DNA of 64,000 nucleotides from Gammaproteobacteria bacterium (GTDB lineage: Bacteria > Pseudomonadota > Gammaproteobacteria > JBCCGL01). A program made the position numbers and the translations under genes. Where the stretch lies: contig OZ255836.1 in NCBI GenBank assembly GCA_965277715.1, positions 3,424,001 to 3,488,000 on the forward strand. Direction: 5' to 3'. Under the pieces are notes generated by a model. The model was not told the DNA's origin. It made no database searches and was given only the letters and a program-made list of their open reading frames with translations. Below, in pieces: positions 1 through 64,000 of the stretch. The first letter of the stretch is position 1; every line of letters starts with the position of its first letter.

Positions 1-303
1 CTGAGTGGGCCGTTGATGTTGGCCTTTTCAAGGGAAGATCCCGGTGCAGCAGCCCGTATTCTGCGTGAATTTGCCAAGCAGAACAATAAGCTGATTATGC
101 ACAGTGCGGCGGTTGGCGGGCAACTGCTGAGTGCGGCGGAAGTGGATAGGCTGGCTGATATGCCAACCCACGATCAGGCTATCTCTATGTTGATGTCTGT
201 TATGCAGGCCCCGGTTACAAAACTGGCGCGCACACTTAATGAAGTTCCTGGCAAGCTGGTTCGCACTGTGGAAGCTGTCCGCATAGCGAAGCAAGCGGCT
301 TGA
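1..303 (+). CDS. rplJ: 50S ribosomal protein L10, 3' part (5' end outside window)
   Basis: FSREDPGAAAR...LA.MPT.DQAISML...AP.TKLARTLNEVPGKLVR; immediately upstream of rplL. Confidence 0.95.
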   Translation: MSGPLMLAFSREDPGAAARILREFAKQNNKLIMHSAAVGGQLLSAAEVDRLADMPTHDQAISMLMSVMQAPVTKLARTLNEVPGKLVRTVEAVRIAKQAA

Positions 304-378
304 TTTTGCTATTAATTTAACCCGCTTTATGCAAGATGGTTTAATTCTTGCTTTAGCACTGATAACCTGGAGCCTATG

Positions 379-753
379 ATGGCTGTTTCTAAAGAAGATA
401 TTCTCGAAAGTATTTCCAACATGACGGTGATCGAAGTCGTCGATCTCATCTCTGCTATGGAAGAAAAATTTGGTGTAAGCGCTGCCGCTGCTGTCGCTGC
501 CCCTGCCGCTGTTGCGGCTGATGCAGCCCCTGCAGAAGAGCAAACCGAGTTTGACGTTATGCTCACCAGCTTTGGTGAAAACAAAGTGGCCGTTATTAAG
601 GCGGTACGTGCAATCACCGGTCTTGGCTTGAAAGAAGCGAAAGGCCTGGTTGAAAGCGCACCGGCTGCGGTTAAAGAAGCCGCCAGCCAGGGTGAAGCTG
701 ACGACATCAAAAAACAGCTTGAGGAAGCTGGCGCAAGCGTTGAACTTAAGTAA
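379..753 (+). CDS. rplL: 50S ribosomal protein L7/L12
   Basis: [38 protein letters not shown]; GGAG RBS at 369-372 favours ATG 379 over 376. Confidence 0.98.
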
Positions 754-800
754 ACAAGTGCAAATACCCGGGCTGCCGGTTTACGGCTAGCCCGAATGAT

Positions 801-829
801 GGCCGGTAGTTTTGCTGCCGGCCTTTTCT
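801..829 (+). terminator. rplL-rpoB intergenic attenuator/terminator hairpin
   Basis: GGCCGGTAG-TTTTG-CTGCCGGCC stem followed by TTTTCT; same position as the known rplL-rpoB attenuator. Confidence 0.6.
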
Positions 830-929
830 TGCTGGTCAGGTTGTTGTTTTAATCTGCCGCAGGGAATGAATGATTTTACGTCGCATTCGGCGGTGCGGCG
901 TGTACAGGGTTGAATAAAGAGGTACACCA

Positions 930-3900
930 ATGGCTTACTCCTTTACAGAGAAAAAACGCATTCGCAAGGACTTTGGCAAACGTACATCGATTCTGGATGC
1001 ACCATTTTTGCTGCAAACGCAGCTCGATTCGTACCGCACTTTTTTACAGGCCGATAAAACGGCCGAAGAGCGAGTCGATATCGGTTTACAGGGTGCTTTC
1101 AATTCTGTTTTGCCCATCATTAGTTATTCGGGCAATGTCGAGCTTCAGTATGTGAGCTACAAGCTGGGTAAACCGGCGTTTGAAGAGGTCGAGTGTAAAA
1201 TTCGCAGCCTTACCTACTCGGCACCGCTACGCGTGTTGGTACGCCTGGTGATTTTTGACAAAAACGCCCCGGCCAGCAGTAAAGTCGTCAAAGACATCAA
1301 GGAGCAGGAAGTGTTCATGGGTGAACTGCCGCTGATGACCCAAACCGGCACATTTATTATCAATGGTACCGAGCGTGTTATCGTCTCACAGCTACACCGT
1401 TCTCCGGGCGTATTTTTTGACCACGATAAGGGCAAAACGCACTCCTCTGGAAAACTGCTGTTCTCTGCGCGGGTGATTCCCTATCGCGGTTCCTGGCTGG
1501 ATTTTGAATTCGACCCTAAAGATTGCATTTTTACGCGTATCGACCGCCGTCGAAAACTGCCCGCCACTATATTGCTGCGGGCGCTGGGCTATACCACCCA
1601 GGAAATACTCGATACCTTTTTTGAAACGCACAACCTGACGTTTGGGCAAGACAAGATCGAGCTCGATTTGGTCCCCGAGCGTTTGCGCGGTGACACGGCC
1701 GCATTTGATATTAAGGTCAAAAAGAAAGTCATCGTTGAAGCGGGGCGCCGTATCACCATGAAGCACATCCGCGATCTGACCAAAGCGGGTGTCGAAAAAC
1801 TGGAAGTGACCCAGGAATACCTGATGGGTAAGGTGTTGGCGCACGATATTATCGATGAGTCGACTGGCGAAGTGGTATTCAACGCCAATGATGAAATCAC
1901 GGAAGAAGTGCTGCAAAAGATTATTGATTTGGGCGTGGCAAGCTGCCGGGTGCTGTATACCAATGACCTCGATCGTGGCGCTTATATCTCAAATACATTG
2001 CGCATTGACGCGAGCCGTACCGACATTGAGGCACAGGTTGAAATTTACCGCATGATGCGCCCCGGTGAACCACCGACCAAAGACGCCACCCAGGCACTGT
2101 TTAAAAACCTGTTTTTCTCTGAAGACCGCTACGACCTGTCTGCGGTTGGGCGAATGAAATTTAACCGCCGCTTGGGCCGGGAGGAAATTGTCGGCCCCGG
2201 TGTGCTGGATAAGGAAGACATTCTCGCCGTACTCAGTGAGCTGATTAATATCCGTAACGGCAAGGGCGTGGTCGACGATATCGACCACCTGGGCAATCGC
2301 CGCATTCGCTGTGTGGGCGAAATGGCTGAGAACGTATTTCGCATTGGCCTGGTGCGTGTCGAGCGTGCGGTGCGCGAGCGCCTGAGCATGGTCGAGAGCG
2401 AAGGCCTGATGCCGCAGGACATTATTAATGCCAAGCCGGTTGCCGCTGCGGTACGTGAATTCTTTGGCTCCAGCCAGCTCTCGCAGTTTATGGATCAAAA
2501 TAACCCACTGTCAGAAGTGACACACAAACGGCGTGTTTCGGCGCTTGGCCCCGGCGGTCTAACGCGTGAACGAGCAGGCTTTGAAGTGCGCGATGTCCAT
2601 CCAACGCACTACGGTCGGGTGTGCCCGATTGAAACCCCGGAAGGGCCAAACATCGGCCTTATCAACTCGCTGTCGGTGTATGCACGCACGAACACGTATG
2701 GCTTTCTGGAAACCCCGTACCGCAAAGTGGTCGACGGAAAAGTCACCGAAGAAGTCGAATACCTCTCTGCGATTGAAGAGGGCAACTACATCATCGCCCA
2801 GGCAAACGCCACACTGAATACCAAAGGCAGCCTGACCGATGGGTTGGTGTCCTGTCGCCACATGAATGAATTTTCTATGGCGACCCCGGACAAGGTGCAG
2901 TATATGGATGTTTCGCCCAAGCAGATCGTCTCGGTGGCGGCATCGATGATCCCCTTCCTGGAGCACGATGATGCCAACCGCGCATTGATGGGGTCAAACA
3001 TGCAACGCCAGGCAGTGCCTACACTGCGCGCTGAAAAGCCCCTGGTCGGCACGGGTATGGAGCGTACCGTCGCGGTCGATTCGGGTGCCACCGTTACCGC
3101 CCGCCGTGGTGGTGTGGTCGATTCGGTCGATGCGGCGCGCATCGTTGTGCGCGTTAGCGATGAAGAGGCCGGAGACGACAACGTCGGGGTCGATATTTAC
3201 ACACTGACCAAATACACCCGTTCCAACCAGAACACCTGCATCAACCAAAAGCCACTGGTATCGCCTGGCGATATTATTGCGCGTGGTGATGTGCTCGCCG
3301 ATGGCCCCTCTACCGATATGGGCGAACTGGCGCTGGGGCAAAACATGCTGGTCGCGTTTATGCCGTGGAATGGCTACAACTTTGAAGATTCGATTCTGAT
3401 CTCCGAGCGCGTTGTGCAGGAAGACCGTTTCACCACTATCCACATCGAAGAATTAAGCTGTGTGGCGCGTGATACCAAGCTGGGGCCGGAGGAAATTACA
3501 GCGGATATTCCCAATGTCAATGAAGGCCTGCTGTCAAAGCTGGACGAGTCGGGCATTGTCTATGTGGGCGCAGAGGTTAAGCCGGGCGATATACTGGTCG
3601 GTAAAGTCACTCCTAAAGGTGAAACCCAGCTAACCCCGGAAGAAAAACTGCTGCGCGCCATTTTTGGTGAGAAAGCCTCCGATGTTAAAGACACCTCACA
3701 ACGTGTGCCCTCCGGTATGGACGGTACAGTCATCGATGTGCGCGTATTCACCCGCGATGGTGTCGATAAAGACACGCGTGCGCTGGACATTGAAAAAGAC
3801 GAACTCAAGCAGGTGCGCAAAGACCTCGACGATCAACTGCGCATTATCGAAGATGATATCTTTGCCCGTGTGGAAAAATTAATTGTCGGCGGTATTGTCG

Positions 3901-5012
3901 CCAAAGCGCCGGGTGGTTTGGGCAAGGGTGACACCGTTAATAAAGCCTACCTCGACGAGTTGGAGCGCGAGCAGTGGTTTGATATCGGCATGAAAGACGA
4001 AGAGGTCAATCTGCAACTGGAAAAATCGCTGGTGCAGATCAAAGATCAGCGCGAACTGTTTGACCGGAAATTCCTTGAACAGAAAGAAAAAATCACCTCG
4101 GGTGATGATCTGGCGCCCGGCGTGTTGAAGATGGTCAAGGTGTATCTGGCGGTAAAACGCCGCCTGCAACCCGGTGATAAAATGGCGGGTCGTCACGGTA
4201 ACAAAGGAGTTATCTCGATGATCGTGCCGCGTGAAGATATGCCGTATATGGCAGACGGCACGTCGGTCGATGTGGCGCTCAACCCGCTGGGTGTTCCCTC
4301 GCGTATGAACGTTGGCCAGGTGCTGGAAACACACCTGGGCTGGGCGGCCAAAGGGCTGGGTAAAAAGATTGGCCAGCTACTCGATGCGCAAAAGAAAGTC
4401 AACGAAGTGCGCTCGTTCCTCGACAAAATATACAACCACAAACAATCGGTTAACAAGGTCGACCTGAAAAGCCTGAGTGACGTGGAAATTATGACGATGG
4501 CGCGCAACCTACGGGCAGGTGTGCCGATGGCAACCCCGGTATTTGACGGCGCCAGCGAGGCGGAAATCCACGAAATGCTGGCGCTGGCCGGTTTGCCTGA
4601 AAGTGGTCAGGCCGAGCTGATCGACGGGCGCACGGGCGATGGGTTTGGTCGGCCAGTAACGGTTGGCTACATGCATATGCTCAAGCTCAACCACCTGGTC
4701 GATGACAAAATGCACGCCCGTTCAACCGGGCCGTACAGCCTGGTTACCCAGCAGCCCCTGGGCGGTAAAGCGCAGTTTGGTGGCCAGCGTTTTGGGGAAA
4801 TGGAGGTATGGGCGCTGGAAGCGTATGGCGCTGCATACACCCTCCAGGAAATGCTTACTGTGAAGTCTGATGATGTCAATGGCCGTAACAAGATGTACAA
4901 AAACATCGTCGATGGCGACCACCGGATGGAAGCGGGTATGCCGGAATCCTTCAATGTACTGTTGAAAGAAATCCGCTCGCTGGGCATCAATATTGAGCTC
5001 GACCAAGATTAA
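930..5012 (+). CDS. rpoB: RNA polymerase beta subunit
   Basis: 1360 aa; [48 protein letters not shown]. Confidence 0.99.
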
Positions 5013-5088
5013 GTCCAGCGCCGTCAGCCAATAGGCAGATGACCGCTACATACAGAATACGCTGATACATTTAGCGACCGGAGATACC

Positions 5089-8000
5089 ATGAAAGATTTA
5101 CTTAATCTCTACAAAGTACAGGGACAAGTAGAAGACTTTGATTCAATTCGAATCGGTCTCGCCTCGCCCGATATGATCCGTTCCTGGTCATACGGTGAAG
5201 TGCGCAAGCCGGAAACCATCAACTACCGCACCTTTAAGCCGGAGCGCGATGGGCTGTTCTGCGCCAAGATCTTTGGCCCGGTAAAAGACTATGAGTGCCT
5301 GTGTGGTAAATACAAACGCCTCAAACACCGGGGAGTTGTCTGCGAAAAATGCGGGGTTGAAGTCACCCAAATCAAAGTGCGCCGCGAACGCATGGGGCAT
5401 ATCGACCTCGCCAGCCCCTGCGCGCACATCTGGTTTTTGAAATCGCTGCCCTCGCGCATTGGCCTGCTATTGGATATGACGCTGCGTGAAATCGAACGCA
5501 TTTTGTACTTTGAAGCCTACGTAGTGATCGACCCGGGCCTGACGACACTGGAAAAAGGCCAGTTGCTCTCTGATGAACAATACCTGGAGGCGATAGAGGA
5601 ACACGGCGATGAGTTCGACGCCCGCATGGGTGCTGAAGCCGTGCGCGATCTGCTCAAAGTCGTCGACCTGGAAAGAGAAGACCGCCGCCTGCGTGAGGAA
5701 ATGAGCGAAACCAAATCGGAAACCAAAATCAAACGCTACTCCAAGCGGTTGAAACTGATCGAATCGTTTGTCGACTCTGGTAACAAGCCGGAGTGGATGG
5801 TAATGACCGTACTGCCGGTATTGCCACCGGATCTGCGCCCGCTGGTGCCACTGGATGGTGGGCGATTCGCCACCTCCGATTTGAACGATTTATACCGCCG
5901 TGTGATCAACCGCAACAACCGCCTGCGCCGCCTGCTGGAACTGAATGCACCGGACATTATCGTGCGCAACGAAAAGCGCATGTTGCAGGAATCGGTCGAT
6001 GCACTGCTGGATAATGGCCGCCGTGGCCGTGCGATCACAGGCAGCAACAAACGCCCGCTAAAATCACTGGCAGATATGATTAAAGGTAAGCAGGGGCGTT
6101 TCCGCCAAAACCTGCTGGGCAAACGCGTCGACTACTCGGGGCGCTCCGTTATCGTGGTTGGCCCTACCCTAAAGCTCCACCAGTGCGGTCTGCCAAAAAA
6201 GATGGCGCTGGAACTGTTTAAGCCCTTTATCTTCAGCAAACTGCACTTGCGCGGCCAGGCCACCACCATCAAGGCGGCAAAGAAAATGGTCGAGCGCGAA
6301 GGTGGAGAGGTCTGGGATATTCTCGAAGAAGTGATTCGCGAACACCCGGTCATGCTGAACCGGGCGCCCACCTTGCACCGGCTGGGCATCCAGGCATTTG
6401 AGCCGGTGTTGGTTGAAGGTAAAGCCATCCAGCTACACCCATTGGTGTGCGCCGCGTTTAACGCCGACTTTGACGGCGACCAAATGGCCGTGCACGTACC
6501 GCTGGGCATTGAGGCACAACTGGAAGCGCGTGCACTAATGATGTCCAGCAATAACGTGCTCTCTCCTGCCAACGGTGAGCCGATTATTGTTCCCTCGCAG
6601 GACATCGTACTGGGTCTGTACTATATGACCCGCGAAAAAATCAACGCCAAAGGTGAGGGCATGGTATTTGCCGATATCATCGAATGCCGACGGGCGTTTG
6701 ACCTCGGTTTAGTCGATTTACAGGCAATTGTTCAAGTCCGTGTTAAAGATCTACTGGAAAATCAGGACGGTGACAGCACGATGGGCATTCGCCGTGCAAA
6801 AACCACCGTGGGCCGGGCCATCGTATCTGAATTGTTGCCCGATGGCCTGCCGTTTAAACTGGTCGATCGCGACTTGTCGAAAAAGGCCATCTCCAACTTG
6901 ATCAATGTGTGTTACCGCCAGATTGGTTTAAAAGAGACCGTCGTTTTCGCCGATCAACTGATGTACACCGGCTTTAGATACGCCACCTTCTCCGGCGTGT
7001 CGATTGGTGTGGAAGACATGGTTATCCCCCAGGAGAAATACGACATCATCGATGGGGCTGAGAGCGAAGTAAAAGAAATCGAAAACCAGTACTCATCCGG
7101 CCTGGTTACCTTTGGTGAGCGCTACAACAAAGTAGTCGATATCTGGTCACACGCCAACGAACAAGTGGCCACCGCTATGATGGGCAAGCTGGGCACCGAA
7201 CAGGTTGAAAATGCGGCGGGCGAAACCGTCGAGCAGAAATCATTCAACTCTATTTACATGATGGCCGACTCGGGTGCGCGTGGTTCTGCGGCGCAAATCA
7301 GGCAACTGGCCGGGATGCGCGGCCTGATGGCCAAGCCGGATGGGTCGATTATTGAAACGCCCATCACCGCCAACTTCCGCGAGGGCTTGAACGTACTGCA
7401 ATACTTTATCTCCACACACGGTGCGCGCAAGGGCCTGGCTGATACCGCCTTGAAAACGGCGAACTCCGGTTACCTGACCCGCCGCCTGGTTGACGTTGGC
7501 CAGGACATGGTCGTCACCGAAGTCGACTGCGGTGTTGAAGAAGGCTTGACAATGACGCCAGTGATTGAGGGGGGGGATGTTGTCGAGCCTTTGAGCGAGC
7601 GCGTCCTGGGGCGTGTTGTCGTGCATGACATCTGCCGTCCGGGCACCGATGAAGTCATTATCGAAAAAGGTACATTAATCGATGAAGCCTGTGTCGATAT
7701 CTTTGAAGCGGCGAGTGTCGACCAGATTATCGTGCGCACATCGATTAGCTGTAAGGCTAAATTTGGTGTGTGTGCCAAATGCTACGGTCGCGATCTGGCG
7801 CGTGGCAACCTAATCGACCAGGGCGAAGCGGTGGGCGTTATGGCGGCACAATCCATCGGTGAGCCGGGCACCCAGTTGACCATGCGCACCTTCCACATCG
7901 GCGGCGCGGCCAGTCGTTCTGCCGCAGCCAACAACGTAGAAATAAAATACGGTGGCAGCGTCCGTTTCCACAACCTCAAACACGTCAGCAACAAAAACGA

Positions 8001-9330
8001 CAACGTCGTCGCGGTTTCGCGCTCGGGCGAATTGGGTGTTGTCGATGAAAATGGCCGTGAGCGCGAACGCTACAAAATCCCTTATGGTGCCGTTATCACA
8101 GTGGCCGACAAGGGTGCCGTTGAGGCGGGGCAGGTCGTGGCTACCTGGGACCCGCACACCCACCCAATCATCACCGAAGTGGCCGGTGTGTTGCAGTTTA
8201 GCGACTTCCTTGAAGGCGCCAGCGTTAACACCGAGACAGATGAAATCACCGGCTTGTCATCGAGTGTGGTCATCGACCCGAAACAGCGCCGCAGCAGTGG
8301 TAAAGACCTGCGCCCAATGATCAAACTGGTCGACGCTGAAGGCAATGACCTGTGTTACATCAGTACAGATATCCCCGCGCATTACTTCCTGCCCACCGGA
8401 GCCATCGTCAACCTTGAAGACGGTGCCCACGTGGAAGTGGGTGACGTGGTTGCCCGTATCCCACAAGAGTCTTCAAAAACCCGCGACATTACCGGTGGCC
8501 TGCCGCGTGTGGCCGACTTGTTTGAAGCGCGCAAACCGAAAGAGCCTGCGATCCTGGCTGAAATTACCGGCACCATCAGCTTTGGTAAAGAGACCAAAGG
8601 TAAGCAGCGCCTGGTTATCACCGGCGACCACGACGAGCGCTACGAAGAGCTGATTCCAAAATGGCGTCACGTCAATGTGTTTGAAGGTGAGCGCGTCGAG
8701 CGCGGTGAAATGATCGCCGATGGCGAACCTAACCCGCAGGACATCCTGCGCCTGCTGGGCGTTGCCGAGCTGGCTGCCTACCTGGTCAAGGAAATTCAGG
8801 ATGTTTACCGCCTGCAAGGCGTGAAAATCAACGACAAACACATCGAAGTGATCGTCCGGCAGATGTTGCGCAAAGCTGAGATCCTGGAATCGGGTGACTC
8901 AACCTACCTGCGCAGTGAACAGGCAGACTATGCCCGCGTAAAAGAAGCCAACGAACAGCTCGTTGCCGAGGGCAAAGAACCGGCCAAATTTGAGCGTATT
9001 TTATTGGGTATCACCAAGGCATCACTGGTTACCGATTCGTTTATTTCGGCGGCCTCTTTCCAGGAAACCACGCGGGTACTCACCGAAGCCGCCGTGCGCG
9101 GTGCCAAAGACGAACTGCGCGGCCTGAAAGAAAACGTCATTGTGGGTCGACTGATCCCGGCGGGCACAGGCCTGGCGTTCCACGAAGAGCGGCGTCAACG
9201 CCGTGAATCGTTATCATTTGAGGCGTTTGCAGCGTCTGATATGGCCACGGGCGGAGAGACCAGTGTCGTAGAAGGCGTCGAAGCCGCTGGTGATGTTGTT
9301 GCAGAGGAAACGCAGGAAACAAACATTTGA
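5089..9330 (+). CDS. rpoC: RNA polymerase beta' subunit
   Basis: 1413 aa; catalytic NADFDGD, N-terminal Zn-finger cysteines. Confidence 0.99.
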
Positions 9331-9354
9331 GCTAACCGCGCTCATTCGGTTTAT

Positions 9355-9386
9355 AACGTGCCTCGCTATTTGACGAGGCACGTTTT
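9355..9386 (+). terminator. rho-independent terminator after rpoC
   Basis: AACGTGCCTCG-8nt-CGAGGCACGTT followed by TT. Confidence 0.75.
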
Positions 9387-9610
9387 GGCATAACGTTAGA
9401 GGAAAAAAGATCAGGCGAGTTATTTGCTATTCAACTGATTTTCAATTTGATGCATCACCTCTTTAGGCTCTTCTTGTCTAGACCCCATGTATCAGCTTGC
9501 GTGCAAGTTAATTTATATCAGAAGCCTGTCGAGTCTATACTAAATAACTGGCCTGACCCCCTCTGTTTCCCTCTGTTACTCTGTCGCCCTCTGTCTTTCG
9601 TGATACCCGA

Positions 9611-10324
9611 TTAGCTCAACTCAAATATATCCTTCAAATCCTGGGATGGTCTGTTTTTGGTAAACGAGAGATCCCGCTCGATTTCGTCGAGGTGATCGGT
9701 GGTCAATTGCAGCGCGAGTGCTTCATCCCGCATGGCAATGGCGGCGGTGATTTTTTCGTGCTCATCGTAAGAGCACATAACGTGCTCGGACTTTCCGTAA
9801 AGCCCAATAATGAGCGAGGTGCGGGTAATAAGCTCTTCGAGAATGGTTGCGAGCACACTATTACCGCTCTTTTTGCCCAATAGAATATGAAATTCCCCCG
9901 AGAACTGAATAGCGCTGTGCTCTTCATGTTTGCTTTGTGCTTCGCGGTCTTTGTCGATAAGCGCACGAAAATCATCGATATCTGATTCGGTACAGTTCTC
10001 GATCACTTTGTGAACAATCGTGGTTTCAATGGATCGTCGTGCCTCAAATATATTCTGTGCCTCGTGGGCACTGGGCGTTGCAACGAATGCGCCACGGTTG
10101 GGTTTAAGCTCGACGATGTTCTTATTGGCAAGGCGTTGTAATGCGCTTCGCACCCGGCCCCGCGTCGTTGAAAAAACCTCACAAAGCGATTCTTCCCCCA
10201 ATTTGGTGCCTGCCCGTAGCCGATGACTGAGAATGGCACGGTAGATTTCGTCGACAATCAGTGTATCTGTAAGGGGACGGTTCAAGGGTGATTCCTTGGG
10301 ATAGGGTGGTTTTGAAGGTGTCAT
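9611..10324 (-). CDS. GntR/FadR-family transcriptional regulator (FCD domain)
   Basis: wHTH LRAGTKLGEESLCEVFSTTRGRVRSAL..PNRGAFV; FCD FH..L...SGN, EH..I; start chosen at ATG 10324 because the longer ORF overlaps the operator region. Confidence 0.9.
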   Translation of the reverse strand: MTPSKPPYPKESPLNRPLTDTLIVDEIYRAILSHRLRAGTKLGEESLCEVFSTTRGRVRSALQRLANKNIVELKPNRGAFVATPSAHEAQNIFEARRSIETTIVHKVIENCTESDIDDFRALIDKDREAQSKHEEHSAIQFSGEFHILLGKKSGNSVLATILEELITRTSLIIGLYGKSEHVMCSYDEHEKITAAIAMRDEALALQLTTDHLDEIERDLSFTKNRPSQDLKDIFELS

Positions 10325-10394
10325 GTAGCGTATCCACTTTAGCGGAATAGTAGCCGGTCTGGTTTGCAGAGATCTACTATAATTATCGCTAACA

Positions 10395-10455
10395 ATATTG
10401 TGCACAATATAAATATCCATTAGCATGACGTGGATTACATATTGTTTACAATATG
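10395..10455. promoter_or_regulatory. two palindromic GntR-type operators in divergent promoter
   Basis: perfect ATATTGTGCACAATAT (10395-10410) and CATATTGT-TT-ACAATATG (10438-10455); TTGTnnACAA resembles FadR-subfamily sites. Confidence 0.7.
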
Positions 10456-10517
10456 AATATAGCAGTGCGGTACAACTACATTAACGACGACAAGGTTTTC
10501 CACTTGGAGGATAAACA

Positions 10518-11708
10518 ATGAACCAACGAAGAAGATTTTTACAATCCCTCGCTGTAACAACAGTGCTTGGCATGGGTGTTTTAACCGGTGCCCAAGCGGA
10601 TAACAAAGTACTGAACATCGGCTTTGTGGGGGTTACCAGCGGCCCTGCCGCCGCCTGGGGTATTTCTAACAAACGCTCAATGGAAGTGCGCGCCGCGTGG
10701 ATCAACGAAACCGGCGGCTGGAAGATAGGCGATACAACATACGATATTAATATTGTCTCGTTCGACGACCAAAAAGACCCTAAACGTGCGATTGCAGGGA
10801 TGGAAAAAATGGCACAGGAAGGCATTCACTACGTGGTTGGTCCCAATGTTGACGATGGCGCTGCCGCCGTTCGCCCAGTGGCCGAGAAGAGCGGGATTAT
10901 GTACTTCCCCTACGCATTTCCTAAATCGCTGTATCAAAAGCCAGCGTCTAACGCCGTGCTGGGCATGATCGCCAACTACCAGTCCGGCCCGGCTATCTAT
11001 AAATACCTGCGTGACAACAAAGGGGTTAAAACCGTCGCGTTTATCGCGGCTAACGAATCTGACCCCCTGAGCCAGCGTGATGGCGGTGTGGCTGCCGCCA
11101 AAGCCTTGGGCCTGGAAGTTGTCTCGGACAATGTTACCTACCAGGTCGATACGACTGATTTCACCCCGGTAATAACCCCCGTATTGCGCAAGCGACCGGA
11201 TTTGCTGGTGTTGTCTGGGGTAGCCCCCGCGAATGCGCCACAGATTATCCGCTCTGCGCGTGAGCTGGGTTTTCAAGGCTTAATGTCGACTGAAACGGCG
11301 CAGGATGCACAGGTACTGGCAGAAGGTGCAGGTGATTTGGCCAACGGCTTTATTTCTGTGGGTGGTGCATCAACACCTGCGATTCGCTCGGCTGAAATGG
11401 AAGAGTTTATTGCCCGGTACACCGCGATGTTTGGCGAATACAACGATGAGTCCAACACCAAGGTATACGCACTCGAATACATCCTTGAAACCTTGAAAAC
11501 CAATCCGGCGGCGATTCAGGATGTCAGCCAGTTTCAGAAAACCATGGATACATTTGAGGTGAAAAATATCTATATGAAAGGCGATGCCAAGCTCAAATAT
11601 GTGGGTACAACGTCGTTCGGCCAAAAGCGTCAAGTGTCTGTACCTATGGTGGTCAATGAGTATCGCGATGGTGAATTCAAAACACTGTTTATCGCTGAAG
11701 TCGATTAA
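10518..11708 (+). CDS. ABC transporter substrate-binding protein, LivK/branched-chain amino acid family
   Basis: signal peptide with RRRFL, IGFVGVTSGPAAAWG, DDQKDP, TDFTPVIT. Confidence 0.9.
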   Translation: MNQRRRFLQSLAVTTVLGMGVLTGAQADNKVLNIGFVGVTSGPAAAWGISNKRSMEVRAAWINETGGWKIGDTTYDINIVSFDDQKDPKRAIAGMEKMAQEGIHYVVGPNVDDGAAAVRPVAEKSGIMYFPYAFPKSLYQKPASNAVLGMIANYQSGPAIYKYLRDNKGVKTVAFIAANESDPLSQRDGGVAAAKALGLEVVSDNVTYQVDTTDFTPVITPVLRKRPDLLVLSGVAPANAPQIIRSARELGFQGLMSTETAQDAQVLAEGAGDLANGFISVGGASTPAIRSAEMEEFIARYTAMFGEYNDESNTKVYALEYILETLKTNPAAIQDVSQFQKTMDTFEVKNIYMKGDAKLKYVGTTSFGQKRQVSVPMVVNEYRDGEFKTLFIAEVD

Positions 11709-11756
11709 TTTTTTGTCAATGGGGTAACGACTCTCTCCTACCTCACTTTGGTAATT

Positions 11757-11788
11757 TGAGGGCTTTGCTTTAAAGCCCTCATTTTTTT
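11757..11788 (+). terminator. stem-loop after SBP gene (partial terminator / mRNA stabiliser)
   Basis: TGAGGGCTTT-5nt-AAAGCCCTCA followed by T7. Confidence 0.65.
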
Positions 11789-11806
11789 GGTTTTTCTGGT
11801 TTTTTT

Positions 11807-12676
11807 ATGGAACAAGTGATCGCCAACGGGCTATACCTGGGCGCGCAATACGCGCTGATTGCACTCGGCCTAACGCTCATATTCGCGCTGATGAATGTGC
11901 TTAATTTTGCACACGGACAAATGTACGTCGTCGGCGGCTTTGTTACCTACACCTTTTACGGGCAGCTTGGCCTGCCGTTTCCTATTGCACTGTGTGCCTC
12001 TGGCATTACCCTGGCGGTGCTGGGTGCATTAATTGAAAAATACCTGTTTCGCACCGTTATCAGGCGCAGTGTGCGCGAAGAGAGCACGATGCTATTGGCG
12101 GCCGCGATTGCCTTTTTTCTCGATGCGCTCATTCTGCTGATATTCGGTGAGAAACAACGCGGTGTGCCCAAAATAGTGGATGGCGTACTCAACTGGGATT
12201 TTCGAATCATCATGCCGTACGACCGCATTTTTATCGGATTTCTGGCCGTTTTTATTATCGCCGGTTTCGTACTTTATATGCAGTACAGCAAAACCGGTAG
12301 AGCGATGCGCGCACTGGCGCAGGATCGCATCGCGGCCCAGTTGATGGGCGTGCGTGTTGACCGCTATTCAATGATTGGCTTTGCATTGGGCGCGATGCTC
12401 GCCGGTGTTGTTGGTGGTTTATTGGTCACCATTACGGGCGTTAACTCCGGCATTGGCGGGCCGATCTCTATCAAGGCATTTATGATGGTGATGATCGGTG
12501 GGGCGGGGGTTATCTCCGGCGCGATTATCGGTGGATTTATCCTGGGTATGATGGAATCTGTCGGGCTGACCGTACTGTCCCAGTACGGTGATATTACCTA
12601 CCTGGTGATTTTTGCATCGCTGATGATTTTTCTGGCCATTCGCCCGCAAGGGTTGATGGGCAAACCGTGGGGCTGA
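11807..12676 (+). CDS. ABC transporter permease, LivH type
   Basis: YALIALGLTLIF..NFAHG, GRAMRA, RPQGLMG. Confidence 0.9.
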   Translation: MEQVIANGLYLGAQYALIALGLTLIFALMNVLNFAHGQMYVVGGFVTYTFYGQLGLPFPIALCASGITLAVLGALIEKYLFRTVIRRSVREESTMLLAAAIAFFLDALILLIFGEKQRGVPKIVDGVLNWDFRIIMPYDRIFIGFLAVFIIAGFVLYMQYSKTGRAMRALAQDRIAAQLMGVRVDRYSMIGFALGAMLAGVVGGLLVTITGVNSGIGGPISIKAFMMVMIGGAGVISGAIIGGFILGMMESVGLTVLSQYGDITYLVIFASLMIFLAIRPQGLMGKPWG

Positions 12677-12680
12677 TGCA

Positions 12681-13673
12681 ATGAGTCGCATTAGCCCTAA
12701 AAAAGCCATCGGTGTCGGCCTTTTTTTGCTGATTGTATTGGTTGCCATTCCCGCTTTAATAAACGCCACCGGGCGGTGGGATCTTTATTACACACTCACC
12801 TCTGTGGCGCTGTTGAGTATTGCCAGCGCCGGTGTGTGGCTGACATTTTATATCGGTCGTATCAACATCGGGCAGGGTGCTTTTGCGTTAACCGGCGGCT
12901 ACGTCTCTGCGGTGTTGGTGGTCAATTACGGCGTGTCGTTCTGGTGGACGATACCGTTGTCAGGCTTGTTTTGTGCACTGGTTAGCGTGTTGATTGGTTT
13001 GCCTATTTTGCGCTTGCGTGGCGTTTATTTTGCGATGATCACACTGGTGCTGACCGAAGTGGCAAAGTTGACCGCGCTGGCACTGCCAATCACCAACGGC
13101 GCCAGTGGCATGGTCAATATTCCGCTGCCCGGCGCAGTAACACTGTTTGGTTTTACCTTAATTCCTGATTTCGCTACCTTGGAAAATGTTAAGCCAGCCT
13201 TTTATTACCTGTCGGTTGTGCTGATGCTGCTGTGTTTCGCAGGTATGTACCGGCTGGTGCATTCGCGCATTGGCCAACTGTGCCAGTCCCTGCAACAAAA
13301 CGAAGAGCTGGCGTCGTCGATAGGGGTCAACATTACCTGGCTGCGCGTCATCGCCTATGCAATTTCATCGTTTCTTGGTGGCGTTGGCGGTGCGATTTTT
13401 GTCGCGATTTCCCAGTCGGTATACCCGTCAAGCTTTGCGGTGACCGACTCGATCAATTTTATGTTGAACTGTTTCCTCGGTGGCCTGGGGTATGTTTTGG
13501 GGCCAATGTTGGGCACCTTTGTTTTGTATTTCGGTTGGGACTGGCTATTTCTTACCGGTAAATGGCAGCTACTTATTTTCTCCACTGTACTTATCGTGTT
13601 AATGCTGTTATTGCCAAATGGTTTGTTAAGTATTCGCCCATCCCTGTTTAAGCGGGGTCACCGCGATGAGTGA
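12681..13673 (+). CDS. ABC transporter permease, LivM type
   Basis: LRLRGVYFAMITL, LGGLG...GP, LPNGL. Confidence 0.9.
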   Translation: MSRISPKKAIGVGLFLLIVLVAIPALINATGRWDLYYTLTSVALLSIASAGVWLTFYIGRINIGQGAFALTGGYVSAVLVVNYGVSFWWTIPLSGLFCALVSVLIGLPILRLRGVYFAMITLVLTEVAKLTALALPITNGASGMVNIPLPGAVTLFGFTLIPDFATLENVKPAFYYLSVVLMLLCFAGMYRLVHSRIGQLCQSLQQNEELASSIGVNITWLRVIAYAISSFLGGVGGAIFVAISQSVYPSSFAVTDSINFMLNCFLGGLGYVLGPMLGTFVLYFGWDWLFLTGKWQLLIFSTVLIVLMLLLPNGLLSIRPSLFKRGHRDE

Positions 13674-14445
13674 CCTGCTACAGATTAACAGTATAACCAA
13701 ACGCTTTGGTGGCTTAACGGCCAACAGTGATATTTCGTTTTCGGTCAAACAAAACGAAATCGTTTCTGTGATTGGCCCAAACGGCGCGGGCAAATCGACG
13801 CTATTTAAATTAATCGCATCATTTTTAAAACCGACAAGTGGCGAGGTTATTTTTAAGGGTGAGCGTATTTCCAACCTGGCCCCGCATATTGTGGCGCGTA
13901 AAGGTGTAGTGCGCACATTTCAGGAAACCACCATTTTTAAAGGGATGAGCGTTCGGCAAAATATTGTTATCGCGCACCACTTGCGCTCAAAGGCGAACTT
14001 ACTGGGTTATTTCCTCGGTACGCCCATCGCCCGCCGCGATGAACAACAGTTTGGTGAATCGGCAGACGAGATTCTTGCAAGCCTTGATCTGGCGGGCTAT
14101 CGCGATGAAGTCGCCAGCAACCTCCCCCACGGGCATTTGCGTGCCCTGGGTATTGCTATTGGCCTGGCCACGAATCCGCAAGTCATTTTGCTCGATGAAC
14201 CCTTTGCCGGTATGAACCACGACGAAACCATGCGTGCGGTACAAATGGTGCGCGGGGTGCGTGACAGAGGGGTGACCGTGCTACTGGTTGAGCACGATAT
14301 GAAAGCGGTGATGAGCATATCGGATCGCATTATTGTGCTGAATTTTGGTGAGAGGATTGCCGAGGGCACGCCCGCCGCTATTCAGGGTAATGAACAAGTA
14401 ATTGAAGCGTATCTAGGTGTAGAAGACGAAACGATTGGGATGTAG
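13666..14445 (+). CDS. ABC transporter ATPase, LivG type
   Basis: KRFGGL, GPNGAGKST, LLDEPFAG, VIEAYLG. Confidence 0.92.
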   Translation: MSDLLQINSITKRFGGLTANSDISFSVKQNEIVSVIGPNGAGKSTLFKLIASFLKPTSGEVIFKGERISNLAPHIVARKGVVRTFQETTIFKGMSVRQNIVIAHHLRSKANLLGYFLGTPIARRDEQQFGESADEILASLDLAGYRDEVASNLPHGHLRALGIAIGLATNPQVILLDEPFAGMNHDETMRAVQMVRGVRDRGVTVLLVEHDMKAVMSISDRIIVLNFGERIAEGTPAAIQGNEQVIEAYLGVEDETIGM

Positions 14446-14448
14446 ATA

Positions 14449-15171
14449 ATGGGTCAATTGCTAAATTTTTCTAACGTCGAACTCTATTACGATCACGTCT
14501 ATGCACTACGCGGCGTATCACTGCAGGTAAACGAAGGTGAGACCGTCGCATTAATCGGTGCCAACGGTGCGGGCAAGTCATCTATTTTGCGGGCCATCAC
14601 CGGATTACACCCGATCAGCAAAGGTGAAATCAGCTACCAGGGCAATCGTATCGATAATAGCAATGCCGCAGAGCTGGTTAATAAGGGCATTTCAATGGTG
14701 CCGGAGGGGCGTCGCGTTTTCCCGTTTATGTCGGTAAAAGATAACCTTTTAATGGGGGCGTTTACGCGCAGTGACAAAAAAGAAATCGCCCATTCTCTGG
14801 CGCGTGTGCTGGAGCGGTTTCCACGCTTAAAAGAGCGGTTCTCGCAGGCGGCAGGCACCCTCAGCGGCGGCGAACAACAGATGATGGTGATCGGTCGGGC
14901 GCTGATGTCCAGGCCGCGCCTGTTGCTGCTGGATGAGCCATCCTTAGGCATTGCGCCCAAACTAGTGCAGGACATTGCGCGTTCTATCGTTGCGATTAAT
15001 CGCGATGAAAAAGTCAGCGTATTGTTGGTTGAACAAAATTCCCGTATGGCGCTGCGAATCTCGCACCGCGCTTATGCCATCAGCACCGGCGAGATTGCTA
15101 TTGAAGGCAACTCGGCTGAATTGCGTGACGATGAACGCATTCAAAAAATGTACCTCGGCGCAGAAATTTAG
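14449..15171 (+). CDS. ABC transporter ATPase, LivF type
   Basis: GANGAGKS, PEGRRVF, LSGGEQQM, LLDEPSLG. Confidence 0.92.
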   Translation: MGQLLNFSNVELYYDHVYALRGVSLQVNEGETVALIGANGAGKSSILRAITGLHPISKGEISYQGNRIDNSNAAELVNKGISMVPEGRRVFPFMSVKDNLLMGAFTRSDKKEIAHSLARVLERFPRLKERFSQAAGTLSGGEQQMMVIGRALMSRPRLLLLDEPSLGIAPKLVQDIARSIVAINRDEKVSVLLVEQNSRMALRISHRAYAISTGEIAIEGNSAELRDDERIQKMYLGAEI

Positions 15172-15183
15172 GGTGGCAAACAG

Positions 15184-15882
15184 ATGAAAATAGCGCTGAT
15201 TAACCCTAATTCCACTGCATCAATGACCGAAAAGGCACGGATCAGCGCACAACAGGTCGCCTCTGTAGGCACAACCATTATCGCCAGTAACCCTGGCAAT
15301 ACCCCAAAGAGCATTGAAGGGCATTATGACGAGGCAATGTGCCTGAGCGGTTTGCTGGGTGAAGTGGTAATGGCTAAAAAAAATGGCTGTGATGGGTTGG
15401 TCATCGCCTGCTTTGATGATCCGGGGCTAGGCGCCTGCCGTGAAGTACTCGACGGCCCAGTGATGGGGATTTGCGAGGCGGCGATGCACGCAGCGAGCAT
15501 TATCTCGACCAGCTTTTCAGTCGTGACGACATTACCGCGCTCTACACCCATTATCGAATCACTCGCGCATCGATACGGTATGTCACATTTTTGCCGTCGT
15601 GTGCGTGCAGCAGACTTGCCGGTGCTGGCGTTGGAAGAAGCGGGGAGTAGCGCACGGGAAAAAATACGCGATGAGATAATTCGCGCAGTGAAAGAAGATG
15701 GCAGCGAATCGGTAATTCTCGGTTGCGCGGGCATGGCAGACTTAACCGAGTGGCTATCGGAGCAGGCGGGCGTGCCCGTTATCGATGGCGTGGTAGTGGC
15801 CACCAAGATGGTCGAAGCGTTGATCGGCGCGAAACTCAGCACCAGTAAAATCGGTGCATATGCAGCGCCGCGTGTAAAATAA
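15184..15882 (+). CDS. Asp/Glu/hydantoin racemase family, probable allantoin racemase
   Basis: INPNST.SMT, ACFDDPG, LGCAGM (two catalytic Cys); adjacent to puuE. Confidence 0.85.
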   Translation: MKIALINPNSTASMTEKARISAQQVASVGTTIIASNPGNTPKSIEGHYDEAMCLSGLLGEVVMAKKNGCDGLVIACFDDPGLGACREVLDGPVMGICEAAMHAASIISTSFSVVTTLPRSTPIIESLAHRYGMSHFCRRVRAADLPVLALEEAGSSAREKIRDEIIRAVKEDGSESVILGCAGMADLTEWLSEQAGVPVIDGVVVATKMVEALIGAKLSTSKIGAYAAPRVK

Positions 15883-15886
15883 ACGC

Positions 15887-15933
15887 TTTAACCTAAATTC
15901 CGCAGTAGATTCAACTGCGGAATTTAGGTTAAA
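15887..15933. repeat. perfect 20-bp inverted repeat (collapsed MITE-like element)
   Basis: TTTAACCTAAATTCCGCAGT-AGATTCA-ACTGCGGAATTTAGGTTAAA; 21 nt (15908-15928) recur exactly at 39551-39571. Confidence 0.8.
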
Positions 15934-15950
15934 CAATACTGGAATTAAAA

Positions 15951-16862
15951 ATGTCAGCGTCTGATAACTACCCACGCGATATGGTGGGCTACGGCGAAAC
16001 AGTGCCCCATGCAAAATGGCCAGAGAAAGCGCGTATCGCCGTGCAGTTTGTAATTAACTACGAAGAAGGTGGTGAGAACTGTGTGTTGCACGGTGATGCT
16101 GCCTCGGAGCGGTTTCTCTCTGAAATTGTGGGTGCAGAATCGTATGAAAATATGCGTCATATCAATATGGAATCGATTTACGAATACGGTAGTCGTGCGG
16201 GTTTTTGGCGCCTGCACCGATTGTTTACCGAGCGGCAGATACCCGTAACGGTTTATGGCGTGGCGATGGCACTTGCGCGCAACCCGGAAGCCGTTTCCGC
16301 GATGCAAAAGGCCGGGTGGGAAATTGCCAGCCACGGTTATCGGTGGATCGACTATCAGCACATCCCTGAAGTGGTCGAACGCGAACACTTGCAAAAAGCC
16401 ATTGATATTCACACACGCGTAACCGGCGAACGGCCCCTAGGTTTCTATCTCGGTCGCGCCAGCCCCAATACCAATAAAATTGTCGCCGAAGAAGGTGGGT
16501 TTATTTATCACGCGGATAGTTACGCGGACGACTTGCCGTATTGGTCACGGGCGTTTGCCAAGCCACAATTGATCGTGCCCTATACACTCGATGCCAACGA
16601 TATGCGCTTTGCAACCCCGCAGGGTTTTAATAGCGGCGATCAGTTTTTTGCCTATTTAAAAGACACCTTCGATATGCTTTATGAAGAAGGGGAGGCTGCG
16701 CCAAAAATGATGTCGGTTGGTTTGCATTGCCGCCTGGTTGGCAGGCCGGGAAGGGCGGCGGCGCTAAAACGATTCTTGGATTATGTGCAAAGTAAAGAGC
16801 GTGTCTGGTTGGCGCGGCGGGTTGAGATTGCTAAGCATTGGATTGCAGCACATCCTGTGTGA
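15951..16862 (+). CDS. puuE: allantoinase PuuE (polysaccharide deacetylase fold)
   Basis: YPRDMVGYG, NYEEGGENCVLHGD, ESIYEYGSRAGFWR, PYTLDANDMRF, GLHCRLVGRPGR. Confidence 0.95.
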   Translation: MSASDNYPRDMVGYGETVPHAKWPEKARIAVQFVINYEEGGENCVLHGDAASERFLSEIVGAESYENMRHINMESIYEYGSRAGFWRLHRLFTERQIPVTVYGVAMALARNPEAVSAMQKAGWEIASHGYRWIDYQHIPEVVEREHLQKAIDIHTRVTGERPLGFYLGRASPNTNKIVAEEGGFIYHADSYADDLPYWSRAFAKPQLIVPYTLDANDMRFATPQGFNSGDQFFAYLKDTFDMLYEEGEAAPKMMSVGLHCRLVGRPGRAAALKRFLDYVQSKERVWLARRVEIAKHWIAAHPV

Positions 16863-16919
16863 GTGTTTTTTGGTGCATGTAATGCCGGAAGGTGTCAACC
16901 TGTTTCAAGCCACAGTTAC

Positions 16920-17999
16920 TCAAGTTACCATATATTTAGCCCGATTTAGTGTTGGGAAGTTGACGGGTGCATCGTGATCTATATTACCCAGTTCATCGCG
17001 CACGGGATTAATGTAGACCTTCGCAGGCGGCATCCTGACAACAGGCCGCTGATTGACAAATCGCTCTGCATGTTGGACATACTTTTCATTGAGTGCCTGC
17101 TGACGAACCTCACTGAGTGGTATGTACTGCCCAGTAAACACCTGACAAGGTGTGAAGCCCTCCAACGCACTGTGACAGTGCTGATGGTTATACCAATCAA
17201 TATACTCAGTGCACCATCCATTGGCATGGCTATAGCTATCAAAGCGACGCGGGTAGTCAGGCTGATACTTCAGTGTTCGAAATTGGCTTTCACTATGAGG
17301 ATTGTCATTACTCACGCGGGGTCTGCTGTGGCTAGCGGTGACCGCCAACTCGCCCAGTAAGTCAAGGTAGCAATGTGCGGTCATCGGTGCCCCTCGATCC
17401 TGATGCAGCGTCAGCTGGTCGGGTCTAATCGCGTAACGTGTACTGGCCTCCTGAATGAGCTGCTGTGCCAGTGCACTGTTTTCTTTATGGGAAAGCATCC
17501 AGGCCACGATGTAGCGACTGAATAAATCCATCACCACATAGAGCGATAAATAAACGCCGCGCTTAACGGTGGCCAATTTTGTAATATCCCATGTCCAGAC
17601 CTCATTAGGCTGACTGGCCGAAAGCCTTGGCACTGCGTTGGTTTGCCCAGGACGCTGTTTTCGGCGTTCCCCCGACTGATCGGACTGACGCAGCAGGCGG
17701 TGCATGGTGCTGATGGAGCAGAGGTAAATACGGCGACTCAGCAAGGTATGGTAAACCTGCGCCGGTGGTTGATCATAGAACGCTTCACTATTGAGCGTAT
17801 TCAATACCACAGAGCATTCTTCTTCACTCAGTTGGCGTGGCTGATGGCAAGTGATTCGCACGGTTCCTGCTGGTTTGGGAGGGCCACAGAAATGGCGGCG
17901 GCTTTGCTTGGCCCGGACGTGTGACCGTGACAATGCCAATACCTTACAAGCCAGACGTTGGGACACTGAGGGTGGGCGGTCAGTCAACGCGGTATTCAC
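16920..17999 (-). CDS. IS3-family transposase OrfB (integrase core, DDE)
   Basis: PNEVWTWDIT, DLFSRYIVAW, HQDRG, DNPHSESQF. Confidence 0.92.
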   Translation of the reverse strand: MNTALTDRPPSVSQRLACKVLALSRSHVRAKQSRRHFCGPPKPAGTVRITCHQPRQLSEEECSVVLNTLNSEAFYDQPPAQVYHTLLSRRIYLCSISTMHRLLRQSDQSGERRKQRPGQTNAVPRLSASQPNEVWTWDITKLATVKRGVYLSLYVVMDLFSRYIVAWMLSHKENSALAQQLIQEASTRYAIRPDQLTLHQDRGAPMTAHCYLDLLGELAVTASHSRPRVSNDNPHSESQFRTLKYQPDYPRRFDSYSHANGWCTEYIDWYNHQHCHSALEGFTPCQVFTGQYIPLSEVRQQALNEKYVQHAERFVNQRPVVRMPPAKVYINPVRDELGNIDHDAPVNFPTLNRAKYMVT

Positions 18000-18409
18000 T
18001 GCTCGATCCCGCTGTTCAATCGGTCGAGCATCGCCAAGGCTTTTTTTTGGAGTTCCAGACAGTCATCCTTAAGGGCGATTTGTTTTTCCAGACGGTTTAC
18101 TTGTTTTTCAAGCTGCGCTATCCGGCGCTGCTCAGACGTCATTTGCGGTGCAGGGCCGGGCGCGCTTTTTGATAGCCCTGACAAACCGCCTTCGGCCAGT
18201 TCTCTTCGCCACTGAGACAATTGATTGGAGTAAAGCTTCTCACGGCGTAGCAAAGCGCCAAGCTGTCCATGCTGGCAAGCATCAGCTTGATTGATCATCT
18301 TTAGCTTATAGGCTGCTGTAAAAGTGCGGCGAGTCTTTTTCTCAAGTGTCCGATCAGGCTTGATCTCACATGACTCAGGTTGTGGTTTATCTAACATTGG
18401 TTTTGGCAT
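17996..18409 (-). CDS. IS3-family OrfA (HTH)
   Basis: RRTFTAAYKL, GALLRREKLYSNQLSQWR; A8G slippery run at 18048-18040 with the -1 frame open into orfB. Confidence 0.85.
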   Translation of the reverse strand: MPKPMLDKPQPESCEIKPDRTLEKKTRRTFTAAYKLKMINQADACQHGQLGALLRREKLYSNQLSQWRRELAEGGLSGLSKSAPGPAPQMTSEQRRIAQLEKQVNRLEKQIALKDDCLELQKKALAMLDRLNSGIEQ

Positions 18410-18612
18410 TGTTCTCACTCTCGATAGCTGCCCTGATTTAGATGTTAACTTAAATCATAGTGGCTTGAGGTGAGGTTGACACACAGGGATGCACCTCTGA
18501 AATCATAAGTGAGAGAGGGCAGTTATTATATAAAGAGGCGTAAAAGCAATCTAAAAATTAAAAATAATATTTAGATTAACCGATCCTGGCTTTTTTATGC
18601 AGTCACCAAAAT

Positions 18613-18876
18613 CTATTGTTTAGCGCAAGATCCACCAAGTTCTTTTTTAAGGCTACTACACGAAGAGCGTGCATATCCACAACGACTTGTACCATTGAGT
18701 ATATGACAGTAGGTGTTTTTGGATATGTTGTTCTTTGGCTTATGACAGTGATAGTTGCTTGTTTTCCGGTTGGTATGGCACCCAGAGTCATTGGTTCTAC
18801 CGGAGTGGCCATAGCTTGAAACAGAAAAACTGACAAATAGCAGAAGAGATAGAACCAGGATAGTTTTTCCGAACAT
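18613..18876 (-). CDS. small secreted YHYH-domain protein
   Basis: signal peptide then HSGRTNDSGCH...YHCH. Confidence 0.8.
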   Translation of the reverse strand: MFGKTILVLSLLLFVSFSVSSYGHSGRTNDSGCHTNRKTSNYHCHKPKNNISKNTYCHILNGTSRCGYARSSCSSLKKELGGSCAKQ

Positions 18877-19070
18877 AGGAACCTAAAATAGTCAAAAGAA
18901 GTTACAAAGCTCTCTATTTCAGCAGCTCTGCGTTTATCGCCCGCGTCGCTGTCGATAAACGATTATTATGACGACGAGCACCCGGCAGGCGAGCGCCATC
19001 GTATGTTCCACTGGATAGCAATGCACCCAGTCTGTTAGCTTGGGGTATTCTATTTTTTAAACTTGAACTA

Positions 19071-19832
19071 TCAATTGTAGTGCAATTGTCCTGATACCAG
19101 GAGCGTAATGAAATTCACGTCCCAGAAACTTTGTTGGTAGCGTTTCATTACCAATTGCATATTGTTGTTAACATTAAATCCATGTGCATGTTTGACACTT
19201 GATAACTTTGCACCGGTATTGGTTTTTTCTGCCAGAATGGCTCCCGATCGGTCGGTGATGGCGATTGAATATTGCTCTAACATACTGCTGGGTAAAGCAT
19301 TCTCCAATAAGCGTTGGCAGGAATAAGCGCCTGCAAACAGGCCATCAAAGGCACCGTTGTCGTACACGGGCGCCCACACTTGAAATGAACAATCGCCCTG
19401 GATGGCTTCAAATGCGTTCGTATATTGAGGCGTTTTTGTTTTTTCTGCCAGCTTGGAAACGCGAGTGGGTTCAGGAAGGTCGAGATACAAACCAATAGCC
19501 TGGCTGTTTCCCCGCAGCGGAGAAACACCGCGAATATAACGCGCTGCATCAACCCAGGTAAAATTGATAAGTTCCGGGTGTTGCTGCAAATAGGGCAGGG
19601 ATTGGTCTTCAAAGTCCGCTGTTGAAATTTCCTTGCGAACCCGCATCTGGCTGAGTAGTTGAATATAGTCTTCGTTTCCGGACAGACGGTTCTCGATGTT
19701 TAGTACAGATTCCTTGACGGCCGTTTCTAATGCCAGTTTTTGCTCAGCCTGGATAGTCATCCAAAGATAAGATGGTAAACCGAAAAACGCTATAAGAAAT
19801 AACGCAAGAACTACACGAAGGTGCCTAAACAT
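19071..19832 (-). pseudogene. CHASE-type periplasmic sensor, truncated (no cytoplasmic output domain)
   Basis: TM helix, P..GN.QAIGL.L, F..IQG, PVY...F.G; stops within the second TM. Confidence 0.55.
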
Positions 19833-20083
19833 TAGTTGCCTACCTGTTTAAAGGTTTTTTTTCAGTTTCATTACAGCTTCATTAAAAGGGTTTTAGTTTT
19901 TCCAAAAATGCCTAATTAAAATCATCAATAAGAAGTGTAGTTCACCAAAGAAGATATTTCTGAGAATAGAGCGTAATCTTTGGTGATATTTTTCACGATA
20001 GTATTAAAGCATTAGCAAATGTAATGCCAGGAAAATACATTTTTTATCAGAATCGAGTGGTGAAATGACTTAAATCAGTCTTT

Positions 20084-20119
20084 CCCTCGCTACGAGTGTC
20101 TAAACCCGACAGGCTCCTG
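20084..20119. repeat. MITE-like terminal repeat
   Basis: CCCTCGCTACGA..GTCTAAACCCGACAGGCTCCTG; near-copies at 49638-49659 and (inverted) 9519-9540. Confidence 0.6.
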
Positions 20120-20141
20120 GTTTTTTTGGTGGTCAATGCAA

Positions 20142-20915
20142 TTAAAATAAAACCGCTGCCTTTTCCCCTACCAGCACCCGTTCCCACAGGGGTGTCCAAT
20201 AAATCCACTTATGCTCCCCGGCATTGGTAAATACCTGATTTTCCGGTAATTGCGCCGCCAACTGCCCGGCGGGCGCGGCTATCCTGTCCTGTTTTCCATA
20301 AGCCAGAATAATAGGGTGTTTATATTTGCCGGGGGTGAGAAATGCATCAATCCAAAACCACGGTTGTTGATCGATATCCGGCTTGCCATCAAATGTTTCA
20401 ACCCAGCCGCGAATCCCCCCGTGGTGGCGAATTTCCTCTATTGCATCGGCGTCTCCCAGATACGGGGCAAACAGCACTACGGTATCGATATATTCAGATA
20501 ACTGGTAGGTGGCCCACAAGGCACCGTAGCCGCCCAATGAAACCCCGACTATCGTTATTTTTTTATAACCACGCGCTACCGCCGGGGCAATCACATCCTG
20601 ATAAAGACGCTCGACCAGTATTTGTTTTTTAAAATAACCAATATGCGAACCGACTGCCACGCTGTCCACCTGTGGGTGGTGTTGGTTGAGCAAACGGATA
20701 AACCCGCGCTGCTCAAATTCTTCCGGGCCATCGTAGTACCCAGGCAAAAACACAATCAGCGATTCCCCCGTACTGTCCGGGCCAGGGTAGTGGATTGTCG
20801 GGATCGGTGTGCTGGTGGTACGCAACAGACCACAACCACTTATCAACAGCACGCCAAGTACCAAAAATACTGTGCGCTGCACGCTGTCAATCACTGTATT
20901 TCGTTTATTTCGCAC
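20142..20915 (-). CDS. alpha/beta-hydrolase lipoprotein
   Basis: lipobox LISGC, GVSLGG nucleophile elbow, D..., GEH.W. Confidence 0.85.
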   Translation of the reverse strand: MRNKRNTVIDSVQRTVFLVLGVLLISGCGLLRTTSTPIPTIHYPGPDSTGESLIVFLPGYYDGPEEFEQRGFIRLLNQHHPQVDSVAVGSHIGYFKKQILVERLYQDVIAPAVARGYKKITIVGVSLGGYGALWATYQLSEYIDTVVLFAPYLGDADAIEEIRHHGGIRGWVETFDGKPDIDQQPWFWIDAFLTPGKYKHPIILAYGKQDRIAAPAGQLAAQLPENQVFTNAGEHKWIYWTPLWERVLVGEKAAVLF

Positions 20916-20955
20916 AACGGATTATCCTGTGTCTCGTTTCTGGGAGTGTGTCGCT

Positions 20956-21393
20956 TTACGCTAAATTAATCAGGCGGTTGAGGCAGTCGAGATAGGCCGC
21001 ATCATCCGGCTGGGCTTTATCGCGCTGCGCCCGCCACAATACCTCACCGAGGCATTCAAACATTTTGTGTTCAACCTGATGACCATCCTGGTATTTTAGT
21101 AGCAGGGAGCGGGTTATGTCGGCGATCCCCGCTGGCCGGTCAGTGCCGACCTGTTCGCGCAGCGCGACGTGCATGCTCATATGCAGCCAGGGGTTGATTT
21201 GCCCGTCTTCAGGGGTGAAGTCATCGTCCAGCCCGCTTTCACCATTGGTAAACAGGTAGTGGTATTCCGGATGTTCTTTGATTACGTCAGCAATCAAGAC
21301 CTCCAGCGGTTCCAGTAGTTCACCCGCCAGGGCTTTCCGGTAGGTTTCAGCGTAGAAGTTACGCAGGCGAATACGGTCTTGGGTAAAAAACAC
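20956..21393 (-). CDS. DUF1841 family protein
   Basis: HPEYH, GQINPWLHMSMH.ALREQV.TDRP.GI; GTG start at 21393. Confidence 0.85.
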   Translation of the reverse strand: MFFTQDRIRLRNFYAETYRKALAGELLEPLEVLIADVIKEHPEYHYLFTNGESGLDDDFTPEDGQINPWLHMSMHVALREQVGTDRPAGIADITRSLLLKYQDGHQVEHKMFECLGEVLWRAQRDKAQPDDAAYLDCLNRLINLA

Positions 21394-21407
21394 AGGGGTT
21401 GTCCGCG

Positions 21408-22103
21408 CTAGGCGCTCAATGGGTTGTTGGGTGAATGCATTGTATTGGCCGTTTGCAGGCGGCGCTGGGTACATTTTGCATCAATCAGGTTTTTTACCAC
21501 CAATAGCAGACCCAAGGCAAAAAAAGCCCCCGGCGGTAAGATGGCCAGTAGAAACCCCCGGTAGTCATCGACCACGACCAGTGTCATGGCGTAACCGGCC
21601 TCACCCAGCATCAGGTGGGCGTTGGCAAATAAAGTGCCCTGGCCAATGATTTCCCGCAGGCCACCGAGCACTACCAGTAACAGGGTAAAGCCCATGCCCA
21701 TCGCCAGTGCGTCGATCATCGCCAGGCCGACGGTGTTGCGCGAGGCAAAGGCTTCAGCACGGCCGATAATGGCGCAGTTGGTGACGATAAGCGGGATAAA
21801 AATGCCGAGTACGCTGTACAGTTCGTGAAACCAGGCATTCATCGCCAGCTCGATGGTGGTAACGCTGGCGGCGATGATGACGACAAATACCGGAATGCGC
21901 ACTTCCGGGCGCAGCCAGTGGCGAATCGCAGAGACCAGGGTGTTCGATGCCAGCAGGGTCAGCAGGGTCGCCAGCCCCAGCCCCAGGCCGTTGACAACGC
22001 TGCCGGATACCGCCAGTAGGGGGCATAAACCCAGCAGTTGCACCAGCCCGGCGTTGTTGGTCCACAGGCCCTCTTTAATCAGTTGTGTGGTGGTACTACT
22101 CAC
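21408..22103 (-). CDS. rnfE: Rnf/Rsx electron transport complex subunit E
   Basis: [29 protein letters not shown]; GTG start at 22103. Confidence 0.95.
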
Positions 22104-22773
22104 TGTGTTGTTCCCCCGCCTTGTCTGCCTGCCCGGCAAACAGTGCCTGCCGATGTCTCTGATAGTACTGCAATGCTTTGTGTACTGCCGTGACGACAGC
22201 ACGCGGGGTGATGGTCGCACCGGTAAACTGGTCAAATTCGCCACCGTCTTTTTTTACCCGCCAGGCGGGTGCCGCCGGGTTTTCCAGTGATTTCCCCGCA
22301 AATGTGGTGATCCAGGTAGAGCGGCTTATTTCGATGGCATCACCCAGGCCAGGGGTTTCGCGGTGGGCGGTCACCCGCACACCGGCAATACGGCCATCGT
22401 GATTGATACCGACCAGTAACTTGATCGCGCCACTGTAGCCATCAGGCGCCACCGGGGTGATGAGTACTGCTACGGGCAGTCCGTTTTTGCGCGCCCGGTA
22501 CACGGTGACCGGCGCTTGTGTTCCCAGCAGCGCGCTGTCGGTGACGGTAATGGTGTCGCTGTCCAGCGCATTGTCGTAGCGCGACGGGTCGACCAGTTCA
22601 CTGAGGGCTTTGAGTCGCTGTGCTTTTTCATTGGCGACAATGCGCTCAGCGGTTTGCTGGTGGGTGAAAGCGACCAGGCCGGTGCCGATTAAGGCAAATC
22701 CGCCCAGCACCCACGCGCTGATGATGATCGAGCGCAAGACTGGGTTGGCGGCTGACAAGGTCGGGGGCGACAT
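22096..22773 (-). CDS. rnfG: Rnf subunit G
   Basis: [27 protein letters not shown] (FMN-Thr). Confidence 0.95.
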
Positions 22774-22776
22774 GGA

Positions 22777-23826
22777 TCAGGACGTGTGCCCAAAGGCTCT
22801 GGGGCGAAAGTAATAGTCAATTGTCGGTGCGCACATATTCGCCAATAACACGGCAAACGCGATGCCGTCCGGGTAGCCTCCCCAGGTGCGGATAATGTAG
22901 GTGAGCGCGCCGATCCCCACTGCATACACAAACCGTCCCGCGTTACTGCTGGCGGCGGTTACCGGGTCGGTAGCGATAAAGAACGCGCCGAGTAGTGCCG
23001 CGCCGCTGAACAGGTGAAACACCGGGCTGGTGTAGCGATCACTGTCGATAAGGTAGAAGAGGCTGGCAAAAGCCGCCAGCGATAGCAACACGCCCACGGG
23101 GATGTGCCAGCTAATTACACGCCGGTACAGCAGCCATATACCACCCACCAACCAGGCCAGACCAATCCATTCCCAGCCGCGCCCAGCGATGTGACCAAAC
23201 AGTGGGGCACGCAGTATTTCCTCAACGCGCTGCCCCTGGCCCAGCCCGGTTTTTACTGTATCAAGTGCCGTTGCCTGGGTCAGGGCATCCCAGGAGAGGG
23301 CTTCCGGTAGTGTCCCGCCAAACACCACGCCAAGTGTTTGTGCCAGGTCAAGCGATAGTGTCGCCGATGGGCCAATAAGGGTTTGCGCAGGTAGCCATAG
23401 TGTCATTTCACGGGGAAACGAGATGAGCAATACAACATAGCCGACCATCGCCGGGTTGAAGGGGTTGTAACCCAGCCCGCCGTAAACGTGCTTCGCCACT
23501 AAAATGGCAAAGCCGATGCCGAGCGCGATCAACCACCAGGCACTCATCGGTGGCAGTGCTAGGGCAAACAGCCACGCTGTGACTATGGCACTAAGGTCAG
23601 ACAGGCCGCCGATGACCGGGCGCTTGCGCAAGTGCAGCGCCAGCCCCTCAAAGGCGATGGCGAAGCCGATTGCCAGCAGTACATTGCTTATCACGCCCCA
23701 GCCAAAAAACCCCGCGTAGAGCAGTGTGCCTGGCAATAGACCCAGCATCACATCGCGCATCACGATACCGACACCAGTGGCGGCGAAGGTGTATGGCGCG
23801 GCGCGGCCGCTAATATTAAATTGCAC
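22777..23826 (-). CDS. rnfD: Rnf subunit D
   Basis: KHVYGGLGYNPFNPAMVG, DALTQAT, FFIATDPVT, GGYPDG. Confidence 0.95.
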   Translation of the reverse strand: MQFNISGRAAPYTFAATGVGIVMRDVMLGLLPGTLLYAGFFGWGVISNVLLAIGFAIAFEGLALHLRKRPVIGGLSDLSAIVTAWLFALALPPMSAWWLIALGIGFAILVAKHVYGGLGYNPFNPAMVGYVVLLISFPREMTLWLPAQTLIGPSATLSLDLAQTLGVVFGGTLPEALSWDALTQATALDTVKTGLGQGQRVEEILRAPLFGHIAGRGWEWIGLAWLVGGIWLLYRRVISWHIPVGVLLSLAAFASLFYLIDSDRYTSPVFHLFSGAALLGAFFIATDPVTAASSNAGRFVYAVGIGALTYIIRTWGGYPDGIAFAVLLANMCAPTIDYYFRPRAFGHTS

Positions 23827-25570
23827 GGTTAGCTTCTCTGGCTGATTGGGCGCTTGTGCCCAGGTCGCCCTGTCGGTGTCGTGTACGGCGCGCATCGGCT
23901 GCGGTAATCTGTGCCTGCTGTGCCGCGTTTAGGTCATGGGTGTTTTTTGACGCTCTCGCCGATGCCGCTTTCTTTGCCTGCACGCGTGCCAATGCGGCGG
24001 CGATAACATCCTGTTTATCGGTTTGCGCGTGGCCCGCTGTGTTTGGTTTGCCGCTATCCGTTGGTTTGTTATCGGCCTGTTTATCAGTCTGCCTGGCTTT
24101 GGCCGCCTGCTTGGAGGCTTCCAGGGCGGCGCGTTTTTTTGCCATGCGGGCTTCTTTGTCACGCGCAATGGCGGCCAACCGCGCTTCACGCGCCTCGAAG
24201 CGCAGCCGGGATGCTTCTGATTGTTCCCGGTTTCGGTCTTGTTCGCGTATTTCTGACTTGGCGTAACGGTAGTACGCCACCAGGGGGATATGGCTGGGAC
24301 AGACATAAGCGCAGGCACCACACTCGATGCAATCGCCGAGCCGGTATTGTTCGAGCTTGGGCAGGTCGCGGGCCTTGGCGTACCAGTGCAACTGCTGGGG
24401 GAGTAGCTGTGCTGGGCACGCCTGCACGCAGGCACCACAGCGTATACAGGGTTGCTCCGGTTTGGCCGCTGGCAACGCCTGCCCGGTGCTGGCTATCAGG
24501 CAGTTGGTGGCTTTGATCACCGGCAGGGCATCGTCCGGCAGGGCAAAGCCCATCATCGGGCCACCCATGATCAATTGGGTAACCCCTTCGACATAACCGC
24601 CGCACTGGGCAATCACATCGGCTATCGGTGTGCCGATCAATACCTCGGTATTGGCCGGGTGCTGCACGCCATCGCCACTCACGGTGACGATGCGGGAAAT
24701 CAGGGGTTCGCCCAAACACACCGCACGGTATATCGCATACGCGGTGGCGATATTAACCACCCGCAGGCCAATATCGGCGGGCAGGCCCCCGGTAGGTACT
24801 TCTTTGCCGGTTAACACTTTGAGCAATTGCCGTTCGCCACCAATGGGGTAGCGTGTGGGCACTATCCGCAATGCGCTCTCTTGCAGAGAGGACTGACGAA
24901 GGGCGGCGCGCAGGGCGTCGATGGCGGCGGGTTTGTTGTCTTCGATGCCAATCAATACGTGTTTTGCCTGCAAGGCATAGTGTGTTATTTCAATGCCGCT
25001 GACAATCGCGGCAGCGCGCCCGGTCATCAGCGCCTGGTCGCAACTGATATATGGCTCGCACTCGGCGGCGTTGATAATCAGAGTATCGACAGCGGTGGTG
25101 TCGGCAGCCAGCTTGACAGCGGTGGGGAACAGCGCGCCACCCAGGCCAACCACACCGCTATCGCGCACGATAGCGCCGATGGCCTGGGGGCTAAGTGCGC
25201 GAAAATCCGTGTGTGCTGTGCGCTCAATCCATTGGTCTTTACCGTCGGTTTCAATTTCCACACAATGGGCGGATAAGCCCGAGGCATGCGGCACCGGCAT
25301 AAGGCCAACGCGGGTGACCGTGCCGGAAGTGGGGGCGTGTACCGGCGCGCTAATGGTGCCATGCGCCACGGCCAGTACCTGCCCTTTAAGTACTGACTGG
25401 CCAGGCTGTATCTGTGATTTGTTGTCCGCACCGATGTGCTGGCGCAATGGTACTTGCAGCCGTGGGGGGACACGCAGTGGCTGAATGGGGGTTTGCAGCG
25501 ATTCGGCTTTGTGCGCATCCGGCTGCACACCGCCGTTAAAACGCCATAGCCTGTTTAATAGTGCACCCAT
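23816..25570 (-). CDS. rnfC: Rnf subunit C
   Basis: GLGGALFPT, AECEPYI, CIRCGAC...CP, CIECGAC...CP. Confidence 0.95.
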   Translation of the reverse strand: MGALLNRLWRFNGGVQPDAHKAESLQTPIQPLRVPPRLQVPLRQHIGADNKSQIQPGQSVLKGQVLAVAHGTISAPVHAPTSGTVTRVGLMPVPHASGLSAHCVEIETDGKDQWIERTAHTDFRALSPQAIGAIVRDSGVVGLGGALFPTAVKLAADTTAVDTLIINAAECEPYISCDQALMTGRAAAIVSGIEITHYALQAKHVLIGIEDNKPAAIDALRAALRQSSLQESALRIVPTRYPIGGERQLLKVLTGKEVPTGGLPADIGLRVVNIATAYAIYRAVCLGEPLISRIVTVSGDGVQHPANTEVLIGTPIADVIAQCGGYVEGVTQLIMGGPMMGFALPDDALPVIKATNCLIASTGQALPAAKPEQPCIRCGACVQACPAQLLPQQLHWYAKARDLPKLEQYRLGDCIECGACAYVCPSHIPLVAYYRYAKSEIREQDRNREQSEASRLRFEAREARLAAIARDKEARMAKKRAALEASKQAAKARQTDKQADNKPTDSGKPNTAGHAQTDKQDVIAAALARVQAKKAASARASKNTHDLNAAQQAQITAADARRTRHRQGDLGTSAQSAREANRAI

Positions 25571-25582
25571 CGCCGATCCCTG

Positions 25583-26185
25583 TTACTGGCCAGACGAAAG
25601 AGTGGATGGTGCGAGTGGCACAATCGGTATTACCGGAATAGTGCCGATTGCGCCCGTGCCTGGCCTCGGCACTTTCCAGTTTTCCAGCGTGGTTTTCACC
25701 GGCAGCATATCAATGCAATCCACCGGGCACGGCTCGACGCACAACACACAGCCGGTACACTCCGATTCAATCACCGTGTGCATATGCTTGGCGGCGCCGA
25801 GAATGGCATCCACTGGGCAGGCCTGGATGCACAGTGTGCAGCCGATGCAAATATCTTCACGAATTACCGCCACCGATTTGGGCTTCTCTATCCCGTTTTC
25901 GGCATTCAGCGGTATCACCTCGCGATCCAGCAAGGTCGCCAACGCCTGAATCCCGGCCTCACCTCCAGGTGGGCACTGGTTGATGGGGGCATCGCCTGCG
26001 GCAATCGCCTCGGCATAGGGACGGCAGCCGGGGTAATTGCATTGACCACACTGGGTTTGCGGTAGCACGGCGTCAATCTGATCGACCAGCGGATCCCCTT
26101 CGACTTTGAATTTTATCGCCGCGAAGCCAAGCAGCAGGCCAAACCCTATGGATAGACCGGTAATCACGGCAATGGCGGCGATCAT
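25583..26185 (-). CDS. rnfB: Rnf subunit B
   Basis: [33 protein letters not shown]. Confidence 0.95.
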
Positions 26186-26763
26186 GCGGGCACCAGCCCG
26201 GAAAAACCCATAAATGCCAGCGACATCAACCCGGCAGTAATCAACGCGACTGCGTTACCTTTTAGTGGCGCGGGCACATCGGCGACATCGATACGCTCGC
26301 GCATCGCGGCGAACAACACCAGTACCAGCGTAAACCCAATCGCCGCCCCAAAGCCGTACAGGGCTGAATCGATAAAATGGTGGGTCTGCTGCACATTGAG
26401 CAGCGCGACCCCAAGCACCGCACAGTTGGTGGTAATCAACGGCAGGAAAATGCCCAGCACGTTGTACAGCAGGGGGCTGCTTTTATGCACCACCATCTCG
26501 GTGAACTGCACCACGGCGGCGATAATCAGAATAAACGCAATCGTGCGCAGGTATTCGATATCGAAAGGCGCCAGCAGAAATGTATTTGCCAGGTAGCTGC
26601 ACACCGAGGCCAGTGTGAGCACAAACGTCGTCGCCAAACCCATGCCGATGGCCGTTTCCAGCTTGCGTGATACCCCCATAAACGGGCACAGGCCGAGAAA
26701 CTTCACCAGCACAAAGTTGTTCACCAAAATGGTGCCAACCAGGATAAGCGCGTAATCAGACAC
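26182..26763 (-). CDS. rnfA: Rnf subunit A
   Basis: [31 protein letters not shown]. Confidence 0.95.
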
Positions 26764-26935
26764 GAATAACTCAGTAATTTAGTCAGGTATAGCCAAATGG
26801 GCGCGAATTCTAACAATTCATTACCTGTTGTGACAGGTCGAATGTGTTATATGTATATTCGCGACTAAACAGCCCTTCCCAGCTAACGGCCTATTCAGTG
26901 CAGGCGGTTGAGCAGTTGGATATTACCGAGGTGTT

Positions 26936-27118
26936 TTACCTTTTCATAAGGTCGACGGTCAGCGGTAATAAACAACGCGTTGCCAACCATGCGATCAATT
27001 GCCCATGCCCTGCTTGAGTGTTGCCAATCACTTTGGTTTTGGCTTTCTCAACGCCAATATCGCGTAGCCACAACACATCAAGTTTTGCTTTGCTTACATC
27101 GATACCAATGATGTTCAT
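26936..27118 (-). pseudogene. IS110-family recombinase, N-terminal fragment
   Basis: MNIIGIDVSKAKLDV..NTQAG..LIAWL (start of DEDD RuvC-like domain); only 60 aa. Confidence 0.85.
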
Positions 27119-27119
27119 A

Positions 27120-27299
27120 ATTCTCTTACCCCACCTTGTTTATGCAGTCTCAAAGGACTCGGATACCATTCAGATTGTTGAGAAATTTGACGTGTGAGAC
27201 CTTATCTACTTAACAGACTCAATAGTCTAAGGATACAGTCAGGTTCTTCACACGCCCTGATGCAATATCAGCTAAACATTACATCGAGAGAGATACAAG
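27120..27299 (-). ncRNA. IS110 left-end bridge RNA (IS621-like)
   Basis: element end CTTGTAT; target loop CTGTATCCT-AGACT/AGTCT hairpin-AGTAGAT inside a CGTGTGA/TCACACG stem; donor loop ATGGTATC-AGTC/GACT hairpin-ACAAGG; directly upstream of the recombinase ATG. Confidence 0.75.
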
Positions 27300-27384
27300 G
27301 GATACAGGAGCTAGAGCAACGCAGGAGTAGTTGCCGACGACTGTATGGATACAGGAGCTAGAGCAACGCAGGAGTAGTTGCCGA
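27300..27384. repeat. tandem REP-like repeat (2 x 38 bp, period 47)
   Basis: GGATACAGGAGCTAGAGCAACGCAGGAGTAGTTGCCGA at 27300-27337 and 27347-27384. Confidence 0.85.
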
Positions 27385-27404
27385 GGAGCGGTAGCTTCGC
27401 ACTG

Positions 27405-27454
27405 TATACAGTGGAGAAAGACACTTACGTCTCGCGAACGAAAACCCTATAGCA
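27405..27454. repeat. dispersed 50-bp repeat, copy 1
   Basis: 45/50 identical to 40613-40662. Confidence 0.85.
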
Positions 27455-27560
27455 GCACAGACAACTCAGCTATAAGGCGAATCGGTGCATTGACGAATCC
27501 CGGAATTTATTTCATGCACGTTCCTAACAGGTCAAACCACCCATGGGTATCTACCCCGGT

Positions 27561-27979
27561 CTATTCGGTAATCCCGGCAATAGACTCAGCGAGTTTCTTA
27601 GTGATAAAACGCAGCTTTCCAATCGACATTTTTTTTGTGGTCGACATAATAAGAACGGATTGCTGCAACAAAAAACGCGTTTTTAAAAAAAGAATATTGC
27701 CCGCATCGGTTTCAATGATGCCAAGCTGCAATGCACCACCGGTCATTGCCCGGGCTGAAGCACCACCTAATGAGTAAAGTGTGCTCGATATAGCGGAAAT
27801 TTTTTCCTCTTCAGCCCGTTCAGGTGTGCGGGCCAACGAATGAAGAGTGAAACCATCTACCGACGACAGGCTAATAAGCTGTATTTCTATATTATTGGCA
27901 AAAAAAAACCGACGAGCTTTGCCAGCTTTTTTTGTGCATTGGTGGGTTGGTTATTATCAGGGGGGTTTTTCTGGTTCAT
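27561..27979 (-). pseudogene. Roadblock/LC7 (MglB-like) protein split by a -1 frameshift
   Basis: ATG 27979 overlaps the GTPase stop and that frame ends after 30 codons; the -1 frame reads IQLISLSSVDGF..EKISAISSTLYSLG..IIETDAGNI. Confidence 0.75.
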
Positions 27980-28509
27980 AAATGTTTATTCATTGCGTTG
28001 AGCGTGTAGAGCAACGTGACGGATGAATGCTTTTCTCTACCGTCAATTTTTAAAATAGGCGCGTTTATACCCTGCTGTTCGAAAATGCAATGAACCTCCA
28101 GTTTAAGCGTCTCAAGGATATCCTGCGATGCATTCTCAGCGTGAGTGATAACTGCAACGCACGGTGTGTTGTTACGTTTTGGATCAAAGAACTTTAGCAG
28201 CCCAGCGATCTCTTCATAGTCGTTTTTCTCCTGGTACTTGATCATGACAACCAGACCCCATAACGAGGTGTTAACAATCTCCCACAAAAAGGAGTACCGG
28301 CTTTGTCCCGGTACACCGTATAGGCCCAGCACGGTATCGTCCGCCAGTGTGATCCGGCCATAATCGATACCGACGGTAGTGTGCGATTTGCCGATGTCGA
28401 TTGTCGACTCCACGTCAGTTTTAACCGTATCGATTTCGCTTAAAGTGCGGATGATACAGGTTTTGCCTGTACCGACCCCACCTATAAAAGCCAGCTTCCT
28501 ATACTCCAT
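27976..28509 (-). CDS. MglA/CvnD-type small P-loop GTPase
   Basis: G1 [25 protein letters not shown]4-like THAE. Confidence 0.9.
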
Positions 28510-28513
28510 GGTG

Positions 28514-29281
28514 TTACATTAACCGCCGCAGATATATTTTCACCTTGTGGTAAAAATTTTCTGAGAGTGAAGATTTCAGTGACGCGCTATGCAGGCTTTG
28601 TGCTTGGATGCGCATATCCTTTTTAGTATCTAAAATGCCTAAAGCAAACAGAATCTTTAATGTTCTGTCCAGTTCTTTGCGTTGATTGTTGTACATAGAC
28701 ATTGCTTGCAGTTGGCTGTAAGAGTACGGCCCATTGATCAGCAATGAGCAGAGCTCGATCGTCTCTGGCGTGAGTTCAATTTCATCGAAATCAGGCCATC
28801 GCAATAACGTCATACGCGACTGTGTTATATCTGACTCACGTCGGGTGGGCGTATGCTTGTTTTGCAGGGTGGCGGAAAATTGGGTAAGTTGGTACAGAAG
28901 TGCTTTTTTCTTGTTGTCTAACCGGTATAGGTCATTTTGATGTCGTTGAAAAAAATGTTTGAAGTGCAGGTTTTTATCAACTTCATTAATCAATTTAATT
29001 GGGGTTTCTGGGAGAAAACGCTTTTCCAGGTACGCCTCAATTAGCAGGTCGACGTTATTGTGACGCGAGTCCTGGGAAATTGTTTCCAGCAGTGTGTCTA
29101 CTGATTCCACTGGTCCTTCAAGCAGGTGTAAATAATACCCATTGGTATAGCCGAGAATACTGGTAATGCGATTGCGTATATTTTTTTGCCGCGATACCTT
29201 TAGTATTTTTGACAGGCCGAGAGGAACGACATAGCTACCCACCTGGCCAGTCGCCTGGCTAATATAAAAAACCTCTTTCAC
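28514..29281 (-). CDS. BLUF-domain protein with C-terminal wHTH-like domain
   Basis: FYIS..SRQKN...IT.IL....YYLHLLEG......I..DSRH; C-terminal LLRWPDF...ELCSLL...YS..QL...LGIL. Confidence 0.8.
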
Positions 29282-29297
29282 GTCTTGAAGCGGAAAC

Positions 29298-29329
29298 TTA
29301 CCCCTTGAACCAAAAGGCTCAAGGGGTAA
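29298..29329 (-). terminator. intra-operon stem-loop
   Basis: TTACCCCTTGA-10nt-TCAAGGGGTAA between the Roadblock and BLUF genes. Confidence 0.55.
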
Positions 29330-29336
29330 ATAGTAT

Positions 29337-29696
29337 TTAAACGCTTAAATCTTCTTCTATGCTTTTAGCTTTGCGCCGTGCCAGCGCGAGATTGGATTTA
29401 CTTTTGTCCAGTACCATATAAATATACAAACCTTCATGCTCCTTGGATGGCCGTATGATGTGTATTTGATGGGTTAGGGTAATCAGTATGTCTTCTATTT
29501 CGCCTTTAATATTTAAGCTTCTCATGGTATCCATTTTGGCTTTTACCACCTCTGAATTTCCTGCGGCAGCCAATTCCAGATCGACACCGCCGCCGACTTT
29601 TCCAAGTGCCATTCCTGATGTATAGTCGGCAATACAGCAGCCCATAATTCCGTCACACTTCATCAATTCGTTTAAGCTATTGGTTATATTTGCCAT
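29337..29696 (-). CDS. Roadblock/LC7-like protein
   Basis: DYTSGMALG, DLELAAAGNSEVVKAK, IEDILITL, NLALARR. Confidence 0.85.
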   Translation of the reverse strand: MANITNSLNELMKCDGIMGCCIADYTSGMALGKVGGGVDLELAAAGNSEVVKAKMDTMRSLNIKGEIEDILITLTHQIHIIRPSKEHEGLYIYMVLDKSKSNLALARRKAKSIEEDLSV

Positions 29697-30121
29697 GATT
29701 TTCCTCTAGGGGTTTTTTGGTGGTTAGTCATAAAAAAGGGTGTTGCTTATATCACGTTGAAGTCTATTTTAGGGAATCGCTAAAAATACATGTCGTCAGT
29801 GATCACTGATAGACAAGATGGGAAATCCTACAGCGTCCTCATATAGACTTAATATATTGCTCCACTCGTAAGTTGCCGGAGTGCATGGTGCTATTGGTAT
29901 CCAAGAAAAAGTTTATTTGTATAAATGCTTTTCTCGTGCTACTAGATCTGTAATATCCAGGCGATGCACTGTCAATTTAATGGCGCTTCATCAGTTTGAC
30001 AAAATACCCAGGCATTTTTGCTGCTTTTTCTTAGACGTTAGAAAAACCATAGTTAACCGGCTACAAAACTTGCCGAAGTATAGGCATATATTTCATATGT
30101 ATCAAGTATCAATCAGAATCA

Positions 30122-30149
30122 AAAATCAATGGGGTCAGATTCGATTGAT
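30122..30149. repeat. RAYT-flanking REP, left
   Basis: AAAATCAATGGGGTCAGATTCGATTGAT; inverted copy (1 mismatch) of the right repeats. Confidence 0.85.
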
Positions 30150-30203
30150 ATTTGATAATCAATCGATTAACCTACCGCCCGTTTCCGCTAAGCGTTATAA
30201 ACA

Positions 30204-30929
30204 ATGGCCCGCCTTCCCCGCTTTGTTATTCCCGGTCACCCGCAGCACGTTATTATTCGTGGCAATAACCGGCAGTCGATTTTTTATTCAGACGACGACT
30301 ATCGATTTTATCTGGCGAAGTTGAAAGCAGCCTGCGACAAACACCATTGTGATCTGCACGCTTATGTTTTGATGACGAATCATGTGCATTTATTGATTAC
30401 GCCTTATGCAACGGACGGTATCGGTAAGGCCGTGCAGATGCTGGGGCGTTACTATGTCCGGTATTTTAATGACACCCATCAGCGCAGTGGCACGCTCTGG
30501 GAAGGGCGCTATAAAGCGACGCTGATTGATTCAGAGCGTTATCTGTTGACGTGTTACCGCTACATAGAATTGAACCCGGTGCGGGCGCAGTTTATGGTGG
30601 ATCACCCGGCGGACTATCCCTGGTCGAGTTACCGCTATAACGCACAGGGGCAGGCAGATGAAAACATTGTCCCCCACGCTGAATACCAACGGCTTGGCCG
30701 TGATCCACAAGCGAGGCAGGTGGCGTATCGCGCGTTGTTTAAAGCGCATATTTCGGAAAAAGTACAGGCGTCAATTCGCGAGTCGACGAATAAAGCCTGG
30801 GTGCTGGGTGGCAGTGATTTCAAAGCGCGCATTGAAAAGCAAGTAAACCGCCGGGTGTCACCACAAGCGAGAGGTGGTGATCGAAAATCTGCTGGGTATC
30901 TGTCTCAATCAACGATCAATCGAGTCTGA
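30204..30929 (+). mobile_element. REP-associated tyrosine transposase (RAYT, HUH Y1)
   Basis: HVIIRGNNRQ, YVLMTNHVHLL (HUH), LWEGRY, YIELNPVRA, YPWSSY. Confidence 0.92.
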
Positions 30930-30972
30930 CCCCATTGATTTTGATCAATCGAGTCTGACCCCATTGATTTTG
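30915..30972. repeat. RAYT-flanking REP, right, 2 x 29 bp tandem
   Basis: ATCAATCGAGTCTGACCCCATTGATTTTG x2, perfect. Confidence 0.9.
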
Positions 30973-33900
30973 CGGAGGAGGATTAGCCAGTGCTTTGGGC
31001 CTGACCGGGGGGGCTTGCACCGTGCGCTGGGTAAACTGTGGAAGGGTAACGGGCAGCCGGAGCCTGCCCGTTTGTCTGCGTTTCAGGCGTTGCTCGATGC
31101 CTCTGTTGCGCGGGTGGAACAGCGGCGTCTGTCTCTTCCCAAGCCGCTTTATCCCGCTGAATTGCCGGTTGTTGAAGCCCGCTCAGAAATTCTCTCGACG
31201 ATTAAAAATCATCAGGTCACGGTTATCTGTGGTGAAACCGGCTCGGGTAAAACTACGCAGTTACCCAAGATGTGTATGGAGTTGGGGCGTGGTGTCCACG
31301 GTTTTATTGGCCATACACAACCCCGCCGTATCGCGGCGCGCAGTGTCGCCGCAAGAATCGCCGGCGAGCTGGGGTCGACGGTGGGGGGCGCGGTCGGTTT
31401 TAAAGTGCGCTTTTCTGATCAGGTGAGCACTGACAGTTACCTGAAATTGATGACCGATGGCATTCTGCTCAGTGAGATTCAGCATGATCGTTGGCTGAAT
31501 CAATACGATACGTTGATTATTGATGAGGCACATGAACGCAGTTTAAATATTGATTTTCTCCTCGGTGTTTTAAAACAGTTACTGGTTAAACGGCCTGATC
31601 TGAAGTTGATTATTACCTCGGCCACTATCGACCCGGAACGCTTTTCGACACACTTTGATAACGCCCCGATTATCCGTGTCGAGGGGCGTACCTGGCCGGT
31701 GGAAACCCGTTATCAGCCCTTGCTGAGTAGCCTGGAGGGCAGCGGTGAAGAACCGGATCTGGTCGATGCGCTGGTAACAGGCTGTGAGATCCTGATTGCC
31801 GAATGCCGGGGGCAGCGTGGCGATGTATTGGTGTTTTTGCCTGGCGAGCGGCATATCCGCGAGTGCAGTGAAGCCCTGCAGAAACATCAGGCACACAGTA
31901 AGCATTTGGCCGGTGTTGAGGTGTTGCCACTGTTTGCCCGCCTGACTCCGGCAGAGCAGGGGCGTATCTTTGCTCAACACAGTAAGCGCCGTATTGTGCT
32001 GGCGACGAATGTGGCGGAGACCTCGCTGACTGTGCCGGGGATTCGCTATGTAATCGATACCGGTCTGGCGCGCCTGTCCCGCTATAGTCTGCGCAGCAAG
32101 GTGCAGCGCCTGCCGATAGAGAAAATATCCCGCGCCTCGGCCAATCAACGCAAGGGTCGCTGTGGCCGGGAAGCCCCAGGCATTTGTATCCGCTTGTACA
32201 GTGAGGAGGATTTTAACGCCCGCCCCGAATTCACCGAGCCGGAAATTGTGCGGACTAATCTGGCCTCAGTGATTTTGCAGATGGCCGCTTTGCGGCTCGG
32301 CGAGGTTGAGCGCTTTCCCTTTGTCGAGGCACCCGATGGCCGTTTGATCCGCGACGGCTATCAGTTGTTGTTTGAGCTGGGGGCCGTCAATAAACAACAG
32401 GCGCTCACCCCACTTGGCCGACAGCTAGCCAAGTTGCCGCTGGAGCCGCGTTTTGCCCGTATGTTGTTTGCGGCGGGTGAGGAGGGGTGTGTGAGTGAGG
32501 TGCTGACCATTGTCAGTGCCCTGTCGGTACTCGATCCACGCGACCGGCCACAGGATAAACAACAGGCTGCCGATCAATTGCATGCCGAGTTCAATCAGCA
32601 GGCGGCGGGGAGTGTCAACAGTGATTTCGACGCCTGGCTAAACCTGTGGGCCTTTATCGATGTGCAGTGGCAGGCGCTGTCTCGCAGTAAATTCCGCAAG
32701 ATGTGCCAGTCGCGGTTTCTCTCTTATTTACGGGTGCGCGAGTGGCAGGATGTGCGCAGGCAGTTACAGCGCCAGGTCGGTGCGCTCGGTCTGCGTGAAA
32801 ACAGCGAGCCCGCCCACTATGCCGCTATCCACCGCTCCCTGCTGGGCGGCCTGCTGTCGAATGTGTGCATGAAAGATGAAAAACGCCAGTACCTGGGCAG
32901 TCGCAACCGCAGGTTAAAGATATTCCCTGGGTCGGCACTGCGCAATAAAACACCGCAGTGGCTGGTGGCAGCCGATATCAGCGAAACCTCACAGTTGTTT
33001 GCACGCACGGTGGCGAAAGTCGAGGTTGAGTGGGTCGAGCGTTTGGCCGGGCATTTGTTGAAATACAGCTATTCGCAGCCACGTTGGGAAAAAAGGCGTG
33101 GGCAGGTGGGGGCGAAGCAAAAATCCACGCTGTACGGCCTGGTAATCAATCCAGGCAAGTGGATCAACTACGGGCCGGTTAATGCCGCTGAATCCCGTGA
33201 GATTTTTATCCGCGATGGCCTGGTGGCAGGCCAGTTGTCCAGCAATGCCGGTTTTTACCGGCACAACCTGGCACTGATCGATGAAGTGTTGCAGCTTGAA
33301 CACAAGTCCCGCCGCCGGGATATTCTGGTCAGCCCAGAGGAGTTGGTGCGTTTTTACGCGGGCCTGATTCCCGATGATGTGTATTCAATGCCCACCTTTG
33401 AGCGCTGGCGCAAGGCGTTTGAGGTCGAGTACCCCAGAGGTCTGTATTTTGAAAAAGCGTCGCTGATGCACACCGACGATAATGTGATCAGTGACACCGA
33501 TTTTCCCAATCACCTGGAGATTGGTAGCGCGGTGTTTCCGCTGAGCTATGCCTTTTCGCCCGGCAGCGGCAATGATGGGGTAACCATGACCATTCCAGTG
33601 GCCGTATTAAACCGGGTGGATGCGGCGGTGTGCGAATGGCTAGTACCGGGCCTGCTACTGGAGAAAGTGACCGCTTTAATCAAATCACTGGCAAAGCCCC
33701 TGCGGCGCAATTTTGTCCCCGCGCCGGATTTTGCCCGGCAGTGTATCGCCATGTGGGATGTTGCCGTGCCGCCAACCATCGGTTTGTATAGCGCCCTGGC
33801 CAGGGCGCTCTCCAGCACTGGCCGCTGCAAAATCAGCCCGCACGATTTTGAAATCCCCTTATTGGCAACGCATCTGTCAATGCGCTTTGAGATTATCGAT

Positions 33901-34887
33901 GCGCACGGCAAGCTACTCGCCAGTGGCCGTGACCTGGATGCATTGAGCCGACAATTTGCTACACAAACCGCCTCCAGCTTATCGAAAATTGTCGCGCCAA
34001 CGCTGGAGCGCGAAGCGATAAACGACTGGAATTTTGGCGATTTGCCCACCTCGGTGGAAGTACAGGAAGGCAGCGGGAAAAGTGCCGTAAAATTGCTTGC
34101 CTATCCCGCCTTGTGTGAGCAGGGTGAGGACATCAGCCTGCGCGTATTTCCCACCCAGGCCGCTGCCGCTGGGTCGATGCACAATGGTTTGCGCGCACTG
34201 TATCAGCGGGTGCTGAAAAATGAGCACCGCTATATTCTCAATCGACTGCCGGGTATGGATGCGCTGAGCCTGATCTACGCACCGTTTGGCAGCGGTGAAG
34301 CCCTGCGCCAGGATTTATCCCACGCCGCGTTTGTGGGTGCTTTAATGCAGGGGAAAAGCGTGCCGCGTCGGCGTGACGACTTTTACCAGGTTATCGCGCA
34401 ACATCAAAAAGACCTGTTGCCACTGGCCAATACTTTGCTGGAATTACTCGACACCAGCCTGCGCGCCTACCGACAATTGGCCAGGCGCATCGGCCAATCG
34501 AACCGCCTGAGTTGGGTGGAACCACTGGAGGACATTCACGGGCAACTGGCGCTATTGTTTGCCCCCGGGTTTATTGGCAAAGCCGGTGCCACCTGGCTAA
34601 AGCGCTATCCGGTCTACCTGAAAGCGATTGAGCGCCGACTGGACGCGATCGATAAATCACCCGAGCAAGACAGGCTTAAACGCGCCGGGTTTTTACCGCT
34701 GTGGCAACAGTTCAGGCAGCGGCTGCCAGTGTGTGGCAGCGATGCCGGGTGTGATGAGCGCCATATGCACTACCGCTGGCGGATGGAAGAGCTGCGTATA
34801 TCGTTGTTTGCACAGAGCCTGGGAACCTGTGAAAAGGTCTCATTGCAACGATTAGAGCGCGACCTGGAAGGGTTTGCTGACGTATAG
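30970..34887 (+). CDS. hrpA: ATP-dependent RNA helicase HrpA
   Basis: GETGSGKTTQ, DEAH, SAT, QRKGRCGR, C-terminal EELRISLFAQ; start uncertain (TTG 30970 lies inside the REP). Confidence 0.95.
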   Translation: MRRRISQCFGPDRGGLHRALGKLWKGNGQPEPARLSAFQALLDASVARVEQRRLSLPKPLYPAELPVVEARSEILSTIKNHQVTVICGETGSGKTTQLPKMCMELGRGVHGFIGHTQPRRIAARSVAARIAGELGSTVGGAVGFKVRFSDQVSTDSYLKLMTDGILLSEIQHDRWLNQYDTLIIDEAHERSLNIDFLLGVLKQLLVKRPDLKLIITSATIDPERFSTHFDNAPIIRVEGRTWPVETRYQPLLSSLEGSGEEPDLVDALVTGCEILIAECRGQRGDVLVFLPGERHIRECSEALQKHQAHSKHLAGVEVLPLFARLTPAEQGRIFAQHSKRRIVLATNVAETSLTVPGIRYVIDTGLARLSRYSLRSKVQRLPIEKISRASANQRKGRCGREAPGICIRLYSEEDFNARPEFTEPEIVRTNLASVILQMAALRLGEVERFPFVEAPDGRLIRDGYQLLFELGAVNKQQALTPLGRQLAKLPLEPRFARMLFAAGEEGCVSEVLTIVSALSVLDPRDRPQDKQQAADQLHAEFNQQAAGSVNSDFDAWLNLWAFIDVQWQALSRSKFRKMCQSRFLSYLRVREWQDVRRQLQRQVGALGLRENSEPAHYAAIHRSLLGGLLSNVCMKDEKRQYLGSRNRRLKIFPGSALRNKTPQWLVAADISETSQLFARTVAKVEVEWVERLAGHLLKYSYSQPRWEKRRGQVGAKQKSTLYGLVINPGKWINYGPVNAAESREIFIRDGLVAGQLSSNAGFYRHNLALIDEVLQLEHKSRRRDILVSPEELVRFYAGLIPDDVYSMPTFERWRKAFEVEYPRGLYFEKASLMHTDDNVISDTDFPNHLEIGSAVFPLSYAFSPGSGNDGVTMTIPVAVLNRVDAAVCEWLVPGLLLEKVTALIKSLAKPLRRNFVPAPDFARQCIAMWDVAVPPTIGLYSALARALSSTGRCKISPHDFEIPLLATHLSMRFEIIDAHGKLLASGRDLDALSRQFATQTASSLSKIVAPTLEREAINDWNFGDLPTSVEVQEGSGKSAVKLLAYPALCEQGEDISLRVFPTQAAAAGSMHNGLRALYQRVLKNEHRYILNRLPGMDALSLIYAPFGSGEALRQDLSHAAFVGALMQGKSVPRRRDDFYQVIAQHQKDLLPLANTLLELLDTSLRAYRQLARRIGQSNRLSWVEPLEDIHGQLALLFAPGFIGKAGATWLKRYPVYLKAIERRLDAIDKSPEQDRLKRAGFLPLWQQFRQRLPVCGSDAGCDERHMHYRWRMEELRISLFAQSLGTCEKVSLQRLERDLEGFADV

Positions 34888-34975
34888 GTTCAGGCGTTCC
34901 CCCGCTTCCAGCAGGCCACTACAGGTGGAGGGTGAAACTTCTGGTAGCATGAATGGTTTTAGTTGAGGGTGGGCG

Positions 34976-35596
34976 ATGGTGCCATTTGATGTTGCGTTGA
35001 CCTTTTTTGCCGCGTCGCTGGCGTTGGCGCTGGTGCCAGGGCCGGATAATATTTTTGTGCTTACTCAGTCAGCTTTGTCTGGCCGGGTTGCCGGGCTGTT
35101 GGTGACGCTGGGGTTATGTACCGGTCTGGTGGGGCATACGCTGGCCGTGACGTTGGGGGTGGCGGCTGTTTTTCAGGCATCTACGCTGGCTTTTACGGCC
35201 TTGAAGCTGCTTGGTGCGGCTTATCTGGTGTACTTGGCCTGGCAGGCGTTTAACGCGTCTGTCAACCGCGTCGACAATGCTGAGGGCGAATCGCTGAGCG
35301 GCTGGCAATTGTATCGGCGCGGTATTTTCATGAATATCACCAACCCAAAGGTCTCGCTGTTTTTCCTGGCGTTTCTGCCTCAGTTCGCCGATCCGGTGCG
35401 GGGTGTGCTCAGTGTGCAATTGCTGGTGTTGGGTGGTTTGTTTATCGTTGCCACGCTTGGGGTATTTGGGGCAGTGGCGATGCTGGCTGGCGGGCTGGGG
35501 CAGTGGCTGAATCGCTCACCCCGTGCGCAGCAGTTAATGAACAGGGTTGCCGCCGTGGTATTTGTTGCACTGGCGGCTAAATTAGCGGTGTCATAA
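34976..35596 (+). CDS. LysE/RhtB amino-acid exporter
   Basis: PGPDN, GAAYLVYLA, NITNPKV. Confidence 0.9.
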   Translation: MVPFDVALTFFAASLALALVPGPDNIFVLTQSALSGRVAGLLVTLGLCTGLVGHTLAVTLGVAAVFQASTLAFTALKLLGAAYLVYLAWQAFNASVNRVDNAEGESLSGWQLYRRGIFMNITNPKVSLFFLAFLPQFADPVRGVLSVQLLVLGGLFIVATLGVFGAVAMLAGGLGQWLNRSPRAQQLMNRVAAVVFVALAAKLAVS

Positions 35597-35712
35597 TTTT
35601 GACGACTGGCCGACGTCCCCTGTCAAATCTCAATGGGTGTTTTTGCCAAGTACCGCAAATATACGTATATAGCGTTTGACTTACGCGAGGGCTATCACGC
35701 ATAGTCAATTTT

Positions 35713-36399
35713 ATGACACCCAATAATGCTTACCTCAAACGCCTGCCACAGTGGTTTTCCACCTGTCTGCCTGTCTTATTGTTTGCCTGCCTGGTTGCCT
35801 GTGGCGGTGGTGGCACCGGTGGCGCTACTGCAAATAGCACCGCCGGTAGTGCCACGACCCCAGCCGGGCTGCGGGGCAGTGCCAGTGAAACCACTCTGGT
35901 GGTCGATTTTTTTCGCAATGGGTGTGTTAGTGAGCAGGTAGGCCTGTGTTTACAGGTGAGTGACGCGGCAGGCGGGCGCAACGTCAACTTCTACACGCCC
36001 ATCGATGGGTTTAGTTTTGAGTGGGGGTATCGCTATACCCTGCGCGTTATGGTCACCACCGTACAAAATCCACCAGTCGACAGTGCGTCGCTGGCCTATA
36101 CGCTGATCGAACAAACCAGCCGCCAGGTTGCCGCCAATGCGGGGGAGTTTCGGCTTTTTATGCCCGGTGTCGACCGGCTTATCGAGAAAAGATCACCGAC
36201 GCTTTATGCACTCAGCGACGGCAAAACCTTTCAGTGCAACGCGGTGGATTGCGCCATGCTGGATGCATTGATCACACAGCGGTTTTCGGCCTTGTTGGTA
36301 TTTGAACTGGCGGCCAATGTCGACGCCCCTTTGGTGTTGACGCGCATTGAATGCAGCGATGCGCCGGTTTCGTTTGCCGGTAGCTGCCTGCAAAACTAA
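35713..36399 (+). CDS. lipoprotein with DUF4377-like domain
   Basis: lipobox LVAC, C.....CLQV, IDGFSFEWGYRY.L.V, PPVDSAS. Confidence 0.7.
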   Translation: MTPNNAYLKRLPQWFSTCLPVLLFACLVACGGGGTGGATANSTAGSATTPAGLRGSASETTLVVDFFRNGCVSEQVGLCLQVSDAAGGRNVNFYTPIDGFSFEWGYRYTLRVMVTTVQNPPVDSASLAYTLIEQTSRQVAANAGEFRLFMPGVDRLIEKRSPTLYALSDGKTFQCNAVDCAMLDALITQRFSALLVFELAANVDAPLVLTRIECSDAPVSFAGSCLQN

Positions 36400-36458
36400 G
36401 GTTCGTTAGAAAAATAGCATCCTGATATACTGCCAGCCTTTTTTGAAGGGGTAGTGCA

Positions 36459-36623
36459 ATGCACACCTGGGCACGACTTTCTATCAGCCTGTTACTGGTG
36501 TTTTTCGCCGCGCTGGCCTCTGGCTGTGGTAACAAAGGCGATCTGTACCTGCCGGAAACGACCACCACCACGGACGATGAATCAAAACAAAAAAAACCAC
36601 AGGGAGCTGTGGAAAATCAATGA
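36459..36623 (+). CDS. lptM: small lipoprotein LptM/YifL (not in ORF track)
   Basis: MHTWARLSISLLLVFFAALASGCGNKGDLYLP...; 54 aa, stop overlaps the lysA ATG. Confidence 0.85.
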   Translation: MHTWARLSISLLLVFFAALASGCGNKGDLYLPETTTTTDDESKQKKPQGAVENQ

Positions 36624-37876
36624 GTGCATTTACCTACCAAAATGGCCAGTTACATGCAGAGGGCGTCGATTGCCAACAGTTGGCAGCCGAGTTTGGCACG
36701 CCTGTTTACGTGTATTCACGCCAGGCGTTGGAATCTGCCTGGCGGGCGTTTGACCTGGCGCTGTCTGCACGCCCTCATCTGGTGTGTTACGCGGTCAAGG
36801 CGAATTCAAATATTGCGGTGCTGAATGTATTGGCGCGGCTTGGTTCAGGCTTCGATATTGTCTCCACGGGTGAGCTGGAGCGGGTTCTGGCGGCGGGCGG
36901 TGACCCGGAGAAAACAGTGTTCTCCGGCGTGGGTAAGCGGCACGCGGAAATAGCCCACGCACTGGAAATCGGCATCCGCTGTTTTAATGTCGAATCGGTC
37001 TCTGAGTTGCAGAGGATTAACCAAATTGCCGCTGCGCACGGCGCAATCGCCGCCGTATCGCTGCGTGTCAACCCGGATGTGGATGCAAAAACCCACCCCT
37101 ATATCTCCACCGGCCTGAAAGAAAATAAATTTGGTATCCCTATGGATATAGTGGTGGATACCTACCGGCGCGCCTCGGCAATGGCGAATCTGTGCATTAC
37201 CGGTATCGATTGCCATATTGGTTCACAGCTCAGTGATATCACCCCTTATGTCGATGCCCTGGATCGGCTGCTGTGCGTAATCGATACATTGGCAGAGGAG
37301 GGTATCGCCATTGAACACCTCGATATTGGCGGTGGGCAGGGTATTCGCTACCGCGATGAAGCGCCCATCGACCTCACCACCTGGTCGGCAGAGGTCAACC
37401 GTCAGTTGGGTGACCGCCCGCTGGAAATTTTGGTGGAGCCAGGCCGCGCCATAGCCGGTAATGCCGGTGTTCTGTTGAGTAAAATTGAATACTTAAAGCA
37501 CACCGAGGCAAAGAATTTTGCTGTTATCGATGCGGCGATGAACGATTTAATTCGCCCTGCGTTGTATAGCGCCTGGCACGATATAGTGCCCGTTACACAA
37601 GCGAAAACACCGGCAACCCAGCGCTATGATGTGGTCGGCCCGGTATGTGAAAGCAGTGACTTTATCGGCAAGGACCGGCCGCTCGATGTGGTTGAAGGCG
37701 ATTTGCTGGCGGTCATGTCGGCGGGTGCTTATGCCTTTGTGATGAGTTCTAACTATAACAGCCGGGCGCGTGCCGCCGAGGTGATGGTGGACGGCGATGG
37801 TGCCTGTTTAGTGCGCGAGCGCGAATCGCTGGCCGATTTATTGGCCGGTGAATGCTGCCTGCCGGGTGGGGCATAG
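36620..37876 (+). CDS. lysA: diaminopimelate decarboxylase
   Basis: YAVKANSN (PLP Lys), HIGSQ, EPGR, GPVCESSD, SNYN. Confidence 0.97.
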   Translation: MSAFTYQNGQLHAEGVDCQQLAAEFGTPVYVYSRQALESAWRAFDLALSARPHLVCYAVKANSNIAVLNVLARLGSGFDIVSTGELERVLAAGGDPEKTVFSGVGKRHAEIAHALEIGIRCFNVESVSELQRINQIAAAHGAIAAVSLRVNPDVDAKTHPYISTGLKENKFGIPMDIVVDTYRRASAMANLCITGIDCHIGSQLSDITPYVDALDRLLCVIDTLAEEGIAIEHLDIGGGQGIRYRDEAPIDLTTWSAEVNRQLGDRPLEILVEPGRAIAGNAGVLLSKIEYLKHTEAKNFAVIDAAMNDLIRPALYSAWHDIVPVTQAKTPATQRYDVVGPVCESSDFIGKDRPLDVVEGDLLAVMSAGAYAFVMSSNYNSRARAAEVMVDGDGACLVRERESLADLLAGECCLPGGA

Positions 37877-37892
37877 CCCACGGGGTATATTG

Positions 37893-38723
37893 ATGCTGCT
37901 CAATTTCAGCAAAATGCACGGCCTCGGTAACGACTTTGTGGTTATCAACGCCATTGATACGCCGGTTTCACTGAGCGCTGAGCAAATCCGCAGGCTGGCC
38001 GACCGGCGCACGGGTGTCGGTTGCGACCAACTGTTGCTGGTGCGGCCTTCCACTCACCCGCAGGCCGATTTTGATTACTGTATTTATAACGCCGATGGCG
38101 GTGAAGTGGAGCACTGTGGCAACGGGGCGCGCTGTTTTGCGCTGTTTGTTCGCGAGCAGGGGTTGAGTGAGAAATCCCGCATTCCGGTCAATACCCGTGC
38201 CGGGTTAATTGAATTGCAGTGCGAAGACGACGGCCAGGTCACTGTGATGATGGGTGTGCCAGCGTTCGAACCTGACCGCATCCCGTTTCTGGCTAAACAG
38301 CGTGCACTGTACTACCCGCTCACTGTCGGTGAGTCATCGGTCACTATCGGTGCGGCGGCGATTGGTAACCCACACGCAGTGTGTGACGTGGATGATGTCG
38401 ACAGCGCAGATGTCAGGCATATCGGCGCGGCGCTCGAAGCGCACCCGGATTTTCCCCAGCGGGTTAATGTCGGTTTTCGCCAGTGTGTGAGCGCCAAGCA
38501 TATTCGCCTGCGTGTATTTGAGCGCGGGGTCGGTGAAACCCGCGCCTGTGGCACGGGAGCCTGTGCGGCGGTGGCGATTGGTGTGCTGCAGGGCAGGCTG
38601 GATAAGGCTGTGCGCGTATCACTGCCCGGTGGTGACTTGATGATAAACTGGCTGGGTGAAGGCCACCCTGTAATGATGACTGGCCCTGCCAGCCTGGTAT
38701 ACAACGGAACAATCGATTTATGA
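37893..38723 (+). CDS. dapF: diaminopimelate epimerase
   Basis: KMHGLGNDF, EHCGNGARC, GNPH, ERGVGETRACGTG. Confidence 0.97.
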   Translation: MLLNFSKMHGLGNDFVVINAIDTPVSLSAEQIRRLADRRTGVGCDQLLLVRPSTHPQADFDYCIYNADGGEVEHCGNGARCFALFVREQGLSEKSRIPVNTRAGLIELQCEDDGQVTVMMGVPAFEPDRIPFLAKQRALYYPLTVGESSVTIGAAAIGNPHAVCDVDDVDSADVRHIGAALEAHPDFPQRVNVGFRQCVSAKHIRLRVFERGVGETRACGTGACAAVAIGVLQGRLDKAVRVSLPGGDLMINWLGEGHPVMMTGPASLVYNGTIDL

Positions 38724-39406
38724 GCAAACTGCAAAACAGGCCAGAAAGTGCCACCGAAAGCAGCCCAATACAAGCCGCTGCCGATGAGTCGCTGGTGGTA
38801 GATTATTTACTGTCCCACCCGGATTTTTTTACGCATAGGGATGACCTGCTCATCCAGCTACGCATTCCACACCAGAGTGGTGGCGCTATTTCATTGGTTG
38901 AACGCCAGGTCAGTGTACAGCGGGAAAAAAGCCAACGATTGGAAAAACAACTCAAGGAACTGTTGTCAGTGGCCCGTGAAAATGAGCATTTGGGGTTGTT
39001 ACTTCACCAGTTTGCAGTGAGTTTGATGTGCACCGACAGCGTCGATACCGTACTGACCGTTACGCGTGAGACGGCGTTGCGTGACTTTCATGCCGACCAG
39101 GTGGCGTTTCAACTGTTTGACGAAGACACCGCGATTATAGATGTGTTTGCCGATATGTCTGCAACGCACAATGTAGTGTGTGGCCAATTATCTGTCGAGC
39201 AAAGTGCGCTGTTATTTGACGACGCGGACGAGGTTGCCTCGGTCGCGTTGATCCTGTTGCACGCAGAGGGCAATAACCTTGGGGTGCTCGCGCTCAGCAG
39301 TGTTGATGAGACCCGTTTTCACCCGTCCAAAGGGGTGTTGTTTTTATCGCAGTTGGGTAGCCTGCTTAGCCATCGCCTGTCTGTTTTGCTTGATAATTCC
39401 CTGTGA
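38720..39406 (+). CDS. DUF484/YigA family protein
   Basis: YL..HPDFF, IPH.SGGAISLVERQ, FL.QL; synteny after dapF. Confidence 0.9.
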   Translation: MSKLQNRPESATESSPIQAAADESLVVDYLLSHPDFFTHRDDLLIQLRIPHQSGGAISLVERQVSVQREKSQRLEKQLKELLSVARENEHLGLLLHQFAVSLMCTDSVDTVLTVTRETALRDFHADQVAFQLFDEDTAIIDVFADMSATHNVVCGQLSVEQSALLFDDADEVASVALILLHAEGNNLGVLALSSVDETRFHPSKGVLFLSQLGSLLSHRLSVLLDNSL

Positions 39407-39540
39407 TAGTGGCTCGACGCGCAACTGTACGAATCACAATGCCTTTTGGTTAAAAGACAGCCTGCCGTTAGTATTTTCTGATCGGGAAGTTTCTGCCGGT
39501 GGCATCAAAGGTTTGATTATCCTATTCAGCACCTTAGACG

Positions 39541-39571
39541 CCCTCGCTACGATTCAACTGCGGAATTTAGG
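39541..39571. repeat. MITE-like terminal repeat
   Basis: CCCTCGCTACGATTCAACTGCGGAATTTAGG shares its left part with 20084-20095 and its right part with 15908-15928. Confidence 0.65.
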
Positions 39572-39651
39572 ATTATCGATGACGGTAAAATCGAGTTGAT
39601 CAGTAAATGGATAAGGGGTGGTTTTCTGCGTCTGTTCTATAATAATTAACC

Positions 39652-40626
39652 ATGTATTACTATCGTATTTATGGTTTATCGGTAAGCAGCACCCATTCAC
39701 TACAAGGGGTGACAGCACAAGCGAAACGTGTAAAAAGTGACCTACAGATACACTGGCACCCTATCCCTTACGAGCTGCATTGGCAGGCGATAGACACGGC
39801 TGAACTACGCAGTCGTCGCAAAATAAATATGCACTGCGCAAAGCACGGTGAGCAGACGGTGCTACGGGTAAGTATTAACATGGAGCGTGCCAAACAACGC
39901 TTTTCTTTAACGCTCGAACCTGTAAGCGGTCAAGTATGGCTCGACTGGTCAGACACTGTACCGCTGGCCGATATTGAAGCCTACCTCTTAGGCCCGGGCT
40001 TGGGGTTTATATTACGCGCCCGTGGGGTATCGTGTTTGCACGGTGCGGTAGTAAGTACTGAAGGGCGGGCCGTTGCTCTGCTTGGCGCCAAAAAAACCGG
40101 AAAGTCCACTACCGCTGCCGTATTGGCAGATCATGGCTGGTCTGTGCTTGCAGACGATATAGTCGTACCCGAGATTTCAGGGCAAAAAGTATGGGTGCAA
40201 CCCGGTTATGCCCGAATACGGCTATGGCCTGAATCTCTGCACGCTTTACAGCACAAGCCAGACACGCTTAGCAAAGTCACCGCACATTTAGACAAGCGCT
40301 ACCTGAACGCTGATAGCGTGTTTTACCCCCGGCCTTTACCCCTGGCAGCAATCTATATTTTAGAGCAGCGTAATAATGATCATGTAAAACCGTTTATCAA
40401 CAGTATCGCTACAAAAGATAAAATAGTGAGCTTATTGAAAAACAGCCATGTAAGTTACGGCGTTATTACGCCAGCGCTACGGGCAAAAGAATTTACCGAT
40501 TTTCATGCGTTGGCGGCAAGGGTGCCGATCCGTACATTATGTCGTGCGGACAATATCACGCAGCTTCAGCAGATAAGCCAATTATTGTCAGAGGATATAA
40601 AAACCACCGATATATACAGCGGATAA
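39652..40626 (+). CDS. HPr-kinase-related (lasso/RiPP-associated) serine kinase
   Basis: YRIYGL, LHGAVV, GAKKTGKST (Walker A), LADD, RLWPES. Confidence 0.85.
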   Translation: MYYYRIYGLSVSSTHSLQGVTAQAKRVKSDLQIHWHPIPYELHWQAIDTAELRSRRKINMHCAKHGEQTVLRVSINMERAKQRFSLTLEPVSGQVWLDWSDTVPLADIEAYLLGPGLGFILRARGVSCLHGAVVSTEGRAVALLGAKKTGKSTTAAVLADHGWSVLADDIVVPEISGQKVWVQPGYARIRLWPESLHALQHKPDTLSKVTAHLDKRYLNADSVFYPRPLPLAAIYILEQRNNDHVKPFINSIATKDKIVSLLKNSHVSYGVITPALRAKEFTDFHALAARVPIRTLCRADNITQLQQISQLLSEDIKTTDIYSG

Positions 40627-40662
40627 AGACACTTATGCCTCGCGAACGAAACCCCTATAGCA
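40613..40662. repeat. dispersed 50-bp repeat, copy 2
   Basis: matches 27405-27454; contains the kinase stop codon. Confidence 0.85.
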
Positions 40663-40999
40663 CCACGAATAAATACAAAGGTTAAAAGGTGAACTAACGT
40701 CTGCCCTTTTTCTATGTGGGCAGCGTAGGGTGTTATAGAACGTACACAAAATAATGTCCACTTTTACCATGTTATTTAAACAATGCGTTATGTGTTAATG
40801 GCACACTCAGCCAACTCATCTATAAGGAGTCGATACATTTGCAAACCCCGGAAGTTATTTCGTGCACGTTCCTTAGCCACCCCCAAAAAAAACAGGTGGC
40901 GAGAGCCTGTCCGCTTCTCAGTTTTTTTCCGTGCATTAATTGACTATTGGCAGGTGGCAGCCTAGTATAATCAAGAAAATTGTCGTTTAGAGGTCAGCT

Positions 41000-41182
41000 A
41001 TGCTGAAGTGTGCCTGTTTCATTGCGTTGGGTGTTTTTTTGATAGCCTGTGGCGGCGGTGGCGGCTCTACTTCAAACGATAATAATGGCAGCGGTCAAAT
41101 GCAGGGTCCGGTGACACCTTCACCCACGACCACCGCCGCGACTGCCGATAGATCGGTTCTTGATGGCAGTGTCTTGCAGTAG
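41000..41182 (+). CDS. small lipoprotein
   Basis: GAGG RBS, lipobox LIAC-GGGGG. Confidence 0.55.
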   Translation: MLKCACFIALGVFLIACGGGGGSTSNDNNGSGQMQGPVTPSPTTTAATADRSVLDGSVLQ

Positions 41183-41203
41183 CCCTTAGGTGGAGAACGA
41201 GCA

Positions 41204-42298
41204 ATGAAGGCAAAAACCCCTCTGGTAACGATTTCAATCGTGTTGTTTATTGATGTGATGCTATTCGCCGCACAATCGCACGCTGCAACCTCTAGAGCAC
41301 CTTTCAGTATAGGTCATTCCTTTTCCTCAGGTGAGGTGCTGTCTGCGGATGTACTCAACCAGGCCTTTAGCCGTATTGAGAGAGGTATTAACCTGCCGGA
41401 TGTCAGCGATATTATCGGCACCTGGAGCTGTAGCAGCAGGCGCCTGAAAACATCCCCCACAACACCAGCCGATGGTGGTGGCTGGACCACACCGGCCAAC
41501 ACCGATAATCTCTACCAGGTTGCGAACCAAACGGTAACCTTTACCGCCAATAGCACCACCAGCTTTTCGTTTAATTCTACCTTTCCCAACTTATTTCACC
41601 CCACCGACCCCGCTAGCCCGGCGACCGGCAGGTATTCGCTGTTTGGCTCGCAGCTTTTTATCCGTAGTGACTCGGGCGATACGGTGGGTTCTGCCTCGCT
41701 GAAGATGTTGGGTTCGAATAATATCTTTCTGGTTATTGAAACCGGTAGTGAAAGGGTCTCCAGCACCTGTAATCAAACGACTCTGCCGCCCAATCGACCC
41801 ACTAATCTCACATCGAGCCTGAGTGGCTCCACGGTGAATTTAAGCTGGAGTGATAACGCCAGCAACGAGACCGGCTTTCGTGTGTATCGTCGGCAGGTAT
41901 CCACCTTCCAGGGCAGAGGGGCGAGAGCGAGAGCGCTAGTGAGCGCCGGTGGCGTGACATCTGTCACCGTAAGGCGTGGTGGTTTTGGTTATTCCACCAG
42001 TGCGCTACCCACTGTAGAGTTCATCGGTGGGGGCGGAACCGGGGCCAGTGGAACGGCACAGGTTGTCAACGGGAGAGTCACCGGTGTTACCATCACCAGT
42101 GCGGGTAGCGGCTATACACATGCACCGCGTGTATTCTTCAGGACAGCCAGTGCCTTCCAGGTGATTGCCACCACCAGCGCTAACGCCACCACGTTTACCG
42201 ACTCGCCGGGAACGGGTACTTATATCTATACAGTGACCGCCATCAATACCAGCGGGCAGTCGCCAAGCGCCAACATCGTTCTGGTCACTGTGCCTTAG
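41204..42298 (+). CDS. secreted protein with fibronectin type III domain
   Basis: signal peptide; PNRPTNL...VNLSWSDNASNETGFRVYR ... FTD...YIYTVTAIN..GQS. Confidence 0.75.
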   Translation: MKAKTPLVTISIVLFIDVMLFAAQSHAATSRAPFSIGHSFSSGEVLSADVLNQAFSRIERGINLPDVSDIIGTWSCSSRRLKTSPTTPADGGGWTTPANTDNLYQVANQTVTFTANSTTSFSFNSTFPNLFHPTDPASPATGRYSLFGSQLFIRSDSGDTVGSASLKMLGSNNIFLVIETGSERVSSTCNQTTLPPNRPTNLTSSLSGSTVNLSWSDNASNETGFRVYRRQVSTFQGRGARARALVSAGGVTSVTVRRGGFGYSTSALPTVEFIGGGGTGASGTAQVVNGRVTGVTITSAGSGYTHAPRVFFRTASAFQVIATTSANATTFTDSPGTGTYIYTVTAINTSGQSPSANIVLVTVP

Positions 42299-42364
42299 GA
42301 TAAGGCCATTATTCTCAGGCTACCTGCATCGCAGCAGCCACAAACCGGCAAATAGCCTATGCGC

Positions 42365-42411
42365 CCAGACCCCGTGTATTGACTGTGTGCAAGTTAATAC
42401 ACGGGGTCTGG
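42365..42411. repeat. 20-bp inverted repeat (terminator or MITE relic)
   Basis: CCAGACCCCGTGTATTGACT-7nt-AGTTAATACACGGGGTCTGG; degenerate half-copy at 9480-9512. Confidence 0.7.
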
Positions 42412-42637
42412 TATTACAGCCCTGCACTCAGGCCTGTGTTTTCCGCAACGGCTGTTTGTCGCCTACCCGATGAAATAAATAATCCCGCTTGCCATTCCAG
42501 CGCATAGGCGATAAAGCGGATAGTGCTGCAATCGCTGATGTGGTGTTTATACTTGCCGCAAACCACCACCTCCAAAAAGCATACTTTGCCCAGGATGCAG
42601 TTGTTTATCGAAGCGTTGTTTGAATCAGAGGCATAAA

Positions 42638-43606
42638 TTGGCAACAGTTACACAAACACGCCCTGACAGAACGGCATTTGGCGTGATACTGATTGTCATC
42701 GCCGTGTTTATGATGTCGGTTCAGGAGGCGTTGTTTAAATATTTCAGCGCTGATCTGTCGTTGTGGCAGACGTTTACATTGCGTGGCTTACTCGCACTGC
42801 CGTTGCTCTTTATTATCGCCCTGGTACAGGGCCACCAGCGCAGTATATGGGGCAGTGCACTGCAAAAATGGCCGCTGCTGCGATCACTCTTTATGACGCT
42901 AATGTTTATCGCCATGTATTCAGCGATACCTTTTCTAAGCCTATCGACCGTCGCTGCCGGGATTTACACCGCCCCGGTTTTTGTTGCGCTGTTATCGGCC
43001 TATATTATTGGCGAGCCTGTAGGTGTGCGTAGCTGGGTAGCGATTGCAATGGGCTTTGGTGGTGTGCTGGTTATTCTTCAGCCAGGTACTGATGCATTTA
43101 CATACTGGACTGTGCTGCCAGTGTTGGGTGGTTTCCTTTATGCGTTGTCGAATGTCACTACCCGCAGCAAATGCCAGGCAGTATCACCGGCAGCACTGGC
43201 GCTGTCGCTCAATGTGGTGTTGCTGCTGGCAGGGGGGATATTGAGTGTGGTTATACTGCTGTGGTCACCCGCTGATGAATTGCGCTACGCGCTTCCCTTT
43301 TTATTGGGCAACTGGTCTGCTATGGGGACGTCAGAGTGGGTCTTGATTGCGTTGCTTGCTGTGTTGCTTGTTGCTATCGGTATGGGGCTTGCTGGCGCTT
43401 ATCAATCGGCCCAGCCCTCGATTGTGGCAACGTTTGATTACAGTTATCTGCTTTTTGTCGGGCTTTGGGATTATTTGTTTTTCTCGGTTAGTCCGGGTGG
43501 TATGGCGGTTTTTGGTATGTTATTGATAATCACTGCTGGTTTGTTGGTTGTGCGGGGGTGTTCAAGCAGCAGGTTGCTTAATAAACAACAATACCCCAGT
43601 GAATGA
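42638..43606 (+). CDS. DMT/EamA family transporter
   Basis: 10 TM pattern, YTAPVFV.LLS..IIGE.VG, GVLVILQPG, FDYSYL. Confidence 0.88.
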   Translation: MATVTQTRPDRTAFGVILIVIAVFMMSVQEALFKYFSADLSLWQTFTLRGLLALPLLFIIALVQGHQRSIWGSALQKWPLLRSLFMTLMFIAMYSAIPFLSLSTVAAGIYTAPVFVALLSAYIIGEPVGVRSWVAIAMGFGGVLVILQPGTDAFTYWTVLPVLGGFLYALSNVTTRSKCQAVSPAALALSLNVVLLLAGGILSVVILLWSPADELRYALPFLLGNWSAMGTSEWVLIALLAVLLVAIGMGLAGAYQSAQPSIVATFDYSYLLFVGLWDYLFFSVSPGGMAVFGMLLIITAGLLVVRGCSSSRLLNKQQYPSE

Positions 43607-43636
43607 AATATACGCTCCCTCTGTATGTTATCAATT

Positions 43637-43999
43637 CTATTGACGATCCTTAATATAAGATCTTTTAGATTTTATCTTGCCATTTTCGAAGGTAAATAAA
43701 TCACAACCATCGATTTCAATTTTCACCCCCTCTTTTCCCGTTCCCCAAAAAGTCCACTCTGAGCAACCGTAATTTCCCTGGGAGAAGTGAATGGCATTGT
43801 CAAAATGCACATCGGGAATATCTGTCCACACCTCGATAAAGCGTTTCCGCACGGCCTCGTAACCCGTGTAGCGAGTACCGAATTTTTCACTGCCACCGCC
43901 GGTTTCAAATACACAGTCTTTAGTCATATACGCCATGATTTTATCAATATCATGTGCATTCCAGGCATCACTGTATTCCTGTAACTGTTTTGTATTCAT
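43637..43999 (-). CDS. SnoaL-like / NTF2 family protein
   Basis: AWNAHDID, EWTF.GT, GCDLFTF..GKI..K. Confidence 0.85.
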   Translation of the reverse strand: MNTKQLQEYSDAWNAHDIDKIMAYMTKDCVFETGGGSEKFGTRYTGYEAVRKRFIEVWTDIPDVHFDNAIHFSQGNYGCSEWTFWGTGKEGVKIEIDGCDLFTFENGKIKSKRSYIKDRQ

Positions 44000-44080
44000 A
44001 TTTACCCCATCAATAGCTGCTAAAATTAGCGTGGCGCACGCATAGCACGGTTGGCGGTTTGCGTGAATGCAGTGCTTAGG

Positions 44081-44398
44081 TTAAAACGGCATTTGCATTA
44101 ATTCCGATACTTCAAGTGAACCGTTAACATCGAGAAACGGGCAGGATTTTGCCATTTCCAGTGCCGTTTCCATAGAATCAGCTTCAACAATCGTGTAACC
44201 CGACATTGACGTTGTACTGCCAGTGGTGACCGTGCCGTCAGGGTTTACAGTATGGGTTTGCTTAAACGGATTGGCCGGGCTGACTGCGGCATCACCTAAC
44301 GAGGATAGCCACGCTTTGTATTTAGCAAAGTGTTGCTTGCCTTCTTCTGGGCTGGATGGTTGGTCGCCACCGAGATAGGCAATAATGTATTGAGCCAT
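44081..44398 (-). CDS. YciI-like protein
   Basis: SGYTIVEADSMETALEMAKSCP..GSLEV. Confidence 0.8.
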   Translation of the reverse strand: MAQYIIAYLGGDQPSSPEEGKQHFAKYKAWLSSLGDAAVSPANPFKQTHTVNPDGTVTTGSTTSMSGYTIVEADSMETALEMAKSCPFLDVNGSLEVSELMQMPF

Positions 44399-44477
44399 GT
44401 GTTTATTTCCGTTTTTAAAATTGGGGTCTACAGGGTGCACAATACTTATAAGGAACTGATATAGGCATGTCAACTAT

Positions 44478-44627
44478 AGCGATATGCGTACAATTCCAAG
44501 TAAGCAGGTACTCTACTCAATACCGTTTGCCGCCGCGATAGCCACATGGTAAGCGTCTGTTTCCGCTTTTTCCGGTAAGGCGCCACAGTCGATGAACGCC
44601 TTATCAAGTGTTCGAGCTTCACCTTTT
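44478..44627 (-). pseudogene. PIN-domain (VapC-like) fragment
   Basis: LPEKAETDAYHVAIAAANGIE/YLLTWNCTHIA, broken by a 5-bp duplication. Confidence 0.7.
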
Positions 44628-47072
44628 TCAGCTACGCATACGCGATCCATTTGGGTCGTACAGTGGCGCGCCCTGCACTTCGGCGGGGTAGCGTTCACCC
44701 AGTATTTCCACGTCTACCAGGGTGCCCGGCCCGGCGTATTGGCTGGCGACATAGCCCATTGCCATCGATTTGCCCACATGGTGCGCATAGCCGCCGGATG
44801 AGATGTAACCCACGGCGTCCCCGTCTTTCAAGACGGCTTCATCCAGCGATACGTCGATAGGCGTGTCGATGGTTAAGGTGACCAGACGACGCGCAACGCC
44901 TTCTTCTTTGAACGCAAGTGTGGCCTGTTTGCCGACAAAATCTTTGTGCCAGTTGATAAAGCCATCCATGCCCGCTTCGATGGCGTTGAAGTCTGGGCGG
45001 AATTCCAAACCCCAGGCACCCCAGGCTTTCTCCAGGCGCAGGCTCATCAGTGCACGGTTACCGTACCAGCGGTAGCCGAGGTCAGCACCGGCTGTTTCAA
45101 TCGCCTCAGCGAGACAGATTAAGTATTGCGGACGGCAGTAGACTTCAAAGCCCAGCTCACCCGAGAAGCTCAGGCGGTTGAGCACGACGGGCACGCCGCC
45201 GACGTAGGTGTGGCGTGTGTCGCGAAATGAAAAGGCATCGGTAGAGACATCATCACGCGTGATACGGGAAAGCAGTTGGCGCGATTGGGGGCCGGATAAA
45301 GCGATGCCATGCCAATCGCCGGTTTGGTTCTCATAGTGCACACCTTCGGACAGGGTGCGGGCAAACCATCGGTTGTGGGCGTCTTGCATGGCGCCGGAGC
45401 CGAATAACATAAAGTGCTCTTCGTCGAAGCACGCCACGGTGAGGTCACCATAGAGACGGCCTTTTTCGGTGAGCATGGGGGTGAGTGCGATTCGACCGGG
45501 CCTGGGGATGTGTCCCGCCATGGTTTTATCGAGCCATTCGCGTGCACCTGGGCCTCTGATCACGTGTTTGGCGAAGTTGGCGATTTCGATACCCGCCACG
45601 CCTTGGCGCACGGCCTCGACTTCGCGTGCCACGTAGTCGTGCGAGCGGTTGCGCTCAAAGGTGGGGTCTTCCCAGGCGTCTTCAGGGCTGTCGGCAAACC
45701 ACAGCGCGTGCTCCAGACCAAAGACCTGGCCCATGCGCGCCCCTTTGGCAGTTAAGCGGTCATAGAGTGCGGTGGTTTGTTGGCGACGGCCTTTGGGGAG
45801 TGTTTCGTTGGGGAAGGTCATAACGAAGCGACGTTCGTAGTTCTCGGTGGATTTGACTGTGCCCCAGTCGGGCGATGCCCACTTGCCAAAACGCGCAACG
45901 TCCATCGCCCATACGTCGATTGACGGCTCGCCGTCGATCATCCACTCGGCCATCGTCAGGCCGACGCCGCCGCCCTGGCAGAAGCCGGCCATAACCCCAA
46001 CGGCGCACCAGTAGTTGTGCATACCGGGGACGGGGCCGATCATCGGGTTGCCGTCGGGGCCGAAGGTAAAGGGGCCGTTAATGGCCTGGCGGATGCCCGC
46101 GTCGGCGAGCGCCGGAATGCGTTCAAAGCCCAGTTCCAGGCGGTCGGCGATATGTTCCAGGTTGGGGTTTAACAATTCGTGGCCGAAATCCCAGGGTGTG
46201 CCTTCGACTTTCCACGGGACGCCGACCGGCTCGTAGGTGCCCAGCAATATACCGTCACGCTCCTGGCGGAAATAGAGGTTTGCCTCGTAATCAAAGCCGC
46301 AGGGCAGGCGCGAGCCAAAGTTGGCAACGGCATCAATGGTATCGGTCAGTAAGTAGTGGTGCTCCATGGGCTGTACCGGCAGCGCCATACCGGCCATATG
46401 CCCGACCTCACGCGCCCACAGACCGCCGCAGTTGACGACGTGTTCGGCGTTGATCACGCCTTTGGGGGTGGTGACATCCCAGCTACCATCGGCGCATTGG
46501 CGCGTTTTGGTCGCGGGTGTATGGGTAAAGTAGCGCCCGCCGTAGTGCCTGGCCGCCTTGGCAAATGCATAGGTGGTGCCGGATGGGTCGAGGTCGCCGT
46601 CCTGGTCGTCCCACAGGGCCGCGTGGTAGTGCTTGGGGTCGATCAGTGGGTGGCGGTCGGCGACTTCCCGGGGGGAGATGAATTCCTGGTTCAGCCCCAT
46701 GTAGCGCGCTTTTGAGCGCTCGCGCCTGAGGTAGTCGTACCAGGTTTTATTCGAGGCCAGGTAAAAACCACCGGTCAGGTGTAGGCCCACTGATTGGCCT
46801 GAGAGTGCTTCGATCTCTTTGTAGAGGTTGATGGTGTAGCTTTGCAGGCGCGAGATATTAGGGTCGGAGCTAATTGTGTGGATTTGCCCGGCAGCGTGCC
46901 AACTGGAACCGGAGGTAAGCTCATCGCGCTCCAGCAGTACGGTATCTTTCCAGCCAAATTTGGCCAGGTGGAATAAGATCGAGCAGCCCACTACACCACC
47001 GCCAATAACGACAACTTTGGCATGGCGCGGTAATGCGGCGTTGTCGGCGCCTTCTTTGGTGATTTCTGGCAT
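44628..47072 (-). CDS. GcvT-family FAD oxidoreductase (dimethylglycine dehydrogenase-like)
   Basis: IGGGVVG, LTSGSSWHAAG, C-terminal GcvT fold SFSGELGFE, SLRLEK; GAGGA RBS before ATG 47072. Confidence 0.9.
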   Translation of the reverse strand: MPEITKEGADNAALPRHAKVVVIGGGVVGCSILFHLAKFGWKDTVLLERDELTSGSSWHAAGQIHTISSDPNISRLQSYTINLYKEIEALSGQSVGLHLTGGFYLASNKTWYDYLRRERSKARYMGLNQEFISPREVADRHPLIDPKHYHAALWDDQDGDLDPSGTTYAFAKAARHYGGRYFTHTPATKTRQCADGSWDVTTPKGVINAEHVVNCGGLWAREVGHMAGMALPVQPMEHHYLLTDTIDAVANFGSRLPCGFDYEANLYFRQERDGILLGTYEPVGVPWKVEGTPWDFGHELLNPNLEHIADRLELGFERIPALADAGIRQAINGPFTFGPDGNPMIGPVPGMHNYWCAVGVMAGFCQGGGVGLTMAEWMIDGEPSIDVWAMDVARFGKWASPDWGTVKSTENYERRFVMTFPNETLPKGRRQQTTALYDRLTAKGARMGQVFGLEHALWFADSPEDAWEDPTFERNRSHDYVAREVEAVRQGVAGIEIANFAKHVIRGPGAREWLDKTMAGHIPRPGRIALTPMLTEKGRLYGDLTVACFDEEHFMLFGSGAMQDAHNRWFARTLSEGVHYENQTGDWHGIALSGPQSRQLLSRITRDDVSTDAFSFRDTRHTYVGGVPVVLNRLSFSGELGFEVYCRPQYLICLAEAIETAGADLGYRWYGNRALMSLRLEKAWGAWGLEFRPDFNAIEAGMDGFINWHKDFVGKQATLAFKEEGVARRLVTLTIDTPIDVSLDEAVLKDGDAVGYISSGGYAHHVGKSMAMGYVASQYAGPGTLVDVEILGERYPAEVQGAPLYDPNGSRMRS

Positions 47073-47131
47073 GGGTGGGTACTCCTCGTGCTTAGCGGAT
47101 TCTCTGTGCAATCAATAGGGGGCGCCAGGGG

Positions 47132-48649
47132 TCAGTACCAGGCGTCCGGGATTTCTGCTTTGCGCCTGGCGACATAGGCGTCCAGCGCCTCGACGGTGGC
47201 CGCATCATTGGCGGGCGGCTGGTAGTTGGCCAGCATTTTGTTCCATTTATCAAAGGCGCGTCGGCGCATATCCTGGCTGCCTTTTTCCTCCCAGCTCTCG
47301 ACGTTTTCGCTGTCGCTGAGCTCGGCGTCGTAGAAGGCCGTTTGGTAGTGGCGCAGGGTGTGCGAAGAGCCGAGGAAATGCCCACCAGGCTCGACTTCCC
47401 GATAGGCGTCACGGGCGAACTGATCCTCGCTTATATCCAAACCCGCCATGAGTTTTTGGTAGCTGCCCAAACGGTCGGCGTCCATGATCAGCTTTTCAAA
47501 GCCGGTTGCCAAACCACCTTCAAGCCAACCGGCGGCGTGCAGGGTGTAGTTGGAACCGGCCAGCACGGTGGAGTGCATCGAATCGGCACTTTCGTAGGCC
47601 GCTTGCGCATCTTCGGTTTTGGCGGCAGTCAAAGAACCCCCACAGCGCAGGGGCAAGCCCAAGCGCCGCGCCAATTGGCCAATCACATAGTTGGATAACA
47701 CCGGCTCCGGCATACCAAAGGTGGGGGCGCCGGATTTGAGGCTCATCGATGACAGGAAGTTGCCCATCACAAACGGTGCGCCAGGGCGTACTAGTTGTGT
47801 GAAGGCACAGCAGATCATGACCTCGGCCATCGCCTGTGCGATTGCTGCGGCAGTGGACACCGGGCCCATCGCACCGGTCAGGATAAACGGGGTTACCACC
47901 ATCGCCTGGCCACGCGAGGCATACACCTGGATGGCCTCGGTGACGACGCGGTCGATCAATAGCGGTGAGTTGGTGTTGACGTTGGCCATAATCACCACGT
48001 TGTTGTCCATGGTTTCTTTGCCGTGGAGGATTTCCGCCATATCAACGCTGTCCTGTGCGCGGCTTTTCTCGGTGATGGCGCCCAGGTGCGGTTTATCGCT
48101 CAGAGTCATATGCGCGTAGACCATATCGAGGTGGCGCTTGGATACCGGCAGGTCGGTGGGTTCGGCAATCACCAGGCCGCTGTGATGCAGATTCGGGTGC
48201 ATATAAGTGAGCTTTACCAGCTTTTCAAAGTCGGCAAAGGTCGCGTAACGGCGACCACCTTCAAGGTCGCGCACAAAGGGCGCGCCGTAGATGGGGGCAA
48301 ACACCTGGTTATTGCCACCGATGGTGACCGAGCGCGCCGGGTTGCGCGCCAACTGGGTGAACGCGCTGGGTGCTTTGGCGCATTGCCCGCGTACCCACTG
48401 GGCATCGGCAAACACTTTGTCACCGACCATTTTGACGCCCGCACCTGCCCAGATACGGGTCGCTTCCGGATCGTCGCGAAAGGCAAAGCCGATATTTTCA
48501 AGCATCCAGTCGACCTGGCGCTCCATCTTGACTAGTTGCTCTTCATCCAACGGGTCAAAGAAAGGCAGTTGCCGTTTGATATAGGGGGCCGCGACAACGG
48601 TGGCTCTGGATTCAGCACCGGGGCGGGCTTTGCGGGGGCGTCGAGGCAT
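47132..48649 (-). CDS. MttB-family methyltransferase, non-pyrrolysine (glycine betaine type)
   Basis: YGAPFVRD, NSPL, PFILTGAMGP, SGAPTFG.PE, HAAGWLEGGL; no in-frame amber. Confidence 0.9.
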   Translation of the reverse strand: MPRRPRKARPGAESRATVVAAPYIKRQLPFFDPLDEEQLVKMERQVDWMLENIGFAFRDDPEATRIWAGAGVKMVGDKVFADAQWVRGQCAKAPSAFTQLARNPARSVTIGGNNQVFAPIYGAPFVRDLEGGRRYATFADFEKLVKLTYMHPNLHHSGLVIAEPTDLPVSKRHLDMVYAHMTLSDKPHLGAITEKSRAQDSVDMAEILHGKETMDNNVVIMANVNTNSPLLIDRVVTEAIQVYASRGQAMVVTPFILTGAMGPVSTAAAIAQAMAEVMICCAFTQLVRPGAPFVMGNFLSSMSLKSGAPTFGMPEPVLSNYVIGQLARRLGLPLRCGGSLTAAKTEDAQAAYESADSMHSTVLAGSNYTLHAAGWLEGGLATGFEKLIMDADRLGSYQKLMAGLDISEDQFARDAYREVEPGGHFLGSSHTLRHYQTAFYDAELSDSENVESWEEKGSQDMRRRAFDKWNKMLANYQPPANDAATVEALDAYVARRKAEIPDAWY

Positions 48650-48730
48650 GGGATTACCACAGTGGCTGCGATGCCTCGATCATAGCGCCGCAAAATAGCC
48701 TTGTGACCCTTGTAAATTTTGATCAATTGC

Positions 48731-48745
48731 ATAGACTGAAACTAT
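48731..48745. promoter_or_regulatory. LysR box ATAG-N7-CTAT
   Basis: ATAGACTGAAACTAT (T-N11-A) overlapping the LysR start in the divergent promoter. Confidence 0.5.
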
Positions 48746-49643
48746 GCGAAATACCCTTAAACTTATCGCTTCACCGCGCAATCTCTTTGTTTTTGAAGCG
48801 GCGGCACGCCTGGGTTCTTTTACACTGGCAGCGAACGCACTGGGTATGCAGCAACCTTCGGTCAGCGCGGCGATTAAACAACTGGAAAATGCTTTGGGCG
48901 TGCGTTTGTTTGATCGTGGGCATCGTCGTATTGCGCTAACCAATGCAGGCCTGCGTTTTTACGCCGATGTTTCACAAGCGTTGCGCGGCATCGAAAGCGC
49001 GGCTGAAGCCGTCCATAATATGGGGTATTCGGAGTACGTTACGCTCAATTCCTCTTCGGCTTTTTCGTATTACTGGATGATGCCCAAGGTGCACGCACTG
49101 CGCCAAGTGCACCCCCAGATTGATTTGCGCCTGCAAAACAGCGTTCACGAGCCGGATCTGGATGTAGAGAATATCAGTATCGCGGTACGCTTAGGTGATG
49201 GGAACTGGCCCGATTGTCATGCCGCCAAGCTCGCCGATGAAGTCATTTTCCCCGTCGCCAGCCCCATTGTAATGCACTCGGCGCGCAACCTGCGGTCCAT
49301 ACCCAATTTGCTCCACGAGCGCCTGATTCACCTGGAAGAGCCTGTGCGTATGCGCCCAACCTGGAAGCAGTGGTTTGAACACCACGGGGTTGATAAAGCC
49401 GGTATATCTGAAGGTATGCGCCTCAACGATTACGCCCTGGTATTACAGGCCGCGCAAACCGGCGAGGGGTTTGCCTTTGGTTGGGAACATATCGTCCGCG
49501 ACCTGATCGACCGCAAATTGCTTGCCGCCCGTGAAGACTGGGCATGGCAAACGGGCCGGGGCATTTATCTGGTGTGGTCCAGATCACGGCCCTTGTCGAG
49601 TAATGCGGTGAAGGTGCGCGATTGGGTTTTGTCGTTTGTCTAA
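48744..49643 (+). CDS. LysR-family regulator (GcvA-like)
   Basis: FEAAARLGSFT.AA..L...QPSVS..IKQLE. Confidence 0.92.
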   Translation: MRNTLKLIASPRNLFVFEAAARLGSFTLAANALGMQQPSVSAAIKQLENALGVRLFDRGHRRIALTNAGLRFYADVSQALRGIESAAEAVHNMGYSEYVTLNSSSAFSYYWMMPKVHALRQVHPQIDLRLQNSVHEPDLDVENISIAVRLGDGNWPDCHAAKLADEVIFPVASPIVMHSARNLRSIPNLLHERLIHLEEPVRMRPTWKQWFEHHGVDKAGISEGMRLNDYALVLQAAQTGEGFAFGWEHIVRDLIDRKLLAAREDWAWQTGRGIYLVWSRSRPLSSNAVKVRDWVLSFV

Positions 49644-49780
49644 GCCCGACAGGCTTCTGCGGCACCGCGTGTTCGTTTCCAGGCGATAAACCGATTGGCA
49701 TACCTGCGCGTGATCGCCTAAAATAACCTGATTGGCAACAAGTCGTTGCAGTCACTTACCTTTTGCGGAGTTACACCACT

Positions 49781-50128
49781 ATGGCACGCGTTACCATTGA
49801 AGATTGCCTCGATAATGTCGATAACCGTTTTCAGTTGATACTGACGGCTGCCAAGCGGGCGCGGCAAATTAACCTGGGTGCGGAGCCACTGGTGCCACTG
49901 GAAAATGATAAACCGACGGTACTCGCTTTGCGCGAAATTTCCAACGGTATGATTACCCGCGATATTTTGAAGCAGGCACCCAAACAGGCACTGGCCGAAG
50001 ACCTAATGGATGAGCTGGTGTTCGAGCAGGACGTGGATATGCCAATAATGGGAGTACCTCAGATAGGCGTGCCGCAGGCCAATGGGCCAGATGCACAGGG
50101 TGCTGAAATAAATATAGGCACTCAGTAG
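49781..50128 (+). CDS. rpoZ: RNA polymerase omega subunit
   Basis: [33 protein letters not shown]; extended acidic tail. Confidence 0.95.
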
Positions 50129-50168
50129 CGCCGCCCTGGCATCTGCAATACGCTCTTCCAAGTGAATT

Positions 50169-52331
50169 GTGGAAACGGTTACTGAACCTCCGAAGCCGAC
50201 TGATTATGTCGATAAATTTACTATCGACAAGCTGTGTGATTTTCTCGATGGCCGCATCCCCAATGACGAAATTCAGGTTGTTAACCGCGCCTATCAGTTA
50301 GCGAATCGCGCCCACCAGGGCCAAACCCGCCGCTCTGGCGAACCCTATATCTTTCACCCGCTGGCGGTGGCCAAGACGGTCGCCGAGATGAACATGGACT
50401 ACCGCAGTATCGCTGCGGCTATTCTGCACGATGTCCTCGAAGATACCCCCATTAACCGTGATGAACTCGCCGTAGAGCTGGACCAGGAGATCGCTGTTCT
50501 GGTTGACGGGCTCAGCAAGATGACCCACCTCACATTTGAATCACGTGCTGAGGCGCAGGCGGCCAACTTTCGCAAAATGTTGCTGGCGATTGTCGATGAT
50601 ATTCGTGTGGTGCTGATTAAACTGGCGGATCGCCTGCACAATATGCAAACGCTGGCGGCAATGTCTCAGGAAAAACAGCGGCGCATCGCCCGCGAAACAC
50701 TGGATATCTACGCGCCCATCGCCAACCGGCTGGGCATTAAACAAATCAAAAACCAGCTTGAAGACCTCGGCTTTAAAGCCTTGTACCCGGCGCGCTACCG
50801 GGTGCTCGGTGAGGCTGTACAAAAAGCGCGGGGCAACCGCAAGGAACTGGTGCAGAAAATCGAACAGCAAATTAAATCCCACCTTGAGGCGTATGGTATC
50901 GAAGGCCAGGTTAACGGGCGTGAAAAGCATTTGTATAGCCTGTATCAGAAAATGAAGGACAAGCAGCTATCGTTTCAGGAAGTGTTTGATATGTTTGCTG
51001 TGCGTGTGGTGGTCGACAATGTCGATGCGTGCTATACCGCGCTGGGCAAGCTGCACGCGCTCTACAAACCTATTCCAGGGCACTTTAAAGATTATATTGC
51101 GATTCCCAAGGCCAACGGCTATCAGTCTTTACACACGGTGTTGTTTACGCGCCACGGCATCCCCATCGAGATACAGATTCGTTCAGATGAAATGGATCGT
51201 TTCGCTGAATCGGGTATTGCCGCGCACTGGATTTATAAAACCGGCGAGGGTAATAGTGCACAGACGCGTGCGCGCCAGTGGCTGTCGACGCTGGTCGATA
51301 TGGGGCAGTCGGCGGGTAACTCACAGGAGTTTTTGGAAAACGTCAAAGTGGATCTGTTTCCCGATGAGATCTATGTGTTTTCACCCAAGGGGGATATTTT
51401 CCAATTGCCCGCCGAGTCGACAGTGGTGGATTTTGCCTATGCGATTCACTCAGGGGTGGGCAATACCTGTGTGACTGCCAAGGTGGACCGTCGCCTGGCG
51501 TCACTGAGTACCGCGCTGCGCTCAGGTCAAACGGTGGAGATAATTACCTCACCAAAAGCCCAGCCCAGCCCGCTGTGGCTCAATTTTGTGGTCACGGCCA
51601 AGGCGCGCACGGCGATTCGCAGCAACCTGAAAAAACTCGAAAACACCGAGGCGAGCAAATTTGGCCGGCGCTTGATCAACCGCGCACTCAGCCGCTATTC
51701 GCGTACGCTCGGTGATATTGATGAGCCCAGGGTCAGCGCGCTGATAAAAGAATTTGGCTTTAACAGCCGCGAGGAATTATTTACCGATGTGGGGCTGGGC
51801 AACCGTCTGCCGAGCCTGATTGCCAAGCGTTTGACCGCCAGAGAAGGCGACGATGGCAGCGGTGAAGCCATGGCAAAAATTGACCTCGGACCACTGTCTA
51901 TCGAGGGTAACGAAGAGGCGCTGGTGTCTCTGGCGCGTTGTTGCCTGCCGATTCCCGGTGACCATATCCAGGGGTTTTTGACCTCGGGCAAGGGCGTTGT
52001 CGTGCACCGTGCGGGCTGTCGCAATGTGGGCAGCTACCGGCGGCGCCCAAGCGAGTGGGTGCCAGTGGAGTGGTCGGCTGACTACAGTGGTTTATACCCG
52101 GCCAATACCGTCATTGAAATGCGCAATAAGCCCGGCGCGTTAGCGCGGGTGACGACCACACTCGCACAAATGAACACCAATATCGACAATATGCGCTTTG
52201 AAACCACGGGCGAATCTTTAACCCGTATTGTGTTTACCCTGAATGTGCGTGATCGCAAGCACATGGCACGGGTCATTCGCCGTTTGCGCAATCTGTCCAT
52301 TGTCGAGCGGATTAAACGCGAAAGCCGTTAG
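50169..52331 (+). CDS. spoT: bifunctional (p)ppGpp synthetase/hydrolase
   Basis: [45 protein letters not shown]. Confidence 0.96.
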
Positions 52332-52420
52332 GAACCGCGCTCAACTATCTGGGTGGCACTGCTTCTCACACGCCCCCCGCTTGGTATACTCCCTTTTTTT
52401 CAGCGATGCCAGGAACCACC

Positions 52421-52807
52421 ATGTCCAGACAAATTATCTCCACCGACCAGGCACCCGATGCCATTGGCACCTACTCGCAAGCCGTGAAAAGCGGTAACAC
52501 GGTATATATCTCCGGCCAGATTCCACTCGACCCCCAGACCATGCAAGTGGTCGATGGCGATATTGAAGCGATGATCCGCCGTGTGTTTGATAGCCTCAAA
52601 GCCATCTGTGAAGCCTCGGGTGGCAGCCTGGTGCACATTGTCAAACTGACCATCTACCTCACCGACCTGGGGAATTTTCCCAAGGTGAACGAAGTGATGG
52701 CCGAATATTTTCAGCCACCCTACCCCGCCCGTGCAGCGGTGGGGGTGGCGGCATTACCTAAAGGTGTGGCGGTGGAGATGGACGCGATAATGACCCTGGG
52801 TGATTAA
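52421..52807 (+). CDS. ridA: RidA family deaminase
   Basis: [28 protein letters not shown]. Confidence 0.9.
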
Positions 52808-52854
52808 GACCTGGGTGATTAAAACCAGAATGACGAAAACCTAGGTGACCGAAT
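52795..52854 (+). repeat. 4 x 15-bp degenerate tandem repeat at ridA stop
   Basis: CCTGGGTGATTAAGA / CCTGGGTGATTAAAA / CCAGAATGACGAAAA / CCTAGGTGACCGAAT. Confidence 0.6.
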
Positions 52855-52870
52855 CTGAGTGTAACCAAGC

Positions 52871-54976
52871 ATGCAAACCGACGATAAGGAAAGTGGTTCA
52901 CAGCCAGTAGAGTCGCTCATTGGGGTCGGGGCAAAGCTGGCTGAGAAGCTGGCGCGTATCCACGTTACAACCGTACAGGACTTACTGTTCCACCTGCCAC
53001 TGCGCTACCAGGATCGCACTACGGTTACCCCCATTGGCGCGTTGCGGGTTGGTGGCTTTGCCCTGGTGGAGGGTGAAATCGAGTTAACCGAGGTCGTGTT
53101 CCGTGGTCGCCGCTCGCTACTGTGCCGCATCGGTGATGGCAGTGGTGGCCTGTTGTTGCGCTTTTTTCATTTCAGTAGCGCCCAGCAACAGGCGTTGCGC
53201 CGGGGGGCGCGTCTGCGTTGCCATGGTGAGGTGCGACGTGGGCCAAATTCACTGGAAATGGTACACCCGGAATACACCCTAATCGGGGAATCGCCGCCGC
53301 CGCTGGACAATTGCCTGACCCCGATCTACCCCACTGTCACCGGGATTCACCAGGCCACCTGGCGCAAACTCACCGGGCAGGCACTCGATGGGTTAGATCA
53401 ACTGGCCACGCTCACCGACCTGCTGCCGCCGTCGTTAATGGCGTCCACCGGGCTTGGCGATCTACACACAGCGATACGCTTTGTGCACCGCCCGCCTGCG
53501 GGCACGGCTTTGCTGGCATTACAGGATGGGCGGCACCCGGCGGTGGGGCGGTTGGCATTTGAGGAACTGCTGGCCTACCGCCTGGCACTGCTGGGTATTC
53601 GCGATGATGTACAGCGGGTGGCTGCGCCGCAATTAACACCAGACAAAGCACAGTTTAAAACCCTGTGCGCACAATTTGGGTTTACCCTGACGGGTGCGCA
53701 ACAGCGCGTCATCCGTGAAGTTGCTAAAGACCTCAACAGTCGCGTGCCTATGCTGCGCCTGGTGCAGGGTGATGTCGGGGCCGGTAAAACGGTGGTGGCG
53801 GCGGCGGCGGCGGCTACCGCTGTCGCCAATGGTTACCAGGTGGCCTTTATGGCGCCCACAGAAATCCTCGCGGAGCAGCACCGCATCAACTTCAACCGCT
53901 GGTTTGAGCCGATGGGTATCCGCGTCGGCTGGCTTACCGGCAAGCTAAGTGGCCGTAAGCGCCGCGAGGCACTGCAGGGGCTGGCCGATGGCAGCACGCA
54001 GATCGTGCTCGGCACCCACGCCCTGGTACAGGATGCCATTGTGTTCCAGGCATTGGGCCTGAGCATTATCGACGAACAACACCGTTTTGGTGTGGATCAA
54101 CGTATGTCGCTGCGTGACAAAGGGCGTGTGGCACTGGGTCAACACAGCGAGTCGAGACCCCACCAGCTCACCCTATCGGCGACCCCGATACCGCGCACCC
54201 TGGCGATGACCGCCTACGCCGACCTCGATTGCTCCGTGCTGGATGAGCTGCCCCCTGGGCGGGTGCCCGTGACGACAGTGGCGATGCCCAATACACGTCG
54301 GGATGAAATCATTGGCCGCGTGGGTGGTGTGATTGCCCAAAACCGGCAGGTGTACTGGGTGTGTACCCTGATCGATGAATCTGAAACACTTCAGTGCCAA
54401 ACGGCGGAAGACACCGCTGAATACTTATCCAGTGCCCTGCCCGGCTGCCGGGTGGCGCTGTTGCATGGGCGCATGAAAGCGGATCAAAAAGAGGGGATTA
54501 TGCGCACCTTTAAGGCGGGTGAAATCGATCTATTGGTCGCTACCACGGTGATTGAAGTGGGAGTGGATGTCGCCAATGCCAGCTTGATGATCATCGAAAA
54601 CGCCGAGCGGTTGGGGTTGTCCCAACTTCACCAACTGCGCGGGCGCATTGGTCGGGGGAATGCAGGCGGTGCCTGCGTGTTGCTGTACCAAAAACCGCTG
54701 TCAAATAATGCCCGCGAGCGCATCGCCACCCTGCGCGAAACCACCGATGGATTTGTCATTGCCGAGCGCGATTTGGCATTGCGCGGTGCAGGGGAGGTGC
54801 TGGGCACCCAGCAGGCGGGCGAGGCACAGTTTCGCATTGCCGACCTGGCCCGCGATGACGATATGCTCGACCAGGTTAAAGTCGCTGCCGATTACCTTCA
54901 GCGCGAGACACCAGAAGTCATTGCCCGTTTGATTAAGCGCTGGCGTGGGGAATTGCCTGAATACCGGAATATTTAG
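52871..54976 (+). CDS. recG: ATP-dependent DNA helicase RecG
   Basis: QGDVGAGKT, DEQHRFG, SATPIPRT, QLRGR.GR. Confidence 0.97.
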   Translation: MQTDDKESGSQPVESLIGVGAKLAEKLARIHVTTVQDLLFHLPLRYQDRTTVTPIGALRVGGFALVEGEIELTEVVFRGRRSLLCRIGDGSGGLLLRFFHFSSAQQQALRRGARLRCHGEVRRGPNSLEMVHPEYTLIGESPPPLDNCLTPIYPTVTGIHQATWRKLTGQALDGLDQLATLTDLLPPSLMASTGLGDLHTAIRFVHRPPAGTALLALQDGRHPAVGRLAFEELLAYRLALLGIRDDVQRVAAPQLTPDKAQFKTLCAQFGFTLTGAQQRVIREVAKDLNSRVPMLRLVQGDVGAGKTVVAAAAAATAVANGYQVAFMAPTEILAEQHRINFNRWFEPMGIRVGWLTGKLSGRKRREALQGLADGSTQIVLGTHALVQDAIVFQALGLSIIDEQHRFGVDQRMSLRDKGRVALGQHSESRPHQLTLSATPIPRTLAMTAYADLDCSVLDELPPGRVPVTTVAMPNTRRDEIIGRVGGVIAQNRQVYWVCTLIDESETLQCQTAEDTAEYLSSALPGCRVALLHGRMKADQKEGIMRTFKAGEIDLLVATTVIEVGVDVANASLMIIENAERLGLSQLHQLRGRIGRGNAGGACVLLYQKPLSNNARERIATLRETTDGFVIAERDLALRGAGEVLGTQQAGEAQFRIADLARDDDMLDQVKVAADYLQRETPEVIARLIKRWRGELPEYRNI

Positions 54977-55124
54977 GCCAGTGTGTCAGCACCGTGATAA
55001 CGCGTGTGAATATTGACGCCACACAACTGCCTGGGCAAGCGCACAGGCGAGGCAGAGACTGACGGATTAGCCGGTGGGTAGTACGGCAACCATTGTGGTG
55101 GTGGCAAGTGCGAAATAAAACGGT

Positions 55125-55454
55125 CTAATTCATTATTGCCTCGTAATAACGACCGTCTTCGTTCTCACCGATTGGCACCATAAACAAGCCTGAGATTTTG
55201 CCGATAGCTTCGTTTTCCATATGAAACATCTGCTGTACAAATGCCATATCAGCGGGGCCGCGAAACACCATGGAAAAAGGCTCTTCACGTATATTTATAT
55301 TTGCCGTTTTGAACAAATGCCCACCCTTTGGCCTTGTCGGTAATGCGTTCACCTCCAGCAAGACAAAATCCACTGTTTTGTTTTCCTCAACCTGAATTTT
55401 AAAAGGTTGGTTAAGTTGCTGAATGAAAGCCTCTTTTTCTATTTTATCGAGCAT
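55125..55454 (-). CDS. DUF6916-like protein (tail-collar-cluster associated)
   Basis: REEPFSMVFRGP...Q......G....LFMVPIG......YEAIMN. Confidence 0.7.
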   Translation of the reverse strand: MLDKIEKEAFIQQLNQPFKIQVEENKTVDFVLLEVNALPTRPKGGHLFKTANINIREEPFSMVFRGPADMAFVQQMFHMENEAIGKISGLFMVPIGENEDGRYYEAIMN

Positions 55455-56104
55455 AATTGTTTCTCATGTTTATCCAGATTCCGGGTCGTACTGGTGTCCC
55501 GTCTACCTTATATTGACGGGCTTGGCGTCGCAATCCTGCCATAGAATCACTATACCGCGCCAGTGCGCCCTGCTTTGGTGTCACAGCGCAATACTGAATC
55601 CACCAACACAAAATAGATAGCGTCTTAGTGTAGTGTCTTATGCCTGGGTGTGAAATTACGTCACGCATCTTGTGTAATGCACATCTGTCTTTACACAAGG
55701 AATAAACGCTAATTTTTTGATGAATATATACTTTTCTTATGAGTAATTTAGTTCAGGACACTGCGCCAGAATATTTTTTCAAAATAAACCTTGATTTAAG
55801 CAAAATATGTACTAAAAGTATTCTCAATGGCTTGAACGAGCGCGCTTGTGAATCATTTTTCGCTGAGGAGTAATCGTTGTTCTATTGCGGTGGATTGCAG
55901 CGCAATCATCGTGGTGGACGTTTTAAATAATTACGGTGAAAGTATATTGAAAAAATTTAAAATTAATATGGAATTTTAAATTTAGATGGCCTATAAAATA
56001 TCAGTATAAGCTTCAAACTAAATTATAAATAAGGCAACAGGTGTTCTTTTAGGCACTATCGTCATTGCATAAACGTTTCTCATTCCTAACAAGTGGGGTG
56101 TATT

Positions 56105-56650
56105 TTGTCAGAACCATTTTTAGCCGAAATCATTATGACAGGCGCAGACTTTGCCCCGGCAGGCTGGGCATTTTGCGACGGACAAATTTTGCCTGTTGAT
56201 CAGAACCCGCGTTTATTTACTGTATTGAAGAGTACCTACGGTGGTGATGGTCGAACCACTTTCGCCTTGCCGGATTTACGGGGTAGAACACCGGTTCATG
56301 TGAATCAAACAAGTCAGGGTGCAATTTGGGCTCCTGCTGGGGTCAAAGGCGGTTATGAAAAGGTTCCAATCCATCCAGATGAGATGCCGATGCATAACCA
56401 CACTGTGGTTGCGACCGATAGTGCTTCGACCTCGGCTGACGGTACAGGTAACATTTTTTCTCAGGCAAGTGCGGCAATCGGTGGCAGCAACCCCATACCA
56501 CTTTACGGCTATCCAGGTGCACCGGTGGTGATGAATCCACAGGTAATGGGTAATGCAGGTAGTGGCGTGGCCCATGAAAATATGCAGCCTTTTCTTGTAG
56601 TGAATTTTATTATTTCACTGCAAGGCCCGATTCCTTTTCCTCCTTCTTAA
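56105..56650 (+). CDS. phage tail-collar domain protein (microcystin-dependent MdpB-like) 1
   Basis: SEPFLAEI, FAP.GWAFCDGQ, YGGDGRTTFALPDLRGR, HENMQP.L.VNFIISLQG; TTG start. Confidence 0.9.
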   Translation: MSEPFLAEIIMTGADFAPAGWAFCDGQILPVDQNPRLFTVLKSTYGGDGRTTFALPDLRGRTPVHVNQTSQGAIWAPAGVKGGYEKVPIHPDEMPMHNHTVVATDSASTSADGTGNIFSQASAAIGGSNPIPLYGYPGAPVVMNPQVMGNAGSGVAHENMQPFLVVNFIISLQGPIPFPPS

Positions 56651-56670
56651 ACTAATTGGGGATATTCCTT

Positions 56671-57198
56671 ATGTCAGAACCGTTTATCGGGGAAATTACC
56701 ATGTTTGCTGGAAACTTTGCGCCCAAAAATTGGGCCTTCTGTGACGGGCAGGTGCTGGAAATTTCACAAAACAGACCGTTATACGACTTATTTGGTTCTA
56801 ATTATGGCGGTGATGGGCGCACTACTTTCGGGTTGCCGGATATGCGTGGTCGGGTTCCTCTCGGTGCGGGTAGTGGCCCTGGGCTGTCTAACCGGACACT
56901 GGGACAAACAGGTGGTTTGGAATACGTTGTTCTTAGCGAGGAGAATTTACCTGTTCATACTCACTCGGTGAATGCCGAGGATAATCCTGGCATCGAAAAC
57001 ACACCAGAGGGGCAATTATTGGCGGAGTTAAGTATTAATGACAGGGCTGTTTCAGCCTATGCCAATACAGGTAGCCGGACAATGAATAACCAGGCTGTTA
57101 CTGCCAGTGGGGGTAATAAACCCTATAGCAGTTTGATGCCATATTCTTGCATCAACTTCATTGTAGCCTTAGCTGGTGCCTTTCCGCCAAGAAACTAA
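56671..57198 (+). CDS. phage tail-collar domain protein 2
   Basis: MSEPFIGEI, NFAP.NWAFCDGQ, YGGDG.TTFGLPDMRGR. Confidence 0.9.
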   Translation: MSEPFIGEITMFAGNFAPKNWAFCDGQVLEISQNRPLYDLFGSNYGGDGRTTFGLPDMRGRVPLGAGSGPGLSNRTLGQTGGLEYVVLSEENLPVHTHSVNAEDNPGIENTPEGQLLAELSINDRAVSAYANTGSRTMNNQAVTASGGNKPYSSLMPYSCINFIVALAGAFPPRN

Positions 57199-57217
57199 CC
57201 CAACCGGGAGATTAGAT

Positions 57218-57718
57218 ATGTCAGAACCTTTTTTCGGTGAGATCAAATTGTTTGCAGGTAACTTTGCACCAGCTAACTGGGCTTTTTGCGATGGGCAATT
57301 GCTGTCAATATCACAAAATGCGACGCTGTTTCATGTTTTGGGAACGGTCTATGGCGGCGATGGCGTTTCGACTTTTGCGCTACCGGATATGCGTGGTCGG
57401 GCACCTATGCACCCCGGTACCGGTCCAGGACTTTCTCCAAGGTCTTTAGGAGAAAAAGGGGGGCAGCCGTACGTAACATTGACTATAGCGGAAATGCCAT
57501 CACATAATCACTCTCTGATAGCGGGTTCAACCAATGACAGCGAAGAGCCTCAAAACCGCTTCCCAGGCGCACGACCCATCTACGCAGATATGGCTAACAC
57601 GGTAAATATGAATGCGAGCATGGTATCTATGACCGGGGGAAACACCGGCCACATAAATGCGCACCCCTTTCTTGGCATTCCATTTATTATAGCGCTTCAG
57701 GGGATTTTTCCTTCGTAG
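57218..57718 (+). CDS. phage tail-collar domain protein 3
   Basis: MSEPFFGEI, NFAP.NWAFCDGQ, YGGDG.STFALPDMRGR, FIIALQGIFP. Confidence 0.9.
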   Translation: MSEPFFGEIKLFAGNFAPANWAFCDGQLLSISQNATLFHVLGTVYGGDGVSTFALPDMRGRAPMHPGTGPGLSPRSLGEKGGQPYVTLTIAEMPSHNHSLIAGSTNDSEEPQNRFPGARPIYADMANTVNMNASMVSMTGGNTGHINAHPFLGIPFIIALQGIFPS

Positions 57719-57776
57719 CTGGAATGGTTCCACGGGCACACTAAGGTGCTGCTATTACCTTGAGGCACCTTATATA

Positions 57777-58835
57777 TTAATCAATTAAAAGTTGGGGGCG
57801 TGCCAGTAACGCGGAATAAAGTGGCCCAAGATCACCTTTTATTTGGGCTGTAAGTTTTGCTGGCGCACTTTGCTGTTTCTTCTGCCCATCGGGTAAAAAA
57901 ACTTTTTTGCCAAAGTCATGTTTTGAATATTGCTGAAACAGCGATTTAGCCGCAGCGGATTCAGCGGAGGTCAACTCAAGATTAAAAAATGTCAGAATTT
58001 CCGGCATTATATCTACCGTCAACTGGTCGTAATTTAAATAGCAGATGTCTTTTTTTTGACCAGCGGCAAGCGCCCTATTCATTAAATGGCCTATATACTC
58101 CTGTATGCGCTCAGAAACCGATAACCTGCTGACCGCATCAACGGATAATCCGGTATAGAAGGCGTGCATCTTACTATCATCGGATTTTATCCAATCGGTT
58201 TTTCCCCGTAAAAAAGATACCATTATTTCTACCGGGTCGCGATACAACAAAAGCGTGGGTATATTTGGAAAAGTGGTCAGTATGAAATCCAGAAAAACCA
58301 GGTTGAGCGAAGTAAATTTTATTATGTGGTTGCTGTAGTTGCCTGACCGGTTGCGTGCCATGCTCAAAATGAGCTGGCGATATCGGTGAATATTACGCTT
58401 TGTCGCGACTGGTGCCTGGCGCTTAGGGTAGCTCAGCAGATGGCAGATAGCATTGTGAGATGCAGCTTCACCAAATACCAGGGTTTTGCGTGAGCGGGAC
58501 AAGGCCTTGGCTAATAGGGTAGAACCACAACGCCCGATATGAAAAATAAATCCGCTGGGTTGAATCATACTACCCAAGTCCAAATGGTTGTCCAAAACGG
58601 CGATACTCGTTACAAAATATTCGACGGCAACCCCTTTGCTTTGTTGTAACCCGGTGTAAGTGCGAATGGAATTTTTGAAAAAACCTTCGTAAAAGTGATA
58701 GCGACCAAAGTCAAACCAGTACAATTGTTGCTGTTTGATGTTGATATCTACCGGGATCAATCCCGGCGATTGTTGTATTTTATGTTGGAGCTGCGCTGCA
58801 CTTAGGGGGATAACGATGGGATCGCTGGTAGGCAT
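57777..58835 (-). CDS. sulfotransferase-family protein
   Basis: FIFHIGRCGSTLL (5'-PSB), LYRDP.E..VS (3'-PB). Confidence 0.8.
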   Translation of the reverse strand: MPTSDPIVIPLSAAQLQHKIQQSPGLIPVDINIKQQQLYWFDFGRYHFYEGFFKNSIRTYTGLQQSKGVAVEYFVTSIAVLDNHLDLGSMIQPSGFIFHIGRCGSTLLAKALSRSRKTLVFGEAASHNAICHLLSYPKRQAPVATKRNIHRYRQLILSMARNRSGNYSNHIIKFTSLNLVFLDFILTTFPNIPTLLLYRDPVEIMVSFLRGKTDWIKSDDSKMHAFYTGLSVDAVSRLSVSERIQEYIGHLMNRALAAGQKKDICYLNYDQLTVDIMPEILTFFNLELTSAESAAAKSLFQQYSKHDFGKKVFLPDGQKKQQSAPAKLTAQIKGDLGPLYSALLARPQLLID

Positions 58836-58841
58836 CGTGAT

Positions 58842-60023
58842 TTACTTGCTGAGGCGGTGTATCAGGCTTTTGTCCAGACGCAGAAAACCGGCTTTAACCC
58901 ACTCCTTGATCAAATCAATTTTTCCGCTTTCAGTAATCAGGCCGGTGATGTCTTTCACGGCAAAAGATTCATTACCCAATAATATCGTGAGGTTTTGCCG
59001 CAACCACAGTGGCAGGCTAAGTTGCTTTCCGTGGAATCGAATCAGCAGTTCTTTTGATGTTTCCTCCACCCGATATAGTAATGCCTTTCTTTTGACTATA
59101 CGGGTATCGGCATTAATTTCCGGTAACATCAATAGGTCTGCGAAGCGTTGCTCATTAACGGCTAATTGTTGATCGACGAAATTTTCATCCACTCTGTGTA
59201 AAAGAATTTCCGGGCCTGTTTTTTGTAGAAGTTGCGCAATGTGTTCGGAAAATGCGGTTATAAACTGAGCCTTTTCTTTGTCACTGGAATAACCATGGGG
59301 CAGGTCTTGTTGGAAAGCCGGATCGCCTGCGGCCAATGCCGCCAATTGTTCCAGTAGATGGTGCGCGCTCTTGGGCCTGAACCCCAGGGTTACGTGGATG
59401 GAGTAGTCATCCAGGGTAAACGCCTGATGTTTAAACCCTTTGGGTAAATACAGTAAATCCCCCGATTGCAATATAAGCTGTTTCGATGTACAGGTGGTTT
59501 CGGGGTTCGGTTGAAAGCGCCAGTTTTTGCTGCCATGAAGTTGCATCACAATAATGTCGTGGTCGTCGGTGTGTATCGGCAGCGCTTGTGCCTGAGGTGG
59601 GGTGATGTAAATATTTGCCTGCACCTGAAACCTGAGCTCCCGCTCTAGCGCACTGCAATAGGCGGTCAGCTTTGGTAGCGTCTTGTGTGCGGCATTGATA
59701 ACGATAGAGCCGCCACCTGCGAAGAGGCGAAACAAAGCATCGATATCAACGACGGTAATATGGCTGTAAGGGCTGAAACGCCCCTTGCGGGACCAGGTAT
59801 CCTGTGGGTATGGTGTGCCAGCGTTTCCCACTTTCAGCGCGCCGGCGGGTAGTTGCCGGTTTTGAAAATAAGCATCCAGATCGGCCAAACTGACAATACC
59901 GTCGTAAAACGCGTCAAGCCCGCGCTCTATATGCAGAGGGGTCTGTCGCCAAAATTCCTGGAAAAACCGGCCCGCTTCTACCGGGTGTAATATGTTGTTA
60001 AATTCGGCCTGCATTAGTGTCAC
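58842..60023 (-). CDS. JmjC/cupin 2OG-Fe(II) oxygenase (YcfD/NO66-like)
   Basis: F..EFW...PL, ANIYITP, HTDDHD, GSK.W, GDLLYLPKG..H.A, SIHVTLG. Confidence 0.88.
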   Translation of the reverse strand: MTLMQAEFNNILHPVEAGRFFQEFWRQTPLHIERGLDAFYDGIVSLADLDAYFQNRQLPAGALKVGNAGTPYPQDTWSRKGRFSPYSHITVVDIDALFRLFAGGGSIVINAAHKTLPKLTAYCSALERELRFQVQANIYITPPQAQALPIHTDDHDIIVMQLHGSKNWRFQPNPETTCTSKQLILQSGDLLYLPKGFKHQAFTLDDYSIHVTLGFRPKSAHHLLEQLAALAAGDPAFQQDLPHGYSSDKEKAQFITAFSEHIAQLLQKTGPEILLHRVDENFVDQQLAVNEQRFADLLMLPEINADTRIVKRKALLYRVEETSKELLIRFHGKQLSLPLWLRQNLTILLGNESFAVKDITGLITESGKIDLIKEWVKAGFLRLDKSLIHRLSK

Positions 60024-60029
60024 TATGGT

Positions 60030-60292
60030 TTACCGTCGACCACTAAAATTTGAGGCGAACACTTGACTGATATCAGGTGACTGCGCCAAACCGCCAGTCC
60101 GCTGCAAGGAGGTAATATCGGAGTCAGGCATATCCGTAAGCCAGGATAACCAAAGGTTGCCGGTATCTGGTGTCAATACAAAAGCAATATGCCGACTCAT
60201 ATTTTTGCTATCCAATCGAACGCGAAATGCCCTCGGTATTTGGCGGTAGAGACATTAAGTAGGCTCCGCCTTTTCAGTTCCCGCGTGGTCAC
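60030..60292 (-). pseudogene. internally deleted HPr-kinase-like gene
   Basis: segments align to the N-region and C-terminal helix of the 39652 kinase; Walker A core is absent. Confidence 0.7.
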
Positions 60293-62223
60293 ATGCTGAA
60301 TTCCGCAAACTGACGTAAAAAGTAAATTAAGTATATGCTCTGCGGAATTGTATGCAGGGCGGTAAAGTGCTTACGGTGGCCTGCTCTGTCACTGCTTATA
60401 TCATAAGACACCATCGGTATCAGCTTGTCGATATCCACGATCTCCCTGACTGGATCACGTTTCTGAATCGACGCGAGAAACTGCTGAGCCCATGGTCGCT
60501 GAGCGTTGTAGCGAAGGTGAAAATCCGGTGAAAACGGTTTTTTATCGTTGCGCCAGCGAATTTTTTCCGGTAATAAATCCCCTAGTGCGCCGCGTATAGG
60601 GTAGCGATCATAGCCTTTGTGCACCCTTAGACGATTGGGGATGGCCAGGCAAAATTCCAGAATACGTTTGTCCAGTAGCGGCGAGCATATCTCTATATTC
60701 TGGTAGCCGGGAAAACCCATGATTCTTGATTGGGTCGCGGTATGCAAAAGGTGGCGGTGGATATTGCGGGCGGAATAAGGTGATATTCGGCTGAGACGGC
60801 GGTTAATGCGATGGGCATCCGGTTTCAAACCGGCCAGTTGGTGTTTTACAAAAGTGGCTTGTAAATAGTGATTTTCCTCCACCATAGACAGTGTTGGGGA
60901 AACCCCTTGGCCGGGCAGGTTCAGAAAACTGGCCGGTAACAGCGGCTTGAGAATCAGGGTTTTGATCATACTGATACCACTGTCTCCGGTTAGTCTGTGG
61001 CGCGATTTTAATTCCTGTGTCAAGCGCTGCCAGCGCCCCTGTAACAATAGTTGGGAATAGAAACCAGTAGCGTGCGCGGTAGGTCCCAACTCCCCCCCTA
61101 TACCGTCCAGGATCAATCTAACCCCCATGCTTTGAGCCAGTTTTGCGCAGGCGCTATAGATAAAATGACGCGAACTGGCCGCCGGGCTTTCGTAACCCCA
61201 TATCAGTGCATCAAGGTGGTCAAAAGGCCCGCCGTCGATAGCGTTTAAATAAACCGTTCTAAGATTGGGAAGGTGATTAAACTGATCGATATAGTCTTTT
61301 TCATCCAGCAACGGATCTGCACCCGGTTGTGATATGGACGAGAAGGCCGTCAGTGACTGCCCCTGCTGTTGCAGGCAGGCCGCCGCGACGCCGGTCACCG
61401 CTGAAGAGTCAAGCCCGCCGCTAAACAGCGTGCCCACTGGATAGGCGCTGCGGCAGCGTGCGCCAATGACCTCAAAAATAAGGTCTCTCAGAGCGTGCAG
61501 AATATCGTCGTCCCGCTGATAGGGAAGTTTGTCGCAAGCAGCGGGTTGAGGTTGCCAATACCGCCATTTTCGCACTCCAGAGGTATTAACTACCATGGAT
61601 GTCGCTGCAGGTAGCCCGTAAATACCTTGAAAGTAGGTCATGTCCTCGTTTAATAGCGAAGACCTACCAGTCAATAGGCCCGCCAGCATTTGAGGGTTGA
61701 GGGTTTTTTTAACGCTAGAGGTGGCAGTCAGGCCTTTCACTTCGCTGGCAAAGAGGAATTGTTGGCCGACATGTGTATAAAACAGCGGTCGGCGACCCAG
61801 GTGATCGCGGCTTAAAAAAAGCTGCCGTTTCCCGGTGTCCCAGACGGCCAGTGCAAAATCACCGATCAGATATTCAGCGCAATTGACCCCCCACTTCACA
61901 TATGCACGCAAGATAAGTTCGCTGTCACTGCATCGCGGTTGCTCGGTAGGGGGAATCGATAATTGTGCAAACAACGTTTCGCGATTGGCTAACCGGGCGT
62001 CGGTGTTGATGGCGAGGCCCAGTTGTGGTTGATAATCTGGCAGGTTTTCGGTCGGTGACTCAGGGCTGATCCAGCGCATCTGATGACCCAGCGTGACCGC
62101 TTTCGCGCTCCAACGGCTGGCCCCATCCTGGCCATGGTGTGCAAGTGATCGCATCATCTGGTCAATTAAGCCAGGGCTGTGGGTGTCCCCTCTGAAATCA
62201 ACAACCCCGCATATCGCGCTCAC
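60289..62223 (-). CDS. asparagine-synthetase-like lasso cyclase (C protein)
   Basis: begins MSAICG (no Cys1 nucleophile), RDHLGRRPL.Y, SGGLDSS, P.LD.R..EF; directly downstream of the precursor. Confidence 0.85.
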   Translation of the reverse strand: MSAICGVVDFRGDTHSPGLIDQMMRSLAHHGQDGASRWSAKAVTLGHQMRWISPESPTENLPDYQPQLGLAINTDARLANRETLFAQLSIPPTEQPRCSDSELILRAYVKWGVNCAEYLIGDFALAVWDTGKRQLFLSRDHLGRRPLFYTHVGQQFLFASEVKGLTATSSVKKTLNPQMLAGLLTGRSSLLNEDMTYFQGIYGLPAATSMVVNTSGVRKWRYWQPQPAACDKLPYQRDDDILHALRDLIFEVIGARCRSAYPVGTLFSGGLDSSAVTGVAAACLQQQGQSLTAFSSISQPGADPLLDEKDYIDQFNHLPNLRTVYLNAIDGGPFDHLDALIWGYESPAASSRHFIYSACAKLAQSMGVRLILDGIGGELGPTAHATGFYSQLLLQGRWQRLTQELKSRHRLTGDSGISMIKTLILKPLLPASFLNLPGQGVSPTLSMVEENHYLQATFVKHQLAGLKPDAHRINRRLSRISPYSARNIHRHLLHTATQSRIMGFPGYQNIEICSPLLDKRILEFCLAIPNRLRVHKGYDRYPIRGALGDLLPEKIRWRNDKKPFSPDFHLRYNAQRPWAQQFLASIQKRDPVREIVDIDKLIPMVSYDISSDRAGHRKHFTALHTIPQSIYLIYFLRQFAEFSM

Positions 62224-62255
62224 TTCGCTATTTGGCCGATAGCACTCAGACCTTG

Positions 62256-62459
62256 CTAGCTAGACGTGTCCGTGTCAAAACCACCACCATCGAGGCCCGG
62301 CCCAGGCGGCATATTTTGGACTAATGCTGTAATATCGCCAAAACAGCTAAATTCGGGTTTGGTATATTTTTTCAGGCAGGCGTCTGTTCTCTCTTGCGTA
62401 TCGTGGTTATCTAATACAGAGGGAGGGTGTAACATAGCAGGATCTCCAGTTTCGGGCAT
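62256..62459 (-). CDS. lasso peptide precursor (A)
   Basis: leader KKYTKPEFSCFGDITALVQ (YxxP-x-phi-xxx-G motif); core NMPPGPGLDGGGFDTDTSS with Asp9. Confidence 0.8.
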   Translation of the reverse strand: MPETGDPAMLHPPSVLDNHDTQERTDACLKKYTKPEFSCFGDITALVQNMPPGPGLDGGGFDTDTSS

Positions 62460-62497
62460 ATTAATTAACCTGGTGGAAAATACACCTAGGTTAGCGT

Positions 62498-62692
62498 TTA
62501 GGGGTTTATAACCGCTTCAAACGGTTTGAAATGCAGTGATGTATATCTTCGTTCATTGATTGGAATGCCATTATATTTACACTATGTGTTAGCAGATTCT
62601 GTGCCATCTGGCGTGTACCAAACCATAATGACAATGAAGTGGGAAAGTCATTTGCCCGGAGCCAGCCACGCCGAGATATTCTCTTCAAGGTT
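62498..62692 (-). pseudogene. lasso leader peptidase B2 (transglutaminase-like), decayed C-terminal part
   Basis: WLRANDFPTSL..WFGTRQ...LLTHS/V-KYNGIPINE....HFKPF across frameshifts, resembling L.FG.R...AHAWVEY.G.PINE. Confidence 0.55.
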
Positions 62693-62855
62693 CGCCAATG
62701 CCCTCCAGGTATCGGTGCCGACCTGATTTAGCCTGTAATATTGTTCGTTATTTAACATTCAACAGTACCGATTTCCCGTCCGGCGTTTGAAATAAAACAC
62801 GCGTCGATAAAGCAATGTTTGAGGGTGGTAAATTAGGCTTAAGAGCTTGCTCTAT
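62693..62855 (-). pseudogene. PqqD/RRE (lasso B1), frameshifted and truncated
   Basis: IALSTRVLFQTPDGKSVLLNV / NNEQYYRLNQVGTDTWRAL; frameshift at GTTAAATAAC; start possibly ATG->ATA. Confidence 0.75.
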
Positions 62856-62894
62856 CTTCTCTTCACGCTACGAAAACGCTACACTACTGCCAAC

Positions 62895-63386
62895 ATGTTT
62901 AATTCCATGAAAAATTTATCGGCACGTCTGATCAAACCGACGGATCAACCCTTTTTATTTGAACTATTTACTGATGTGCGGGGGAAAGGCCTGGAAAACA
63001 CCTTGCTTTCCGACCACCAAAAACAAGCGTTTTTGCAATCCCAGTTTGATGCCATGCATACCAGCTACGCGGAGAATTTTCCTTCTGCTCAGCATCATAT
63101 TGTCAGCCGCAGCGGTAAAGACGTGGGCCGGATTTACACCAACGTTTCACATGATGAAATTCGCATCCTCGATATGATTATCCATGCCCAGGTGCGGGGG
63201 AGTGGTATTGGTAGTGAACTAATGCGCACAATGATTTACCACAGCAACGACAGCGACAAGGTTCTTCGCTTTTATGTCTGGGCAACCAACACCGAGGCGC
63301 AACGCTTCTATCACCATCATGGATGTGAAATGGTCAGGGATGATGGCGGTTATTTTTTATTCGAGAGAATTCCCGGCAAAAAATAA
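62895..63386 (+). CDS. GNAT N-acetyltransferase (tail-collar-cluster type)
   Basis: D.PFLFELF...R, FLQSQF.A....Y...FP, VGRIY, RGSGIGS, N..A.RFY. Confidence 0.85.
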   Translation: MFNSMKNLSARLIKPTDQPFLFELFTDVRGKGLENTLLSDHQKQAFLQSQFDAMHTSYAENFPSAQHHIVSRSGKDVGRIYTNVSHDEIRILDMIIHAQVRGSGIGSELMRTMIYHSNDSDKVLRFYVWATNTEAQRFYHHHGCEMVRDDGGYFLFERIPGKK

Positions 63387-63559
63387 CCGTCCCCGGTTAA
63401 AATTTTTTGGTAACAAGCAACGGTAAGCAAAGGTGCTTATAACCCATTATATTTTTATACAGTAAAAGATTACGCCCATTGAGGGTTAGTGAATTGCTCC
63501 GCTCCCTTCCCATGCCACTCGCTCTTATATGGCTTATGCGCCAGGTCAAACCAGCTAGG

Positions 63560-64000
63560 TCAAACCAGCCGGGTCAGCCAATCCACCACCGCCCGGATTT
63601 CGGGTTCGTTGATGCGCTTGTTATCTACTTCGATATAGTAGGAAAAATCCGCCTTTTTCCGGGCTTTGAGGGGCGCGATTAACTGGCCACTGGATAATAG
63701 ATCACCTATTAGAGCACTGCGCCCTAATGCCACGCCTAACCCATTAATGGCTGCGTGCATGACGCTGATTGAGTCGCGAAACTCAAATCCGGGAATGACT
63801 TCCAGGTCGATATCCCCCAACCATTGTTTCCAACCCAACCAGGGCTGGCTGCGGCGCCCATCGATATCGTGGATCAAAGTGAATTGTTTGATATCGGCGA
63901 TGGAATTGAGGCTGTCCTGATTGAGTAGTTTGGGGCTGCATACCGGAAACACCTCCTCGTCCATCAGAAACCGGCAGTAATATTTACTGCTCTTGCCGTC
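63560..64000 (-). CDS. LysR-family regulator, C-terminal part (5' end outside window)
   Basis: E.VFPVCSP.LL, W.QW, AA..GLGVALGR, L.SGQL. Confidence 0.85.
   Translation of the reverse strand, partial: DGKSSKYYCRFLMDEEVFPVCSPKLLNQDSLNSIADIKQFTLIHDIDGRRSQPWLGWKQWLGDIDLEVIPGFEFRDSISVMHAAINGLGVALGRSALIGDLLSSGQLIAPLKARKKADFSYYIEVDNKRINEPEIRAVVDWLTRLV

What the first reader, a model, noticed from the sequence alone, without database searches (positions are those of the whole stretch)
26936..27337. Orphan IS110 bridge RNA whose target guide matches the REP it sits in
Seen on the minus strand: REP ...CTCCTGTATCC | CTTGTAT (element end; CT core), about 180 nt non-coding, then a 60-aa recombinase stub. 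The non-coding part has IS621 bridge-RNA layout. Target loop: left guide CTGTATCCT (27238-27230), AGACT/AGTCT hairpin, right guide (T)AAGTAG. Donor loop: left guide ATGGTATC (27169-27162), hairpin, right guide ACAAG (27139-27135) complementary to the element's own CTTGT end. The left target guide matches the adjacent flank 8/8 (CTGTATCC), with one extra C at the junction. Predicted donor is ATGGTAT-CT-TGTAT. The predicted right target (CTACTT) fits the REP (CATACAG) poorly, so this may be an off-target insertion. The recombinase and right end are lost, but the RNA looks intact and could serve a trans recombinase.
Basis: partly seen in the sequence, partly recalled or inferred. Interest (0 to 1): 0.7.

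Follow-up and report, generated by a model that had tools for sequence, protein, structure and literature searches.

The report
Truncated IS110 element keeping its bridge RNA
This is the left end of a broken IS621-like insertion sequence: its guide ("bridge") RNA gene looks intact, the recombinase gene is cut off after 47 codons, and it sits in a high-copy repeat upstream of the rnf operon, which makes it an ordinary decay product.

Summary
On the minus strand, 27299-27119 is the left end (LE) of an IS110-family element, starting with the CT core and TGTATCTCTC.

- **Bridge RNA:** a covariance model built only from 59 relatives' LEs matches 27299-27130 end to end (142.2 bits, E 2e-35). It is the only hit in the window.
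- **Recombinase:** the 60-aa ORF is IS-derived for 47 codons (45/47 identical to P0001, a 332-aa IS110 transposase), then breaks at 26978/26977.
- **Extra base:** the left target guide matches the flank 7/7 only with one extra C before the core. One relative, L030, shows the same one-base offset.
- **Repeat:** the 47-nt unit is not repeated elsewhere in the window. Contigs of four public runs pile up on it at about 47-152x the flanking depth, so a REP-like repeat is supported.
- **Full copies:** two of those runs also hold a higher-depth full-length IS (about 3% different, same four guides) beside the remnant locus.

Expression is untested, and the junction promoter of relatives cannot form here. 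Verdict: a new member of a known kind, most likely an inert relic. Low to moderate interest.

The parts
27341..27387 (-). Complete 47-nt repeat unit (copy 1), ending in the palindrome CTGTATCCATACAG (27354-27341).
   Evidence: family D1, 98% identity, spacing 47. Searches find no further copy in the window. In one search the summed contig depth over 27260-27427 is about 47-152x that of the flanking bins in four runs.
27300..27340 (-). Repeat unit copy 2, cut by the IS after ...CTGTATCC. It is the left flank of the element. The last C (27300) is the extra base relative to the guide.
27298..27299 (-). CT core dinucleotide at the left junction.
   Evidence: CT-TGT(A/G)TCT begins the LE in the relatives.
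27119..27299 (-). Left end (LE) of the IS, 181 nt, non-coding. It holds the bridge-RNA gene and the ribosome-binding region.
   Evidence: covariance-model match 27130-27299, 142.2 bits.
27257..27288 (-). 5' stem-loop of the bridge RNA.
   Evidence: fold of the window sequence alone. helix 1: 7 of 7 pairs have changes on both sides in relatives.
27189..27256 (-). Target-binding loop: outer stem, LTG CTGTATC-CT (27238-27230), inner hairpin (27228-27215), and RTG TTAAGTAG (27213-27206).
   Evidence: (helices 2-5).
27135..27169 (-). Donor-binding loop core: LDG ATGGTATC (27169-27162), a short hairpin AGTC/GACT (27159-27146), and RDG ACAAG (27139-27135).
   Evidence: RDG-RD pairs, L038 compensatory; helix 6. 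The short hairpin also occurs in L041, L054, L055 and others.
26978..27118 (-). First 47 codons of the IS110 recombinase (start of the DEDD domain).
   Evidence: 45/47 identical to P0001; differences at 27042 and 27025 in the higher-depth contig give P0001's V26 and S32.
26936..26977 (-). Non-IS tail of the 60-aa ORF, running to its stop. The breakpoint is at 26978/26977.
   Evidence: the loose end before 26978 in X5 and X6 encodes STGEPVTQCH, which equals P0001 residues 48-57.
26807..26836 (-). Promoter-like site with a TG-extended -10, between the remnant and rnfA. This is context, not part of the IS.
   Evidence: a consensus match only.
26182..26763 (-). rnfA-like gene, first gene downstream (context).
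   Evidence: PF02508, E 3e-62.

Best explanation
This is a 3'-truncated copy of an IS621-like IS110-family insertion sequence in a bacterium found in sponge metagenomes.

**Shown.** The element inserted, bridge-RNA end first, at the palindromic end of a high-copy 47-nt repeat upstream of rnfABC. A later deletion removed everything beyond codon 47, so the catalytic part of the recombinase and the right end are gone. What remains is the complete left end. It would encode a roughly 170-nt bridge RNA with a 5' stem-loop, a target-binding loop and a donor-binding loop. The target-binding loop carries LTG CUGUAUC-CU and an RTG whose last four bases, GUAG, read CT-AC in the target, with UUAA before them. 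The donor-binding loop carries LDG AUGGUAUC and RDG ACAAG.

**Inferred.**
- The site was the guide's target with one extra base between the left arm and the core (CTGTATC-C-[A/C]T-AC). That makes it a near-cognate or off-target site.
- The remnant is most likely an inert relic. The promoter that a circular RE-LE junction would form cannot form here, so any RNA would come from read-through.
- Where full-length copies coexist, the remnant's RNA would duplicate theirs, because the guides are identical.
For: - **Covariance model:** 142.2 bits, full length, the only hit in the window.
- **Family structure:** in 59 relatives, 85.9% of cells are paired against 62.2% in shuffles and 37-46% when partners are slid. 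32 of 34 pairs show changes on both sides.
- **Fold of the window RNA alone:** it shows the 5' stem-loop and the target loop, z = -2.18.
- **Stub:** 45/47 identical to P0001. P0001 carries PF01548 and PF02371. It matches the IS621 transposase 8wt6 at E 2e-55 and ISCro4 9t56 at E 7.5e-55.
- **Guide rules in relatives:** left flank against LTG is 7/7 in 25, 6/7 in 21, 5/7 in 11, 4/7 in 3 and 2/7 in 2 of 62. Right end against LDG is 7/7 in 45 and 6/7 in 10 of 55. All 55 RTGs read CT at the core.
- **Real junction:** contigs of four runs from four studies cross 26978 without a break. In X5 and X6 a second 1016-nt contig at about 13x and 8x the depth of the single-locus contig leaves the window exactly at 26978 and continues as P0001 does. 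Over 27130-27279 the higher-depth contigs differ from the window only at 27131 and 27224, neither in a guide.
- **Repeat:** depth is about 47-152x that of the flanking bins.
- **One-base offset:** L030 reads ACGGCACC-A|CT, 7/7 at +1. Durrant et al. (section 9) report IS621 off-targets that tolerate insertions in the target.
- **Promoter:** in relatives with the same left-end start as the window, such as L001, L013 and L029, I read by eye a -35-like TTGNNN in the right end, 17 nt before TATCTT across the core. The window has TCCCTT there. Durrant et al. place the -35 box of the junction promoter in the right end.
Against: - No right end or full copy of this exact IS could be read, so ATGGTAT-CT as its right end is inferred from relatives only.
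- One contig in X5 carries the left-end tip with a different flank (...GCTGCTATACA-C|CT). That flank fits the LTG poorly in either register: 1/7 in register and 4/7 at +1, both counted by eye. The guide-flank match is therefore not shown for the active copies. Contig paths through repeats can be chimeric.
- The depth sums may include other organisms.
- The remnant has the same breakpoint in four runs from four studies. This fits old shared ancestry but also fits retention by selection.
- IS621 bridge RNA is made at low level from integrated copies by read-through, enough for excision (PMC13626964 section 5). Loss of the junction promoter therefore does not prove silence.
- No terminator-like site was found between the upstream same-strand genes and the remnant.
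Confidence: 0.8

Rival explanations
1. The remnant is a working orphan. Its bridge RNA is transcribed by read-through from the upstream same-strand genes, loads the recombinase made by full-length copies, and contributes to their transposition or to rearrangements. Alternatively its flank-core-left-end junction serves as a recombination half-site.
For: - The RNA gene differs from the higher-depth copies at only 2 positions over 27130-27279, none in a guide.
- Full copies coexist with the locus in 2 of 4 runs.
- Bridge RNA works in trans for IS621 (Durrant et al.).
- Read-through expression suffices for IS621 excision.
- No terminator-like site lies upstream.
- The same remnant is present in four runs from four studies.
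Against: - With identical guides it adds no new specificity and only a small extra dose beside the full copies, whose contig lies about 8-13x deeper.
- No full copy was seen in X1 or X4, although contigs show presence, not absence.
- The scan found no promoter-like site on the minus strand at or just upstream of the left end. Its only minus-strand sites lie downstream of the remnant, at 26836-26807.
- The junction -10 is destroyed.
Confidence: 0.12
2. The extra C is a later slip. The element inserted in register at CTGTATC-CT (or CTGTATC-CA), and a C was added afterwards in the CC run.
For: - The remnant is old: about 3% diverged from the higher-depth copies and truncated.
- In-register matching is the rule, with 5-7 of 7 in 57 of 62 relatives.
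- A run of C is prone to slippage (general knowledge).
Against: - The intact neighbouring repeat copy already has the eighth base (CTGTATCC-AT-AC). The observed junction therefore equals that flank plus the donor core, with no mutation needed.
- L030, a copy whose left end is identical to those of L031 and L035, shows the same +1 pattern at an unrelated site.
- An indel at exactly the junction base is a priori rare.
Confidence: 0.25
3. The left guide is read one base later in the loop (UGUAUCC-UU). The flank TGTATCC-CT is then in register, with a G-U wobble at the first core position.
For: - The letters allow it: 7/7 plus U-G and U-A.
- In L074 the guide's own CT lies one base nearer the hairpin in a loop of the same length. 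With that CT its flank fits 6/7, by my reading of the strings printed.
Against: - 60 of 62 relatives fit the standard register at 4/7 or better.
- IS621 strongly prefers matched pairing to both core strands (Durrant et al.).
- This reading does not explain L030: the same shift there gives 6/7 plus a G-A mismatch, by my reading.
Confidence: 0.1
4. Assembly artefact: the junction at 26978 or at 27300 is a chimeric join of an IS copy and unrelated DNA.
For: Repeats and IS copies commonly break or misjoin metagenome assemblies. Logan contigs do end near 27276-27301.
Against: Single contigs at the depth of the flanking region run from 26000 across 26978 to 27186-27301 in all four runs laid, which come from four studies (table 8).
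Confidence: 0.02

Closest known systems
IS621 of Escherichia coli (IS110 family) and its bridge RNA (Durrant et al. 2024, PMC11208160; structures 8wt6-8wt9)
   Same: - The bridge RNA is encoded in the left end, upstream of the recombinase.
[quoted passage not shown] - There is a CT core.
- The insertion site is a repetitive palindromic element.
- The right target reach is short (CT-AC).
- P0001, the full-length counterpart, aligns end to end with the IS621 transposase (E 2e-55).
   Different: - Different guides: the predicted target is CTGTATC-CT-AC(TTAAC), against ATCAGGCCTAC for IS621.
- Here only the left end and 47 codons survive.
- No activity, RNA or right end was observed.
Relatives fetched here (L001-L125), for example L082, L084, L085 and L086 (60-64% protein identity)
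   Same: - Same left-end start, CT-TGTATCTCTC.
- Same loop layout.
- The same conserved pieces TTAGCT, GTAGAT, (A/G)A(T/C)GGTATCC and ACAAGG.
- The left ends of these four score 165.7-169.7 bits with model R1, against 142.2 for the window.
   Different: They are full-length, with their own target guides, and their flanks are in register. The window copy is truncated and its flank is offset by one base.
Left end plus stub remnants in other records (L122 and L119)
   Same: A full-length left end by model R1 (120.9 and 123.6 bits). The recombinase gene is matched only to residue 88 (L122) or to residue 155 with a frame change (L119).
   Different: These are different IS lineages and hosts, and their flanks were not analysed. 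They show that such remnants occur elsewhere (2 of 44 metagenome loci).
IS621 off-target and half-match insertions (Durrant 2024 section 9; Xie et al. bioRxiv 10.64898/2026.08.31.748434, section 8)
   Same: Insertion at sites that fit the guide imperfectly. The first paper reports tolerance of an inserted base in the target. The preprint reports that a match to the core and one arm can suffice.
   Different: Those are laboratory events with IS621. Here the event is inferred from one old natural junction and one parallel, L030.
Orphan ssr9 modules of ISPpu9 in Pseudomonas putida (PMC12288879; passages found by term search)
   Same: Parts of an IS110-family element carrying a small RNA gene occur apart from the transposase gene, at REP sites.
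   Different: Ssr9 lies downstream of the transposase gene, is not required for transposition, and is flanked by both end-like boxes (MITE-like). The window remnant has one end only and carries the bridge RNA proper.

Membership tests
IS110 family, IS110 subgroup (IS621-like) insertion sequence | N-terminal DEDD (RuvC-like) recombinase domain | tested here: inconclusive
   Only the first 47 residues are present. Pfam PF01548 scores 17.1 bits, below its cut-off of 29. The 47 residues are 45/47 identical to P0001, which passes PF01548 (81.7 bits) and PF02371 (77.5 bits).
IS110 family, IS110 subgroup (IS621-like) insertion sequence | C-terminal Tnp domain (Transposase_20), which in IS621 holds the catalytic serine (the serine's place is recalled, not from a call) | tested here: not met
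   Absent from the window. tblastn with P0001 finds only residues 1-54 at 27118-26957, and all other hits have E > 2. The locus is therefore a fragment, not an intact member.
IS110 family, IS110 subgroup (IS621-like) insertion sequence | Long non-coding left end upstream of the recombinase that encodes a structured RNA: a 5' stem-loop and two stem-loops with internal loops | tested here: met
   Model R1 scores 142.2 bits over positions 1-180 of 180. Covariation in 59 relatives. Fold of the window sequence alone.
IS110 family, IS110 subgroup (IS621-like) insertion sequence | CT core at both junctions | tested here: inconclusive
   CT is present at the left junction, 27299-27298. The right junction is lost. 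No right-end motif was found in the window beyond chance.
Bridge RNA (as defined for IS621) | The left target guide has the sequence of the left flank plus the core | tested here: inconclusive
   1/7 in register and 7/7 with the flank shifted by one base. Relatives score 5-7 of 7 in register in 57 of 62.
Bridge RNA (as defined for IS621) | The right target guide is complementary to the core plus the right flank | not testable with these tools
   The right flank is lost. The neighbouring repeat copy reads AT-AC against the predicted CT-AC. In relatives all 55 RTGs read CT, and AC or more matches in 51 of 55.
Bridge RNA (as defined for IS621) | The right donor guide is complementary to the start of the left end | tested here: met
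   ACAAG (27139-27135) against CTTGT (27299-27295). These pairs are invariant in 59 relatives, with one compensatory change in L038.
Bridge RNA (as defined for IS621) | The left donor guide has the sequence of the right end plus the core | not testable with these tools
   The right end is absent. In relatives the LDG against the last 7 nt of the right end is 7/7 in 45 and 6/7 in 10 of 55. The predicted right end is therefore ...ATGGTAT-CT.
Bridge RNA (as defined for IS621) | The RNA is made and binds its recombinase | not tested
   No RNA run was listed among the holders.
REP-like repeat as target | A short palindromic intergenic unit present in many copies in the genome | tested here: inconclusive
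   Only two tandem copies in the window. Summed contig depth is about 47-152x that of the flanking bins over 27260-27427 in four runs, but those sums can include other organisms. No genome is held.

The most novel reading that the evidence does not exclude
The left-end remnant is kept because it is used. It would be transcribed by read-through from the upstream genes. Its intact bridge RNA would load the recombinase of the full-length copies, and its flank-core-left-end junction would act as a fixed recombination half-site at the repeat upstream of rnf. The organism would then carry a stand-alone guide RNA locus of an IS110 system. A related, smaller claim is that this lineage naturally accepts left target arms displaced by one base from the core, as seen here and in L030.
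Probability: 0.1. Interest if true: 0.55.

Novelty: new member of a known kind. Interest (0 to 1): 0.27.

Why it matters
As it stands this is an annotation result. It is a well-preserved bridge-RNA gene of an uncharacterised IS621-like lineage in a sponge-associated bacterium, with readable guide sequences and a predicted 11-nt target, left behind by a deletion.

Two things give it modest value:
- Together with L030 it is a natural example of insertion at a site with one extra base between the left arm and the core. That bears on predicting off-targets of bridge recombinases. Durrant et al. mention such tolerance only in passing.
- It shows that an intact guide RNA gene can outlive its recombinase and coexist with active copies. 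That is the situation in which trans use could be tested.

Neither point changes what is known about how IS110 elements work.

Tried and rejected
**Searches that gave nothing or could not run**
- Own-genome search: no genome is held for the window.
- Rfam 15 over 26000-28500 at E <= 10: only a chance-level sucA-II match, and no bridge-RNA family matched.
- blastn of 26900-27400 against plasmids: no match.

**Looking for relatives of the host**
- RpoB is 70-72% identical to five genomes that carry related IS copies.
- At best it is 82% and 81% identical among 400 genomes sampled from the same class.
- The orders of the two best genomes hold 3 genomes each, and none matched the remnant or the repeat.
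- No close relative, empty site or repeat census was obtained.

**Looking for a near-identical full copy**
- Genome contigs gave 79 loci at 44-62% identity.
- Metagenome contigs gave 44 loci, the best at 64%.
- The right end of this exact IS therefore remains unseen.

**Other checks**
- Sequencing runs: no RNA holder was listed, so nothing can be said on expression.
- No full-length copy appeared in the contigs of X1 and X4. Contigs show presence, not absence.
- Similarity between the DNA after the breakpoint and the DNA upstream of the repeats (families D2 and D5) is weak. The best local alignment is 27/36 and non-collinear, so I rejected a duplication.
- The breakpoint has no CT core, so I rejected a recombinase-made deletion (reading).
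- Pattern CGGCACC(N0-1)CTAC in the genome of L030 gave 2 hits against 16 and 10 for the reversed control. It says nothing about repeat variants there.
- Right-end motif in the window: one 2-mismatch hit inside the large ORF at 930-5012, at chance level.
- Predicted 11-nt target with up to 1 mismatch in the window: none.

**Literature**
- Searches for 'bridge RNA' + bulge + IS621 + off-target and for IS110 + bRNA + bulge found 0 papers.
- The search for 'bridge RNA' + orphan + IS110 found 7 papers, of which 6 were listed. None of those I opened describes a left-end-only bridge-RNA remnant.
- I do not claim that such remnants are unpublished.
- Supplementary files were not consulted. Those of Durrant et al. 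(insertion-site tables) may already list one-base-insertion off-targets.

**Rows left out of counts**
- Alignment A2 and model R1 use 59 of 62 distinct left ends. L067 was mis-trimmed by my script. L043 and L045 have a long hairpin insertion.
- drops 5 loci with fewer than 10 nt of flank (L009, L017, L018, L036, L051) and L069, whose guide was misaligned.
- drops 5 loci with no right end found, and a further 9 that were duplicates or had too little right flank.

**Unpublished genomes**
The genomes flagged as unpublished (G300, G044, G312, G145) only appear in that RpoB listing.
Full report
**What is in the sequence**

Read on the minus strand, the region shows the following, in order.
- A 47-nt unit occurs twice in tandem (27387-27341 and 27340-27300, 98% identity, spacing 47).
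- The first copy ends in the palindrome CTGTATCCATACAG. The second is cut after CTGTATCC.
- Then come CT (27299-27298), TGTATCTCTC, and 181 nt in all without a reading frame.
- An ATG follows at 27118, opening a 60-aa ORF (26936-27118).
- The next gene downstream on the same strand is rnfA (26182-26763), followed by rnfB- and rnfC-like genes.
- Upstream on the same strand lie a small GTPase-like gene and a BLUF-domain gene.

**The ORF is a recombinase stub**

- Pfam alone gives only a sub-threshold DEDD_Tnp_IS110 match (17.1 bits, cut-off 29).
- A search among longer proteins found 14 proteins at E <= 0.001 among 23 candidates. The best is P0001 (332 aa).
- The stub is 45/47 identical to P0001 over residues 1-47 and unrelated after that.
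- P0001 carries both IS110 domains. It aligns end to end with the solved IS621 transposase (8wt6, E 2e-55) and ISCro4 transposase (9t56, E 7.5e-55).
- tblastn with P0001 finds nothing else in the window. A right-end motif is not present beyond chance.

**The non-coding part is a bridge-RNA gene**

- I fetched 79 loci that encode relatives of P0001 (44-62% identity) and aligned the DNA upstream of each gene with the window. The window aligns along its whole length.
- From 59 of the 62 distinct left ends, without the window, I made alignment A2. Three were left out; see Tried and rejected.
- I took a consensus structure from RNAalifold, with the element tip and the right donor guide barred from pairing.
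- Its 34 pairs are 85.9% paired across the relatives, against 62.2% in column shuffles and 37-46% when partners are slid. 32 pairs show changes on both sides.
- The helices are a 5' stem-loop, an outer stem and inner hairpin around a first internal loop, and a hairpin of a second loop. This is the layout Durrant et al. describe for IS621 (PMC11208160, sections 6 and 7 read).
- The covariance model R1 built from A2 hits the window once, at 27130-27299(-): 142.2 bits, E 2.2e-35, all 180 positions.
- Left ends that were not in the model and are matched over its whole length score 79.3-169.7 bits.
- The window's donor-loop hairpin is short, but so are those of L041, L054, L055 and others.
- Rfam has no matching family.

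**The guide assignments follow rules that hold in the relatives**

- *Left target guide.* The 7 nt before the core in the left flank equal the 7 nt before CT in the guide at 7/7 in 25, 6/7 in 21, 5/7 in 11, 4/7 in 3 and 2/7 in 2 of 62 distinct pairs.
- *Left donor guide.* The last 7 nt of the right end equal the guide 7/7 in 45 and 6/7 in 10 of 55.
- *Right target guide.* All 55 read CT at the core. The right flank then matches for 2 bases in 23, 3 in 11, 4 in 4, 5 in 11, 6 in 2, and 0-1 in 4.
- *Right donor guide.* ACAAG pairs with the element's own CTTGT. L038 has CTTAT with ATAAG, a compensatory change.
The right end itself is not available for this IS.

**The extra C**

- In register the window's flank fits its guide 1/7. 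With one extra base next to the core it fits 7/7.
- The intact neighbouring repeat copy reads CTGTATC-C-AT-AC. That is the predicted 11-nt target with one added base and A for C at the first core position.
- The observed junction, CTGTATC-C-CT-TGTATC, is what that flank joined to the donor's core would give. No later mutation is needed.
- In that register the right target AC matches, which is the commonest case in relatives.
- L030, a chromosomal copy whose left end is identical to those of L031 and L035, has the flank ACGGCACC-A|CT. It is 2/7 in register and 7/7 at +1, at a site unlike its sisters' flanks.
[quoted passage not shown] A preprint reports that a match to the core and one arm can suffice (10.64898/2026.08.31.748434, section 8).
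- I therefore favour insertion at a near-cognate site with one extra base. A later C slip and a one-base-later reading of the guide (UGUAUCC-UU with a G-U wobble) remain open.
- The apparent offset of L074 comes from its own CT lying one base later in the loop (my reading).

**Evidence from public runs**

Ten runs hold part of 26000-28500. Seven hold at least half of the sampled words, and the ten come from five studies. They are labelled sponge metagenome or a coded organism. I laid the contigs of four runs from four studies.
1. In all four, one contig at the depth of the flanking region runs from 26000 across 26978 to 27186-27301. The breakpoint is real and shared.
2. In X5 and X6 a second contig of 1016 nt covers 26978-27186 with 7 differences, at about 13x and 8x the depth of the single-locus contig. 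It leaves the window exactly at 26978.
   - Its loose end, reverse-complemented, reads STGEPVTQCH, which is P0001 residues 48-57.
   - Its differences at 27042 and 27025 give P0001's V26 and S32.
   - Full-length copies of this IS therefore exist, in several copies, beside the remnant locus.
   - Over 27130-27279 the higher-depth contigs differ from the window only at 27131 and 27224, so all four guides are the same.
3. No such contig appeared in X1 or X4. This does not show absence.
4. Summed depth over 27260-27427 is about 47-152x that of the flanking bins, about 3-11x over 27428-27511 and about 2-4x over 27512-27595. The repeat thus belongs to a high-copy family, with the caveat that the sums may include other organisms.
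5. One X5 contig joins the left-end tip to a different flank (...GCTGCTATACA-C|CT) that fits the guide poorly. I leave this unexplained.

**Expression**

- In relatives with the same left-end start as the window, such as L001, L013 and L029, the right end carries a -35-like TTGNNN 17 nt before TATCTT. That hexamer is made of the right end's last TAT, the core and the first T of the left end (my reading).
- This agrees with the junction promoter described for IS621, whose -35 box lies in the right end.
- At the window's chromosomal junction that hexamer reads TCCCTT. The scan found no promoter-like site on the minus strand at or just upstream of the left end.
- It also found no terminator-like site between the upstream genes and the remnant. 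It found a promoter-like site with a TG-extended -10 between the remnant and rnfA (26836-26807).
- IS621 bridge RNA is made at low level by read-through from integrated copies (PMC13626964, section 5). Read-through here is possible but untested, and no RNA run was listed.

**Conclusion**

- The locus is a truncated IS621-like element whose bridge-RNA gene is intact.
- The deletion endpoint has no CT core, so the recombinase itself is unlikely to have made it (inference).
- Similar left-end-plus-stub remnants occur in other records (L122, L119).
- The remnant is most likely inert. Where full copies coexist, its RNA would be redundant with theirs.
- It is a new member of a known kind. The one-base offset, shared with L030, is the only feature of wider interest.

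Noticed in passing
L030:2817-2994 and its left flank: A chromosomal copy in Pokkaliibacter plantistimulans whose left end is identical to those of L031 and L035. Its left flank reads ACGGCACC-A|CT: 2/7 in register with the guide and 7/7 shifted by one base. This is the same one-extra-base pattern as the window. A pattern search of that genome for intact sites was uninformative (2 hits against 16 and 10 in the control).
   Followed up: partly
L122:2807-3264 and L119:2811-3458: Two metagenome loci keep a full-length left end by model R1 (120.9 and 123.6 bits). The recombinase is matched only to residue 88 (L122) or to residue 155 with a frame change (L119), although the loci run on about 3 kb beyond the match. 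They are further left-end-plus-stub remnants.
   Followed up: partly
window 27176-27320: In X1 and X4 the summed depth over 27176-27259 is about 2.3-2.4x that of the flanking bins. A 67-nt contig (27254-27320, the left-end tip plus 21 nt of flank) lies at 2.4x in X1, while 26924-27175 stays at the flanking depth. A second locus sharing the repeat flank and the first part of the left end may exist.
   Followed up: no
window 27282 and 27300 (loose ends in X5): One contig shares the repeat plus the first 18 nt of the left end and then diverges. Another joins the left-end tip to a different flank (...GCTGCTATACA-C|CT) that resembles 27445-27459 of the window. The repeat region seems to be modular and to carry several IS-end fragments.
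   Followed up: no
window 27428-27595: Depth falls stepwise away from the 47-nt unit: about 3-11x the flanking bins over 27428-27511 and about 2-4x over 27512-27595. The repeat family therefore seems to have longer, rarer modules upstream of the 47-nt unit. A joint '27398 back to 27321' in X1 and X4 points to other arrangements of the units.
   Followed up: no
window 27316-27334 and 27363-27381: Each repeat unit holds a small hairpin (GCAAC...GTTGC) just 5' of the left target arm. A preprint on ISPpu10 (10.64898/2026.03.19.712850, abstract only) reports that a stem-loop 5' of the target adds specificity. Whether that applies here is unknown.
   Followed up: no
window 30914-30972: A perfect tandem duplication of a 29-nt unit (2.0 copies, 100% identical), straddling the end of one ORF (30204-30929) and the start of a large ORF (30874-34887).
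   Followed up: no
window 930-9330 and runs X1-X10: The two large ORFs (1360 and 1413 aa) look like rpoB and rpoC. The first is at best 82% identical to any of 400 sampled genomes of the same class, and the two best genomes belong to orders with only 3 genomes held. Most runs that hold the window are labelled sponge metagenome. The host appears to be a poorly sampled sponge-associated gammaproteobacterium.
   Followed up: partly
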